A stretch of 64,000 nucleotides of DNA from Escherichia coli (GTDB taxonomy: Bacteria > Pseudomonadota > Gammaproteobacteria > Enterobacterales > Enterobacteriaceae): the NCBI RefSeq assembly GCF_003018255.1, contig NZ_CP027440.1; one strand, given 5' to 3'. Positions 1 to 64,000 of this stretch are shown piece after piece; the stretch's first letter is position 1; each line of letters begins with the position of its first letter. Under the pieces are notes generated by a model. The model searched no databases. It had not been told where the DNA came from and was given only the letters and a program-made list of their open reading frames with translations. The translations under genes were made by a program, and so were the position numbers.

Positions 1-1509
1 CTTCAGCCCCAGACGTTTCGCCAGCCGATGCAGGTTGGCGACGTCGGTTTCCAGCATCCGCGCACAGGCGGCCCAGTTGTGATGATTTTGCGCCAGTGCC
101 TGACGAATGGTTTCACGCTGGAACGCTTCTGTCGCTTCACGCAGGTTTTGCTTAACGATAGGCACCGCCGCCGCTTCTGGCGGCGGCAACGTCACCTCAG
201 GAAAAGCAAAATGTTGCGCCTCAAGAATCACTTCATCGCCGCTGCGAGTGGCTCTCGACAGTACTACCGCCCGATGAATAGCATGTTCCAGTTCGCGCAC
301 GTTTCCCGGAAAACTGTAGTGTTGCAGTAAATTTCGCGCCCCGGCACTTAATACCACGCGGGAGAGCCCCAGCCGCAAACGACACTGCTCGCAGAAATAC
401 CCCGCCAGCAGAATGACATCATCGCCCCGCTCACGCAGCGGCGGCACCGAAAGTGGAAACACGCTCAGGCGATGAAACAAATCGGCGCGGAATCGCCCTG
501 CCAGCACCTCTTCGCGTAAATCGCGGTTAGTCGCCGCCAGCACGCGCACATCGACCCGCAAACTGCGGTCATCGCCAACGCGCTGAATATCGCCATACTG
601 CAACACCCTCAGCAGCTTGGCCTGCAATGCCAACGACAACTCGCCGATCTCATCGAGAAACAGCGTGCCGTTATCCGCCATTTCAAACTTCCCGCTGCGG
701 TTACTGATAGCACCAGTAAACGCCCCTTTCACATGCCCGAACAACTCACTTTCCGCCACACTTTCCGGCAGTGCGGCACAGTTGAGATAGACCAGCGGAT
801 TCACCGCCCGTGGCGAGGCTTCATGAATCGCTTTCGCCACCAGCTCCTTACCGGTTCCCGTCTCACCGCTAATTAAAACGTTGAGATCGGATGCCGCCAC
901 AATCTCAATCTCTTTTTTCAATTGCGTCATGCCTGGGGACAAACCAATCATCTGCGTCTGTTTCACCGCTTCAAACGGCGCGGCATCGCCTGGCAGCATA
1001 TTCTGGCTTTCCAGTTGTTCAATCAGTAACGCATTACTTAACGCTCCCGCCGCCAGTGCGGCAATCAGCCGTAGCTCTTCGTCGCTGAAAACATCGAACT
1101 GATCGGGCTGCATCCCGTCGAGCGTCAAGGCACCGATCAGGTTTTGCCCGGCAAACAACGGCAAACCAACGCAGGCGTGAACCTTCAGACTCTCCTGCCC
1201 TGGAATCAAACCGTCATAAGGATCGGGCAATTCGCTGTCTGCGGGAAAGCGCACCACATCACCCGCGCGGGCAATCGCTTCCAGCCGTGGATGACCTTCC
1301 AGCGCAAAGCGTCTACCGAGTACATCCTTCGCCAGCCCGTCGATGGCAAGCGGAATAAACTGCCGCGAGTCGTAACGTAGCAACGCAGACGCATCGCACT
1401 CCAGCACCTGACGCAGCGTGGTGATCAGGCGCTGAAAACGATCCTGATGACCAATCCCACGCTGCAATTCGATGGCGATATTCGCCAGCACATCAACGGA
1501 AAAACTCAT
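1..1509 (-). CDS. norR: Anaerobic nitric oxide reductase transcription regulator NorR (sigma54-dependent activator); start ATG at 1509-1507, last ~2 codons and stop lie left of the window
   Basis: Minus-strand frame translated by hand: N-terminus [12 protein letters not shown]..., AAA+ motifs GETGTGKE and GAFTGA, C-terminus ...LAKRLGLK at window edge; divergent from norV. Not in ORF track because no stop codon within window. Confidence 0.9.
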
Positions 1510-1521
1510 CTTTGCCTCACT

Positions 1522-1577
1522 GTCAATTTGACTATAGATATTGTCATATCGACCATTTTATTGATAGTCATTTTGAC
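1522..1577. promoter_or_regulatory. Three NorR enhancer sites (GT-N7-AC inverted repeats) in the norR-norV intergenic region
   Basis: GTCAATTTGAC (1522-1532), GTCATATCGAC (1543-1553), GTCATTTTGAC (1567-1577) read directly from sequence. Confidence 0.85.
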
Positions 1578-1632
1578 TACTCATTAATGAGCACAATTTT
1601 ATTTATAGAGTAAAAACAATTAGATAAAAAAC

Positions 1633-1648
1633 TGGCACGCAATCTGCA
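1633..1648 (+). promoter_or_regulatory. sigma54 promoter of norVW (-24 TGGCAC / -12 TGCA)
   Basis: CTGGCACGCAATCTGCA about 50 nt upstream of norV ATG with GG-N10-GC spacing. Confidence 0.85.
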
Positions 1649-1695
1649 ATCAGCAAGACATCTTTTTAGAACACGCTGAATAAATTGAGGTTGCT

Positions 1696-3135
1696 ATGTC
1701 TATTGTGGTGAAAAATAACATTCATTGGGTTGGTCAACGTGACTGGGAAGTGCGTGATTTTCACGGTACAGAATATAAAACGCTGCGCGGCAGCAGCTAC
1801 AACAGCTACCTCATCCGCGAAGAAAAAAACGTGCTGATCGACACCGTCGACCATAAATTCAGCCGCGAATTTGTGCAGAACCTGCGTAATGAAATCGATC
1901 TGACGGATATCGATTACATCGTAATTAACCATGCTGAAGAGGACCACGCCGGGGCGCTGACCGAACTGATGGCACAAATTCCCGATACGCCGATCTACTG
2001 TACTGCCAACGCTATCGACTCGATAAATGGTCATCACCATCATCCGGAGTGGAATTTTAATGTGGTGAAAACAGGCGACACGCTGGATATCGGCAACGGC
2101 AAACAGCTCATTTTTGTCGAAACGCCAATGTTGCACTGGCCGGACAGCATGATGACTTACCTGACAGGCGACGCGGTACTGTTCAGTAACGATGCTTTCG
2201 GTCAGCACTACTGCGACGAGCATCTGTTCAACGATGAAGTGGATCAGACGGAGCTTTTCGAGCAGTGCCAGCGTTATTACGCCAATATCCTGACGCCGTT
2301 CAGCCGCCTGGTAACGCCGAAAATTACCGAGATCCTGGGCTTTAACTTACCAGTCGATATGATAGCGACCTCTCACGGCGTGGTATGGCGCGATAACCCG
2401 ACGCAAATTGTCGAGCTGTACCTGAAATGGGCGGCGGATTATCAGGAAGACAGAATCACCATTTTCTACGACACCATGTCGAATAATACCCGCATGATGG
2501 CCGATGCTATAGCCCAGGGTATTGCGGAAACCGACCCACGCGTAGCGGTGAAAATTTTCAACGTCGCCCGAAGCGATAAAAACGAAATCCTGACCAATGT
2601 CTTCCGCTCAAAAGGCGTGCTGGTCGGCACTTCGACGATGAATAACGTGATGATGCCAAAAATCGCCGGGCTGGTGGAGGAGATGACTGGTTTACGCTTT
2701 CGTAACAAACGCGCCAGTGCTTTCGGCTCTCACGGCTGGAGCGGCGGTGCGGTGGATCGTCTTTCCACACGCCTGCAGGATGCGGGTTTCGAAATGTCGC
2801 TTAGCCTGAAAGCCAAATGGCGACCGGACCAGGACGCTCTGGAGCTATGTCGTGAACACGGTCGCGAAATCGCCCGTCAGTGGGCGCTCGCGCCGCTGCC
2901 GCAGAGCACGGTGAATACGGTGGTTAAAGAAGAAACCTCTGCCACCACGACGGCTGACCTCGGCCCACGGATGCAGTGCAGCGTCTGCCAGTGGATTTAC
3001 GATCCGGCAAAAGGCGAGCCAATGCAGGACGTTGCGCCAGGAACGCCGTGGAGTGAAGTTCCGGATAACTTCCTGTGCCCGGAATGCTCCCTTGGCAAAG
3101 ACGTCTTTGACGAACTGGCATCGGAGGCAAAATGA
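1696..3135 (+). CDS. norV: Anaerobic nitric oxide reductase flavorubredoxin
   Basis: ORF track 479 aa; metallo-beta-lactamase-like N-terminus, flavodoxin-like core, C-terminal rubredoxin CxxC...CPxC (CSVCQW...CPEC). Confidence 0.96.
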
Positions 3136-4265
3136 GCAACGGCATTGTGATCATTGGTTCGGGCTTCGCCGCCCGCCAACTGGTGAAAAATATTCGCAAA
3201 CAGGACGCCTGTATTCCATTAACCCTGATTGCCGCCGACAGCATGGATGAGTACAACAAACCGGACCTCAGCCATGTTATCAGCCAGAGGCAACGTGCCG
3301 ATGACCTTACCCGCCAGACGGCGGGTGAATTTGCCGAGCAGTTTAATCTGCACCTGTTTCCGCACACCTGGGTAACGGATATCGATGCCGAAGCCCATGT
3401 GGTGAAAAGTCAGAATAATCAGTGGCAATACGACAAGTTAGTGCTGGCAACCGGTGCCAGCGCCTTTGTCCCGCCAGTGCCCGGGCGTGAGTTAATGCTG
3501 ACGTTAAATAGTCAGCAAGAGTATCGCGCCTGTGAAACGCAACTGCGGAATGCCCGACGCGTGTTGATTGTTGGCGGTGGCTTGATTGGTAGCGAACTGG
3601 CGATGGATTTTTGTCGTGCAGGCAAAGCGGTCACGCTAATCGACAACGCTGCCAGTATTCTGGCAGCGTTAATGCCACCGGAAGTAAGCAGCCGCTTGCA
3701 GCATCGGTTGACGGAGATGGGCGTTCATCTGCTGTTAAAATCTCAGTTGCAGGGGCTGGAAAAAACGGATTCTGGCATTCTGGCAACGCTGGACCGCCAG
3801 CGCAGCATCGAAGTGGATGCGGTAATTGCCGCCACCGGACTGCGCCCGGAAACCGCCCTGGCACGACGCGCCGGGCTGACGATTAATCGCGGCGTTTGCG
3901 TCGATAGTTATCTGCAAACCAGTAATGCCGATATTTATGCGCTGGGCGATTGCGCGGAAATTAACGGTCAGGTATTGCCGTTCCTCCAGCCGATTCAACT
4001 TAGCGCGATGGTGCTGGCAAAAAATCTTCTCGGCAATAACACGCCGCTGAAACTCCCGGCGATGCTGGTGAAAATCAAAACGCCGGAATTACCGCTGCAT
4101 CTGGCAGGCGAAACCCAGCGTCAGGATTTACGCTGGCAAATTAATACCGAACGCCAGGGAATGGTGGCGCGCGGTGTTGATGATGCCGACCAGCTTCGCG
4201 CCTTTGTGGTCAGTGAGGATCGGATGAAAGAGGCGTTTGGATTGTTGAAAACGTTGCCGGTGTAG
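3132..4265 (+). CDS. norW: NADH:flavorubredoxin reductase
   Basis: ORF track 377 aa; FAD/NAD dinucleotide-binding GxGxxG motifs ([16 protein letters not shown]); 4-nt overlap with norV stop. Confidence 0.95.
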
Positions 4266-4284
4266 GCGAGCTACAGTGCCCCAA

Positions 4285-4466
<182 letters not shown>

Positions 4467-4488
4467 TGGTGTCCAAATGCAACACGCT

Positions 4489-6741
4489 TTATCCGTTCTG
4501 GACTTCACCCGCTAACCAGCGCGCCGCAGCAATAACCCCCTGCCCCAGAGACAATCCACCATCGCCCGCCGGTAAACTCTGCGGGAAGAGCAACGTAAAA
4601 TCAGCAAGATAATGCGCCAGACGTGCACGCAGCAAACGGTTATGAATAACTCCGCCGCTAAATACCAGCGTAGTGATACCCCGCATCGTGGCCTGCTCAC
4701 GCATCAACGCGGCAAAACCCTGCGCCAGCGCATCATGAAACGCCCACGCGCGTTGATTAACCGGAGCCTGCCAGCTCAGCCACTGCTGCCAGAAAGTGGC
4801 GAGATCCAGTTGATTGTCCACCAGCGGCATCGTCACCGGATGCGTCACTCCGTCGCACGAAGCTGCGAGCGCCTCCAGAGCACAAGCCGCTTCACCTTCA
4901 TAACTTAACGTGGCTGGCGCACAGCCCAGTCCCGCCGCCACAGCATCGAACAAACGCCCACACGATGACGCCAGCGGCGCGTTAATTCCACGCTCAATGG
5001 CCCGCGCCAGCACGCTCCAGTTTTGCTGTTGCACACTTGCCGTTTCAGGGTAATTCTGCCACTCCGGCACAAAGCGCAGGCACTGCGCCAGCAGGTTACG
5101 CCACGGCTGCTTCGCCGCCAAATCGCCCCCAGCAAGCGCCACTGCAGGCAAGCCGCCCAGGTGCTGGCATTCGCGATAGTTCACCCGCAGGCACTCGCCG
5201 CCCCACAAAGCGCCGTTCTCCCCCATACCGATACCGTCGAGCGTCAACGCAATGACATCACCGCCATCCAGTGGCCAGTGATGTTCTGCCAGACACGCCG
5301 CCGCATGAGCATGATGATGCAGCACCGTTTGCGTCGGCAGATTCATCTCACGCGCCCACTGGCTGGAGACATAGCCCGGATGCGCGTCATGCACAACGTA
5401 TTGCGGGGTGAAATCGTAGATGTTTTGCATCAGGCGTAACGCTTCGCGCCACTGCATCTGGATGCCATCGTCACTTAAATCGCCCAGATGCTGGCTCAAC
5501 ACCGCTTGTTCACCGCGCACCAGGCAGAAGGTATTTTTCAGATCCGCGCCGAGACACAGCACAGGCGGAACATTTTTAAAGCCCGGAGGCAAAGCCAGCG
5601 CATCCGGCACATACCCCCGCGAACGGCGCAGCATTTCGCCGCTTTCGCGCACCACCGAATCATCCATCCGCTGCACGATGTCGCGGTTATGTATCAAGAA
5701 TCCGTCGGCAATGCCCTGCAAATCCGCCAGCGCCTGTTCGTTGCTGATAGCCGGTGGTTTACCGCTCAGGTTGCCGGAGGTCATCACCAGCGGGCATTGC
5801 AGTTCCTGTAACAGCAAATGCTGGAGCGGGTTCGCAGGCAACATCACCCCAACTTCGTTAAGGCCAGGGGCGATATCATCACAAAGCTCAGGAACGTATT
5901 TTTTATCCACCAGCACAATCGGCGCGGCGGGTGTGGTAAGCAACTGACGGGCAGCGTCTGGTAAACCTTCTGCCACTGGCAACATAACCGCCAGCGGTTT
6001 CGCCGGGCGATGTTTGCGCGCCCGCAGTGTCGCCACCGCGTTACTGTTACGCGCATCGCAGGCGAGATGAAATCCGCCAATCCCTTTGATGGCGACAATG
6101 TTGCCCATTTTTAACTGTGCGATAGCTGCCTGTAATGCCGCCTCTTGTTCTGCATGTTCACCATGACTTACCCATTCAAGATGGGGGCCACACTCCGGGC
6201 AGGCCACCGGCTGGGCGTGGAAGCGACGATCGAGCGGGTCACGGTACTCTTTGTCACAGGCCGGACACAGCGGAAACGCCGCCATCACGGTAAACGGGCG
6301 GTCGTAAGGCATGGCGCGAATAATGGTGAAACGCGGACCACAGTGAGTACAGTTGATAAACGGATAACGCCAGCGTCGTTCGCCTGGGGTATTCATTTCG
6401 GCAAGACAAGCAGGGCAAGTCGCGGCATCCGGGACAATTTGCGTATTCATGACGCCACCCGCGCTCTGGCGGATGGTGAACTCAGTGGGCAGTTGTGACC
6501 AGATAAACGGCTCACGCTCGACGCTATCAATACGCGCCAGTGGCGGGCAGTGCTGATGCAACTGCACAAGAAACGTTTCCGGATCTTCCAGCAGCCGGAC
6601 TTCTACGCCATCGCCGTCATTACAGACATCGCCGTGAAGATTTAATTGCTGTGCCAGTTGCCAGACAAACGGACGAAAACCGACGCCCTGCACTTTGCCA
6701 CGAATACGCAGTTGGACACCGCAAGATGTGTTTTTTGCCAT
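4489..6741 (-). CDS. hypF: [NiFe]-hydrogenase maturation carbamoyltransferase HypF
   Basis: ORF track 774 aa frame; start placed at internal Met ([19 protein letters not shown]...) giving 750 aa; acylphosphatase domain, two CxxC zinc-finger pairs, YrdC and Kae1-like regions. Confidence 0.94.
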
Positions 6742-6893
6742 TGAGTTATTCCCGCCATCATGAATTGCGTAACCCGCCCAGCCGGACACGACAGCGTCGC
6801 ATCCGGCAGTCACAGGTCGGCGATACTGCCCGCTTCGTATTCTACGAATATTTCCGGGAATTCCTTTGATGCCAGAACAGTTCAGTAAGATTT

Positions 6894-7421
6894 TTAGAAC
6901 ATCAGCGCCGTACGGCGACGTTTTTCTGCGCTCAGTTGTTCAAGTTTATTACGATCGACACAAATCAGCGCATGGGTCGGGCAAGCCGCCATACACGCCG
7001 GGCCGTCTTCACGATGGTTGCACAGGTCGCATTTATTGGCTTCGGCTTTGTCAGCCCGTACATTCAGCCCCGCGCCGCTGTTGCGAATCACCGGACGTAC
7101 CACCACTTCCATCGCGCCATACGGGCAAGCCACAACGCAGGTTTTGCAACCAATACAACGTTCCTGCATCACATGAACAAACCCTTTATCACGACTGATA
7201 GCACCATTCGGACAGACGTTAGCGCACGGTGCATCTTCACACTGACGGCAAACTGTCGCCGTGGAAATGTTCACACCTTTAATGACATGGATTCGCGGTA
7301 AAAAAGTTTCCGGGGTCAGCGATGCACAGTCCTGATTTTCCTGATGAGAAACCACGCACGCCACTTCACAGGTACGGCAACCAATACATTTACTCGCGTC
7401 AGCAATGATGAAACGGTTCAT
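6894..7421 (-). CDS. hydN: Electron transport protein HydN (4Fe-4S ferredoxin-type)
   Basis: ORF track frame 180 aa, start placed at [15 protein letters not shown] (175 aa); multiple CxxCxxCxxxCP ferredoxin motifs; upstream of hypF in same orientation. Confidence 0.93.
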
Positions 7422-7569
7422 CAAATTCTCCAGCAATGACAGTTAATGCGCCGATACATTCACAAATCATGCCAGTTTTTAATTTACTGTTATTTAAAGA
7501 AATTAAATTCTGTAATGCAGGAAAAACGATGTCATCGACACTAGTGACGATGACATGTGATGACAATGT

Positions 7570-8580
7570 TTATCGCGAAAGAGCAATGAGGGAGTCGCGG
7601 CGGATCAGTTTTCCGCTGAAGGTTTTCGGCGGTGTGTAAGCACCACCATCGAGCATAAATATCAGCCGCCCAATTATTTCCTGAATCATCTCAGTCACCG
7701 GAATTTTTACGCTGGAGAGCGCCGGAACGGTGTAGGGGGCAATAGCGATATCATCGAATCCGATAACTGACACCTGCTCTGGCACCGCTACGCCGCGCTC
7801 GTGTAACGCTTTCATCGCACCTATCGCCATATCGTCGTTACTGGCAACTAACGCGCTAAATTTAGCCCCACGTTCGAGCAACATTTCTACCCCTTCGGCC
7901 CCGCTGGCAGGCGTCCATTTACCGTTAGCGATAAGTTTTTCATTGAGCGCAATACCATGCTGCGCCAGCGCGTCTTTATACCCGGCAAGACGTTCAACGC
8001 TGGTGGGGGAATCCATCGAACCGGTAAGGAAAGCAATCTCCTGATGTCCGGCGTTTATCAACTCTGCCACGGCGTTAAAGCTGGTCTGTTTATGATCGCA
8101 CCAGACGCTATGGCTGCTGTTTTTGCGCAGGCGGCGATTAAGCACCATTATCGGCTGACTGTGTGCGTCAATGATGTCATCAATCTCATCCACGCTTAAA
8201 AAACGCGGGTAAATCATAATGGCGTCGCAGCGCAAATCCAGCAGATACTGAATCGCCTGGCGCTCTTCTTCGGCGCTGTGTTTACCATCTGCCAATAGCA
8301 ACTGTCGCCCTTTCTCTTCCGCCATTCGCGCGGCATGAAAGAGTAATTCACTAAAATAAATGCCGTGGTAAAGCGTGTTGGTCACGACCAGCCCCAGCGT
8401 CTGAGTACTCTTCGCCGACAGATTGCGCGCCAGCAAGTTTGGACGGTAACCGCTCTCTTCTACCGCCTGAAACACGCGATCTTTAGTCTCCTGGCTGACG
8501 TAGCCATTACCTGAAAGCACGCGGGAAACGGTCGCTTTTGAAACCCCGGCGCGCTTCGCCACTTCCAGCATCGTCGTCAT
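7570..8580 (-). CDS. ascG: LacI/GalR-family repressor of the asc operon
   Basis: ORF track frame 358 aa; start placed at MTTMLEVAKRAGVSKATVSRV (HTH) giving 336 aa; divergent from ascF. Confidence 0.92.
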   Translation of the reverse strand: MTTMLEVAKRAGVSKATVSRVLSGNGYVSQETKDRVFQAVEESGYRPNLLARNLSAKSTQTLGLVVTNTLYHGIYFSELLFHAARMAEEKGRQLLLADGKHSAEEERQAIQYLLDLRCDAIMIYPRFLSVDEIDDIIDAHSQPIMVLNRRLRKNSSHSVWCDHKQTSFNAVAELINAGHQEIAFLTGSMDSPTSVERLAGYKDALAQHGIALNEKLIANGKWTPASGAEGVEMLLERGAKFSALVASNDDMAIGAMKALHERGVAVPEQVSVIGFDDIAIAPYTVPALSSVKIPVTEMIQEIIGRLIFMLDGGAYTPPKTFSGKLIRRDSLIALSR

Positions 8581-8839
8581 CATTTTCATCCCTTTACACG
8601 CAATCAACGCAGTGTACTGCACCGTTTGCCGATTGTCCTTGCGCAATCGGCGGGAAAAATATTCAGGTGACCGGTTTCACAAATATAAAAAATGAACAAT
8701 TAACTCTCTTGCTTATTCAGTGACAACTATTCATGATTTTGTGAAACCGGTTTCCTAATTCCGTTTCAGCATCGGCATTTTTCCGTCACGTCGACTGATA
8801 ACAACTACATCTACCCTACTGATAACAGGATAAAATCCG

Positions 8840-11730
<2,891 letters not shown>

Positions 11731-11739
11731 GTAACAGTG

Positions 11740-11822
11740 CCGGATGCGGCGTGAACGCCTTATCCGGCCTACATGTCGCACGAACCAGGTAGGCCCGATA
11801 AGCGCAGCGCATCGGGCAATCT
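11740..11822. repeat. REP elements between ascB and hycI
   Basis: GCCGGATGCGGCGTGAACGCCTTATCCGGCCTAC and inverted partner GTAGGCCCGATAAGCGCAGCGCATCGGGCA. Confidence 0.85.
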
Positions 11823-11887
11823 GGCGTTTGCTATCAGTTCTGATTCCCTCATCAAGAACATCCCTGTCCTGATTCCTTACTGAAAAA

Positions 11888-12358
11888 CTACTCTTCTTCC
11901 ACCGCTAACTGCGCGAATCCGCCATTCCCTTCCCAGCCTTCCAGTCGTTGATAAACGGTTTCTACCGCATCTTTAATCGGCTGGGTCATCGGGTAGTAAA
12001 AGCCGACGATATCCGGCTGGATGCCGAGGAAAATCACTTCGCCAATGTCTTCTTTTAACTGGTCGATAAGGTAGTTCAACGGCATGTTATGGGTAGTCAT
12101 CATAAACATCTCGGCGATATCATCCGGATCGATGATGCGGATCTCGCCGGGGTTTAACCCCATATCCGTGGCGTCGACAATCAGCAGCCGTGTCGGGCGC
12201 AGTTCGCGGATGGCGACGATGTCGTTTTCCGGAGCGCTACCGCCGTCAATCACCACCCAGTTACCTTTCGGCGCGGCGGCGCACTTTTCCGCCAGCAGCG
12301 GGCCTGCGCCATCATCGCCCATCATGCTATTGCCAACACAAAGTAAAACGTCAGTCAC
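11888..12358 (-). CDS. hycI: Hydrogenase 3 large-subunit maturation endopeptidase
   Basis: ORF track 156 aa; [23 protein letters not shown]-terminus typical of HycI/HybD protease family; last gene of hyc operon. Confidence 0.95.
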   Translation of the reverse strand: MTDVLLCVGNSMMGDDGAGPLLAEKCAAAPKGNWVVIDGGSAPENDIVAIRELRPTRLLIVDATDMGLNPGEIRIIDPDDIAEMFMMTTHNMPLNYLIDQLKEDIGEVIFLGIQPDIVGFYYPMTQPIKDAVETVYQRLEGWEGNGGFAQLAVEEE

Positions 12359-12761
12359 GCAGTCTCCTCACCATCAAATAGATGGCGTTTTCCTGATGAA
12401 TATCATGCAGCATACTTAACAGCATTGTACTCCATTCTTTCTGCTGCGAAGTTTGCGCTGCCCGGGCTTTATCGAATGCGTTAGCCAGCATCGGCACATG
12501 GTTAATGTCGATGACGATCTCACCATATTTCGGCACGCCTTCCATTTTGCGGCGGGCTTCGCTGCCCGCCTCCAGAGTGGCAATCCATGCCAGATAGTCA
12601 TCCCACGGGCAGGTAAGCGCCGCTTCCAGGCAATCGATAACCCCAAGGTGGTGACCAATCGCCAGGCTGTAATAGACCACCTGCTGCGCCTCGGCGGGCG
12701 TAGCATCGTTCTCATCAATAAATTTACGGCTCAGTTGACTGAACACCACCTTTTCACTCAT
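12351..12761 (-). CDS. hycH: Formate hydrogenlyase maturation protein HycH
   Basis: ORF track 136 aa; position between hycG and hycI, overlapping junctions. Confidence 0.92.
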
Positions 12762-13525
12762 CGGATACGCGCCTCTTCAACAACATGATTCAGATGGCTG
12801 ACAATCTCGTTCAGACGCGGATCGTTTTCCGCTTCCAGCCAGCGTGCAACCTGTTCTTCGCCCTGCCCTAACTGTGTAAGGTAATCATCGGCAATCTGAC
12901 GACCGTAACGATAACCCGCCAGGCGGCGTGCTTCGCGATCCACTTTCACACGCAGCGGCTGCACCATATCGCCATGCAGGATCTCCGCCGGTTGTTCATC
13001 CTGCTCACCCGGCCCACGGGCGTGAATTTTCTGCTCCAGCAGGCCGAGCGCCATTGCAAAGCCGTATAGCGTAGCGGCAGGCGTTGGCGGGCAGCCAGGG
13101 ATGTAGACATCTACCGGGACGATTTTATCCGTACCGCCCCACACGCAGTAGAGATCGTGGAAGATCCCACCACTGTTACCGCAGGCACCGTAGGAGATAC
13201 AGATTTTCGGGTCCGGCGCGGACTGCCACGCACGCAGCGCAGGGGATCGCATTGCACGGGTGACCGCGCCGGTAAACAGTAAAATATCCGCATGACGCGG
13301 TGAAGGAACGACTTTAATGCCGAAGCGTTCTGCATCAAACAGCGGCGAAAGCGTGGCGAAAATTTCGATTTCGCAGCCGTTGCAGCCACCGCAGTCCACG
13401 CGGTAAACGTAGGCAGAACGTTTGATTTTTTTCAGTAACGACGCCTTCATGCTGGCGATGGATTCATCCACCGTCATCGGGACCGGAATGCCGTTGGCGT
13501 CACGGGGGCCTAATAAATTGCTCAT
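12758..13525 (-). CDS. hycG: Formate hydrogenlyase (hydrogenase 3) small subunit
   Basis: ORF track 255 aa; NuoB-like small subunit with conserved Cys ([14 protein letters not shown]). Confidence 0.95.
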
Positions 13526-14067
13526 CAGATGGCCTCTTTCATATGGCGAGTCAGTTCAATACGGTCGGACGGCACCAGGCATTTCTGGCGCTTACATTCC
13601 GGGCAAGTCTCAAAGCTTTCGCGGTGGTTTTCCGCGCGGCTGTCACCATTGTGCTTAAGCAGCGCAATGGCGTAGTCGATCTCTTTCTGGACGGCGAAAG
13701 GACGATTGCAGACGCGGCAGTTGCACAGCGCGAAGCGGGACTGTTGGAGGAAGTCTTCTTTCTTCCACACCGCCAGTTCGTACTCTTGCGACAGTTTGAT
13801 CGCCGCCGTCGGGCAAACTTCTTCGCAGCGTCCACAGAAGATGCAGCGCCCGAGATTAAACTCCCAGGCCAGCTCTCCTGTGGCGAGGTCGGTTTCAACC
13901 GTTAAGGCGTTTGACGGGCAGGCATTGACGCAGGCCGCGCAGCCGATGCACTGCTGCGGGTTCTGCTCTGGCTTACCACGGAAGTTTTTATCAACCGCAA
14001 TCGGCTCCAGCGGATAAGACGAGGTCGCCGTGCCGGTTTTGATGACTTTTTTGATAAAGGTAAACAT
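13525..14067 (-). CDS. hycF: Formate hydrogenlyase iron-sulfur subunit
   Basis: ORF track 180 aa; two 4Fe-4S CxxCxxCxxxCP motifs. Confidence 0.95.
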
Positions 14068-14076
14068 GGCGATTCC

Positions 14077-15786
14077 TTATTTCAGCGGCGAGTTTTTACG
14101 CTCAATGCTGTAACGCTCGAGTTCTTTGTACGGCACCACTTTGCTCTTCTTCTTACGCACATCGACCACGGTCATGCGGTCGGTACAGGAGTAGCAAGGG
14201 TCCAGGCTACCGATAATCAGCGGCGCATCGGAAACGGTGTTGCCGCGCAGCATGTAGCGCAGGGTCGGCCAGTTCGCGTAGGTCGCGGCACGGCAGCGCC
14301 AGCGGTACAGCTTCTGGTTGTCGCCGGTCATGCTCCAGTGGATATCGTCGCCGCGCGGCGCTTCGGCAAAGCCCAGCGCAAAACGGTGCGGAATGTAGGT
14401 AAAACCTTCTACCATCAACGGACCGCCCGGCAGGTTATCCAGACCGTAGTCGATCATGTTCAGCGCGGTATAGACCTCGTTGATTCGCACTTTCAGACGG
14501 GAAATAACGTCGCAGCCCTGCTCGCTGTGGACTTCCATTGGCAGCAGGCCATAACCGACAAACGGGTGATCGGCGCGAGTATCGCGGGCGTGACCGCTGG
14601 CGCGAACCATCGGGCCAACGTTACTGAAATCGCGGGCGATTTCCGGGTCCAGACGACCAATGCCGACGGTGCGCTGTTCCATGTTCGGTGTGCTCAGCAG
14701 CACATCCACCAGCTCCTGCACTTCACGACGCATCTGTTGTGCCAGATGGCGGGTCTGGATCATGTCGTCTTTCAGCAGATCGCGACGAATCCCGCCGATC
14801 AGGTTCAGGCCGTAGGTTTTACGTGCACCGGTAAGGATCTCTGCCATTTTCATGGAGGTTTCACGCACGCGGAAGAACTGCATAAAGCCGGAGTCGAAGC
14901 CGGTAAAGTGACAGGCGAGGCCGAGATTGAGCAGATGCGAGTGCAGGCGTTCCACCTCCAACAGAATGGCGCGGATCATCTGCGCACGTTCTGGCACCTG
15001 AATACCCATCGCGTTTTCCACCGACGTGGTGTAGGCGGTGCTGTGAGCAAAGCCGCAGATCCCGCACACACGGTCAGAGAGGAAGGTCACTTCGTTGTAA
15101 CCCATACGGGTTTCCGCCAGTTTTTCCATGCCGCGATGGACGTAGAACAGGCGGTAGTCGGCGTCGATAATGTTTTCACCATCGACAAACAGACGGAAGT
15201 GACCCGGTTCGTCAGAAGTGACGTGCAGGGGACCAATCGGCACGACGTTGTTTTTCTTGTCGCCCAGTTCGTTGATGAACTCGTAGGTTTCAGCATCGGT
15301 AGTCGGTGCCGGACGCTGACGATAATCCATGCTGTCTTTACGCAGAGGATAAAGTTCATCCGGCCAGTCATCCGGCAGCACCAGACGGCGTTCATCCGGC
15401 AGACCAACCGGAATCAAACCGTACATATCGCGCACTTCACGCTCGCCCCACACTGCCGCCGGAACGCGCGGCGTCACGGAAGGATACTCCGGTTTGTTGG
15501 CGTCAACTTCGACGCGCACCGTTACCCAACACTTAGTCCCCTTCTCCATCGACAGCACGTAATAAACGGCGTAATGACCATTCAGTTTGCGTTCGTCGTT
15601 ACCAAACAGCACCGACAGCCAGCCCCCCTGCTTGTAGTAGAGAAACTCCACCACTTCCGGCAGGTAGTTCACCTTCACGGTCACGGTCAGCTGATCTTTG
15701 GTCTGCCAGGCGTGGTCCAGCACGACGCCCGGAAATGCCTCATTCAGCGCGGCGAGATAATGTTGACCTAATTTTTCTTCAGACAT
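14077..15786 (-). CDS. hycE: Hydrogenase 3 [NiFe] large subunit
   Basis: ORF track frame 576 aa, start placed at MSEEKLGQHY (569 aa); N-terminal RxCGxC and C-terminal DPCxSCxDR nickel-binding motifs (DPCYSCTDR). Confidence 0.96.
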   Translation of the reverse strand: MSEEKLGQHYLAALNEAFPGVVLDHAWQTKDQLTVTVKVNYLPEVVEFLYYKQGGWLSVLFGNDERKLNGHYAVYYVLSMEKGTKCWVTVRVEVDANKPEYPSVTPRVPAAVWGEREVRDMYGLIPVGLPDERRLVLPDDWPDELYPLRKDSMDYRQRPAPTTDAETYEFINELGDKKNNVVPIGPLHVTSDEPGHFRLFVDGENIIDADYRLFYVHRGMEKLAETRMGYNEVTFLSDRVCGICGFAHSTAYTTSVENAMGIQVPERAQMIRAILLEVERLHSHLLNLGLACHFTGFDSGFMQFFRVRETSMKMAEILTGARKTYGLNLIGGIRRDLLKDDMIQTRHLAQQMRREVQELVDVLLSTPNMEQRTVGIGRLDPEIARDFSNVGPMVRASGHARDTRADHPFVGYGLLPMEVHSEQGCDVISRLKVRINEVYTALNMIDYGLDNLPGGPLMVEGFTYIPHRFALGFAEAPRGDDIHWSMTGDNQKLYRWRCRAATYANWPTLRYMLRGNTVSDAPLIIGSLDPCYSCTDRMTVVDVRKKKSKVVPYKELERYSIERKNSPLK

Positions 15787-15803
15787 GCTCAAACTCTCTT
15801 TAA

Positions 15804-16727
15804 TCACGCCGCCAGCAAGGAGACGAACGCTAAAAATGCAAAGCCAAAACCAGCCCAGGTAATGCGTGGAGTAATATCAAGACGCAAACGGGCCATGCTG
15901 TTTTCGAACAGCGCGATAACCAGTACGCCGACCACCAGTTTGACGATGGCAATCACCAGCGCCAGCAGCAGCCCACCGACGGTGAAGGTTTCCATTTGTC
16001 CCCACGGAATAAACACCCCGACGAACATCTGCAACACCACCAGCTGTTTCAGGCTGATGCCCCATTTCATGACGCCAAAGCCGCTGCCGCTATACTCAGA
16101 GAGCGGACCTTCCTGCAACTCCTGCTCGGCTTCCGCCAGGTCGAACGGCAGTTTGCCCATTTCGATAAAAGTGGCGAACGCACAGGCACAAAGCGCCAGC
16201 ACCAGCGGGATGCTCTGGCTCAGTGGCCAGTGATAAACGGTGTCGGTGATGTTGCTGATGTTGGTGGAACCGGCAACCTGTGCGGCGACCCACAGACCAA
16301 GCAGCAGCATCGGTTCAACCAACACGCCAAGCATCGCTTCACGGCTCGCGCCGATAGCGGTAAACGGGCTACCAGTATCCAGACCAGAAATGGCAAAGAA
16401 GAAACGCGCGATGGCGAAGAGATACAGTAAGGTGATCAAATCGCCCAGTTGCGGCAGCGGAGAGCCGACGGTCACCACCGGCAGCGCAGTGGCGATAGTC
16501 AGCATGACGCCCACCATCACATACGGCGTCAGGCGGAACACCCAGCCGGAGGCATCCGGGCCAACGCTCTGACGCCCCAGCAGTTTGATAATGTCGCGAT
16601 ACTCCTGCAACACGCCCGGCCCACGACGGTTATGCAAGCGGGCGCGCGCTACGCGGGTAATACCGGAGAGCAGCGGCGCAACGGCAAATAACACCAGCGC
16701 CTGAATTAACGGATATAAAACACTCAT
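15804..16727 (-). CDS. hycD: Formate hydrogenlyase membrane subunit (NuoH-like)
   Basis: ORF track 307 aa, hydrophobic multi-pass protein in hyc operon position. Confidence 0.94.
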   Translation of the reverse strand: MSVLYPLIQALVLFAVAPLLSGITRVARARLHNRRGPGVLQEYRDIIKLLGRQSVGPDASGWVFRLTPYVMVGVMLTIATALPVVTVGSPLPQLGDLITLLYLFAIARFFFAISGLDTGSPFTAIGASREAMLGVLVEPMLLLGLWVAAQVAGSTNISNITDTVYHWPLSQSIPLVLALCACAFATFIEMGKLPFDLAEAEQELQEGPLSEYSGSGFGVMKWGISLKQLVVLQMFVGVFIPWGQMETFTVGGLLLALVIAIVKLVVGVLVIALFENSMARLRLDITPRITWAGFGFAFLAFVSLLAA

Positions 16728-16729
16728 TC

Positions 16730-18556
16730 TCAGGCTCCTCGTGAAACAATAATCACCACCAGTACCGCCAGTTCAACCAGCGCCATCCGGCGGAACAGCA
16801 ACGCACTCCCCTCGCACTGCCAGCCCGGCACCAGCGACACCGGATTCAGCCATTTGCGTAGTTTCAGCACCGGCGCAAACGCCTGTTTCACCGGCATGGC
16901 AAAACCGTGAGCGGTAATCACCATTGATTTTTCATGATCGTAGCCGCACACCCAGGCCGCGCCGCGGGAACGCGACGGCAAACGATCGCCTTTGCAAATC
17001 GCCATAATGATGAATGGCAGCAGCGGGCAGGCAATCAGCAGCAACGTGATCATGGGTTGAGAAACGGTGGTGTTAGCAGGCTCCAGCGGCAGAGGTACAG
17101 CAGCAGAGAGCATCGGCAGTAGCCACGGCGCAGCAACACCGCCAATTACGCAGCAAATCGCCAGTGCCACTACGCTTACGCTCATCAGGAGCGGCGCACA
17201 GGTGGCGTTTTCGGCCTCTTTGGTACGCGGCGCGCCGAGGAAAGTAACGCCATAAACTTTCGCCATACACATCACCGCCAGCGCACCGGTAATTGCCAGC
17301 CCCACGGCGAGCAGCGGCCCGAGAAGACGGGCAACAAACGCGCCACTATTGCTCAGTTTGAAGAAGGATTGATAGATAACCCATTCCCCGGCAAACCCGT
17401 TCAGCGGCGGCAGCGCAGCCATTGCCATCAGCCCGACTAACATGGCGATGGAGATAACCGGCATTTTCTTGCCAATACCACCGAGTTTTTCGATATCGCG
17501 ATGACCGGTACGGAACCAGACGCTCCCCGCACCAAGGAACAGTACGCTCTTGAACAGGCTATGGTTAAGCAGATGGTACAGACCACCAACCAGACCAAGG
17601 GCAATCAGCGCCGGTTGTTCGAGCGCGATACCCGTTACGCCAGCGCCCAGCCCCAGCAGGATGATGCCGATATTTTCCAGGGTGTGGTAAGCCAGCAGAC
17701 GTTGGATATTATGTTCCATCAACGCATACAGACCGCCGACGAATGCGGTGATCATGCCGAGTACCAGCAGTGCGATCCCCCACCACAGCGGTGCATTACC
17801 GCCCAGTAGTGACAGAGTTAAAATGCCCAGCAGGCCAATTTTCATGACTACCGTGGAAAACAGCGCGGCAGCTGGCGCAGAGGCGTTGGCATGTGCCTGT
17901 GGCACCCAGCCGTGCAGCGGAATAATCCCGGCCAGCAGGCCAAAGCCAATCACACCGAGCAGCCAGATATCGGAACCGAGCGGCAGCTGTTGCATACGCA
18001 TATCCAGCAGGCGCAGATCCAGCGTGCCGTAACGCTGCCACAGCAGCCAGCAGGCAATCGCCAGCAGCAGAGTGCCAAGACGCCCCAGCGCAAACCACAG
18101 TTTGCCCTCTTTGCTGTTGCTGGTGAGGAACACCGCACACAGGGCCATGATTTCGGCCATTACCACGAACATGCCGAGGTTGCTGGCGATGACGGCGCAG
18201 ACGGCGGCAGCCATCAACATATTGATCTGCAAGCCGTTGCACTTCACCTGCGCGTGGCGATGCCAGTCAATGTTGTAGAGGCTGACAAACAGACCGCATA
18301 GGCCGAGCGTAATCAGCCAAATCGCATTAAGCGGAGAGATTTGCACATCGTAGCTTACCAGCGACAGCGCACCGCTCACGCCAACCGCGCCAGTCAGCAC
18401 TGTGAAGCCCGCGGCTGCCGTATACAGGCTACCAACCGCGCCGCCAATTCCGGCTATCCAGCCGCTTAGCGCCTTTTGAAAAGAAAAGAGAAATGCCAGA
18501 ACAGCGGCGGCGACAAACCACGCCACGCCGCTATTGATCAGGGAAATTGCGCTCAT
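16730..18556 (-). CDS. hycC: Formate hydrogenlyase membrane subunit (NuoL/antiporter-like)
   Basis: ORF track 608 aa, highly hydrophobic, operon position. Confidence 0.94.
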   Translation of the reverse strand: MSAISLINSGVAWFVAAAVLAFLFSFQKALSGWIAGIGGAVGSLYTAAAGFTVLTGAVGVSGALSLVSYDVQISPLNAIWLITLGLCGLFVSLYNIDWHRHAQVKCNGLQINMLMAAAVCAVIASNLGMFVVMAEIMALCAVFLTSNSKEGKLWFALGRLGTLLLAIACWLLWQRYGTLDLRLLDMRMQQLPLGSDIWLLGVIGFGLLAGIIPLHGWVPQAHANASAPAAALFSTVVMKIGLLGILTLSLLGGNAPLWWGIALLVLGMITAFVGGLYALMEHNIQRLLAYHTLENIGIILLGLGAGVTGIALEQPALIALGLVGGLYHLLNHSLFKSVLFLGAGSVWFRTGHRDIEKLGGIGKKMPVISIAMLVGLMAMAALPPLNGFAGEWVIYQSFFKLSNSGAFVARLLGPLLAVGLAITGALAVMCMAKVYGVTFLGAPRTKEAENATCAPLLMSVSVVALAICCVIGGVAAPWLLPMLSAAVPLPLEPANTTVSQPMITLLLIACPLLPFIIMAICKGDRLPSRSRGAAWVCGYDHEKSMVITAHGFAMPVKQAFAPVLKLRKWLNPVSLVPGWQCEGSALLFRRMALVELAVLVVIIVSRGA

Positions 18557-19164
18557 TTAGCCTCTCCACTTTGAGCCTGCTGAAACAAGGTGAGATCGCC
18601 AAAATCCGTGTTAAAAGTCAGCTCACGCTTACGTTTGCTGACGCGGGCGATATCGGTGTTATCCACCAGATGCAGGGCTTTAGTCGGGCACATCCGCACG
18701 CAGGCCGGACCTTGTTCATCAAAGCTACAAAGGTCACATTTGACGGCGATCGCGCGAATACCTGGCACCCAGTCAAGCAATGTGCTGACACGCGCCGGAG
18801 CAGGCGGTGCCGGTGGCGCTTTCGGGGTATTGGCGTTTGCCGGAATATCCAGCGGACGGCTGCCGGAAAATTCAATTGCGCCAAACGGGCAGGCGATGCC
18901 GCACAGTTTGCAGCTTACGCACAGACTTTCATTCAACTGCACGGCCCCATCAACGCGGGTGATGGCGTTAACCGGGCAAACCACCGCACAGGGCGCATCT
19001 TCACAGTGGTGACAGAGCTGCGGCGCAGATTCTTTTTCATTGAGCATCACTCGCAGGCGCGGCATTGATTGCAGGCCGTGCTGGCGATGCGTCTCTGAAC
19101 AGGCGGCCTCACAGGTGTGGCAGCCGATACAGAGCGTGGAGTCAGCAATTACAAAACGATTCAC
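18553..19164 (-). CDS. hycB: Formate hydrogenlyase 4Fe-4S ferredoxin subunit
   Basis: ORF track 203 aa; four CxxCxxCxxxCP ferredoxin motifs. Confidence 0.95.
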   Translation of the reverse strand: MNRFVIADSTLCIGCHTCEAACSETHRQHGLQSMPRLRVMLNEKESAPQLCHHCEDAPCAVVCPVNAITRVDGAVQLNESLCVSCKLCGIACPFGAIEFSGSRPLDIPANANTPKAPPAPPAPARVSTLLDWVPGIRAIAVKCDLCSFDEQGPACVRMCPTKALHLVDNTDIARVSKRKRELTFNTDFGDLTLFQQAQSGEAK

Positions 19165-19183
19165 CAGGCATTCCTCAGGTGAT

Positions 19184-19247
19184 TGTCATTTTTGACGAAA
19201 ACATGCCGATGAAATGTCATTTTCGACACTCATCGACACGCCCATCC
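19184..19247. promoter_or_regulatory. FhlA-type upstream activating motifs in the hycA-hycB intergenic region
   Basis: TGTCATTTTTGACG and TGTCATTTTCGACACTCATCGACACG; same motif family as the site at 19861-19888. Confidence 0.65.
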
Positions 19248-19288
19248 CCAAACAGGCGTAACGCCTGCAAAACGGGCAAAGCCTCAGC

Positions 19289-19750
19289 TCATGCTGCCGG
19301 GCTTTGTCCCTTTACCAGTTGGCTTAAATTCACCGGCACATTGTTTTCAATGGCGGTGTATAAGCTGTCGTAAACGCCAGCGATTTTTTCGAGATAGTGT
19401 TCCAGAACCTGTTCGCGATCGCGGATGTTGACCTTGCCATCAATCATGCCGTCAATGCTCAGTTGCGCCTGCGCAATCCGCTGTTTGTCTTCACCATCTT
19501 TTGTTTCGACGTAATACTCGATGGTGTGGCTGTTAAAGCCATCCGCCAGGGTGACGTAAATACGAAAATGTTCAAAAAGGACGAAACAGAGTTCTTTGTC
19601 CGGCGCGCAGCTCATGGCGTGATGCAGGCGCGCTTTCGATAACGTGATTCCCTGAACCAGCGAATTGCAGTAGATGTGCCACTGGTCCTGTAGGCGACGA
19701 TGCCGCTGTGCGATGTAATCGGCTTTCTCGCTTATTTCCCAAATAGTCAT
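19289..19750 (-). CDS. hycA: Formate hydrogenlyase regulatory protein HycA
   Basis: ORF track 153 aa (MTIWEISEKADYIAQRHRRLQDQWH...); first gene of hyc operon, divergent from hypA. Confidence 0.94.
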   Translation of the reverse strand: MTIWEISEKADYIAQRHRRLQDQWHIYCNSLVQGITLSKARLHHAMSCAPDKELCFVLFEHFRIYVTLADGFNSHTIEYYVETKDGEDKQRIAQAQLSIDGMIDGKVNIRDREQVLEHYLEKIAGVYDSLYTAIENNVPVNLSQLVKGQSPAA

Positions 19751-19786
19751 TGTCAGGTTACCCGTTTAACAGAGATGCCAGCTTTA

Positions 19787-19802
19787 AGCATTTTTTGTGC
19801 CA
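19787..19802 (-). promoter_or_regulatory. sigma54 promoter of the hyc operon
   Basis: Reverse complement reads TTGGCACAAAAAATGCT (GG-N10-GC) about 40 nt upstream of hycA start. Confidence 0.8.
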
Positions 19803-19860
19803 ACTTTTAATTTATTGTTATTAAAGCGATTTTTAAGCTAAAGATGAATTTCGTCGCCGT

Positions 19861-19888
19861 GTCGACGTGTCATTTCGACATCATCGAC
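19861..19888. promoter_or_regulatory. FhlA-type upstream activating sequence between hycA and hypA
   Basis: GTCGACGTGTCATTTCGACATCATCGAC, repeated TCGAC half-sites. Confidence 0.7.
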
Positions 19889-19915
19889 ATTATTCACCGC
19901 AGGGATAATCAACAC

Positions 19916-19931
19916 TGGCACAATTATTGCT
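19916..19931 (+). promoter_or_regulatory. sigma54 promoter of the hyp operon
   Basis: CTGGCACAATTATTGCTT (GG-N10-GC) about 30 nt upstream of hypA ATG. Confidence 0.8.
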
Positions 19932-19961
19932 TGTAGCTGGCAATAGTTAATGGGAGGCGAT

Positions 19962-20312
19962 ATGCACGAAATAACCCTCTGCCAACGAGCACTGGAATTG
20001 ATCGAACAGCAGGCCGCAAAACACGGCGCAAAACGCGTAACTGGGGTCTGGCTCAAAATTGGCGCATTTTCTTGTGTCGAAACCAGCTCTCTTGCCTTTT
20101 GTTTTGATCTGGTTTGCCGCGGCAGCGTGGCGGAAGGTTGTAAACTGCACCTCGAAGAACAAGAGGCCGAATGCTGGTGTGAAACATGCCAACAGTATGT
20201 GACGCTACTGACCCAGCGCGTCCGCCGCTGTCCACAGTGTCATGGTGACATGCTACAGATTGTGGCAGACGACGGTTTACAGATTCGGCGGATAGAAATA
20301 GACCAGGAGTGA
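19962..20312 (+). CDS. hypA: Hydrogenase nickel-insertion protein HypA
   Basis: ORF track frame 120 aa; start placed at MHEITLCQRALE (116 aa); MHE N-terminal nickel site and two CxxC zinc motifs. Confidence 0.95.
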   Translation: MHEITLCQRALELIEQQAAKHGAKRVTGVWLKIGAFSCVETSSLAFCFDLVCRGSVAEGCKLHLEEQEAECWCETCQQYVTLLTQRVRRCPQCHGDMLQIVADDGLQIRRIEIDQE

Positions 20313-20315
20313 GCG

Positions 20316-21188
20316 ATGTGTACAACATGCGGTTGCGGTGAAGGCAACCTCTATATTGAGGGTGATGAACATAACCCTCATTCCGCGTTTCGTAGCGCGC
20401 CATTTGCCCCGGCGGCACGCCCGAAGATGAAAATCACCGGCATTAAAGCGCCTGAATTTACCCCCAGCCAGACTGAAGAAGGCGACCTGCATTACGGTCA
20501 TGGCGAAGCGGGCACTCACGCGCCGGGCATGAGCCAGCGTCGGATGCTGGAAGTCGAAATTGACGTGCTGGACAAAAATAACCGTCTGGCTGAACGCAAC
20601 CGCGCGCGCTTTGCTGCCCGCAAGCAACTGGTGCTCAACCTGGTTTCCAGCCCTGGTTCCGGTAAAACCACCCTGCTGACGGAAACTTTAATGCGCCTGA
20701 AAGACAGCGTTCCGTGCGCGGTTATTGAAGGTGACCAGCAAACCGTGAACGATGCCGCACGCATTCGCGCTACCGGCACCCCAGCGATTCAGGTGAACAC
20801 CGGTAAAGGCTGCCATCTTGACGCACAGATGATTGCCGACGCCGCGCCGCGCCTGCCACTGGACGATAACGGTATTCTGTTTATCGAAAACGTCGGTAAC
20901 CTCGTTTGCCCGGCCAGCTTCGATCTCGGTGAAAAACACAAAGTGGCGGTGCTTTCCGTTACCGAAGGTGAAGACAAACCGCTGAAATATCCGCACATGT
21001 TTGCCGCCGCCTCGCTGATGCTGCTCAACAAAGTTGACTTGCTGCCGTATCTCAATTTCGACGTTGAGAAGTGCATCGCCTGCGCCCGTGAAGTCAATCC
21101 AGAAATTGAAATCATCCTTATTTCCGCCACCAGCGGCGAAGGGATGGACCAGTGGCTGAACTGGCTGGAGACACAGCGATGTGCATAG
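20316..21188 (+). CDS. hypB: Hydrogenase maturation GTPase / nickel metallochaperone HypB
   Basis: ORF track 290 aa; N-terminal [10 protein letters not shown] metal-binding motif, P-loop GSGKTTLL. Confidence 0.96.
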
Positions 21189-21451
21189 GCGTTCCCGGCC
21201 AGATCCGCACTATTGACGGCAACCAGGCGAAAGTCGACGTCTGCGGCATTCAGCGCGATGTCGATTTAACGTTAGTCGGCAGCTGCGATGAAAACGGTCA
21301 GCCACGCGTGGGCCAGTGGGTACTGGTTCACGTTGGCTTTGCCATGAGCGTAATTAATGAAGCCGAAGCACGCGACACTCTCGACGCCTTACAAAACATG
21401 TTTGACGTTGAGCCAGATGTCGGCGCGCTGTTGTATGGCGAGGAAAAATAA
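21179..21451 (+). CDS. hypC: Hydrogenase maturation factor HypC
   Basis: ORF track frame 99 aa; start placed at MCIGVPGQI (90 aa), conserved N-terminal Cys2. Confidence 0.94.
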
Positions 21452-22572
21452 TGCGTTTTGTTGATGAATATCGCGCGCCGGAACAGGTGATGCAGTTAAT
21501 TGAGCATCTGCGCGAACGTGCTTCACATCTCTCTTACACCGCCGAACGCCCTCTGCGGATTATGGAAGTGTGTGGCGGTCATACCCACGCCATTTTTAAA
21601 TTCGGCCTCGACCAGTTGCTACCGGAAAACGTTGAGTTTATCCACGGTCCGGGTTGCCCGGTGTGCGTACTGCCAATGGGTAGAATCGACACCTGCGTGG
21701 AGATTGCCAGCCATCCGGAAGTCATCTTCTGTACCTTTGGCGATGCCATGCGCGTACCAGGGAAACAGGGGTCGCTGTTGCAGGCAAAAGCACGCGGTGC
21801 CGATGTGCGCATCGTTTACTCGCCAATGGATGCGTTAAAACTGGCGCAGGAGAATCCAACCCGTAAAGTGGTATTCTTCGGCTTAGGTTTTGAAACCACC
21901 ATGCCGACCACCGCCATCACTCTGCAACAGGCGAAAGCCCGCGATGTGCAGAATTTTTACTTCTTCTGCCAGCACATTACGCTTATCCCGACGCTGCGCA
22001 GTTTGCTGGAACAGCCAGATAACGGTATCGACGCGTTCCTCGCGCCGGGCCACGTCAGTATGGTTATCGGCACTGATGCCTATAATTTTATCGCCAGCGA
22101 TTTTCATCGCCCGCTGGTGGTCGCTGGTTTCGAACCCCTTGATCTACTGCAAGGCGTGGTGATGCTGGTGGAGCAGAAAATAGCGGCCCACAGCAAGGTA
22201 GAGAATCAGTATCGTCGGGTGGTACCGGATGCCGGTAACCTGCTGGCGCAACAGGCGATTGCCGATGTGTTCTGTGTCAACGGCGACAGTGAATGGCGCG
22301 GCTTAGGCGTGATTGAATCTTCTGGCGTGCACCTGACGCCGGATTATCAACGATTCGATGCCGAAACACATTTCCGCCCGGCACCGCAGCAGGTCTGCGA
22401 TGACCCGCGTGCGCGTTGTGGCGAAGTCTTGACGGGCAAATGTAAGCCGCATCAATGCCCGCTGTTTGGTAACACCTGTAATCCTCAAACCGCGTTTGGT
22501 GCGCTGATGGTTTCCTCCGAAGGAGCGTGCGCCGCGTGGTATCAGTATCGTCAGCAGGAGAGTGAAGCGTGA
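21451..22572 (+). CDS. hypD: Hydrogenase maturation factor HypD
   Basis: ORF track 373 aa; conserved CGxH, GPGCPVC and C-terminal Cys motifs. Confidence 0.95.
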   Translation: MRFVDEYRAPEQVMQLIEHLRERASHLSYTAERPLRIMEVCGGHTHAIFKFGLDQLLPENVEFIHGPGCPVCVLPMGRIDTCVEIASHPEVIFCTFGDAMRVPGKQGSLLQAKARGADVRIVYSPMDALKLAQENPTRKVVFFGLGFETTMPTTAITLQQAKARDVQNFYFFCQHITLIPTLRSLLEQPDNGIDAFLAPGHVSMVIGTDAYNFIASDFHRPLVVAGFEPLDLLQGVVMLVEQKIAAHSKVENQYRRVVPDAGNLLAQQAIADVFCVNGDSEWRGLGVIESSGVHLTPDYQRFDAETHFRPAPQQVCDDPRARCGEVLTGKCKPHQCPLFGNTCNPQTAFGALMVSSEGACAAWYQYRQQESEA

Positions 22573-23579
22573 ATAATATCCAACTCGCCCACGGTAGCGG
22601 CGGCCAGGCGATGCAGCAATTAATCAACAGCCTGTTTATGGAAGCCTTTGCCAACCCGTGGCTGGCAGAGCAGGAAGATCAGGCCCGTCTTGATTTGGCA
22701 CAGCTGGTAGCGGAAGGCGACCGTCTGGCGTTCTCAACCGACAGTTACGTCATTGACCCGCTGTTCTTTCCTGGCGGTAATATCGGCAAGCTGGCGATTT
22801 GCGGCACCGCCAATGACGTTGCGGTCAGTGGCGCAATTCCGCGCTATCTCTCCTGTGGCTTTATCCTCGAAGAAGGATTGCCGATGGAGACACTGAAAGC
22901 CGTAGTGACCAGCATGGCAGAAACCGCCCGCGCGGCAGGCATTGCCATCGTTACTGGCGATACCAAAGTGGTACAGCGCGGCGCGGCAGATAAACTGTTT
23001 ATCAACACCGCTGGCATGGGCGCAATTCCGGCGAATATTCACTGGGGCGCACAGACGCTAACCGCAGGCGATGTATTGCTGGTTAGCGGTACACTCGGCG
23101 ACCATGGGGCGACTATCCTTAACCTGCGTGAGCAACTAGGGCTGGATGGAGAACTGGTCAGCGACTGCGCGGTGCTGACGCCGCTTATTCAGACGCTGCG
23201 TGACATTCCCGGCGTGAAAGCGCTGCGTGATGCCACCCGTGGTGGTGTAAACGCGGTGGTTCATGAGTTCGCGGCAGCCTGCGGTTGTGGTATTGAACTT
23301 TCAGAAGCGGCACTGCCGGTTAAACCTGCTGTGCGCGGCGTTTGCGAACTGCTGGGACTGGACGCCCTTAACTTTGCCAACGAAGGCAAACTGGTGATCG
23401 CCGTTGAACGCAACGCAGCAGAGCAAGTGCTGGCGGCGTTACATTCCCATCCATTGGGAAAAGATGCGGCGCTGATTGGCGAAGTAGTAGAACGTAAAGG
23501 TGTTCGTCTTGCCGGTCTGTATGGCGTGAAACGAACCCTCGATCTACCGCACGCCGAACCGCTTCCGCGTATATGCTAA
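22569..23579 (+). CDS. hypE: Carbamoyl dehydratase HypE
   Basis: ORF track 336 aa; PurM-like fold, C-terminal ...PRIC. Confidence 0.95.
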   Translation: MNNIQLAHGSGGQAMQQLINSLFMEAFANPWLAEQEDQARLDLAQLVAEGDRLAFSTDSYVIDPLFFPGGNIGKLAICGTANDVAVSGAIPRYLSCGFILEEGLPMETLKAVVTSMAETARAAGIAIVTGDTKVVQRGAADKLFINTAGMGAIPANIHWGAQTLTAGDVLLVSGTLGDHGATILNLREQLGLDGELVSDCAVLTPLIQTLRDIPGVKALRDATRGGVNAVVHEFAAACGCGIELSEAALPVKPAVRGVCELLGLDALNFANEGKLVIAVERNAAEQVLAALHSHPLGKDAALIGEVVERKGVRLAGLYGVKRTLDLPHAEPLPRIC

Positions 23580-23652
23580 TAAAATTCTAAATCTCCTATA
23601 GTTAGTCAATGACCTTTTGCACCGCTTTGCGGTGCTTTCCTGGAAGAACAAA

Positions 23653-25731
23653 ATGTCATATACACCGATGAGTGATCTCGGACAGCAAGGGTTGTTCGAC
23701 ATCACTCGGACACTATTGCAGCAGCCCGATCTGGCCTCGCTGTGTGAGGCTCTTTCGCAACTGGTAAAGCGTTCTGCGCTCGCCGACAACGCGGCTATTG
23801 TGTTGTGGCAAGCGCAGACTCAACGTGCGTCTTATTACGCATCGCGTGAAAAAGACACCCCCATTAAATATGAAGACGAAACTGTTCTGGCACACGGTCC
23901 GGTACGCAGCATTTTGTCGCGCCCTGATACGCTGCATTGCAGTTACGAAGAATTTTGTGAAACCTGGCCGCAGCTGGCCACAGGTGGGCTATACCCCAAA
24001 TTTGGTCACTATTGCCTGATGCCACTGGCGGCGGAAGGGCATATTTTTGGTGGCTGTGAATTTATTCGTCATGACGATCGCCCCTGGAGCGAAAAAGAGT
24101 TCAATCGTCTGCAAACATTTACGCAGATCGTTTCTGTCGTCACCGAACAAATCCAGAGCCGCGTCGTTAACAATGTCGACTATGAGTTGTTATGCCGGGA
24201 ACGCGATAACTTCCGCATCCTGGTCGCCATCACTAACGCGGTGCTTTCCCGCCTGGATATGGACGAACTGGTCAGCGAAGTCGCCAAAGAAATCCACTAC
24301 TACTTCGACATTGACGATATCAGCATCGTCTTACGCAGCCACCGTAAAAACAAACTCAACATCTACTCCACTCACTATCTTGATAAACAGCATCCCGCTC
24401 ACGAACAGAGCGAAGTCGATGAAGCCGGAACCCTCACCGAACGCGTCTTCAAAAGTAAAGAGATGCTGTTGATTAATCTCCACGAGCGGGACGATTTAGC
24501 CCCCTATGAACGCATGTTGTTCAACACCTGGGGCAACCAGATTCAAACCTTGTGCCTGTTACCGCTGATGTCTGGCGACACCATGCTGGGCGTGCTAAAA
24601 CTGGCGCAATGCGAAGAGAAAGTCTTTACCACTACCAATCTGAGCTTACTGCGCCAGATTGCCGAACGTGTGGCAATCGCTGTCGATAACGCCCTCGCCT
24701 ATCAGGAAATTCATCGTCTGAAAGAACGGCTGGTTGATGAAAACCTCGCCCTGACCGAGCAGCTCAACAATGTTGATAGTGAATTTGGCGAGATTATTGG
24801 CCGCAGCGAAGCCATGTACAGCGTACTTAAACAAGTGGAAATGGTGGCGCAAAGTGACAGTACCGTTCTGATCCTCGGTGAAACTGGTACAGGTAAAGAG
24901 CTGATTGCCCGCGCGATCCATAATCTCAGTGGGCGTAATAATCGCCGTATGGTCAAAATGAACTGCGCGGCGATGCCTGCCGGATTGCTGGAAAGCGATC
25001 TATTTGGTCATGAGCGTGGGGCTTTTACCGGTGCCAGCGCTCAGCGCATTGGTCGTTTTGAACTGGCGGATAAAAGCTCACTATTCCTCGATGAAGTGGG
25101 CGATATGCCGCTGGAGTTACAGCCGAAGTTGCTGCGTGTATTACAGGAACAGGAGTTTGAACGTCTCGGCAGCAACAAAATCATTCAGACGGACGTACGT
25201 TTAATTGCCGCGACTAACCGCGATCTGAAAAAAATGGTCGCCGACCGAGAGTTCCGTAGCGATCTCTATTACCGTCTGAACGTATTCCCGATCCACCTGC
25301 CGCCACTACGCGAGCGTCCGGAAGATATTCCGCTGCTGGCGAAAGCCTTTACCTTCAAAATTGCCCGTCGTCTGGGGCGCAATATCGACAGCATTCCTGC
25401 CGAGACGCTGCGCATCCTGAGCAACATGGAATGGCCGGGCAACGTGCGTGAGCTGGAAAACGTCATTGAGCGCGCGGTATTGCTAACACGCGGCAACGTG
25501 CTGCAGCTGTCATTGCCAGATATTGCTTTACCAGAACCTGAAACGCCGCCTGCCGCAACGGTTGTCGCCCAGGAGGGCGAAGATGAATATCAGTTGATTG
25601 TTCGCGTGCTGAAAGAAACAAACGGCGTGGTTGCCGGGCCTAAAGGCGCTGCGCAACGTCTGGGGCTGAAACGCACGACTCTGCTGTCACGGATGAAGCG
25701 ACTGGGAATTGATAAATCGGCATTGATTTAA
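23653..25731 (+). CDS. fhlA: Formate hydrogenlyase transcriptional activator FhlA (sigma54-dependent)
   Basis: ORF track frame 704 aa; start placed at MSYTPMSDLGQQG (692 aa); GAF-type N-terminal region, AAA+ GETGTGKE and GAFTGA motifs, C-terminal HTH. Confidence 0.95.
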   Translation: MSYTPMSDLGQQGLFDITRTLLQQPDLASLCEALSQLVKRSALADNAAIVLWQAQTQRASYYASREKDTPIKYEDETVLAHGPVRSILSRPDTLHCSYEEFCETWPQLATGGLYPKFGHYCLMPLAAEGHIFGGCEFIRHDDRPWSEKEFNRLQTFTQIVSVVTEQIQSRVVNNVDYELLCRERDNFRILVAITNAVLSRLDMDELVSEVAKEIHYYFDIDDISIVLRSHRKNKLNIYSTHYLDKQHPAHEQSEVDEAGTLTERVFKSKEMLLINLHERDDLAPYERMLFNTWGNQIQTLCLLPLMSGDTMLGVLKLAQCEEKVFTTTNLSLLRQIAERVAIAVDNALAYQEIHRLKERLVDENLALTEQLNNVDSEFGEIIGRSEAMYSVLKQVEMVAQSDSTVLILGETGTGKELIARAIHNLSGRNNRRMVKMNCAAMPAGLLESDLFGHERGAFTGASAQRIGRFELADKSSLFLDEVGDMPLELQPKLLRVLQEQEFERLGSNKIIQTDVRLIAATNRDLKKMVADREFRSDLYYRLNVFPIHLPPLRERPEDIPLLAKAFTFKIARRLGRNIDSIPAETLRILSNMEWPGNVRELENVIERAVLLTRGNVLQLSLPDIALPEPETPPAATVVAQEGEDEYQLIVRVLKETNGVVAGPKGAAQRLGLKRTTLLSRMKRLGIDKSALI

Positions 25732-25775
25732 CAGATGTGGTTATACTCGATCAACATTCAATGAAAGGAGGCAGT

Positions 25776-26204
25776 ATGGCAGTTTCAGCAAGAAATCAAT
25801 TAACCGGAACAGTTAGCACAGTAGCAATGGGCGCTGTGAATGATGAAGTAGAACTGACGCTGGCAGGTGGTGCAAAGCTGGTGGCAATTGTGACTCACAG
25901 CAGCCAGCAAGCGCTGGGTCTGGCGAAAGGGAAAGAAGCGATTGCCCTGATTAAAGCCCCGTGGGTCACGCTGGCAACGGAAGACTGTGGACTGAAATTC
26001 TCTGCTCGCAACCAGTTTGCTGGCAGCGTGTCGACAATCACCGAAGGCGCAGTGAACGCCACTGTCCATATCAAAACGGATGCGGGTTTTGAAATTGTGG
26101 CAGTGGTAACAAATGAAAGTCAGGATGAAATGAAACTCACCACTGGCTCGCGCGTTATTGCATTGATCAAAGCATCAGCCATCCTGATTGCCACCAAAGC
26201 GTAA
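25776..26204 (+). CDS. Small di-Mop (tandem TOBE-domain) molybdate/tungstate-binding protein (molbindin)
   Basis: ORF track frame 25737..26204; start placed at ATG 25776 preceded by AAAGGAGG; two tandem ~70-aa repeats each beginning SARNQ(L/F)xG..S and ending ALIKA (MAVSARNQLTGTVS...ALIKAPWV / FSARNQFAGSVS...ALIKASAI). Confidence 0.75.
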   Translation: MAVSARNQLTGTVSTVAMGAVNDEVELTLAGGAKLVAIVTHSSQQALGLAKGKEAIALIKAPWVTLATEDCGLKFSARNQFAGSVSTITEGAVNATVHIKTDAGFEIVAVVTNESQDEMKLTTGSRVIALIKASAILIATKA

Positions 26205-26215
26205 ACGCCTTATTT

Positions 26216-26250
26216 GCCGGAGAGTATGGCTCTCCGGCAGATTTATTTCT
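26216..26250 (+). terminator. Rho-independent terminator after the di-Mop gene (convergent with ygbA)
   Basis: GCCGGAGAG-TATGG-CTCTCCGGC hairpin followed by AGATTTATTTCTTT. Confidence 0.65.
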
Positions 26251-26587
26251 TTGGACGATATTTTTCTGGCAACTCCGGCACCGGACGCTTGTCATCGATG
26301 AGATGACGCACGGTTAAGATCGGATGACGCCACAGCATTCTCGGCCCGGCCCAACGCATAATCTGTTTCATCTCTTCACGCTTTGCAGGCTGGTAACAGT
26401 GCACCGGACACTGCTTACAGGCTGGTTTCTCTTCACCGAACACACATTTATCCAGCCGCTTTTGCGCGTAAGCAAACAACGCCTCGTAATGCTCCGGCTC
26501 TGCTGACGCCTGCGGGCATTTCGCTTGATAAAGATCGATCATTTTTTTAATCGTCAGTTTTTCACGAGAGATACGCTTGCCGGACAT
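26243..26587 (-). CDS. ygbA: Nitrous oxide-stimulated promoter family protein YgbA
   Basis: ORF track 114 aa; Cys-rich small protein (CPQ...CKQCPVHCYQ); position between fhlA region and mutS, divergent from mutS. Confidence 0.88.
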   Translation of the reverse strand: MSGKRISREKLTIKKMIDLYQAKCPQASAEPEHYEALFAYAQKRLDKCVFGEEKPACKQCPVHCYQPAKREEMKQIMRWAGPRMLWRHPILTVRHLIDDKRPVPELPEKYRPKK

Positions 26588-26604
26588 GCTGCCTCCATAC
26601 TCTT

Positions 26605-26627
26605 AAGGTGCATTTATATTACAACTT
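26605..26627. promoter_or_regulatory. NsrR-like operator (imperfect 11-1-11 inverted repeat) in the ygbA promoter region
   Basis: AAGGTGCATTTATATTACAACTT lies 18-40 nt upstream of the ygbA start codon; resembles the NsrR consensus as I recall it (AAGATGCATTT-N-AAATGCATCTT). Confidence 0.55.
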
Positions 26628-26872
26628 AATTTTAAAGGGGACTATGGCTCTGAAGGAGGAGGTTTCTTCAACCGACGAATTTGGCGATCTTGTTTCATCG
26701 TCATCACGCAAAAGCTGCAAAGCAGCATTTTTCGCGGAACCGACATCAAGAACTCACCTTTCGCGTCTTCCCCTGAAATGATTAACTCCGGTATCATGTG
26801 CGCCTTATGTGATTACAACGAAAATAAAAACCATCACACTACATTTAACATCAGGGAGCCGGACTTAACCCC

Positions 26873-29434
26873 ATGAGAACAATAGAAAATTTCGACGCCC
26901 ATACGCCTATGATGCAGCAGTATCTCAAGCTGAAAGCCCAGCATCCCGAGATCCTGCTGTTTTACCGGATGGGCGACTTTTATGAACTGTTTTATGACGA
27001 CGCAAAACGGGCGTCGCAACTGCTGGATATTTCACTGACCAAACGCGGTGCTTCAGCGGGAGAGCCAATCCCGATGGCGGGGATTCCCTACCATGCGGTG
27101 GAAAACTACCTCGCCAAACTGGTGAATCAGGGCGAATCGGTTGCTATTTGTGAACAGATTGGCGATCCGGCGACCAGCAAAGGGCCGGTCGAGCGCAAAG
27201 TTGTCCGTATCGTTACGCCGGGCACCATCAGCGATGAAGCGCTGTTGCAGGAACGTCAGGACAACCTGCTGGCGGCTATCTGGCAGGACAGCAAGGGGTT
27301 CGGCTACGCCACGCTGGATATCAGCTCCGGGCGTTTTCGCCTGAGCGAACCGGCGGACCGCGAAACGATGGCGGCAGAACTGCAACGTACGAATCCAGCG
27401 GAATTACTGTATGCGGAAGATTTCGCCGAGATGTCGCTGATTGAAGGTCGCCGCGGCCTGCGTCGTCGCCCGCTGTGGGAGTTTGAAATCGACACCGCTC
27501 GCCAGCAATTGAACCTGCAATTTGGCACCCGAGATCTGGTCGGTTTTGGTGTGGAGAACGCACCACGCGGACTTTGTGCTGCCGGTTGTCTGTTGCAGTA
27601 TGCGAAAGATACCCAACGCACGACCCTGCCGCATATTCGTTCTATCACTATGGAACGTCAGCAGGACAGCATCATTATGGATGCCGCGACGCGTCGTAAC
27701 CTGGAAATTACTCAGAACCTGGCCGGCGGTGCGGAAAATACGCTGGCTTCAGTGCTCGACTGTACTGTAACGCCGATGGGTAGTCGTATGCTGAAACGCT
27801 GGCTGCATATGCCAGTGCGCGATACCCGCGTGTTGCTTGAGCGCCAGCAAACTATTGGCGCATTGCAGGATTTCACCGCCGAGCTGCAGCCGGTACTGCG
27901 TCAGGTCGGCGACCTGGAACGTATTCTGGCGCGTCTGGCTTTACGAACTGCTCGTCCACGCGATCTGGCCCGTATGCGTCACGCTTTCCAGCAACTGCCG
28001 GAGCTGCGCGCGCAACTGGAAGGTGTCGATAGCGCCCCGGTACAAGCACTGCGTGAGAAGATGGGCGAGTTTGCCGAACTGCGCGACCTGCTGGAGCGAG
28101 CAATCATCGACACGCCGCCGGTGCTGGTACGCGACGGTGGTGTTATTGCGACTGGTTATAACGAAGAACTGGATGAATGGCGCGCGCTGGCTGACGGCGC
28201 GACCGATTATCTGGAGCGTCTGGAAGTCCGCGAGCGTGAACGTACTGGCCTGGACACCCTGAAAGTCGGCTTTAACGCGGTTCATGGTTATTACATTCAG
28301 ATCAGCCGTGGACAAAGCCATCTGGCACCCATCAATTACATGCGTCGCCAGACGCTGAAAAACGCCGAGCGCTACATTATTCCAGAGCTAAAAGAGTACG
28401 AAGACAAAGTTCTCACTTCAAAAGGCAAAGCACTGGCACTGGAAAAACAGCTTTATGAAGAGTTGTTCGACCTGCTGTTGCCGCATCTGGAAGCGTTGCA
28501 ACAGAGCGCGAGCGCGCTGGCGGAACTCGACGTGCTGGTGAACCTGGCGGAACGGGCCTATACGCTGAACTACACCTGCCCGACCTTTATTGATAAACCG
28601 GGTATTCGCATCACCGAAGGCCGCCATCCGGTGGTTGAACAGGTGCTGAATGAGCCGTTTATCGCCAACCCGCTGAACCTGTCGCCGCAGCGTCGCATGT
28701 TGATCATTACCGGTCCGAATATGGGCGGTAAAAGTACCTATATGCGCCAGACCGCACTGATTGCGCTGATGGCCTACATCGGCAGCTATGTACCGGCACA
28801 AAAAGTCGAGATTGGACCTATCGATCGCATCTTTACCCGCGTAGGGGCAGCGGATGATCTGGCATCCGGGCGTTCAACCTTTATGGTGGAAATGACCGAA
28901 ACCGCCAATATTTTACATAACGCCACCGAGTACAGTCTGGTGCTGATGGATGAGATTGGGCGTGGAACGTCCACTTACGATGGTCTGTCGCTGGCGTGGG
29001 CGTGCGCGGAAAATCTGGCGAATAAGATTAAAGCGTTGACGTTGTTTGCTACCCACTATTTCGAGCTGACCCAGTTACCGGAGAAAATGGAAGGCGTCGC
29101 CAACGTGCATCTCGATGCACTGGAGCACGGCGACACCATTGCCTTTATGCACAGCGTGCAGGATGGCGCAGCGAGCAAAAGCTACGGCCTGGCGGTTGCA
29201 GCTCTGGCCGGCGTGCCAAAAGAGGTTATTAAGCGCGCACGGCAAAAACTGCGTGAGCTGGAAAGCATTTCGCCGAACGCCGCCGCTACGCAAGTGGATG
29301 GTACGCAAATGTCTTTGCTGTCAGTGCCAGAAGAAACGTCGCCTGCGGTCGAAGCACTGGAAAATCTCGACCCGGATTCACTGACTCCGCGTCAGGCGCT
29401 GGAGTGGATTTATCGCTTGAAGAGTCTGGTGTAA
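26873..29434 (+). CDS. mutS: DNA mismatch repair protein MutS
   Basis: ORF track 853 aa; Walker [10 protein letters not shown], conserved mismatch-binding N-terminus (GDFYELF). Confidence 0.97.
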
Positions 29435-29440
29435 TAACAA

Positions 29441-29475
29441 TTCCCGATAGTCTTTTGCTATCGGGAATATTAACG
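29441..29475 (+). terminator. Putative mutS terminator hairpin
   Basis: TTCCCGATAG-TCTTTTG-CTATCGGGAA perfect 10-bp stem 7 nt after the mutS stop; weak U-tract. Confidence 0.5.
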
Positions 29476-29539
29476 ACAACTGACGAATCAAATAAAAATA
29501 CCCTGTATAATAGGAAATCTTATTTTACAGGGTAAAACC

Positions 29540-30196
29540 ATGCCATCTACACGCTACCAAAAAATCAATGCCCATCACTATCACCATATATGGGCCGTTG
29601 GTGATATTCATGGTGACTATCAATTATTACAATCCCGCTTACATCAACTCTCTTTTTGTCCTGAAACCGACTTGCTTATTTCTGTCGGCGATAACATCGA
29701 TCGTGGGCCCGAGAGTCTTAACGTGCTGCGCCTGTTAAACCAGCCCTGGTTTATCTCCGTCAAAGGCAACCACGAAGCGATGGCGCTTGAGGCATTCGAA
29801 ACTGGCGATGGAAATATGTGGCTTGCCAGCGGTGGTGACTGGTTTTTCGATTTAAATGATTCAGAGCAACAAGAGGCAATAGATCTGTTGCTGAAATTCC
29901 ATCACCTTCCACATATTATTGAAATCACTAACGACACCATAAAATATGTCATCGCACATGCAGATTATCCGGGGAAGGAGTATCAGTTTGGCAAAGAAAT
30001 AGCGGAGAGCGAATTACTCTGGCCTGTTGATCGTGTGCAGAAATCACTTAATAGCGAATTACAAAAAATAAACGGCGCTGATTATTTTATATTTGGACAT
30101 ATGATGTTTGATAACATTCAGACGTTCGCAAACCAGATTTATATTGATACCGGATCGCCGAAAAGCGGGCGGCTGTCATTTTATAAAATAAAGTAG
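29540..30196 (+). CDS. pphB: Serine/threonine protein phosphatase 2 (lambda-PPase-like metallophosphatase)
   Basis: ORF track 218 aa; metallophosphatase motifs GDIHG, GDNIDRG, GNHE; AT-rich relative to neighbours. Confidence 0.92.
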   Translation: MPSTRYQKINAHHYHHIWAVGDIHGDYQLLQSRLHQLSFCPETDLLISVGDNIDRGPESLNVLRLLNQPWFISVKGNHEAMALEAFETGDGNMWLASGGDWFFDLNDSEQQEAIDLLLKFHHLPHIIEITNDTIKYVIAHADYPGKEYQFGKEIAESELLWPVDRVQKSLNSELQKINGADYFIFGHMMFDNIQTFANQIYIDTGSPKSGRLSFYKIK

Positions 30197-30246
30197 TCTC
30201 ATGCTTCTTCTGTGAAGCATGAGTAACCCGGCGTTATTGCAGGTCA

Positions 30247-31016
30247 TTATTCATTTTTCGCTACCAGCAAAGAGAGATCCAGCTTCGCCAGCGCGCGGCT
30301 GGCACTCTCCGGCAGACCATCGTCAGTAATGATCTGATCAAACTCGCTTAATGGTAACGCCAGCCATGTCGCCACCTGTCCATATTTCGTCGCATCACAG
30401 ACCAAAACTCGCTGGCGGCTGGCACTGGCAATCGCCCGTTTCACCGTGACTTTATCTTCTGCTGGCGTAGAGATCCCCCGCACACTCCATGACGATGCAG
30501 AAATAAAAGCCTGATCAATCATCAGGCTACGCAGCATGGTCGCAGCGGCTTCCCCAACACAGGAACGGTTTTCCCGACACACTGCGCCGCCAGTGTGAAT
30601 AATTGTGCAATTACTGTTGTCGAGCAAGTAGTCCGCAATAACGAAGTCGTTAGTAACCACTGTGAGTGGCTCCATGTGAGTCAGATGCTGTGCAATCGCT
30701 AACGTGGTCGTTCCCGCATCCAGATAGATACAACGTCCCGGCTGAACAAGACTTGCCGCCAGCTTGCCAATAGCCGCTTTTTGCGTCATTGCCAGCGCAG
30801 TTTTTACCTGATGAGAAGGTTCATGCGCCACCCGTCCCGGAGACTGGACGCCCCCGGACACCAACACAACGGCTCCCTGCTGCTCCAGTTTTTGTAAATC
30901 CCGACGAATGGTCATATGTGACACATTCATTCTGTCCGTTAGTTCAGCAATACTAACAATGCCTTTTTCAGCTACCATCTCAAGGATGATTTGGCGACGC
31001 TCTACGGGTATCAACT
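30247..31016 (-). CDS. ygbI: DeoR-family transcriptional regulator
   Basis: ORF track frame 30247..31044 (265 aa from ATG); the conserved N-terminus as I recall it (MIPVERRQIILEMV...) would correspond to a TTG start at 31016 preceded by AGGAAGGA; DeoR HTH plus sugar-binding domain. Start codon uncertain (31016 vs 31044). Confidence 0.85.
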
Positions 31017-31209
31017 TTTGCTCCTTCCTTTGTCCTGCTGACATTCTACGCTATTTGCCTGCGAAACGTGCGCGGCGCAACTAACGCTTAGTTCACATAA
31101 AATAACATACAATGTTAATTTTTGTGAATCAGCTCACCATATCGTTATCTTTCCGCGCTTATATTCACAACATCAAACAAAATATCACTTAAATTAACAA
31201 GGAGAGCAG

Positions 31210-32118
31210 ATGAAAACGGGATCGGAGTTTCATGTCGGTATCGTTGGCTTAGGGTCAATGGGAATGGGAGCAGCACTGTCATGTGTCCGCGCAGGTCTTT
31301 CTACCTGGGGCGCAGACCTGAACAGCAATGCCTGCGCTACGTTGAAAGAGGCAGGTGCTTGCGGAGTTTCTGATAACGCCGCGACGTTTGCCGAAAAACT
31401 GGACGCTCTGCTGGTGCTGGTGGTCAATGCGGCCCAGGTTAAACAGGTGCTGTTTGGTGAAACAGGCGTTGCACAACATCTGAAACCCGGTACGGCAGTA
31501 ATGGTTTCTTCCACTATCGCCAGTGCTGATGCGCAAGAAATTGCTACCGCTCTGGCTGGATTCGATCTGGAAATGCTGGATGCGCCAGTTTCTGGTGGTG
31601 CAGTAAAAGCCGCTAACGGTGAAATGACTGTCATGGCCTCCGGTAGCGATATTGCCTTTGAACGACTAGCACCCGTGCTGGAAGCCGTTGCCGGAAAAGT
31701 TTATCGCATAGGTGCAGAACCGGGACTAGGTTCGACCGTAAAAATTATTCACCAGTTGTTAGCGGGCGTACATATTGCTGCCGGAGCCGAAGCGATGGCA
31801 CTTGCAGCCCGTGCGGGGATCCCGCTGGATGTGATGTATGACGTCGTGACCAATGCCGCCGGAAATTCATGGATGTTCGAAAACCGGATGCGTCATGTGG
31901 TGGATGGCGATTACACCCCGCATTCAGCCGTCGATATTTTTGTTAAGGATCTTGGTCTGGTTGCCGATACCGCCAAAGCCCTGCACTTCCCGCTGCCATT
32001 GGCCTCAACAGCATTGAATATGTTCACCAGCGCCAGTAACGCGGGTTACGGGAAAGAAGACGATAGCGCAGTTATCAAGATTTTCTCTGGCATCACCCTA
32101 CCGGGAGCGAAATCATGA
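31210..32118 (+). CDS. ygbJ: NAD-dependent beta-hydroxyacid dehydrogenase (L-threonate dehydrogenase-like)
   Basis: ORF track 302 aa; N-terminal Rossmann GxGxxG (VGIVGLGSMG), 3-hydroxyisobutyrate dehydrogenase family. Confidence 0.92.
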   Translation: MKTGSEFHVGIVGLGSMGMGAALSCVRAGLSTWGADLNSNACATLKEAGACGVSDNAATFAEKLDALLVLVVNAAQVKQVLFGETGVAQHLKPGTAVMVSSTIASADAQEIATALAGFDLEMLDAPVSGGAVKAANGEMTVMASGSDIAFERLAPVLEAVAGKVYRIGAEPGLGSTVKIIHQLLAGVHIAAGAEAMALAARAGIPLDVMYDVVTNAAGNSWMFENRMRHVVDGDYTPHSAVDIFVKDLGLVADTAKALHFPLPLASTALNMFTSASNAGYGKEDDSAVIKIFSGITLPGAKS

Positions 32119-33377
32119 TCAAGATTGGCGTTATCGCCGATGATTTTACCGGCGCGACGGATATCGCCAGTTTTCTGGTGGAAAACGGTCTACCAACGGT
32201 ACAAATTAACGGTGTTCCAACAGGTAAAATGCCGGAAGCAATCGACGCACTGGTGATCAGCCTGAAAACGCGCTCCTGTCCGGTGGTTGAAGCCACACAG
32301 CAATCGCTGGCGGCTCTGAGCTGGTTGCAACAGCAAGGTTGCAAACAGATCTATTTCAAATACTGCTCTACTTTCGACAGTTCGGCGAAAGGTAATATCG
32401 GCCCGGTTACCGATGCATTAATGGATGCTCTCGACACGCCGTTTACGGTCTTCTCTCCGGCCCTGCCGGTCAACGGACGTACGGTTTATCAGGGGTATTT
32501 GTTCGTAATGAATCAACTGCTGGCCGAATCCGGGATGCGCCATCACCCGGTAAATCCCATGACCGACAGCTATCTTCCCCGTCTGGTTGAAGCGCAATCC
32601 ACAGGGCGCTGCGGCGTCGTTTCGGCACATGTTTTCGAACAAGGTGTGGATGCCGTTCGTCAGGAGCTGGCTCGCTTACAGCAAGAGGGCTACCGCTACG
32701 CGGTGCTTGATGCGCTGACCGAACACCATCTGGAAATTCAGGGAGAAGCCTTGCGCGATACCCCACTGGTAACGGGCGGTTCTGGTCTGGCGATTGGCCT
32801 TGCCCGGCAGTGGGCGCAAGAAAACGGTAACCAGGCTCGCGAAGCAGGGCGTCCGCTCGCTGGGCGCGGCGTAGTGCTCTCCGGTTCATGCTCTCAAATG
32901 ACCAACCGCCAGGTGGCACATTACCGTCAAATTGCACCAGCCCGTGAGGTTGATGTGGCACGCTGCCTCTCAACCGAAACTCTGGCCGCTTATGCACACG
33001 AGCTGGCAGAGTGGGTTCTGGGCCAGGAAAGTGTACTTGCTCCACTGGTTTTTGCCACCGCCAGCACTGACGCATTGGCAGCAATTCAACAGCAATACGG
33101 TGCACAAAAAGCCAGTCAGGCAGTGGAAACACTGTTTTCTCAACTAGCGGCGCGGTTAGCAGCGGAAGGCGTGACACGCTTTATTGTCGCAGGCGGTGAG
33201 ACCTCCGGCGTAGTCACACAGAGCCTGGGCATAAAAGGTTTTCATATTGGCCCAACCATTTCCCCCGGCGTGCCGTGGGTAAACGCACTGGATAAGCCTG
33301 TCTCACTCGCCCTTAAATCTGGCAACTTCGGTGATGAAGCCTTTTTTTCACGAGCCCAAAGAGAGTTTTTATCATGA
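32115..33377 (+). CDS. ygbK: DUF1537-family acid-sugar kinase (3-oxo-tetronate kinase-like)
   Basis: ORF track 420 aa; N-terminal MIKIGVIADDFTGATD typical of the four-carbon acid sugar kinase family; operon position. Confidence 0.9.
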   Translation: MIKIGVIADDFTGATDIASFLVENGLPTVQINGVPTGKMPEAIDALVISLKTRSCPVVEATQQSLAALSWLQQQGCKQIYFKYCSTFDSSAKGNIGPVTDALMDALDTPFTVFSPALPVNGRTVYQGYLFVMNQLLAESGMRHHPVNPMTDSYLPRLVEAQSTGRCGVVSAHVFEQGVDAVRQELARLQQEGYRYAVLDALTEHHLEIQGEALRDTPLVTGGSGLAIGLARQWAQENGNQAREAGRPLAGRGVVLSGSCSQMTNRQVAHYRQIAPAREVDVARCLSTETLAAYAHELAEWVLGQESVLAPLVFATASTDALAAIQQQYGAQKASQAVETLFSQLAARLAAEGVTRFIVAGGETSGVVTQSLGIKGFHIGPTISPGVPWVNALDKPVSLALKSGNFGDEAFFSRAQREFLS

Positions 33378-34012
33378 GCGATTTCGCAAAAGTAGAGCAG
33401 TCTTTGCGAGAGGAGATGACGCGGATTGCCAGTTCATTCTTTCAGCGCGGATATGCAACTGGTTCGGCTGGCAATCTGTCGCTGCTTTTACCTGACGGGA
33501 ATTTACTGGCGACACCGACAGGTTCATGCCTGGGCAATCTCGATCCGCAGCGGCTTTCCAAAGTCACCGCGGATGGCGAATGGTTAAGTGGTGACAAACC
33601 CTCGAAAGAGGTGCTCTTTCATCTGGCGCTGTATCGCAACAATCCGCGCTGTAAAGCGGTAGTGCATTTGCACAGTACGTGGTCGACGGCGCTTTCCTGC
33701 CTGGAAGGGCTGGACAGCAATAACGTTATTCGGCCGTTCACACCATACGTGGTGATGCGGATGGGAAACGTCCCGCTGGTGCCCTATTACCGACCGGGCG
33801 ATAAACGCATCGCACAGGATCTGGCGGAACTGGCAGCAGACAATCAGGCTTTTTTACTGGCAAATCATGGCCCAGTGGTTTGCGGTGAAAGCCTGCAAGA
33901 AGCCGCCAACAATATGGAAGAGCTAGAGGAAACGGCAAAGCTGATTTTTATTCTCGGTGACCGCCCGATCCGTTATCTGACCGCAGGTGAAATTGCGGAA
34001 TTAAGGAGTTAA
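33374..34012 (+). CDS. ygbL: Class II aldolase/adducin-family protein (3-oxo-tetronate 4-phosphate decarboxylase-like)
   Basis: ORF track 212 aa; class II aldolase fold signatures (HLHS, NHG), operon position. Confidence 0.9.
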
Positions 34013-34016
34013 TGCA

Positions 34017-34793
34017 ATGCCTCGTTTTGCAGCTAATTTATCCATGATGTTCACCGAAGTGCCTTTTATTGAACGCTTCGCCGCAGCGCGAAAAGCCGGG
34101 TTCGATGCTGTGGAGTTTCTGTTTCCCTATGACTACTCCCCCCAGCAAATCCAGCAGCAACTGGCGCAAAACCACCTGACGCTGGCGCTGTTCAATACCG
34201 CTCCCGGAGATATTAATGCGGGAGAATGGGGATTATCCGCCCTTCCCGGACGTGAGCACGAAGCACGTGCAGACATCGACCTGGCACTGGAATATGCATT
34301 GGCGCTCAATTGTGAACAAGTCCATGTGATGGCAGGCGTCGTGCCCGCTGGCGAAGATGCTGAACGGTACCGGGCAGTATTTATTGATAATCTCCGCTAC
34401 GCTGCCGACCACTTTGCGCCACACGGCAAGCGAATATTGGTTGAAGCACTCAGCCCCGGCGTTAAGCCTCATTATCTCTTCTCCAGCCAGTATCAGGCAC
34501 TGGCTATTGTTGAAGAGGTTGCGCGAGATAACGTTTTTATTCAACTAGATACTTTCCATGCGCAAAAAGTAGATGGCAACCTGACGCATTTAATCCGCGA
34601 CTACGCCGGGAAATATGCGCACGTACAAATTGCCGGACTACCTGATCGACATGAACCGGACGATGGAGAAATCAACTATCCGTGGCTGTTCCGCCTGTTC
34701 GATGAAGTGGGATATCAGGGCTGGATCGGTTGTGAATACAAACCTCGTGGCCTCACCGAAGAAGGACTTGGCTGGTTTGACGCCTGGCGCTAA
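34017..34793 (+). CDS. ygbM: Hydroxypyruvate isomerase-family protein (2-oxo-tetronate isomerase-like, TIM barrel)
   Basis: ORF track 258 aa; [13 protein letters not shown]-terminus of Hyi/OtnI family. Confidence 0.9.
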
Positions 34794-34881
34794 TTCGTTA
34801 AATCCCCAATTACAACGTACCCATACATCCCCCCATCTACGGATGGGGTAGGTTAACTATAACTTTCAGACAGGGTTTCCC

Positions 34882-36246
34882 ATGTCCACAATTACATTGT
34901 TATGCATTGCGTTAACTGGCGTAATCATGCTGTTGCTGCTGGTCATCAAGGCAAAGGTACAACCATTCGTTGCTCTGCTCCTCGTCAGCCTGTTAGTCGC
35001 ACTTGCGGCGGGTATACCGGCGGGCGAAGTGGGTAAAGTGATGATCGCCGGGATGGGCGGTGTGCTTGGTTCCGTCACTATTATTATTGGTCTGGGCGCT
35101 ATGCTGGGGCGTATGATCGAACACTCTGGTGGTGCAGAGTCACTGGCTAATTATTTCAGTCGCAAGTTAGGCGACAAACGAACTATCGCTGCGCTGACTC
35201 TGGCAGCGTTCTTCCTCGGTATTCCCGTCTTCTTTGATGTCGGCTTTATTATTCTTGCGCCAATCATTTACGGTTTTGCCAAGGTTGCCAAAATATCACC
35301 ACTCAAATTTGGTCTGCCTGTCGCTGGGATCATGCTCACTGTTCACGTGGCGGTACCGCCTCATCCAGGCCCTGTCGCCGCAGCGGGGTTACTCCACGCA
35401 GACATCGGCTGGCTAACCATCATCGGTATTGCGATTTCTATTCCCGTAGGGATTGTTGGCTACTTTGCAGCGAAAATAATCAATAAGCGCCAATATGCGA
35501 TGTCGGTCGAGGTACTGGAACAGATGCAACTGGCTCCGGCCAGTGAGGAAGGCGCGACAAAATTAAGCGATAAAATAAATCCACCGGGCGTCGCGCTGGT
35601 CACCTCGCTAATTGTTATTCCTATCGCGATTATCATGGCGGGTACGGTTTCCGCAACACTGATGCCGCCTTCGCATCCCCTGCTTGGTACGCTACAGCTG
35701 ATCGGCTCACCAATGGTAGCTCTAATGATTGCGCTGGTGCTGGCATTCTGGTTATTGGCTTTACGTCGCGGCTGGAGCTTACAACACACCAGCGACATTA
35801 TGGGCTCAGCCCTTCCCACTGCGGCGGTAGTGATTTTGGTTACTGGTGCTGGAGGGGTATTTGGCAAAGTGCTGGTGGAATCGGGCGTCGGTAAAGCCCT
35901 TGCCAACATGTTACAAATGATTGACCTGCCTCTGTTACCAGCCGCATTTATTATTTCACTGGCGCTGCGTGCATCGCAGGGGTCAGCAACCGTAGCAATC
36001 CTGACAACCGGCGGGTTACTCTCAGAAGCGGTGATGGGATTGAATCCAATTCAGTGCGTATTGGTGACGCTGGCAGCCTGCTTTGGTGGGCTTGGCGCGT
36101 CACATATTAATGACTCAGGGTTCTGGATTGTGACCAAATATCTGGGGTTGTCGGTAGCAGACGGGCTGAAAACCTGGACAGTGTTAACGACCATTCTCGG
36201 TTTTACCGGATTCTTAATTACCTGGTGCATATGGGCGGTAATTTGA
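34882..36246 (+). CDS. ygbN: GntP-family acid-sugar permease
   Basis: ORF track 454 aa, multi-pass hydrophobic, GntP-like. Confidence 0.9.
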   Translation: MSTITLLCIALTGVIMLLLLVIKAKVQPFVALLLVSLLVALAAGIPAGEVGKVMIAGMGGVLGSVTIIIGLGAMLGRMIEHSGGAESLANYFSRKLGDKRTIAALTLAAFFLGIPVFFDVGFIILAPIIYGFAKVAKISPLKFGLPVAGIMLTVHVAVPPHPGPVAAAGLLHADIGWLTIIGIAISIPVGIVGYFAAKIINKRQYAMSVEVLEQMQLAPASEEGATKLSDKINPPGVALVTSLIVIPIAIIMAGTVSATLMPPSHPLLGTLQLIGSPMVALMIALVLAFWLLALRRGWSLQHTSDIMGSALPTAAVVILVTGAGGVFGKVLVESGVGKALANMLQMIDLPLLPAAFIISLALRASQGSATVAILTTGGLLSEAVMGLNPIQCVLVTLAACFGGLGASHINDSGFWIVTKYLGLSVADGLKTWTVLTTILGFTGFLITWCIWAVI

Positions 36247-36253
36247 CCTTAAT

Positions 36254-36290
36254 AAAAGGTCCGATGGGCATCGGACCTTTTATTTAGCGC
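36254..36290. terminator. Bidirectional terminator between convergent ygbN and ecdD
   Basis: AAAAGGTCCGAT-GGGC-ATCGGACCTTTTATTT: stem flanked by A-run and T-run, usable on both strands. Confidence 0.75.
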
Positions 36291-36520
36291 TTACCTTCCG
36301 CCAGCAGCGGCGGGATGCTCGGCACCATCGGCGCGTCATCAATATCTTTCTGCGTCATGCGGAACGCTTCGGGATAATGTTCGCGGCTGGTGCGGCGTAG
36401 CGGTTCGGTATCGCGCCAGGTATAGAGGCAATGCTGGCACTGGTAGACCATCCAGACATCTTTTACCGGCGATTTCGCCATCACTTCAATCTGTTCATCG
36501 GCACAACGTGGACAAATCAT
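36284..36520 (-). CDS. ecdD: Small subunit D of hydroxyarylic-acid (4-hydroxybenzoate/vanillate-type) decarboxylase
   Basis: ORF track 78 aa with zinc-ribbon-like Cys pairs (CPRCADEQ ... CQHC); immediately downstream of UbiD-like gene in same operon. Confidence 0.72.
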   Translation of the reverse strand: MICPRCADEQIEVMAKSPVKDVWMVYQCQHCLYTWRDTEPLRRTSREHYPEAFRMTQKDIDDAPMVPSIPPLLAEGKR

Positions 36521-36530
36521 CTTGTTCTCC

Positions 36531-37958
36531 TTATTGACGTGCGGCCAGCATAGCGGTCAGTTTTTCAGCCCAGGCTTTGGTTTCCGGTAAGTCCACCACC
36601 GGCTGGCTGTAGTGACCACGGTTGTCCGGGGCGACAGGCGTGGTGGCGTCGATAATCAGCTTGTCGGTGATCCCCGCCGGACTTGAGCCAGGGTCGAGTT
36701 CCAGCACGGACATATTCGGCAACTGTACCAAATCCCCTGCCGGGTTCACTTTCGAGGAGAGCGCCCACATCACCTGCGGCAGGTTGAACGGATCAACGTC
36801 TTCATCGACCATAATCACCATCTTCACGTAGCCCAGACCGTGCGGCGTGGTCATCGCACGCAGGCCCACCGCGCGGGCAAAGCCGCCGTAGCGTTTTTTG
36901 GTGGAGATAATCGCCAGCAGGCCGTGGGTGTACATGGCGTTTACCGCCTGCACTTCCGGGAACTCGGCTTTCAGTTGTTGATACAGCGGCACGCAGGTGG
37001 CAGGCCCCATCAGGTAGTCGATTTCGGTCCACGGCATACCAAGATAGAGCGATTCGAAAATCGGTTTGGTACGGTAAGAGACTTTATCGATACGCACCAC
37101 GGTCATGTTACGCCCGCCGGAGTAGTGGCCGGTAAACTCACCGAACGGCCCTTCAATCTCACGTTTACGACTTTCGATAACCCCTTCGAGGATCACTTCC
37201 GAGCCCCACGGCACATCAAAACCGGTCAGCGGGGCGGTGGCGATCGGGTACGGGCTTTCGCGCAGCGCGCCTGCCATTTCGTACTCAGACTGATCGTATT
37301 TCAGCGGCGTGGCCCCCATTAGGGTGATGATCGGATCGTTACCGAGTGTGATGGCAATCGGCAGATCTTCACCGCGCTCTTCTGCTTTATGCAGATGCAG
37401 GGCGATATCGTGCATCGGCACCGGTTGCAGGCCGAGCTTACGCTTGCCCTTCACTTCCATGCGGTAGATGCCGACGTTCTGCTTGCCGAAGTTATCCGGG
37501 TCGAGCGGATCGCGGGAAACCACGCACGCTTTATCGAGATAGAAACCGCCATCACCGTCGTTTAAACGAAACAGCGGCAGAATATTGAACAGGTTGATCT
37601 CGTCGCCATCGACGGTGTTCTGCGCCCAGGCTGGATTGGCGCGGCGCTCCGGGGCAATGGGGAAGTTATCCCAGCGGCGGATAAACTCATCAATCTGTTT
37701 TTTAACCGGGGTGTTTGGCGGCAGGCCGAGGGAAATCGCGTGGTTCTGCCAGGAACCGATGGTGTTCATTGCCACGCGGGCATCGATAAAGCCGCGAATA
37801 TTATCAAACCAAAGCGCGGGCGCGCCGTCGCCGATACGCCCGGTGGCGTTGGCTGCGGCTGCCAGATCCGGTTCCGCGTTCACCTCTTCGCTGATTTTCA
37901 GTAACTGGCCGTGGTCATCAAGCGCCTGTAAAAAGCTGCGTAAATCATCAAATGCCAT
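36531..37958 (-). CDS. ecdC: UbiD-family (prenylated-FMN-dependent) decarboxylase, subunit C of hydroxyarylic acid decarboxylase
   Basis: ORF track 475 aa; UbiD-family length and layout; between UbiX-like gene and small D subunit. Confidence 0.88.
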   Translation of the reverse strand: MAFDDLRSFLQALDDHGQLLKISEEVNAEPDLAAAANATGRIGDGAPALWFDNIRGFIDARVAMNTIGSWQNHAISLGLPPNTPVKKQIDEFIRRWDNFPIAPERRANPAWAQNTVDGDEINLFNILPLFRLNDGDGGFYLDKACVVSRDPLDPDNFGKQNVGIYRMEVKGKRKLGLQPVPMHDIALHLHKAEERGEDLPIAITLGNDPIITLMGATPLKYDQSEYEMAGALRESPYPIATAPLTGFDVPWGSEVILEGVIESRKREIEGPFGEFTGHYSGGRNMTVVRIDKVSYRTKPIFESLYLGMPWTEIDYLMGPATCVPLYQQLKAEFPEVQAVNAMYTHGLLAIISTKKRYGGFARAVGLRAMTTPHGLGYVKMVIMVDEDVDPFNLPQVMWALSSKVNPAGDLVQLPNMSVLELDPGSSPAGITDKLIIDATTPVAPDNRGHYSQPVVDLPETKAWAEKLTAMLAARQ

Positions 37959-38551
37959 TATTCATTCTCCTGAGAAAAATTCCGGGCCTGCGGCAATCCT
38001 TGCCAGCGCCTGGCGTGAGGATGTTCGAGGCCAAATTGATCCAGCACGCGGGCTACCACGTGGTGGACAATGTCATCTACCGTTTCGGGATGGTTATAAA
38101 AGGCAGGCATCGGCGGCACCATCGCCACGCCCATGCGCGAAAGTGCGAGCATATTTTCGAGATGGATTGTGCTAAGCGGCATTTCACGCGGCACCAGCAC
38201 CAGTTTGCGGCCTTCTTTGAGCACGACGTCCGCCGCGCGCCCCACCAGGCCATCGGCGTAACCAGCGCGGATACCGGCGAGCGTTTTCATACTGCATGGA
38301 ATAACGATCATGCCGTCGGTACGAAAGGAGCCGGAAGAGATAGTCGCCGCCTGATCCGCCGGGTTATGGCTGAAGTCTGCGAGGGCGGCAACATCGCGAG
38401 CGCTGTAAGGCGTTTCCAGTTCAATCGTGATTTTCGCCCACTTCGACATCACTAGATGAGTCTCGACATTCGGCATCTCCCGCAGCGCTTGCAGTAATGC
38501 CACACCAAGAGGCGCACCGGTAGCCCCTGTCATCCCGACGATCAGTTTCAT
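37958..38551 (-). CDS. ecdB: UbiX-like flavin prenyltransferase (Pad1-type), subunit B
   Basis: ORF track 197 aa; MKLIVGMTGATGA flavoprotein N-terminus typical of UbiX/Pad1. Confidence 0.9.
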   Translation of the reverse strand: MKLIVGMTGATGAPLGVALLQALREMPNVETHLVMSKWAKITIELETPYSARDVAALADFSHNPADQAATISSGSFRTDGMIVIPCSMKTLAGIRAGYADGLVGRAADVVLKEGRKLVLVPREMPLSTIHLENMLALSRMGVAMVPPMPAFYNHPETVDDIVHHVVARVLDQFGLEHPHARRWQGLPQARNFSQENE

Positions 38552-38697
38552 TGCTTACTCTCTTAATTGTTCGTATACGAACGTTATTATTAACATACTC
38601 CTTCATTTCCACAGCGGCAAGGATTGAAAAGTAACAACATCTTCTTCGTCACTGAAAAACCGCTATGATAGCGACAGAGAATTAGCCCGGAGTTTAC

Positions 38698-39105
38698 ATG
38701 GCGTTACGAAATAAAGCGTTCCATCAGTTACGACAGCTTTTTCAGCAGCATACAGCTCGCTGGCAGCACGAGTTACCTGACCTGACCAAACCACAGTACG
38801 CGGTGATGCGCGCCATTGCTGATAAGCCTGGTATCGAACAGGTGGCACTGATAGAAGCAGCAGTCAGCACCAAAGCAACGCTGGCAGAAATGTTGGCAAG
38901 AATGGAAAATCGTGGCTTAGTCAGACGTGAACATGACGCCGCTGACAAGCGGCGACGCTTTGTCTGGCTGACTGCCGAAGGAGAAAAGGTACTTGCTGCG
39001 GCGATCCCCATTGGTGACAGTGTGGATGAGGAATTTTTGGGGCGTTTGAGTGCAGAAGAGCAGGAGCTGTTTATGCAGTTGGTGCGCAAGATGATGAGCA
39101 AATAG
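38698..39105 (+). CDS. MarR/SlyA-family transcriptional regulator
   Basis: ORF track 135 aa; winged-helix region (LTKPQYAVMRAIADKPGIEQVAL ... RREHDAADKRR); divergent from the decarboxylase operon. Confidence 0.82.
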   Translation: MALRNKAFHQLRQLFQQHTARWQHELPDLTKPQYAVMRAIADKPGIEQVALIEAAVSTKATLAEMLARMENRGLVRREHDAADKRRRFVWLTAEGEKVLAAAIPIGDSVDEEFLGRLSAEEQELFMQLVRKMMSK

Positions 39106-39167
39106 GATGCTGATTGCCGGGTAGGACGCTGACGAGTCTTATCCAGGCGACAAAACACACCGACTTC

Positions 39168-39207
39168 CCAAACAAAAGAAAAAGGCCAGCCTCGCTTGAG
39201 ACTGGCC
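39168..39207 (-). terminator. rpoS rho-independent terminator
   Basis: Minus-strand reading: GGCCAGTCTCAAGCGAGGCTGGCC hairpin followed by TTTTTCTTTTGTT. Confidence 0.8.
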
Positions 39208-39225
39208 TTTCTGACAGATGCTTAC

Positions 39226-40218
39226 TTATTCGCGGAACAGCGCTTCGATATTCAGCCCCTGCGTTTGCAGGATTTCGCGCAAACGGCGCAGGCCTTCAAC
39301 CTGAATCTGGCGAACACGTTCACGGGTGAGGCCAATTTCACGACCTACATCTTCCAGTGTTGCCGCTTCGTACCCCAGCAAACCGAATCGACGTGCCAGT
39401 ACTTCACGCTGTTTGGCGTTCAGCTCGAACAGCCATTTGACGATGCTCTGCTTCATATCGTCATCTTGCGTGGTATCTTCCGGACCGTTCTCTTTTTCAT
39501 CGGCCAGGATGTCCAGCAACGCTTTTTCGGAATCACCACCCAGCGGGGTGTCTACCGAGGTAATGCGCTCGTTAAGACGAAGCATACGGCTGACGTCATC
39601 AACTGGCTTATCCAGTTGCTCTGCGATCTCTTCCGCACTTGGTTCGTGGTCCAGTTTATGGGACAACTCGCGTGCGGTTCGCAGGTAAACGTTCAGCTCC
39701 TTTACGATGTGAATAGGCAAACGAATAGTACGGGTTTGGTTCATAATCGCCCGTTCGATCGTCTGGCGAATCCACCAGGTTGCGTATGTTGAGAAGCGGA
39801 AACCACGTTCCGGGTCAAACTTCTCTACCGCGCGGATCAGCCCCAGGTTGCCCTCTTCGATCAGGTCCAGCAACGCCAGACCACGATTGCCATAACGGCG
39901 GGCAATTTTTACCACCAGACGCAAGTTACTCTCGATCATCCGGCGGCGGGAGGCAACATCTCCACGCAGTGCGCGACGCGCAAAATAAACTTCTTCTTCG
40001 GCCGTTAACAGTGGTGAATAACCAATCTCACCAAGGTAAAGCTGAGTCGCGTCCAGCACACGCTGTGTGGCTCCCTGCGATAACAGTTCCTCTTCGGCCA
40101 AATCGTTATCACTGGGTTCCTCTTCTACTAAGGCCTTTTCGTCAAAAACCTCAACTCCGTTCTCATCAAATTCCGCATCTTCATTTAAATCATGAACTTT
40201 CAGCGTATTCTGACTCAT
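39226..40218 (-). CDS. rpoS: RNA polymerase sigma factor RpoS (sigma-38)
   Basis: ORF track frame 342 aa; start placed at [21 protein letters not shown] (330 aa); sigma70-family regions 2-4. Confidence 0.97.
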
Positions 40219-40790
40219 AAGGTGGCTCCTACCCGTGATCCCTTGACGGAACATTCAAGCAAAAGCCTGGTTCCGCCGATTTATCGCTGCGGCAAATAAC
40301 GCAGCGGGTTTACGGATTTCCCCTTGTAACGAATTTCAAAATGCAAGCGTGTTGAACTGGTTCCGGTGCTACCCATGGTTGCTATTTTTTGCCCCGCCTT
40401 CACTTCTTGTTGTTCCCGGACCAGCATTGTGTCGTTATGGGCGTAGGCACTCAGGTAATCATCATTATGTTTGATGATAATCAGATTACCGTAGCCGCGC
40501 AGCGCGTTACCGGCATAAACAACGCGGCCATCTGCGGTCGCGATAATTGCCTGTCCTTTGCTGCCTGCGATATCAATCCCCTTGTTGCCCCCCTCAGAAG
40601 CGCCAAAGGTTTCGATCACTTTGCCCTCAGTCGGCCAGCGCCAGGTGGAGATAGGCGTACTGGTTGATGTACTGCTGACAGTCGGCTCGGTTGTGCTTGC
40701 TGTTGGTACCGTTACAGGCGCTGTGACCGTGGTCGCAGTTGGCTTGTTGTTCGGCAACATTTTGTTAGCACTCTGTTCACCCGAAGACTC
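40219..40790 (-). promoter_or_regulatory. rpoS long 5' leader and main promoter, embedded in the nlpD coding region
   Basis: From established E. coli knowledge (rpoS transcribed from a promoter inside nlpD with a leader of several hundred nt); only the gene arrangement is seen here, the promoter itself was not mapped. Confidence 0.5.
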
Positions 40791-41420
40791 AGAATACGTA
40801 ATTGTCGGTTGCGACGCAACAGCAACGGTGGAATTTTGTGCAGGCTTGATCACAACTCCTTGCTCTGCTGCGTCGGCCTGGGTAATGGCATTTCCGCCAG
40901 TGATTGGCGTACCGGAAGCATTACCCACCTGTAAGGTCTGACCGACGTTCAGCGCGTATGGTGCCTGAATATTGTTGCGCTGAGCAAGGTCACGGAAATC
41001 GTTGCCAGTAATCCAGGCGATATAGAAAAGTGTGTCGCCTTTTTTCACGGTATAGGTACTGCCGCTATAACTGCCTTTCGGAATGTTCCCATACTGACGG
41101 TTGTAGACGATGCGTCCGTTTTCCATCTGTACCGGCTGCTGAGCTACTGGCTGTACTGGCTGGATTTGCGGTTGTTGAGTAGCCTGAATTTGTGGCTGCT
41201 GTACCGGCTGAATTTGCGGTTGCTGCGCTGTAGACGTCGTCCCCATTTTCGGCGGCGGCGTAATCAACATACCAGAATTGGTATTTGCAGGCGCATTGCC
41301 ATTAACGGAGCTGACCGGTGCCGGTGGATTTGAAGTGTCAGAACAGCCTGCCAGCCATAGCGAAACCAGTGACAAAGCCGCAATGCGGCGAACGGTGAAT
41401 TTTGGGCTTCCCGCGCTCAT
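40281..41420 (-). CDS. nlpD: Murein hydrolase activator lipoprotein NlpD (LysM + M23 peptidase-like)
   Basis: ORF track 379 aa; lipobox LAGCS, Q/P-rich repeat linker, LysM and LytM domains. Confidence 0.95.
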
Positions 41421-41559
41421 TTATCCCCCAGGAAAAATTGGTTAATAACCAGTGACATAATTACCGTGCAAGGCACCATACTGAACACTGGAAAAGATGT
41501 TCACGATACGCTGACCTGCGGCAAAATAACCAGGAAAAATCCAGGTATTTCCTCACGTT

Positions 41560-42921
<1,362 letters not shown>

Positions 42922-42941
<20 letters not shown>

Positions 42942-43971
42942 AATCACCTGTTGTGTTGATAAGTTCCCTGACAACGCTGGTTGCAAAACTTCCCGCCGGA
43001 AGCCAGAAACGGATTTCTACGGTGACGTCATCCCACCAGTTCCAGCTTAATTGTTGCGGATACAGCAGCATCGCTCTGCGCGCGGCTTCAACTTTTTCGC
43101 GCACCAGTAAGGTTTGTAATTCAGTTTCTTCGGCGACAGCTGCTTGTTCGAATGCCAGCGCTTCACGCTGAGTTCCCCATTCGCCACTGCCCGGCAATGC
43201 GGCGGTTATCATCAGCTCTTTATCGTTGACGCGACGCTGTAATTCCGCCAGTTCTTCGGTGGTTGCAACAAACCAGCTACCACGTCCGGCTAATTGTAGC
43301 GCATCGCCGTCAACAACTTGATTAACGTCTGCTTTTTTGAGGCGCTCAGCAACAATCTGATTAAACAACGCACTGCGGGCTGCCGACAACCAAAAACTCC
43401 GTTTATTGCGATCGCGCACCGGAGTATTGGTTTGCGCCCAACGCAGCGCGCCCTGCAAGTTGCTACCGCCAATCCCAAAACGTTGGGCACCGAAGTAGTT
43501 CGGTACACCTTTTACGCAAATATCGATCAGACGTTGTTCAACGTCATCGCGATTGCTCACTTCGCGTAGTACCAGGGTAAAGGCGTTACCTTTCAGCGCC
43601 CCTAAACGCAGCTTGCGCTTGTGCCGCGCATACTCCAGCACCTGGCAGCCTTCCAGTTGAAAGGCGCTCAGATCGGGCATCTCTTTGCCCGGCACGCGAG
43701 CGCATAACCACTGTTCCGTAACAGCATGTTTATCTTTTTGCCCAGCGAAGCTGACTTCACGGGCATGAATTTTCAGGAATTTCGCCAGTGCATCCGCCAC
43801 AAAACGGGTATTGCAGCCGTTTTTGAGGATTCTAACCAGAATATGCTCACCTTCACCATCAGGCTCAAAGCCCAAATCTTCCACCACCACAAAGTCTTCC
43901 GGATTGGCTTTCAGCAGCCCGGTGCCTTGCGGTTTACCGTGGAGGTAAGTGAGATTATCAAACTCAATCAT
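42922..43971 (-). CDS. truD: tRNA pseudouridine(13) synthase TruD
   Basis: ORF track 349 aa; operon position between ispF and surE. Confidence 0.94.
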
Positions 43972-44447
43972 TTTGTTGCCTTAATGAGTAGCGCCACCGC
44001 TTCACAGGCAATCCCTTCCCCACGTCCGGTAAATCCCAGTTTTTCCGTAGTAGTGGCTTTCACGTTAACATCATCCATATGGCAGCCGAGATCTTCGGCA
44101 ATAAACACGCGCATTTGTGGAATGTGCGGCAACATCTTCGGTGCCTGAGCGATGATAGTGACATCGACGTTGCCGAGGGCATAACCTTTCGCCTGAATAC
44201 GACGCCAGGCTTCGCGCAACAGCTCGCGGCTGTCGGCACCTTTAAATGCCGGATCGGTATCCGGGAACAGCTTGCCTATATCTCCCAGCGCCGCCGCGCC
44301 AAGCAATGCATCGGTCAACGCATGGAGCGCCACGTCGCCATCAGAATGCGCCAGCAGCCCTTTTTCGTAAGGAATGCGTACGCCACCAATGATAATTGGG
44401 CCTTCACCGCCAAAGGCGTGTACGTCAAAACCGTGTCCAATTCGCAT
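43968..44447 (-). CDS. ispF: 2-C-methyl-D-erythritol 2,4-cyclodiphosphate synthase
   Basis: ORF track 159 aa; [12 protein letters not shown] zinc-binding N-terminus. Confidence 0.96.
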
Positions 44448-45157
44448 TATGTATTCTCCTGATGGATGGTTCGGGTGAGGTAAAATTCGGCCAGCGCCAA
44501 ATCCTCCGGGCGCGTTACCTTGATGTTATCCGCGCGGCCTTCAACAAGTTGCGGATGAAAACCGCAATATTCCAGCGCCGAGGCCTCATCGGTAATGGTA
44601 GCGCCTTCATTTAGAGCGCGCGTCAGGCAGTCATGTAACAGCTCACGAGGGAAAAATTGCGGCGTCAGCGCGTGCCATAAGCCGTTGCGATCAACGGTAT
44701 GAGCAATGGCATTTTTGCCCGGTTCGGCACGTTTCATCGTATCGCGCACCGGCGCAGCGAGGATCCCCCCCGTGCGGCTGGTTTCGCTCAACGCCAACAA
44801 TCGCGCGAGGTCATCCTGATGCAGACAAGGACGAGCGGCGTCATGCACCAATACCCACTGCGCGTCGCCAGCGGCTTTCAGACCTGCCAGCACGGAATCG
44901 GCACGCTCTTCACCACCATCAACAACCGTGATTCGTGGATGATTCGCCAGAGGAAGTTGTGCAAAGCGGCTATCGCCAGGACTTATGGCAATGACGACAC
45001 GTTTCACCCTGGGATGCGCCAGCAGCGCATACACCGAGTGTTCAAGAATGGTTTGATTACCGATTGAGAGATATTGCTTAGGACATTCCGTTTGCATTCG
45101 GCGGCCAAATCCGGCCGCCGGAACCACGGCGCAAACATCCAAATGAGTGGTTGCCAT
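44447..45157 (-). CDS. ispD: 2-C-methyl-D-erythritol 4-phosphate cytidylyltransferase
   Basis: ORF track 236 aa; [11 protein letters not shown] nucleotide-binding motif. Confidence 0.96.
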
Positions 45158-45175
45158 GTTAATTCCCGGGCTGAT

Positions 45176-45487
45176 TTATCGATTATTTTGCCCCGCAGAC
45201 TGTGCGCGCTTTGACGCGTCAGGCACCAGACGATAAAACGTTTCGCCCGGCCTGGTCATGCTGAGTTCATTACGCGCACGCTCTTCGAGCGCCTCCTGGC
45301 CGCCATTGAGATCGTCAATTTCGGCAAAAAGCTGATCGTTTCGCGCTTTAAGTTTCGCGTTTGTAGCTTGCTGTGCCGCCACATCATTATTGACGCGAGT
45401 ATAGTCATGTATACCGTTCTTACCGAACCACAGCGAATACTGTAGCCAGACCAGAATAGCCAGCAACAGCAGCGTTAGTTTACCCAT
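45176..45487 (-). CDS. ftsB: Cell division protein FtsB
   Basis: ORF track 103 aa; N-terminal TM helix then coiled coil. Confidence 0.94.
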
Positions 45488-45679
45488 CCTGCCCCCTGAA
45501 AAACGGCATCTTCATCCCATGCATCCGAAGACGACTCTACATCCTCTGTTGGGGATACCGCGACAACGCGGGCAAATGTACCACATTTGTCCATTGTTAC
45601 GTATACCCAGGGCGTGCAGAACATAATCTCATTATTAGTTACGGATTGAATTATGAACAGAATAGAGAGGAAAGAACAA

Positions 45680-46003
45680 TTAACCCAGTAGCCACATAAA
45701 CAGCGCACCAAACATAATGCCAACCGTCGCCAGAGTGAAAACAATACTGTAGCGTAGCTTTCCGTCCATCAATGAATGCAGTGCAATCCCCACCACTACA
45801 GCGACGGGCATCAGCGCCAGAAAGAAAGGCCAGGTGTAGATAAAAAAGAGCAGCGTGTTAGAGCCATAAATCAACATCGGAATTGCCAACGCGCACAGCC
45901 ACGATAAAAAACCAACCACAGCGCCTGGCAGCGACCATGTGGTGTCTTCAACCTCAGTAAGGCTGTCGTTATTTGTTAATGTAATGTTGTGGCTGTTACG
46001 CAT
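45680..46003 (-). CDS. ygbE: Inner membrane protein YgbE (DUF3561)
   Basis: ORF track 107 aa, three predicted hydrophobic helices; position between ftsB and cysC. Confidence 0.82.
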   Translation of the reverse strand: MRNSHNITLTNNDSLTEVEDTTWSLPGAVVGFLSWLCALAIPMLIYGSNTLLFFIYTWPFFLALMPVAVVVGIALHSLMDGKLRYSIVFTLATVGIMFGALFMWLLG

Positions 46004-46052
46004 ATCTGATCCTGTTACTTTGACGAACCGGGCATGGAAACCCGGCGGTGTC

Positions 46053-46658
46053 TCAGGATCTGATAATATCGTTCTGTCTCAACAGATCTAATAATTGCTG
46101 TACCAAATTTGTTACTAATTGTTCACCATTGAGATGAATTTCTGCCGATTCAGGCGCTTCGTAAACGGAATCTATTCCCGTAAAGTTGCGCAGTTCACCG
46201 GCACGCGCTTTCTTATATAAACCTTTTGGATCGCGGGCTTCGCAAATCGCCAGCGGCGTATCGACAAACACTTCGATAAAGCGCCCTTCTCCTACGCGTT
46301 CGCGAACCATCTGGCGTTCGGCGCGGTGTGGCGAGATAAATGCGGTCAGCACCACCAGTCCGGCTTCAACCATCAAATTCGCCACTTCACCAACCCGACG
46401 GATATTCTCTTTACGGTCGGCATCGCTAAAACCGAGATCGCTGCATAATCCGTGGCGAACGTTGTCGCCATCCAGCAGATACGTACTGACGCCAAGTTTA
46501 TGTAACGCCTCCTCCAGCGCCCCCGCGACGGTTGATTTACCGGAACCAGAGAGGCCGGTAAACCACAGCACAACACCACGATGACCGTGGTGCTGTTCGC
46601 GTTGTTGCGGAGTTACTGGGTGGCTATGCCAGACGACGTTTTCGTCATGCAGCGCCAT
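46053..46658 (-). CDS. cysC: Adenylyl-sulfate (APS) kinase
   Basis: ORF track 201 aa; P-loop GLSGSGKST. Confidence 0.96.
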
Positions 46659-48085
46659 TATTTATCTCCCAGTAAATCGCGCGCACCCCAATGCGGGAAA
46701 TGGCGGCGAACCAGGGCATTCAATTCCAGTTCGAATGCACTGAATTCAGATGGCGCAGCAGTTGCCTGGCTAACTGGTTCGTGCACCATACCGGCACCTA
46801 CGGTCACATTACTCAGGCGATCGATAAAAATCAGCCCACCGGTAACCGGGTTTTGCTGATAACGATCTAACACCAGTGGCTCGTCAAAGGTGAGATCTAC
46901 CAGGCCGATGCCGTTCAGCGGCAGGTTTTCAACTTCGCGTTGGGTAAGGTTATTGATATCAACCTGATAACGAATGCCATCAACACGAGCACGCGTCTTC
47001 TTACCGGCAATTTTGATGTCATAACTCTGGCCCGGGGAAAGCGGCTGTTCCGCCATCCATACCACATCCACCGACGCGCTCTGCACAGCCGGTAACGCTT
47101 CGTCTGCCGCCAGCAGCAGATCGCCACGGCTGATGTCGATCTCATCCGTCAGCACCAGGGTGATCGCTTCTCCGGCAAAGGCTTCTTCGCGATCGCCATC
47201 AAAAGTCACGATCCGCGCGACGTTTGATTCCACACCAGAGGGCAGCACTTTGACACGTTGCCCGACTTCCACGCGACCGGATGCCAGCGTTCCGGCGTAG
47301 CCACGAAAATCGAGATTCGGACGGTTAACGTACTGCACCGGGAAGCGCATTGGCTGAGCATCCACCACTCGCTGGATCTCCACGGTTTCCAGCACTTCGA
47401 GCAGTGTCGGACCGCTGTACCACGGCATACTTTCACTTTGCGAAGCCACATTGTCGCCTTCCAGTGCAGAGAGCGGCACAAAGCGGATATCCAGATTACC
47501 CGGCAGCTGCCCGGCAAACGTCAGATAATCTTCGCGAATACGGGTGAACGTCTCTTCACTGTAACCCACCAGATCCATTTTGTTGATCGCCACGACCAGA
47601 TGTTTGATCCCCAACAGTGTGGAGATAAAACTGTGACGACGGGTTTGATCGAGCACGCCTTTACGGGCATCGATCAGTAAGATCGCCAGTTCACATGTCG
47701 ATGCGCCAGTCGCCATATTGCGGGTGTACTGCTCGTGCCCTGGGGTATCGGCGATAATAAATTTACGCTTCTCGGTAGAGAAATAACGGTAAGCCACGTC
47801 AATGGTGATGCCCTGTTCGCGCTCAGCTTGCAGGCCGTCCACCAGCAGAGCCAGATCCAGCTTTTCGCCCTGGGTGCCGTGACGTTTACTGTCGTTATGC
47901 AGCGATGAGAGCTGATCTTCGTAGATTTGGCGGGTATCGTGCAGCAGGCGACCAATCAGGGTACTTTTGCCGTCATCGACGCTACCACAGGTCAGAAAAC
48001 GCAGCAGGCTTTTATGTTGTTGCGCAATCATCCATGCTTCGACGCCGCCTTCATTGGCGATTTGTTGTGCAAGTGCGGTGTTCAT
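46658..48085 (-). CDS. cysN: Sulfate adenylyltransferase subunit 1 (GTPase)
   Basis: ORF track 475 aa; EF-Tu-like GTPase motifs ([14 protein letters not shown]). Confidence 0.96.
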
Positions 48086-48086
48086 C

Positions 48087-48995
48087 TTAAAAATACCCCT
48101 GACGTTTTTTCAGCTCCATAGACCCCGCCTGGTCGCGGTCAATTACGCGGCCCTGACGTTCACTGGTGGTGGAAACCAGCATCTCTTCGATGATCTCCGG
48201 CAGTGTTTGCGCATTTGACTCCACCGCGCCGGTCAGCGGCCAACAGCCCAGTGTGCGGAAACGCACCATCCGTTTTTTAATCACTTCGCCCGGTTGCAGG
48301 TCGATACGGTTGTCATCAATCATCATCAACATACCGTCGCGTTCCAGAACCGGACGTTCCGCAGCAAGATACAGCGGAACAATGTCGATATTTTCCAGCC
48401 AGATGTATTGCCAGATATCCTGCTCGGTCCAGTTAGAGAGCGGGAAGACGCGGATGCTTTCGCCTTTGTTAATTTGCCCGTTGTAGTTGTGCCACAGCTC
48501 CGGGCGCTGATTTTTCGGATCCCAGCGATGGAAGCGGTCACGGAAAGAGTAGATTCGCTCTTTAGCGCGGGATTTCTCTTCGTCACGGCGCGCACCACCG
48601 AAGGCGGCATCAAAACCGTATTTGTTCAGCGCCTGTTTCAGGCCTTCAGTTTTCATAATATCGGTATGTTTCGCGCTGCCGTGTACGAATGGATTAATCC
48701 CCATCGCCACGCCTTCCGGGTTTTTATGCACCAGCAGCTCGCAGCCGTAGGCTTTCGCCGTACGATCGCGGAACTCATACATCTCGCGGAATTTCCAGCC
48801 GGTATCGACATGCAGCAACGGGAAAGGCAGCGTACCTGGATAAAACGCCTTGCGCGCCAGATGCAGCATGACGCTGGAATCTTTACCGATAGAGTAGAGC
48901 ATCACCGGATTTGAGAATTCTGCAGCCACCTCGCGAATAATGTGGATGCTTTCCGCCTCCAGTTGCCGCAGGTGGGTAAGTCGTTTTTGATCCAT
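48087..48995 (-). CDS. cysD: Sulfate adenylyltransferase subunit 2
   Basis: ORF track 302 aa; PAPS-reductase-like ATP-PPase fold (SIGKDSSV). Confidence 0.96.
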
Positions 48996-49246
48996 AACCG
49001 TTCCTTTGCAATACCGCTATTTTCTTGCCATCAGATGTTTCGACTATAGGGAGCGTAAGAGAACGAATGAAATTACCAATTAGAATGAGTAGTTCCTTAA
49101 CGGAATAACGATTTGGCAAAGCTAATATCAAAAAGTGCTTAAGGCACCGGATTTCGGGCGTTTAGGAAGATTTGAAATTGTTTTAGCGCAGCGGCAGTTT
49201 CATACTATGACGGTAAAAAAATTTGCATGGTATTTAAGGACTCACT

Positions 49247-50284
49247 ATGTTTTCCGCATTGCGCCACCGTACCGCTGCCCTGGCGCTCGGCGTATGCTTT
49301 ATCCTCCCCGTACACGCCTCGTCACCTAAACCTGGCGATTTTGCTAATACCCAGGCACGACATATTGCTACTTTCTTTCCGGGACGCATGACCGGAACTC
49401 CTGCAGAAATGTTATCTGCCGATTATATTCGCCAACAGTTTCAGCAAATGGGTTATCGCAGTGATATTCGGACATTTAATAGTCGGTATATTTATACCGC
49501 CCGCGATAATCGCAAGAGCTGGCATAACGTGACGGGAAGTACGGTGATTGCCGCTCATGAAGGCAAAGCTCCGCAGCAGATCATCATTATGGCGCATCTG
49601 GATACTTACGCTCCGCTGAGCGATGCTGACGCCGATGCCAATCTCGGCGGGCTGACGTTACAAGGAATAGATGATAACGCCGCAGGTTTAGGTGTCATGC
49701 TGGAACTGGCAGAACGCCTGAAAAATACGCCTACCGAGTATGGTATTCGATTTGTGGCGACCAGTGGTGAAGAGGAAGGGAAATTAGGTGCTGAGAATTT
49801 ACTCAAGCGGATGAGTGACACCGAAAAGAAAAATACGCTGCTGGTGATTAATCTCGATAACTTAATTGTTGGCGATAAATTGTATTTCAATAGTGGTGTA
49901 AAAACCCCTGAAGCAGTAAGGAAATTAACGCGCGACAGGGCGCTGGCAATTGCGCGTAGTCATGGAATTGCCGCAACGACCAATCCGGGTTTGAATAAAA
50001 ATTATCCGAAAGGCACTGGGTGTTGTAATGACGCAGAAATATTCGACAAAGCCGGTATTGCTGTACTTTCGGTGGAAGCGACTAACTGGAATCTTGGGAA
50101 TAAGGATGGTTATCAGCAACGCGCAAAAACAGCCGCATTCCCTGCGGGAAATAGCTGGCATGACGTAAGACTGGATAATCAACAACATATTGATAAGGCG
50201 CTTCCTGGAAGAATAGAACGTCGCTGCCGTGATGTTATGCGGATAATGCTACCTCTGGTGAAGGAGTTGGCGAAGGCGTCTTGA
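49247..50284 (+). CDS. iap: Alkaline phosphatase isozyme conversion aminopeptidase (M28 family)
   Basis: ORF track 345 aa; signal peptide, M28 peptidase motifs; located immediately upstream of the CRISPR array as in the classic iap locus. Confidence 0.94.
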   Translation: MFSALRHRTAALALGVCFILPVHASSPKPGDFANTQARHIATFFPGRMTGTPAEMLSADYIRQQFQQMGYRSDIRTFNSRYIYTARDNRKSWHNVTGSTVIAAHEGKAPQQIIIMAHLDTYAPLSDADADANLGGLTLQGIDDNAAGLGVMLELAERLKNTPTEYGIRFVATSGEEEGKLGAENLLKRMSDTEKKNTLLVINLDNLIVGDKLYFNSGVKTPEAVRKLTRDRALAIARSHGIAATTNPGLNKNYPKGTGCCNDAEIFDKAGIAVLSVEATNWNLGNKDGYQQRAKTAAFPAGNSWHDVRLDNQQHIDKALPGRIERRCRDVMRIMLPLVKELAKAS

Positions 50285-50304
50285 TGGGTTTGAAAATGGG
50301 AGTT

Positions 50305-50333
50305 GGGAGTTCTACCGCAGGGGCGGGGAATTC
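50305..50333 (-). repeat. Decayed relic CRISPR repeat (about 19/29 identity) at the leader-distal end of the array, one spacer-length (32 bp) away from repeat 1
   Basis: GGGAGTTCTACCGCAGGGGCGGGGAATTC aligned by hand to the consensus repeat; correct 61-bp phasing. Confidence 0.6.
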
Positions 50334-50365
50334 TAAGTGATATCCATCATCGCATCCAGTGCGCC

Positions 50366-51188
50366 CGGTTTATCCCCGCTGACGCGGGGAACACACATGA
50401 ATGTCGGTTCAGACCGTGTTTTTACCCGGTTTATCCCCGCTGGCGCGGGGAACACGAGGCTGAACAGGGAGGGGGCTACCGGCACAGCGGTTTATCCCCG
50501 CTGGCGCGGGGAACACTTGCCAACCGCCAAAGACTGGAAAACCAATCTCGGTTTATCCCCGCTGGCGCGGGGAACACTTAAACTTGCCGCCGGTATGGGG
50601 GGAACGGGCCGGTTTATCCCCGCTGGCGCGGGGAACTCGTTTCGCGTCGATCGCCTTTTGCGCAATCGCGCCGGTTTATCCCCGCTGGCGCGGGGAACTC
50701 TTTCTTTTTCCATTTAAGTTATTCTAATACCCCGGTTTATCCCCGCTGGCGCGGGGAACTCGATCATGCCTTACTAAAAGGTCCGCTGACGGGCGGTTTA
50801 TCCCCGCTGGCGCGGGGAACTCATCATGACAAAAAGTTACGCTCATCTATTCAACGGTTTATCCCCGCTGGCGCGGGGAACTCTCCATATGTTGCCCCGC
50901 TCGGGACAACACCCCCGGTTTATCCCCGCTGGCGCGGGGAACTCTTAGCGCCGACAAAAGAAGTTGCGGATAACAGCGGTTTATCCCCGCTGGCGCGGGG
51001 AACTCGCCCGTTCCCAGGGAGTGCGGCTCCACCCCCGCGGTTTATCCCCGCTGACGCGGGGAACTCTTCAGTTTCACACTCGGTAATGCCGTTATTTACG
51101 GTTTATCCCCGCTGGCGCGGGGAACTCCTCGGGGCCAGCCTCCCCCATTAACCCGGCACCGGTTTATCCCCGCTGGCGCGGGGAACTC
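50366..51188 (-). CRISPR. Type I-E CRISPR array, 14 direct repeats of 29 bp (plus-strand form CGGTTTATCCCCGCTGGCGCGGGGAACTC) separated by 13 spacers of 32-33 bp; transcribed on the minus strand from the leader at 51189-51293
   Basis: Repeats located by eye at 50366, 50427, 50488, 50549, 50610, 50672, 50733, 50794, 50855, 50916, 50977, 51038, 51099, 51160 (61-62 bp period); repeat is reverse complement of the I-E repeat GAGTTCCCCGCGCCAGCGGGGATAAACCG; adjacent cas2-cas1. Confidence 0.97.
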
Positions 51189-51293
51189 TCTAAAAGTATA
51201 CATTTGTTCTTAAAGCATTTTTTCCCATAAAAACAACCCACCAACCTTAATGTAACATTTCCTTATTATTAAAGATCAGCTAATTCTTTGTTT
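51189..51293 (-). promoter_or_regulatory. CRISPR leader (AT-rich) between last repeat and cas2 stop
   Basis: About 105 bp AT-rich sequence (..AAAGTATACATTTGTTCTTAAAGCATTTTTTCCCATAAAAACAACC..) directly abutting repeat 14, located at the cas2-proximal end. Confidence 0.85.
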
Positions 51294-52497
<1,204 letters not shown>

Positions 52498-52512
52498 TTT
52501 ATTACACCTCAA

Positions 52513-53112
52513 TCACAGTGGAGCCAAAGATAGCAAGCCACATCCCATCGATTTAGCTGGCCCAATACCTTGCTGTACAAGATCTATTAACGCTGGCGCG
52601 TCGTTGATGGTGATCACCCCTTCAAAGCAAACCGTTTGGATCTTTCCACTTTTACCATCACCAGAAAAATACTGTGGCCGTTCCGATATGGGATGCACAT
52701 CTTCAACGCGCGCCGCATTGCCCAATTTACGTTGCAACCACGCGATTTGTTCTGCTTCTTTTATTAACGGAACCCGACAGCGTTTAATATTCCCTTTACT
52801 GTCCAGGCGCTTTTGATTGTCGAGAATAGTTTTGATCGGATTTGCCCGAAGCCGAAAATAGAGTGGAACACCAACCTGAAGTTGAAATTCAACCTGTTTA
52901 GTTTTAATGACTGTCGCAACGGCAGTAGAAACAGGCATTTGCGCTGACTGCAATAAAACATGACAGCCTTCTGGTGTGTTTCGCTTCTCAACATGAAAAA
53001 GAAAATCACGAGCAGCATCCGGTCTGTTTGGAAATAAATGCCATAATCCCTGGTGAAGTTGGTAAAGATCCCTGCTCCAGGCCCTGGCAATGATGACTTT
53101 ACTGAGATACAT
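52513..53112 (-). CDS. cas6e: Cas6e (CasE) crRNA endoribonuclease
   Basis: ORF track 199 aa (MYLSKVIIARAWSRDLYQLH...). Confidence 0.95.
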   Translation of the reverse strand: MYLSKVIIARAWSRDLYQLHQGLWHLFPNRPDAARDFLFHVEKRNTPEGCHVLLQSAQMPVSTAVATVIKTKQVEFQLQVGVPLYFRLRANPIKTILDNQKRLDSKGNIKRCRVPLIKEAEQIAWLQRKLGNAARVEDVHPISERPQYFSGDGKSGKIQTVCFEGVITINDAPALIDLVQQGIGPAKSMGCGLLSLAPL

Positions 53113-53773
53113 CCATACCTCCTTTAATCACATACCATTCTCGGGAAGCAAATTGTCGAGGTAAGGTGATCATCGGTTCGTCGCGCACCGTAAATTTTAA
53201 ATGATGCCCGTCAACTGATTCCTCACTATAAATATCGCCGCCAACGGGCTCATAATTTAATAGCGCCTTCTGAGGATCCGACGCCTGACATGTCCCGAGA
53301 AAAAGCGGTTGTGTTAGCGGACAACTCCTCCGCCCCAGATACGGTGTATACCGAGGCTTTAATACTGCTTTTTCAAGTTCTGACATAACCATCGTTGCCT
53401 GTGGTGTTAACCAGATAGCGACGGTAAAGGAGGCATCACATAAATATTCGCGCCATGTTTGAATCGTTTCATGACTTTTCAAACCACGGTAATCTTCTCG
53501 CGCTCCAAGGACTGTATGGTAATCACGCAACCCCGTTACAGACACACGACGATCGTCAAGAATGAGTTCATCGCAGCGCACTGCAAATTGCACACTCTCT
53601 GATAACGCCTGTAATGAAGAAGTATCATCACGTTGGATCCCAAGACAAGCCCCGAGTAGCCCTAATAACCCGCTTCGGGTCGGAAATCTTCCGGTAGGTC
53701 GCGTTCCTTCAAAGGTCGGCTGCCCCCAGGCTTGCATTGGCCCAGCAAGCCGCAAGATCAAATAAGATCTCAT
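53099..53773 (-). CDS. cas5: Cas5e (CasD) Cascade subunit
   Basis: ORF track frame 226 aa; start placed at MRSYLILRLAGPMQAWG (224 aa). Confidence 0.94.
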   Translation of the reverse strand: MRSYLILRLAGPMQAWGQPTFEGTRPTGRFPTRSGLLGLLGACLGIQRDDTSSLQALSESVQFAVRCDELILDDRRVSVTGLRDYHTVLGAREDYRGLKSHETIQTWREYLCDASFTVAIWLTPQATMVMSELEKAVLKPRYTPYLGRRSCPLTQPLFLGTCQASDPQKALLNYEPVGGDIYSEESVDGHHLKFTVRDEPMITLPRQFASREWYVIKGGMDVSQ

Positions 53774-53775
53774 GT

Positions 53776-54867
53776 TCACGCCTCGCCATTATTACGAACC
53801 CAGGATTTTAACTGTTCTAAAGTAGGCATTTGTTTAACTTGAGCAGTAATTGGGTCTACATCAGATAAGCTGAATTGCGCAGCAGCTCCGTTCAGACCAT
53901 ATCCATTGGCAACGCGATCCCAATATTGATTAAACGCCTGTATAGACGGTTGCAAAAAGCCATCTTTCGCTTTAACCGCTTTTTCAAAAGCATTTGCCAT
54001 AGAAAGTGGCATATCGGAGAAATTAACCATTACCATATCCGCAGGGTTAAAAGCGGCATAAGTACGCTGTTTTGCTCCAGGGACCTCTGTTGCCAGCATA
54101 TGAACAACATGGGTTGCAATTTCCAGAGCCTGCTCCCTGGAGGCACCACCTAAATTTTCCTGAAGTTGAGCGAGGTTAATGTTGGCATAACGATAAAAAA
54201 CACCCGATGAAAATTCCTGAGTTCCCAGATGTGCAGAACCTTGTTCCTGTAAATCATCTACAGCGGTGAACCAGTCAATATCAGAATCAACCTGATGAGT
54301 AGTGATCGCATGCGCAATGGACATTGCACCATCAACTTTTCCCAACTCACTCATCATGCCGCTGGTTGCCATTCTTCCACTAAGCGCAATATCAACACCC
54401 TGCTGTAAATTCACACGTATGGCGGCAATATCTTCCTTAAGAACTTTGAGCAGCTTTTTATCATCCAGATTATCAGCCTCTGCTTTTGCAACCTGCTCAC
54501 AGAACCAGGCTATTTCTCCCACAACCCAGGGAGTAACCGCATCGGCAGAAATCTTTTCGGCTTCATCAACTAATTTACCGGAGAGCAGCGCTAATGTCTT
54601 ATCGATGATTTTTTGGTCAAAACGTTCACCAAGTTTTTGCCGAAGAACATCACGTAATTGTGCAAGATGAATTGTTCTGAGACTGGATTCACCAATATTT
54701 TGTGCGTAATAATCACTTTTACGCATCGCATGTTTAAGGCTTTGACTTGAAATTCTTACTCGTCTTTTCCCGCCGAAAATAGCGTCTTTCTGCATGTTCA
54801 TATCGTCGCGGTTCAGACATGAAGGGCTGTGAGAGATCAGAACATGAATATTGATAAAGTTAGACAT
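53776..54867 (-). CDS. cas7: Cas7e (CasC) Cascade backbone subunit
   Basis: ORF track 363 aa ([22 protein letters not shown]...). Confidence 0.95.
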
Positions 54868-54879
54868 AGAAAGGTTTCC

Positions 54880-55362
54880 TTACGCATTTTTGTTTGTGGT
54901 CAATACAAAATCTTCCAGAAGTTGCTGGCGTTCGCGCTTTCCCCACCAGGTCAACATCCTGGCCATTAATGGCCAGTCAAGTACGGGTTCGGCGTGAGTA
55001 AGTAATCGACGTAACTGGACCATATCGGCTGTTCTGTCAGCCCGAATTAATTGAAAGATACGGCGCTCGTTAATTCTTCCACTATTGGCTAAAGCTCTTC
55101 CCAACGAGATACCTGTTGTTTGCTCCGTTTTTTTGTCCTGATGTCGGATGACATTCTTTCCTGCGCTCAGGCAAAACACCATGCGCAAAAGAGCCTGCTG
55201 GTGACGTGGGTTTTCCCAACCAAAAGATTGCACCAGCCTATAAAACGCAGGGATATCGCGTAATTCATCAGGTTCTGAAACACGTCTAATTTGCGCACAT
55301 GCTCCATTATCCAGTTGTTGCCAGGCTCGATATAAAGCCATTGCATCAATTTCATCAGCCAT
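54880..55362 (-). CDS. cse2: Cse2 (CasB) Cascade small subunit
   Basis: ORF track 160 aa. Confidence 0.94.
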   Translation of the reverse strand: MADEIDAMALYRAWQQLDNGACAQIRRVSEPDELRDIPAFYRLVQSFGWENPRHQQALLRMVFCLSAGKNVIRHQDKKTEQTTGISLGRALANSGRINERRIFQLIRADRTADMVQLRRLLTHAEPVLDWPLMARMLTWWGKRERQQLLEDFVLTTNKNA

Positions 55363-56863
55363 TTGATGGCCCTCCTTGAGGTTTTAACTCCCGTAAATGT
55401 TTGTATAGCGTGGCGCGGGCAAGCGCTAATGTGCTTATTAATTTAGGATGATGTGCATAGGGAGCTACAGATTGATTAAATAGCATTTCACACAATTGAT
55501 GAAGTTTGTCTCGTAAATCAGCTATTACCTCATCAGCTTGGGAAAAATTAATATTCGCCAATACATCGGGAATTAATAATTCACTCTGTCGATAGAAATG
55601 CCTTTCTGCAGTCTCATGAACAGAAACTCCGGCCCCTTTGAAGTCTTTATTTTTAAACCCTTCTGCAAAGGTATATAACGCCTTGCGTAAGGCTGTTTTA
55701 TATCCCAAACCAACAGTCACTATTTCGTTTATCACATTGCCGTATTGTTGCCACCCCTGATTAAACATCAACACATCATGACGCCGTTCAAGAATAGATG
55801 CTTGATTATTACGATATCCCCCCATAATCAATTCAAGAGGACTTTGCGGCGCAATATTTCTGAATTGATTCACAACCGCCGCCACGCGATTTCCATTTTC
55901 ATTTTGAATAATCTTATCTACCACAACTCGGCTGATTTGTGTCCATGATGGTGCGGAGGTGGTGAAAGCAAGAAATTTTTCCTCAACCTCCCCTTTCTTG
56001 ACTGTTACCAGACAAGGGGAATGCGGATGGGGCCATAGCCCATTAACTGTAAAGGTAAATTTTTCCTTAAGAAAACCGGTATAACGCAAATTGCTTTCCT
56101 GACCACAGCAAGAACATTTACCAATCCCAATGGGATCGCATAGTTCAATATGCGCTGGTTGCCAGAATAAACCACGGACAAACCCAATTGAAGAAGCAGG
56201 CACCGATTCATTCGGCTTGACAGGCTTAACCCAGGTAGGTTGGTTTTCCGTATGTAATTCATTGGGAAATTGTTTTTGAAGACGAGGTATTGTGAGGACA
56301 TTGAGTAATACCGTCGAGCGAAGATCGATCCCACATACGAAGGTGGTTATAGGTGTTCCTCCACGTAAACCGCTTTTAAAGCCACCACCAAAACCAGGTG
56401 CCTGATTCGCCTGGTTGAATAACGCAATCGCAGTGCATCCACCACATAATGCTTCACCCTGCCCCGGTTGATTGACAAATGCACAATTCGTCGCGCCGCT
56501 TACCCCAGCCAACAGTTTTTCCATTGGAGTCACATCATTTGCTTTGACACCTTTGGTCTGCATAAAGGGATGTTCTGCGTGATTAAGGTAGAACATATCT
56601 ATCCACGGCGCGATGAGTTGTTGAAACTCATCTTCAGTGAGCGGATTCATTATGCGATGTCGAAATTCAACGTCATCTTTTGCCGGGGCGATAATTTGCC
56701 CAATGCAAACCAGCAGTGCTAAAGTGGCCAGTTCCATATCGTCACGGGGCAAACTTAATCGCCACTGATCTCTACTGCAGTATAGCGATTGCAGATTTAT
56801 GATTTGGACTTTCCCCCCGTTTCGCGGGCGTACAGGGATCCAGTTATCAATAAGCAAATTCAT
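55355..56863 (-). CDS. cse1: Cse1 (CasA) Cascade large subunit
   Basis: ORF track 502 aa (MNLLIDNWIPVRPRNGG...). Confidence 0.95.
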   Translation of the reverse strand: MNLLIDNWIPVRPRNGGKVQIINLQSLYCSRDQWRLSLPRDDMELATLALLVCIGQIIAPAKDDVEFRHRIMNPLTEDEFQQLIAPWIDMFYLNHAEHPFMQTKGVKANDVTPMEKLLAGVSGATNCAFVNQPGQGEALCGGCTAIALFNQANQAPGFGGGFKSGLRGGTPITTFVCGIDLRSTVLLNVLTIPRLQKQFPNELHTENQPTWVKPVKPNESVPASSIGFVRGLFWQPAHIELCDPIGIGKCSCCGQESNLRYTGFLKEKFTFTVNGLWPHPHSPCLVTVKKGEVEEKFLAFTTSAPSWTQISRVVVDKIIQNENGNRVAAVVNQFRNIAPQSPLELIMGGYRNNQASILERRHDVLMFNQGWQQYGNVINEIVTVGLGYKTALRKALYTFAEGFKNKDFKGAGVSVHETAERHFYRQSELLIPDVLANINFSQADEVIADLRDKLHQLCEMLFNQSVAPYAHHPKLISTLALARATLYKHLRELKPQGGPSNG

Positions 56864-57277
56864 TTGTTCTCCTTCATATGCTCCGACATTTCTCCTGCAT
56901 TTCTATGCGTCGGCACACTTCCGTTATCGGTAAAAACAAAGAAAAAATACGGCGTAATTAATTCAATAATCACATTCACTGCAAAAATATATTCATTGGT
57001 TTAATACAATTAACCTATACATATATTAAGATGTGTTGAATTGTTTAAAGACAATAATGCATGCATTTCAAATCTGCAAGTTATTCGTTTTATTATCAAA
57101 GAAATTTTTAGTTATAATAATTACCATAAATTTTATTACATAAAATATTCATACTGTGAATATAAAATCTCATACCGGGAAATTAAAAGAAGATGTACAT
57201 TGTGCACTTTCCCTACTTAAGTAGGGATAAACCGTTATTGGTCTTGTTATCGTCATTGATACCAATCATTCCCGAAG
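56864..57277 (-). promoter_or_regulatory. AT-rich cas3-cse1 intergenic region expected to carry the Cascade operon promoter (Pcas) and H-NS/LeuO control sites
   Basis: 414 bp strongly AT-rich non-coding stretch directly upstream of cse1; regulatory assignment is from established E. coli knowledge, exact promoter positions not determined here. Confidence 0.6.
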
Positions 57278-59944
57278 TTATTTGGGATTTGCAGGGATGA
57301 CTCTGGTCATCCCTTCATCCCGAGTGTAGGTAATAACAATATTATTACCCTGCCAGATCCATCCATCCTGATTCTGTTTCCCTTCCAGCCAAAGTAACCC
57401 ATCTTCATCTACTACTTCAGAAAAATTACGTTTCCAGGTGAAGGGTACATTGACGCGATTAAGTGCTAACGCCTCATACTGCTGTTCATGACTTAGGTCC
57501 TCGTAGACCTGGCCATCGAGCAGTTGTTTACCTGAAGACGTTTGTAAATAAGGCAATAATGGCAGGCTCATTTCCCCATCCCTCGTTACCGCAAGAATTG
57601 TTTCATCGTTATCCTGCAAGCTATATTCTTCAGCCCACTGCAGAACCTTGCGAGCCTTGAACCTCTTTTCACACTCAGCGCTTTCAAACTTATCCATGCC
57701 TTTGATGACCCATTCTGGCTCATCCATTTCAGCATCATCGTAAATGCTATCCAGCCATTGCCGGTAGGCATCGGGGAAAAATAAGGATGCTCCATTAAGT
57801 TCCTCAATATGTTGCTGCGTCCGCCACATGACTCTAACGTTGCTATAAATATGCTCATGTCGTCCGTAACCTTCGCCATCAGGCAGCAAAACGGTGGCAA
57901 GAGGAACCTCAAAACCAGCGGGACGATATTTGCGATGATGGCGATGTAAACGGCCCAATCGTTGGAAAAGTAAATCTGCGGGGCAATGCTGAGTAATTAA
58001 CCAATCAAAATCAACGTCGAGTGATTGTTCCACGACCTGGGTGGCGACAAGTATCCGTCCAACATTTCGCTTCCCATTTTTGCCGAAATTGCTAATAACT
58101 CGATTCTCTTTTTCACGACGATCGTTCAGCGTAAAGCGCGCATGAAACAAATCTATATCTACTTGCGTGTTATTTAGTTCCTTTAACCGTTGGTGGCATA
58201 GCTGTGCAACATCAACCAAATTGCAGATAAGACAGACTTGTGCACCCGCATTTGCCGCTACGATCATTCGCTCTAACATCCTAAGGTCAGGTAACATGTC
58301 AGCTAAATAAATAGGTTCTGGCCGAATCGAAAAGCGGGGCGGGAGTTGTTCTGAATGAGCTAACAGATCAAAACGTTGTGCACCATTCACACCTCGCCAG
58401 TTAATGAGTGGATATGCGGAGTTATTTTCCTCTGGATCTGTATGCAGACCATAAGTATCCAGAAGTTTCTGTTTTTGTTTCATTGGTAGAGTTGCGGAAA
58501 GAAGAATAACACTCCCCCCCACATCAGCCTGAGCCTTGAGCACAGCCTCCAGCAAGCCGTTCATATACGTGTCGTAAGCATGAACTTCATCAACAATTAA
58601 AACACTTCGACCAATTCCCAAACCACGGATAAAGCGGTGTTTAACTGGCAATACCGATATCAACACCTGATCAATCGTGCAAACGCCGATTTGCCCAAGA
58701 AACACTTTCTTATTGCTTTGTGACAACCACTGACAACACTGAACCCATGCTTCTTCTTGCCCCTGCTCAGTAAATGCGCGTGATTTTATTGATTGAAAAA
58801 GGTGGTTAAAACGTGAATTACCATGAGCAAGAATAAGATTTGGGGAGGTAAATAAACGGCTCGCGTTCGCTTCCATTCTGCTGAGCATTGCATTTGCAGT
58901 AGCTTGTGTAGGGAGGGCAAAAATAACACTATCCGCAAGTTGTTGGTCAATAAGTTTCCAGGCATAGGCCAGCGCAGTTTCAGTTTTACCTGAACCCGTA
59001 GGTGCCTCTATTACCGTCAGCCCGGGCGCTACTGGAAGAGCATCAACTAACACTTGTAATTGTCTGGGTTGATAGCCATTGTCCAGTAGAGCATGAACAC
59101 CTTCATAACATCGCTTATTTGATACAAGGCCGCTCAACTCCAATACCCGGCTCGCATCCTGCTGTCGGTCCTGGAAATACGTTCTTAGAGCATTTATGTT
59201 GGAAGGTGCATCCTCTTTAAACAGAAAGGTATTCGTTGTAGTCCAGGAGCCTAACCAGTCAGCAAGCGAGCAAAAACCTGCTAACAGTGATGAACAATCA
59301 GGTGGTATATCGTTTATAGATAACCCGGCTGGCGTTAAAAATAATGCTTCGAGTACAGATATCCACTCCTCACGAGCCTGTTTATCTTGCGCAGCATAAG
59401 ATGCCAGAGAAGCTGGCATTTCCCAACGCGACTTATCTTGATCCTGGGAATGTAATATAAAACCATGATGTCCTGTAACAGCCTCTACCCATGGAAACCA
59501 GGACTCATAAGGATGAGGAGCGGCATCAAAAAAACTGAAAAAATCCCCGGGAGATTGCTCTGAAAGTGAATCCTGGTTAAACCAATACAGACCGGCTGCA
59601 CCATGATTAAATTTACGGCACATTTGTGTTGATGGACCATTAAGTGATGGCGTTGCAGGATTTAATTTCAGCCAACTTTCTGCTGATTTATATTGGAATC
59701 GTATATCAAACTTTCCGATATCATGAAGGGCAATGAAAAATAACAGCCAGGCTTTCACCTTCTGTTTTGATAGCATTTCATTTCGGCAAAAAGCATTTTG
59801 TAGTACGACTGATTGATCCCACCAGCAATCTGCAACAGCTGCAACATCCAGGCAATGATAAATCAACAGATGAATATCATTTCCTTTCGTCAGGCTTTTT
59901 GAGGATTTCCCCCAGTAATGACATATATATTTAAAAGGTTCCAT
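57278..59944 (-). CDS. cas3: Cas3 HD-nuclease/helicase (type I-E)
   Basis: ORF track 888 aa; HD motif (ALHDIGKFD), Walker A EAPTGSGKTE, DEVH box (LIVDEVHAYD); SD GGGAGG 7 nt upstream of ATG. Confidence 0.96.
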   Translation of the reverse strand: MEPFKYICHYWGKSSKSLTKGNDIHLLIYHCLDVAAVADCWWDQSVVLQNAFCRNEMLSKQKVKAWLLFFIALHDIGKFDIRFQYKSAESWLKLNPATPSLNGPSTQMCRKFNHGAAGLYWFNQDSLSEQSPGDFFSFFDAAPHPYESWFPWVEAVTGHHGFILHSQDQDKSRWEMPASLASYAAQDKQAREEWISVLEALFLTPAGLSINDIPPDCSSLLAGFCSLADWLGSWTTTNTFLFKEDAPSNINALRTYFQDRQQDASRVLELSGLVSNKRCYEGVHALLDNGYQPRQLQVLVDALPVAPGLTVIEAPTGSGKTETALAYAWKLIDQQLADSVIFALPTQATANAMLSRMEANASRLFTSPNLILAHGNSRFNHLFQSIKSRAFTEQGQEEAWVQCCQWLSQSNKKVFLGQIGVCTIDQVLISVLPVKHRFIRGLGIGRSVLIVDEVHAYDTYMNGLLEAVLKAQADVGGSVILLSATLPMKQKQKLLDTYGLHTDPEENNSAYPLINWRGVNGAQRFDLLAHSEQLPPRFSIRPEPIYLADMLPDLRMLERMIVAANAGAQVCLICNLVDVAQLCHQRLKELNNTQVDIDLFHARFTLNDRREKENRVISNFGKNGKRNVGRILVATQVVEQSLDVDFDWLITQHCPADLLFQRLGRLHRHHRKYRPAGFEVPLATVLLPDGEGYGRHEHIYSNVRVMWRTQQHIEELNGASLFFPDAYRQWLDSIYDDAEMDEPEWVIKGMDKFESAECEKRFKARKVLQWAEEYSLQDNDETILAVTRDGEMSLPLLPYLQTSSGKQLLDGQVYEDLSHEQQYEALALNRVNVPFTWKRNFSEVVDEDGLLWLEGKQNQDGWIWQGNNIVITYTRDEGMTRVIPANPK

Positions 59945-60248
59945 TAATAGCCTCCCTGTTTTTTTAGTATTATCGATGATATCAGTGGACTATTTTTCGA
60001 TGCTGCTCATAAATATCGAATTACAGTGATATACACATGTCTTGCCTCCCTGCAAAGAAGAGACTAACATTCGAATTGCTTAGGTTCGAACGCAGGCCTC
60101 AGGTTGATAGAAATATCGCCTGGGGCTTTTGTCCATCTGGAACCTCGCGAATGCTTAACGCCAGACAGCCTCAAGCACCCAACTCCATTCTATACCTGTT
60201 AATTCTCCCTGCGATGTTCACCTTTAAATGCCGGAATGCTGCTCGCAA

Positions 60249-60290
60249 AATAAAAACGCCCCCATCATTTCTGACAGAGGCGTTTAATTT
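60249..60290 (-). terminator. Putative terminator downstream of cysH (end of cysJIH operon)
   Basis: Minus-strand reading: AAACGCC...GGCGTTT 7-bp stem with long loop followed by TTATTTTGCG; weak. Confidence 0.35.
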
Positions 60291-60302
60291 ATCCGGCAAT
60301 AT

Positions 60303-61037
60303 TTACCCTTCGTGTAACCCACATTCCCTTTTTAAGCCAAAGAAACGCGTTTCTTCTTCCGCCATGCCGGGTTCCCATTTACGGGTTGTATGGGTATCAC
60401 CGACCGATAAATATCCTTCGTCCCATAATGGGTGATATTTCAGGCCATGTTTTTGCAGGTACTGATAAATAGTTCGGTTATCCCAGTCGATAATCGGCAG
60501 CACTTTAAATACGCCACGCTGAATTGCCAGCACCGGTAAATTGGCGCGGCTGCCGGATTGTTCACGGCGCAGGCCAGCAAACCAGGTTTGCGCATTCAGT
60601 TCTTTCAGCGCCCGGTTCATCGGTTCGACTTTGTTGATCTCGTTGTACTTCTCAATCCCCTCAACACCCTGCTCCCACAGTTTACCGTAGCGCGCTTCCT
60701 GCCAGGCGGCGCTTTCGGTAGCGCGGTACACTTTCAGGTTGAGCTTGAGTTTGTCCGTTAACTCGTCAATAAAGCGGTAGGTTTCTGGGAACAGATAGCC
60801 GGTATCGGTGAGGATCACCGGAATATCCGGGCGAATCTGATTCACCAGATGCAGGCTCACCGCCGCCTGAATGCCAAAGCTGGAAGAAAGTACATATTCA
60901 CCGGGCAGATTATCCAGCGCCCAGGCAACGCGGCCTTCAGCGTCCAGTTTTTCCAGTTCGGCGTTAGTTTCCGCCAGCGCCAGAATGCGATCTACCTTCG
61001 GCAGTTCGTTCAGGGCGTTTAGATCGAGTTTGGACAT
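60303..61037 (-). CDS. cysH: Phosphoadenosine phosphosulfate (PAPS) reductase
   Basis: ORF track frame 257 aa; start placed at [17 protein letters not shown] (244 aa); C-terminal ECGLH motif. Confidence 0.96.
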
Positions 61038-61057
61038 AGATTCCTCACTGTTTGCCT

Positions 61058-61094
61058 TGCCTGATGCGACGCTCACGCGTCTTATCAGGCCTAC
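61058..61094. repeat. REP element between cysH and cysI
   Basis: GCCTGATGCGACGCTCACGCGTCTTATCAGGCCTAC. Confidence 0.8.
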
Positions 61095-61110
61095 AAGACC
61101 GGGCTAATGG

Positions 61111-62823
61111 TTAATCCCACAAATCGCGCGCCGGATCGAGCACCGGGCGAATGATGCCCGCACGCACCGTAAAGTCGCCGAAGCCTTCACCCGCTTCGCG
61201 CTCTTTCGCCCAGCGCCCTATCAGTTCATCAAGCGACGCCAGGATTTCCGGCTCGGTGATGTTTTCTTTATACATCCGTGGGATACGTGTCCCAATGCGG
61301 TTGCCGCCAAGATGCAAGTTGTAGCGACCTGGCGCTTTACCCACCAGGCCCACTTCCGCCAGCATCGCGCGACCACAACCGTTCGGGCAGCCTGTTACAC
61401 GCATCACGATATGCTCATCGCTGACACCATGTTTCGCCATTAAATTATCGATGTTGTCGATAAAAGACGGCAGGAAACGCTCGGCTTCGGCCATCGCCAG
61501 CGGGCAAGTCGGGAATGACACGCAGGCCATTGAGTTTTCACGCTGCGGCGTGACGGCATTCATTAACCCGCTCTCTTTGGCGATCTTCTCGATCTTCGCT
61601 TTCTCGCTTTCCGGCACACCGGCGATGATCAGATTCTGGTTCGCCGTAATGCGGAAATCGCCTTTGTGGATCTTCGCGATCTCCAGCAGGCCGGTTTTCA
61701 GCGGACGCCCAGGATAATCAAGGATGCGACCATTTTCGATAAACAGCGTCAGATGCCAGTTATCATCAATGCCCTTAACCCAGCCAATACGATCGCCGCG
61801 TCCGGTAAACTCATACGGACGGATCGGTTCAAATTTGATCCCCGCGCGACGCTCCACTTCCGCTTTAAACGTCTCAACCCCCACGCGCTCCAGCGTGTAT
61901 TTGGTTTTGGCATTTTTACGATCGGTTCGGTTACCCCAGTCACGCTGAGTTGTCACGACGGCTTCCGCCACTGCCAACGTATGCTCCAGCGGCAGATAGC
62001 CAAACTCACTCGCGGTGCGGGCGTAGGTTTTCTTGTTGCCGTGTTCGGTGGAAAGCCCACCGCCCACCAACAGGTTAAAGCCCACCAGCTTGCCGTTTTC
62101 GGCGATTGCCACGAAGTTCATGTCGTTGGCGTGCAGATCGATATCGTTCTGCGGCGGGATCACTACCGTGGTTTTGAACTTACGCGGCAGGTAGGTCTGA
62201 CCAAGGATCGGCTCTTCATCAGTAGTGGCGACTTTTTCCTGATCGAGCCAGATCTCCGCATACGCGCGGGTACGAGGCAGCAGATGTTCAGAGATTTTCT
62301 TCGCCCATTCATATGCTTCCGCGTGCAGTTGCGACTCGTAAGGGTTCGAGGTGCAGAGTACGTTACGGTTCATGTCGTTAGCAGTCGCCAGCGCATCAAG
62401 GCCGACCGAGTGCAGCATCTGGTGCACCGGTTTGACGTTCTTTTTCAGAATGCCGTGGAACTGAAACGTCTGGCGGTTGGTCAGGCGAATGCTGCCATAG
62501 ATGGTGTTTTCACCGGCAAATTTGTCTATCGCCTGCCACTGTTTGGTGGTGATCACGCCACCCGGCAGACGGCAGCGCAACAGCATCGCGTGGCGCGGCT
62601 CCAGCTTCTGTTCAGCACGTTCGGCGCGGATGTCGCGGTCATCCTGCTGATACATGCCGTGGAAGCGGATCAGCAGGAAGTTGTCGCCCTTAAAGCCGCC
62701 GGTCAGACCGTCGTTTAAATCTTCCGCAATGGTGCCGCGCAGGTAGTTGCTTTCAAGCTTCATGCGCTCGGCGTCTGTCAGTTTTCCTTCGACCACTAAA
62801 GGCCCTGGATGTTTTTCGCTCAT
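61111..62823 (-). CDS. cysI: Sulfite reductase (NADPH) hemoprotein beta subunit
   Basis: ORF track 570 aa; siroheme/4Fe-4S Cys motifs (CxxxxxC ... CPNGC). Confidence 0.96.
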
Positions 62824-64000
62824 TAGTAGACATCTCGCTGATAACGGCGCTCTACGCGCAGCTCACTTAAAAATTCATCCGCCGCTTCGGTGTCCATGCC
62901 ACCAAATTCGGCAATCACTTCCAGAAGTGCCTGCTCAACGTCTTTCGCCATGCGATTAGCGTCGCCGCAGACATAAATGTGGGCACCGTCATTGATCCAG
63001 CGCCACAGCTCCGCGCCCTGTTCGCGCAGTTTGTCTTGTACGTAAATTTTTTCTTTTTGATCGCGCGACCAGGCAAGATCGATACGCGTCAGCACGCCCT
63101 CTTTGACGTAGCGCTGCCATTCCACCTGGTAGAGGAAATCTTCCGTAAAGTGCGGGTTGCCAAAGAACAGCCAGTTTTTCCCCGGCGCCTCGTCGGCGGC
63201 GCGTTGCTGCATAAAGGCGCGGAACGGCGCGATGCCGGTGCCTGGGCCAATCATAATCACCGACGTTTCCGGATTGGCTGGCAGGCGGAAGTTGTCGTTA
63301 TGTTCGATAAAGACGCGGACTTCACCATCTTCTTCCACACGATCTGCGAGGAAGCTGGAGGCACCACCGGCACGGGCGCGGCCTTCCACGTCGTAACGCA
63401 CCACACCAACGGTAACGTGCACTTCGTTCTCGACTTCCGCCTGCGAGGAGGCGATGGAATACAGGCGCGGGGTCAGCGGGCGCAGCAGGTTAATCAGCGC
63501 TTCGGCATCCAGTTGCGCCGGAGAGAAACGCACCATGTCAACAATCGGCGTGGTCGCGGCGTAATGCTGTAACTTCGCTTTATCGCCCACCAGCGGCAGC
63601 AGCGTTTCGCTGCGGGTAAGCGTGGCGTAGTTCTCAACAATATTCGCGGTGTTGACGGTCAGTTCAAAGTGCCACTGTAGCGCTTCGCTCAGGGTCAGCG
63701 TTTTGCCGTCAACGGTGACAGGTTCATCGCCTTTCAGCCACAGCAGTTCGACAAGTTCTTTCACCAGTGCCGGATCGTTCTGATACCAGACGCCCAGCGC
63801 GTCACCCGGCTGGTAACGCAGGCCAGAGTCACCTAAGTCAATTTCGATATGGCGAACGTCTTTTTCAGAGTTACGCCCGGTAATTTTCTGGTTAACAGAG
63901 AGGCTCGCCACCAGCGGCGCGTCTTTGCTGTACGGGCTGGTGTGGATTTCATTTACCGCGCCAGTAGCGACGGATTGCGAAGGTGCCGCGACAGGCGCAC
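62823..64000 (-). CDS. cysJ: Sulfite reductase (NADPH) flavoprotein alpha subunit, 3' (C-terminal) portion only; gene continues beyond window end
   Basis: Minus-strand frame open to the window edge; FAD/NADPH-binding C-terminal domain ending ...RYQRDVY; overlaps cysI start by 1 nt. Confidence 0.93.

What the first reader, a model, noticed from the sequence alone, without database searches (positions are those of the whole stretch)
59945..60302. 358-bp non-coding gap between cas3 and cysH: possible small RNA or toxin-antitoxin remnant
No credible protein gene fits this gap; the 132-aa ORF at 60037-60435 runs antisense into cysH and looks spurious. From memory, K-12 annotations place a small antisense RNA (sokX, of a degenerate hok/sok-type locus) between cas3 and cysH. 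I looked for an intact Hok-like peptide of about 50 aa in all frames and did not find one. The region contains short palindromes (TTCGAA..TTCGAA) and a hairpin plus T-tract that could end cysH transcription.
Basis: partly seen in the sequence, partly recalled or inferred. Interest (0 to 1): 0.35.

Follow-up and report, generated by a model that had tools for sequence, protein, structure and literature searches.

The report
Toxin-less hok/sok remnant (sokX)
The gap between cas3 and cysH holds the known E. coli "sokX" locus: the front half of a small toxin-antitoxin cassette that lost its toxin gene when the K-12-type CRISPR-Cas block arrived, sitting between the cysH terminator and the cas3 promoter region. 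It is ordinary and already described.

Summary
The 358-bp gap (59945-60302) is not empty spacer.

- **RNA family match.** Its central part (60180-60024, minus strand) matches Rfam RF01794 (hok/sok) at 104 bits, E 2.6e-24. This is the only Rfam hit in the 64-kb window.
- **Known gene.** K-12 MG1655 annotates ncRNA sokX (b4701) at the equivalent of 60078-60136 (+). The window copy is 56/59 identical.
- **Population.** About 4,200 of 5,426 complete E. coli genomes carry an intact 50-aa Hok/Gef gene at this spot. The 1,102 genomes with K-12-type ("E2") cas3 lose homology immediately after the hok ATG (60038-60036).
- **What is left.** The hok promoter, the structured leader, a mok-like upstream ORF, the hok ribosome-binding site and ATG, and the complete sokX gene with its promoter and terminator.
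- **What is gone.** The toxin coding sequence and the 3' fold-back element.
- **Flanks.** The cysJIH terminator (60285-60247), and a 91-bp E2-specific segment with the published CRP site upstream of cas3.

All of this is in the literature (Almendros 2014; a 2025 UPEC survey). One idea remains untested: hok-promoter transcripts may read into cas3 and be targeted by SokX.

The parts
60247..60285 (-). Intrinsic terminator of the cysJIH operon. Sequence: AAACGCCTCTGTCAGAAATGATGGGGGCGTTT plus TTATTTT.
   Evidence: It is the only terminator-like site in 59850-60400 (14 pairs; 0.3 expected by chance). The sub-threshold Rfam hits ctRNA_p42d, PyrR, Spot42 and PyrG leader all sit on this hairpin. It is nearly invariant across the five E. 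coli arrangements aligned. The cysH-proximal 64 bp, which include it, are 100% identical even in an IS1-disrupted strain (H30).
60181..60246 (-). hokX promoter region. The -10 hexamer TAGAAT is at 60192-60187. The -35 is poor. The inferred transcription start is G at 60180.
   Evidence: The TAGAAT positions are invariant or nearly so in 18 loci from Escherichia, Citrobacter and Klebsiella. Conservation then starts abruptly at GGGTGCTTGAGGCT, which is also position 1 of the Rfam model. The consensus scan did not call this promoter, so both the promoter and the start site are inferred, not shown.
60036..60180 (-). hokX mRNA leader. It comprises the 5' element GGGUGCUUGAGG, three hairpins, the Sok target region, a mok-like upstream ORF start, the Shine-Dalgarno sequence GGGAGG and the hok ATG (60038-60036).
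   Evidence: Rfam RF01794 matches at 104.4 bits, E 2.6e-24, with the full model 1-157 aligned over 60180-60024. The consensus fold of 18 orthologues has 5 pairs with compensatory changes. This stretch lies inside the 267 bp (60036-60302) that are 99.6% identical to a strain with an intact hok (H7).
60078..60136 (+). sokX gene: a 59-nt cis-antisense RNA complementary to leader positions 45-103.
   Evidence: It is positionally equivalent to MG1655 ncRNA sokX b4701 (2887353-2887411, +) and 56/59 identical to it. It folds into a single-stranded 5' tail, a hairpin and the tail CUUUUGU (-23 kcal/mol, z -3.5).
60042..60070 (+). sokX promoter: -35 TTGCCT (60042-60047), a 17-bp spacer, -10 TAACAT (60065-60070), then 7 nt to the start at G 60078.
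   Evidence: Every base is invariant in 18 loci and in all 16 E2-type loci examined. It matches 8 of 12 consensus positions, below the scan's threshold of 9. Its activity is therefore inferred from the annotated K-12 5' end.
59990..60070 (-). mok-like upstream ORF. In intact loci it has 12 codons and ends in a TGA overlapping the hok ATG (ATGCTGA). Here it runs on for 26 codons (MLVSSLQGGKTCVYHCNSIFMSSIEK) because the junction removed that stop.
   Evidence: ORF list, translation, comparison with intact loci. No Pfam match. Its role in translational coupling is inferred by analogy with mok of plasmid R1.
60021..60038 (-). Residual hok reading frame: ATG TGT ATA TCA CTG TAA (MCISL*). The truncation junction lies between 60036 and 60035.
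   Evidence: Homology to hok-bearing genomes stops at query position 92, which is window 60036. The junction is seen base by base in alignment A1. The same 5-codon frame is found in L025.
59945..60035 (-). 91-bp segment specific to the K-12-type (E2) cas block. It holds the CRP core site TATGAGCAGCATCGAA (60011-59996), a candidate -10 GATAAT (59974-59969) and the cas3 Shine-Dalgarno sequence GGGAGG (59956-59951).
   Evidence: It is present in only 1,102 of 5,426 genomes, and in every one inspected it accompanies the 888-aa cas3. The CRP footprint ATGAGCAG-N7-AAATAGCCCGCTG was published for MG1655 (PMC7019758). The core is unchanged here; two flanking bases differ (59989 and 59986). The -10 assignment and the roughly -41.5 spacing are my inference.

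Best explanation
The gap holds the known sokX locus: a chromosomal hok/sok type I toxin-antitoxin cassette (hokX/sokX, resident next to cysH in Escherichia) that has lost its toxin.

**How it arose.** When the K-12-type (E2) type I-E cas block replaced the neighbouring DNA, the exchange ended immediately after the hok start codon. This removed hok codons 2-50, the 3' fold-back (fbi) element and the hok terminator. In their place it put 91 bp carrying the cas3 CRP site and ribosome-binding site.

**What survives on the minus strand.** The cysJIH terminator, the weak hok promoter, and the 142-nt structured leader with its mok-like upstream ORF, Shine-Dalgarno sequence and ATG.

**What survives on the plus strand.** A complete sokX gene: its own promoter, a 59-nt RNA with a single-stranded 5' tail, a hairpin and a U-tail.

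**How it works.** In toxin-bearing relatives, Sok pairs with the leader just upstream of the small ORF. This blocks the translation to which hok translation is coupled and marks the mRNA for RNase III. Here SokX is still made but has no toxin to silence. The locus is an orphan antitoxin with no toxin-antitoxin activity, flanked by two ordinary signals.

**Shown versus inferred.**
- Shown here: family match, junction, loss of the coding sequence, and conservation of the remaining elements.
- From the literature: SokX expression in K-12 and CRP binding.
- Inferred by analogy with plasmid R1 hok/sok: promoter assignments, the start at 60180, the pairing and RNase III mechanism, and the single-event origin.
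For: **Family and identity**
- Rfam hok/sok hit at 104.4 bits (gathering score 59), E 2.6e-24, full-length. It is the only family hit in the window.
- MG1655 annotates sokX b4701 at the homologous coordinates, and the RNA is 56/59 identical.

**Population**
- The full gap is in 1,102 of 5,426 genomes.
- hokX coding DNA is in 4,221 of 5,426 genomes.
- In strains without cas genes and in strains with the other cas3 variant, a 153-nt Hok/Gef CDS (WP_000956458.1) sits exactly where the window's homology stops. That protein matches Pfam PF01848 at 39 bits.

**Junction**
- It is identical in all 19 metagenome contigs and in every E2 genome examined, despite different cysH-side haplotypes.
- 15 of the 16 species-representative loci that carry the Shine-Dalgarno-ATG 20-mer keep a 50-aa hok.

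**Toxin loss**
- No Hok remnant is found by tblastn.
- The intact locus has a 3' sequence, GGCCUCCUGCACCC before the U-run, that pairs with the 5' end. The window lacks it.

**Structure and conservation**
- SokX folds as a 5' tail plus a terminator hairpin.
- Five leader pairs show compensatory changes.
- The sok promoter and the upstream-ORF region are invariant.

**Literature**
- hok/sok is present in all strains except those with E2 (PMC3903273).
- Some strains carry sokX only, like K-12 (PMC12736100).
- The locus is named hokX (PMC7232551).
- SokX was detected in all conditions tested.
- SokX overexpression gave no phenotype in the biofilm, motility and fimbriae screens.
Against: - Nothing in the sequence contradicts the identification.
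- The functional half of the statement ("nothing left to do") is an argument from absence. The remnant shows no sign of decay: in 14 of 16 E2-type loci it carries substitutions only, none of them in the sok promoter hexamers, the upstream ORF or the Shine-Dalgarno sequence. This could reflect a recent origin and recombination with intact alleles, or it could reflect retained function.
- Neither promoter reaches the scan's consensus threshold.
- No transcript data for this strain were available.
Confidence: 0.9

Rival explanations
1. The remnant has been co-opted as part of cas3 expression control. Transcripts started at the hok promoter (about 60180) would meet no terminator, so they would continue through the leader into cas3, giving a cas3 mRNA with a 236-nt 5' UTR. 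SokX would pair with that UTR, trigger RNase III cleavage, and so damp or insulate cas3 from this upstream transcription.
For: - No terminator-like site lies on the minus strand between 60180 and the cas3 ATG.
- The natural hok terminator and fbi element were deleted.
- In the other cas3 variant, the hok terminator still separates hok from cas3.
- The hok -10, the leader and sokX are fully preserved in E2 strains.
- The cas3 transcription start has not been mapped in the papers I could read. Only a predicted promoter is mentioned, and in 2016 the controlling factors were described as unidentified.
- Expression levels of cas3 are reported to be an important limiting factor for resistance to phage.
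Against: - There is no direct evidence at all.
- cas3 brings its own CRP-dependent promoter region within the 91-bp segment, and mutating the CRP site cut reporter activity about 3.5-fold.
- hok promoters are known to be weak (established knowledge of plasmid R1 hok/sok).
- Conservation is equally explained by the young age of the junction and by recombination with intact alleles.
- No held paper that mentions sokX links it functionally to cas3.
Confidence: 0.08
2. SokX is kept because it acts in trans, neutralising hokX-type mRNAs that arrive by recombination or transfer, or other chromosomal hok paralogues. In effect it would be an anti-addiction module.
For: - The sokX gene and its promoter are intact.
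- Most other E. coli carry a hokX whose leader is nearly identical.
Against: - The 5' recognition stretch of SokX, which is the loop of the target hairpin, is the most variable part of the locus even within E. coli (CCTAAGC, CCCAAAC, CGT-AGC). Such variation is usually read as keeping antisense pairs specific.
- There are no data on cross-reaction.
- Overexpression gave no phenotype in the screens reported.
Confidence: 0.04
3. The gap is plain spacer holding only the cysH terminator and the cas3 promoter, and the RNA-family similarity is coincidental.
For: Both flanking signals are really there.
Against: - The Rfam E-value is 1.3e-22 for the whole window.
- The region is homologous base for base to hok-bearing loci up to the ATG.
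- K-12 carries the sokX annotation.
Confidence: 0.01
4. A protein gene hides in the gap: the 132-aa plus-strand ORF (60037-60435), or a still-toxic small peptide.
For: An open frame of 132 codons exists, and a 26-codon frame follows the mok-like ATG.
Against: - The 132-aa ORF is antisense to cysH and the hok leader. It has no family match above threshold and is not annotated in any of the four RefSeq genomes with this arrangement that I inspected.
- The residual hok frame is 5 codons long.
- The 26-aa frame is an accident of the junction and has no transmembrane Hok-like sequence.
Confidence: 0.01

Closest known systems
sokX (b4701) of E. coli K-12 MG1655, between cas3 and cysH
   Same: - It has the same position, strand and length: 59 nt on the plus strand, in a 358-bp gap.
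- It has the same truncation junction after the hok ATG.
- The RNA is 56/59 identical.
   Different: - There are three substitutions in the 5' part of the RNA, at 60079, 60082 and 60094.
- The cysH-side promoter region is of a different haplotype. It is closest (99.6%) to a strain with no cas genes and an intact hok.
- Two bases differ next to the CRP core.
Intact hokX/sokX locus next to cysH (E. coli B, O157:H7, ST131 and most E. coli; other Escherichia species)
   Same: The hok promoter -10, leader, upstream ORF start, Shine-Dalgarno sequence, ATG, sok promoter and Sok RNA are the same.
   Different: Those loci continue with a 50-aa Hok/Gef toxin (PF01848), a 3' element that pairs with the 5' end, and a terminator. 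The window has none of these.
hok/sok of plasmid R1, the founding type I toxin-antitoxin system (knowledge of the family, not tested by alignment here)
   Same: - The architecture is the same: a weakly transcribed, structured toxin mRNA.
- Translation is coupled to an upstream ORF.
- A short cis-antisense RNA, with a 5' tail and a terminator hairpin, is made from its own promoter.
- The 5' and 3' ends pair in the full-length mRNA of the intact chromosomal orthologue.
   Different: - There is no nucleotide-level similarity to plasmid loci by blastn. The only hits in the plasmid collection were on records of 67 kb to 5.4 Mb; the strongest were 4.8-5.4 Mb records that look like mislabelled chromosomes, and none was a typical resistance plasmid.
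- The upstream ORF of hokX has only 12 codons rather than overlapping all of hok.
- The locus is chromosomal, and in this window it has no toxin.
Inactivated hokA-hokE loci of E. coli K-12 (Pedersen and Gerdes 1999, as cited in PMC7232551)
   Same: They are also chromosomal hok loci made non-functional by rearrangement while the sok gene persists.
   Different: [quoted passage not shown] Here the coding sequence was removed cleanly by replacement with a cas block.

Membership tests
hok/sok type I toxin-antitoxin locus | Hok/Gef toxin ORF of about 50 aa (Pfam PF01848) | tested here: not met
   tblastn of orthologous Hok against the window gave no hit in or near the gap. The frame after the ATG is 5 codons long. 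The orthologous intact protein matches PF01848 at 39 bits.
hok/sok type I toxin-antitoxin locus | Structured hok mRNA leader / sok region matching the Rfam covariance model RF01794 above its gathering score | tested here: met
   104.4 bits against a gathering score of 59, E 2.6e-24, model positions 1-157 of 157. Five base pairs show compensatory changes among 18 orthologues.
hok/sok type I toxin-antitoxin locus | Short cis-antisense RNA with its own promoter, a single-stranded 5' recognition tail and a terminator hairpin | tested here: met
   The promoter is TTGCCT, 17 bp, TAACAT, then 7 nt to G 60078. The 59-nt RNA folds as tail plus hairpin plus CUUUUGU, z -3.5. Expression itself could not be tested here; for K-12 it is reported.
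hok/sok type I toxin-antitoxin locus | Upstream (mok-like) reading frame to which toxin translation is coupled | tested here: inconclusive
   An ATG at 60070 opens a frame that, in intact loci, stops at a TGA overlapping the hok ATG, and this stretch is invariant in 18 loci. Coupling is inferred and was not tested. In the window the frame runs on to 26 codons.
hok/sok type I toxin-antitoxin locus | 3' fold-back element pairing with the 5' end of the full-length mRNA | tested here: not met
   It is present in the intact orthologue: GGCCUCCUGCACCC before the U-run forms 6+6 pairs with the 5' end, within a longer predicted duplex of -24.5 kcal/mol. In the window it has been deleted together with the coding sequence.
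hok/sok type I toxin-antitoxin locus | Toxicity of Hok and its rescue by Sok (post-segregational killing or growth arrest) | not testable with these tools
   This needs expression experiments. With no toxin ORF present, it cannot apply to this window.
sokX (b4701) orthologue | Same genomic position (between K-12-type cas3 and cysH), same strand and near-identical sequence | tested here: met
   Shown. The full gap is shared at 95.3-99.7% identity in the E2-type genomes listed (H1-H6), out of 1,102 genomes that hold it.
CRP-activated cas3 promoter region of K-12 (PMC7019758) | CRP core TATGA-N6-TCGAA about 51 nt upstream of the cas3 ORF | tested here: met
   The core is at 60011-59996 and is unchanged; two bases of the extended footprint differ. 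Binding and activation in this strain cannot be tested here.
Intrinsic (Rho-independent) terminator | G+C-rich hairpin followed by a T-run directly after the cysH stop codon | tested here: met
   A 14-pair stem at 60285-60254 is followed by TTATTTT. It is the only such site in the region, against 0.3 expected by chance.

The most novel reading that the evidence does not exclude
In strains with the K-12-type cas block, the decapitated hok leader may now serve as a long alternative 5' UTR of cas3. Transcription from the preserved hok promoter at about 60180 meets no terminator before the cas3 ATG, 236 nt downstream. The constitutive antisense RNA SokX would then pair with this UTR. An orphaned antitoxin RNA would in that case set, or insulate, the level of Cas3, which has been reported as a limiting component of type I-E interference in E. 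coli.
Probability: 0.08. Interest if true: 0.55.

Novelty: already known. Interest (0 to 1): 0.13.

Why it matters
As it stands, this matters little. It is a correct re-identification of an annotated K-12 small RNA and of a published population pattern: hok/sok sits beside cysH in all E. coli except those with the K-12-type cas genes.

It has three practical uses.

- It shows that the Rfam "sok" hit lies on the hok-sense strand, so a naive annotation would put the sRNA on the wrong strand and give it the wrong length.
- It pins the boundary of the CRISPR-Cas module exchange to a single base after the hok ATG. That makes the junction a convenient marker of the E2 lineage.

The locus would bear on how E. 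coli keeps its CRISPR nuclease in check only if the leader/SokX pair turned out to influence cas3 expression.

Tried and rejected
**Searches that added little**
- blastn (distant mode) of the leader against the plasmid collection, to link it to R1-type hok/sok. The strongest matches were to 4.8-5.4 Mb records that look like mislabelled chromosomes. The rest were weak partial matches on large replicons of 67 kb to 1.3 Mb. The best non-Escherichia match was a Klebsiella chromosomal hok beside mutS. Family-level evidence therefore rests on the covariance model.
- The sub-threshold Rfam hits (ctRNA_p42d, PyrG leader, PyrR, Spot 42) all lie on the cysH terminator hairpin and are chance matches to terminators.
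- The sigma-70 scan found only one unconvincing plus-strand site at 59944-59973. It missed both the hok and the sok promoters, which match 8 of 12 consensus positions or fewer.
- Tandem Repeats Finder does not detect the CRISPR array. The repeat finder was needed.

**Attempts to get a mapped cas3, hokX or sokX transcription start for K-12**
- Thomason 2015 is not held.
- Conway 2014 has no supplements held.
- The cas3 papers I could read give no mapped start.

**Searches for a donor context of the 91-bp E2 segment**
- The metagenome scan returned 19 contigs, all with the same hok junction.
- The species-representative genome scan, made with the hok SD-ATG 20-mer, returned one truncated copy, which is a K-12-like contaminant contig.

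**Readings considered and rejected**
- The 132-aa ORF is a real gene.
- A frameshifted Hok remains in the gap.
- The TTCGAA repeats are restriction-type or transposon-end palindromes. They are hairpin arms that covary.

Full report
**1. The observation**

The window is E. coli chromosome. The gene cas3 (888 aa, K-12 type) occupies 57278-59944 on the minus strand, and cysH ends with a TAA at 60305-60303 on the same strand. The gap 59945-60302 is 358 bp, the same length as in K-12 MG1655.

- **The 132-aa plus-strand ORF (60037-60435).** It runs antisense into cysH. It has no family match above threshold and is not annotated in any of the RefSeq genomes with this arrangement that I inspected.
- **Two TTCGAA palindromes**, at 60070-60075 and 60085-60090.
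- **A hairpin plus T-run**, at 60285-60247 directly after cysH. It is the only terminator-like site in the region.

**2. What the central part is**

A covariance-model scan of 59500-60800 against Rfam gave one strong hit. RF01794 (hok/sok) matches 60180-60024 on the minus strand at 104.4 bits, against a gathering score of 59, with E 2.6e-24 and the full-length model aligned. It is the only family that reaches its threshold anywhere in the 64-kb window.

MG1655 annotates ncRNA sokX (b4701) at 2887353-2887411 on the plus strand. This maps to window 60078-60136, where the sequence is 56/59 identical.

The two strands do not conflict. The Rfam model runs from GGGUGCUUGAGG to an AUG preceded by a Shine-Dalgarno sequence, so it describes the hok mRNA leader. 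The Sok RNA is its cis-antisense partner on the other strand. On the plus strand I find:
- a promoter, TTGCCT (60042-60047), 17 bp, TAACAT (60065-60070), then 7 nt to G 60078;
- an RNA that folds into a free 5' tail, a stable hairpin and the tail CUUUUGU (-23 kcal/mol, z -3.5).

On the minus strand the same hairpin is not followed by a U-run.

**3. Where the toxin went**

Megablast of the gap against 5,426 complete E. coli genomes matched 5,425 of them. Only 1,102 hold the whole gap. Most of the rest match only from query position 92, which is window 60036, and there they carry an annotated Hok/Gef protein. Separately, hokX coding DNA is found in 4,221 of 5,426 genomes.

Three arrangements were inspected:
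- iap-hok-cysH with no cas genes (E700025 and ST131);
- the other cas3 variant (899 aa) followed by hok and cysH (O157:H7);
- K-12-type cas3 followed directly by cysH, with no hok (C600, MG1655, an ETEC strain and DETEC-S792).

Alignment A1 shows the breakpoint to the base. All sequences share ...GCAGGGAGGCAAGACATG. The hok-bearing ones then continue CTGACAAAATATGCC..., which encodes the 50-aa protein [50 protein letters not shown]. The window and K-12 continue TGTATATCACTGTAA....

That intact protein matches Pfam PF01848 at 39 bits. In the window the frame after the ATG is MCISL-stop. tblastn with Hok finds nothing in or near the gap.

The intact locus also has a 3' sequence, GGCCUCCUGCACCC before the U-run, that pairs with the 5' end of the mRNA. 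This is the fold-back arrangement known from plasmid R1 hok mRNA (family knowledge). That element and the hok terminator were lost together with the coding sequence.

**4. What was kept, and how well**

Eighteen loci were aligned: three truncated, seven intact Escherichia, three Citrobacter and five Klebsiella. The truncated copies cannot be told apart from toxin-bearing ones over the leader.
- The -10 TAGAAT of the hok promoter (60192-60187) is conserved.
- The first 14 nt of the mRNA are conserved.
- The entire stretch from the upstream-ORF ATG (60070) to the hok ATG is invariant. This stretch also contains the sok promoter on the other strand.
- The consensus fold has five pairs with compensatory changes, including the TTCGAA arms.
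- The loop between those arms, which is the complement of SokX's 5' end, is the most variable part.

Among 16 E2-type loci with a full gap, there are 9 haplotypes. Fourteen differ by substitutions only, none of them in the sok promoter, the upstream ORF or the Shine-Dalgarno sequence. One metagenome contig has an insertion-sequence end at about 60100, inside sokX. Another fuses cysH coding sequence to the leader at about 60156.

The junction itself is identical in all 19 metagenome contigs, although their cysH-side haplotypes differ. I read this as one ancestral event followed by recombination in the flank. That reading is an inference.

**5. The flanks**

*The cysH side.* The 39 nt at 60285-60247 are the cysJIH terminator.

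*The cas3 side.* The 91 bp at 59945-60035 occur only with K-12-type cas3. They hold the CRP core TATGAGCAGCATCGAA at 60011-59996. For MG1655, a DNase I footprint (ATGAGCAG-N7-AAATAGCCCGCTG) and a 3.5-fold loss of reporter activity on mutation have been published (PMC7019758). The core is intact here, and two neighbouring bases differ.

A GATAAT at 59974-59969 would place the CRP site near -41.5. That spacing is my inference, because no mapped cas3 transcription start was available to me.

**6. Mechanism**

In intact relatives the system should work as plasmid R1 hok/sok does (family knowledge, not tested here).
1. A weakly transcribed hok mRNA is kept inert by pairing between its 5' and 3' ends.
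2. After 3' processing, the small upstream ORF is translated and hok translation is coupled to it.
3. Abundant, unstable Sok pairs with the leader and blocks this translation. Here that is leader positions 45-103, ending 8 nt before the upstream-ORF AUG.
4. The resulting duplex is cut by RNase III.

In the window there is nothing left to translate. SokX is therefore an orphan antitoxin.

K-12 data agree with an expressed RNA that has no known role.
- SokX was detected in all conditions tested, without regulation.
- It appears as a structured-RNA signal in Ribo-seq.
- Its overexpression gave no phenotype in the biofilm, motility and fimbriae screens.

**7. Comparison with what is known**

This is already known.
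- Almendros et al. 2014 report that the hok/sok system between iap and cysH is present in all strains except those harbouring the E2 cas variant (PMC3903273).
- A 2025 survey states that 90% of urinary isolates have hok plus sokX beside cysH, and the rest have only sokX, like MG1655 (PMC12736100).
- The toxin is called hokX after E. coli B (PMC7232551).

What I add is detail:
- the exact junction after the ATG;
- the loss of the stop codon of the upstream ORF, which extends that ORF to 26 codons;
- the strand relationship between the Rfam hit and the sRNA;
- the conservation of every remaining element.

**8. What is not excluded**

The deletion removed the hok terminator, so no predicted terminator lies between the hok promoter and cas3. 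A hok-promoter transcript would therefore become a cas3 mRNA with a 236-nt leader that SokX can pair with.

I found no paper that tests or mentions this, and I could not obtain transcription-start data. I give it a probability of about 8%.

**9. Verdict**

The feature is already known, and interest is low.

Noticed in passing
window 50352-51190: A CRISPR array of 14 copies of the type I-E repeat CGGTTTATCCCCGCTGGCGCGGGGAACTC, spaced 61 bp apart, lies at lower coordinates than casA and cas3. I did not examine the genes in between, so I cannot say whether the I-E locus is complete. Neither the Rfam gathering scan nor Tandem Repeats Finder reported it; the repeat finder did.
   Followed up: partly
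window 60078-60095 (+) / alignment A2 columns 120-137: The loop of the Sok-target hairpin, which corresponds to the 5' recognition end of SokX, is the most variable stretch of an otherwise near-invariant leader. Variants seen are CCTAAGC, CCCAAAC and CGT-AGC within E. coli, with others in Citrobacter and Klebsiella. The same alleles occur in truncated and intact loci, which suggests recombination between them.
   Followed up: partly
L034 (metagenome contig QZLN01011555.1) and L037 (PPYE01234067.1): These are two E2-type contigs in which the remnant is further damaged. In L034, the end of an insertion sequence (the C-terminus of a transposase, then the terminal sequence) abuts the locus at about window 60100, inside sokX. 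In L037, cysH coding sequence is joined directly to the leader at about 60156, removing the terminator and the hok promoter. The second could be a real deletion or an assembly artefact.
   Followed up: partly
L004 (E. coli PSJ-42, NZ_AP027652.1) 3159-3985: In a strain with the other cas3 variant, hokX is disrupted by an IS1B insertion, and only its C-terminal part is annotated as a pseudogene. This is a second, independent route to loss of this toxin.
   Followed up: no
L025 (JAEWTL010000007.1, 3.3-kb contig of a MAG labelled Bacillota bacterium): The contig carries the K-12-type hok/cas3 junction and a cas3 that is 96.8% identical in protein to the window's. It is almost certainly E. coli contamination of the metagenome-assembled genome.
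   Followed up: no
plasmid collection records CP125156.1 (5.37 Mb), NZ_CP141089.1 (4.94 Mb), NZ_CP134663.1, NZ_OL790696.1: These records in the plasmid collection are of chromosome size and carry chromosomal genes such as mutS. They appear to be chromosomes mislabelled as plasmids, so the matches do not show that hokX occurs on plasmids.
   Followed up: no
L007 (Klebsiella pneumoniae) 3157-3309; L010, L014, L016, L019-L021, L023: Close hokX homologues, with an identical Shine-Dalgarno-ATG region and a 50-aa Hok, occur in Klebsiella and Citrobacter. None has a cysH match within the DNA held for its locus. In K. pneumoniae the gene lies between a hydroxyarylic acid decarboxylase operon and mutS. 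The cassette may therefore have moved between chromosomal sites, or been acquired independently.
   Followed up: partly
L011 and L017 (Pseudocitrobacter MAG and P. vendiensis type strain): The cysH products here are 98-99.5% identical to the window's CysH, and a hokX gene lies next to them, as in E. coli. This is unexpectedly close for a different genus, and may reflect misclassification or contamination.
   Followed up: no
window 56864-57277: The casA-cas3 intergenic region is very AT-rich (GC 0.34 in 57000-57499). It contains an imperfect 21-bp tandem repeat at 57140-57188. This is the region where the H-NS-silenced Pcas and anti-Pcas promoters are described in K-12.
   Followed up: no
window 60303-61076 (-): The mechanical ORF for cysH starts at an upstream GTG and is 257 aa long. 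The annotated CysH is 244 aa and starts at the ATG at 61037 (MSKLDLNAL...).
   Followed up: yes
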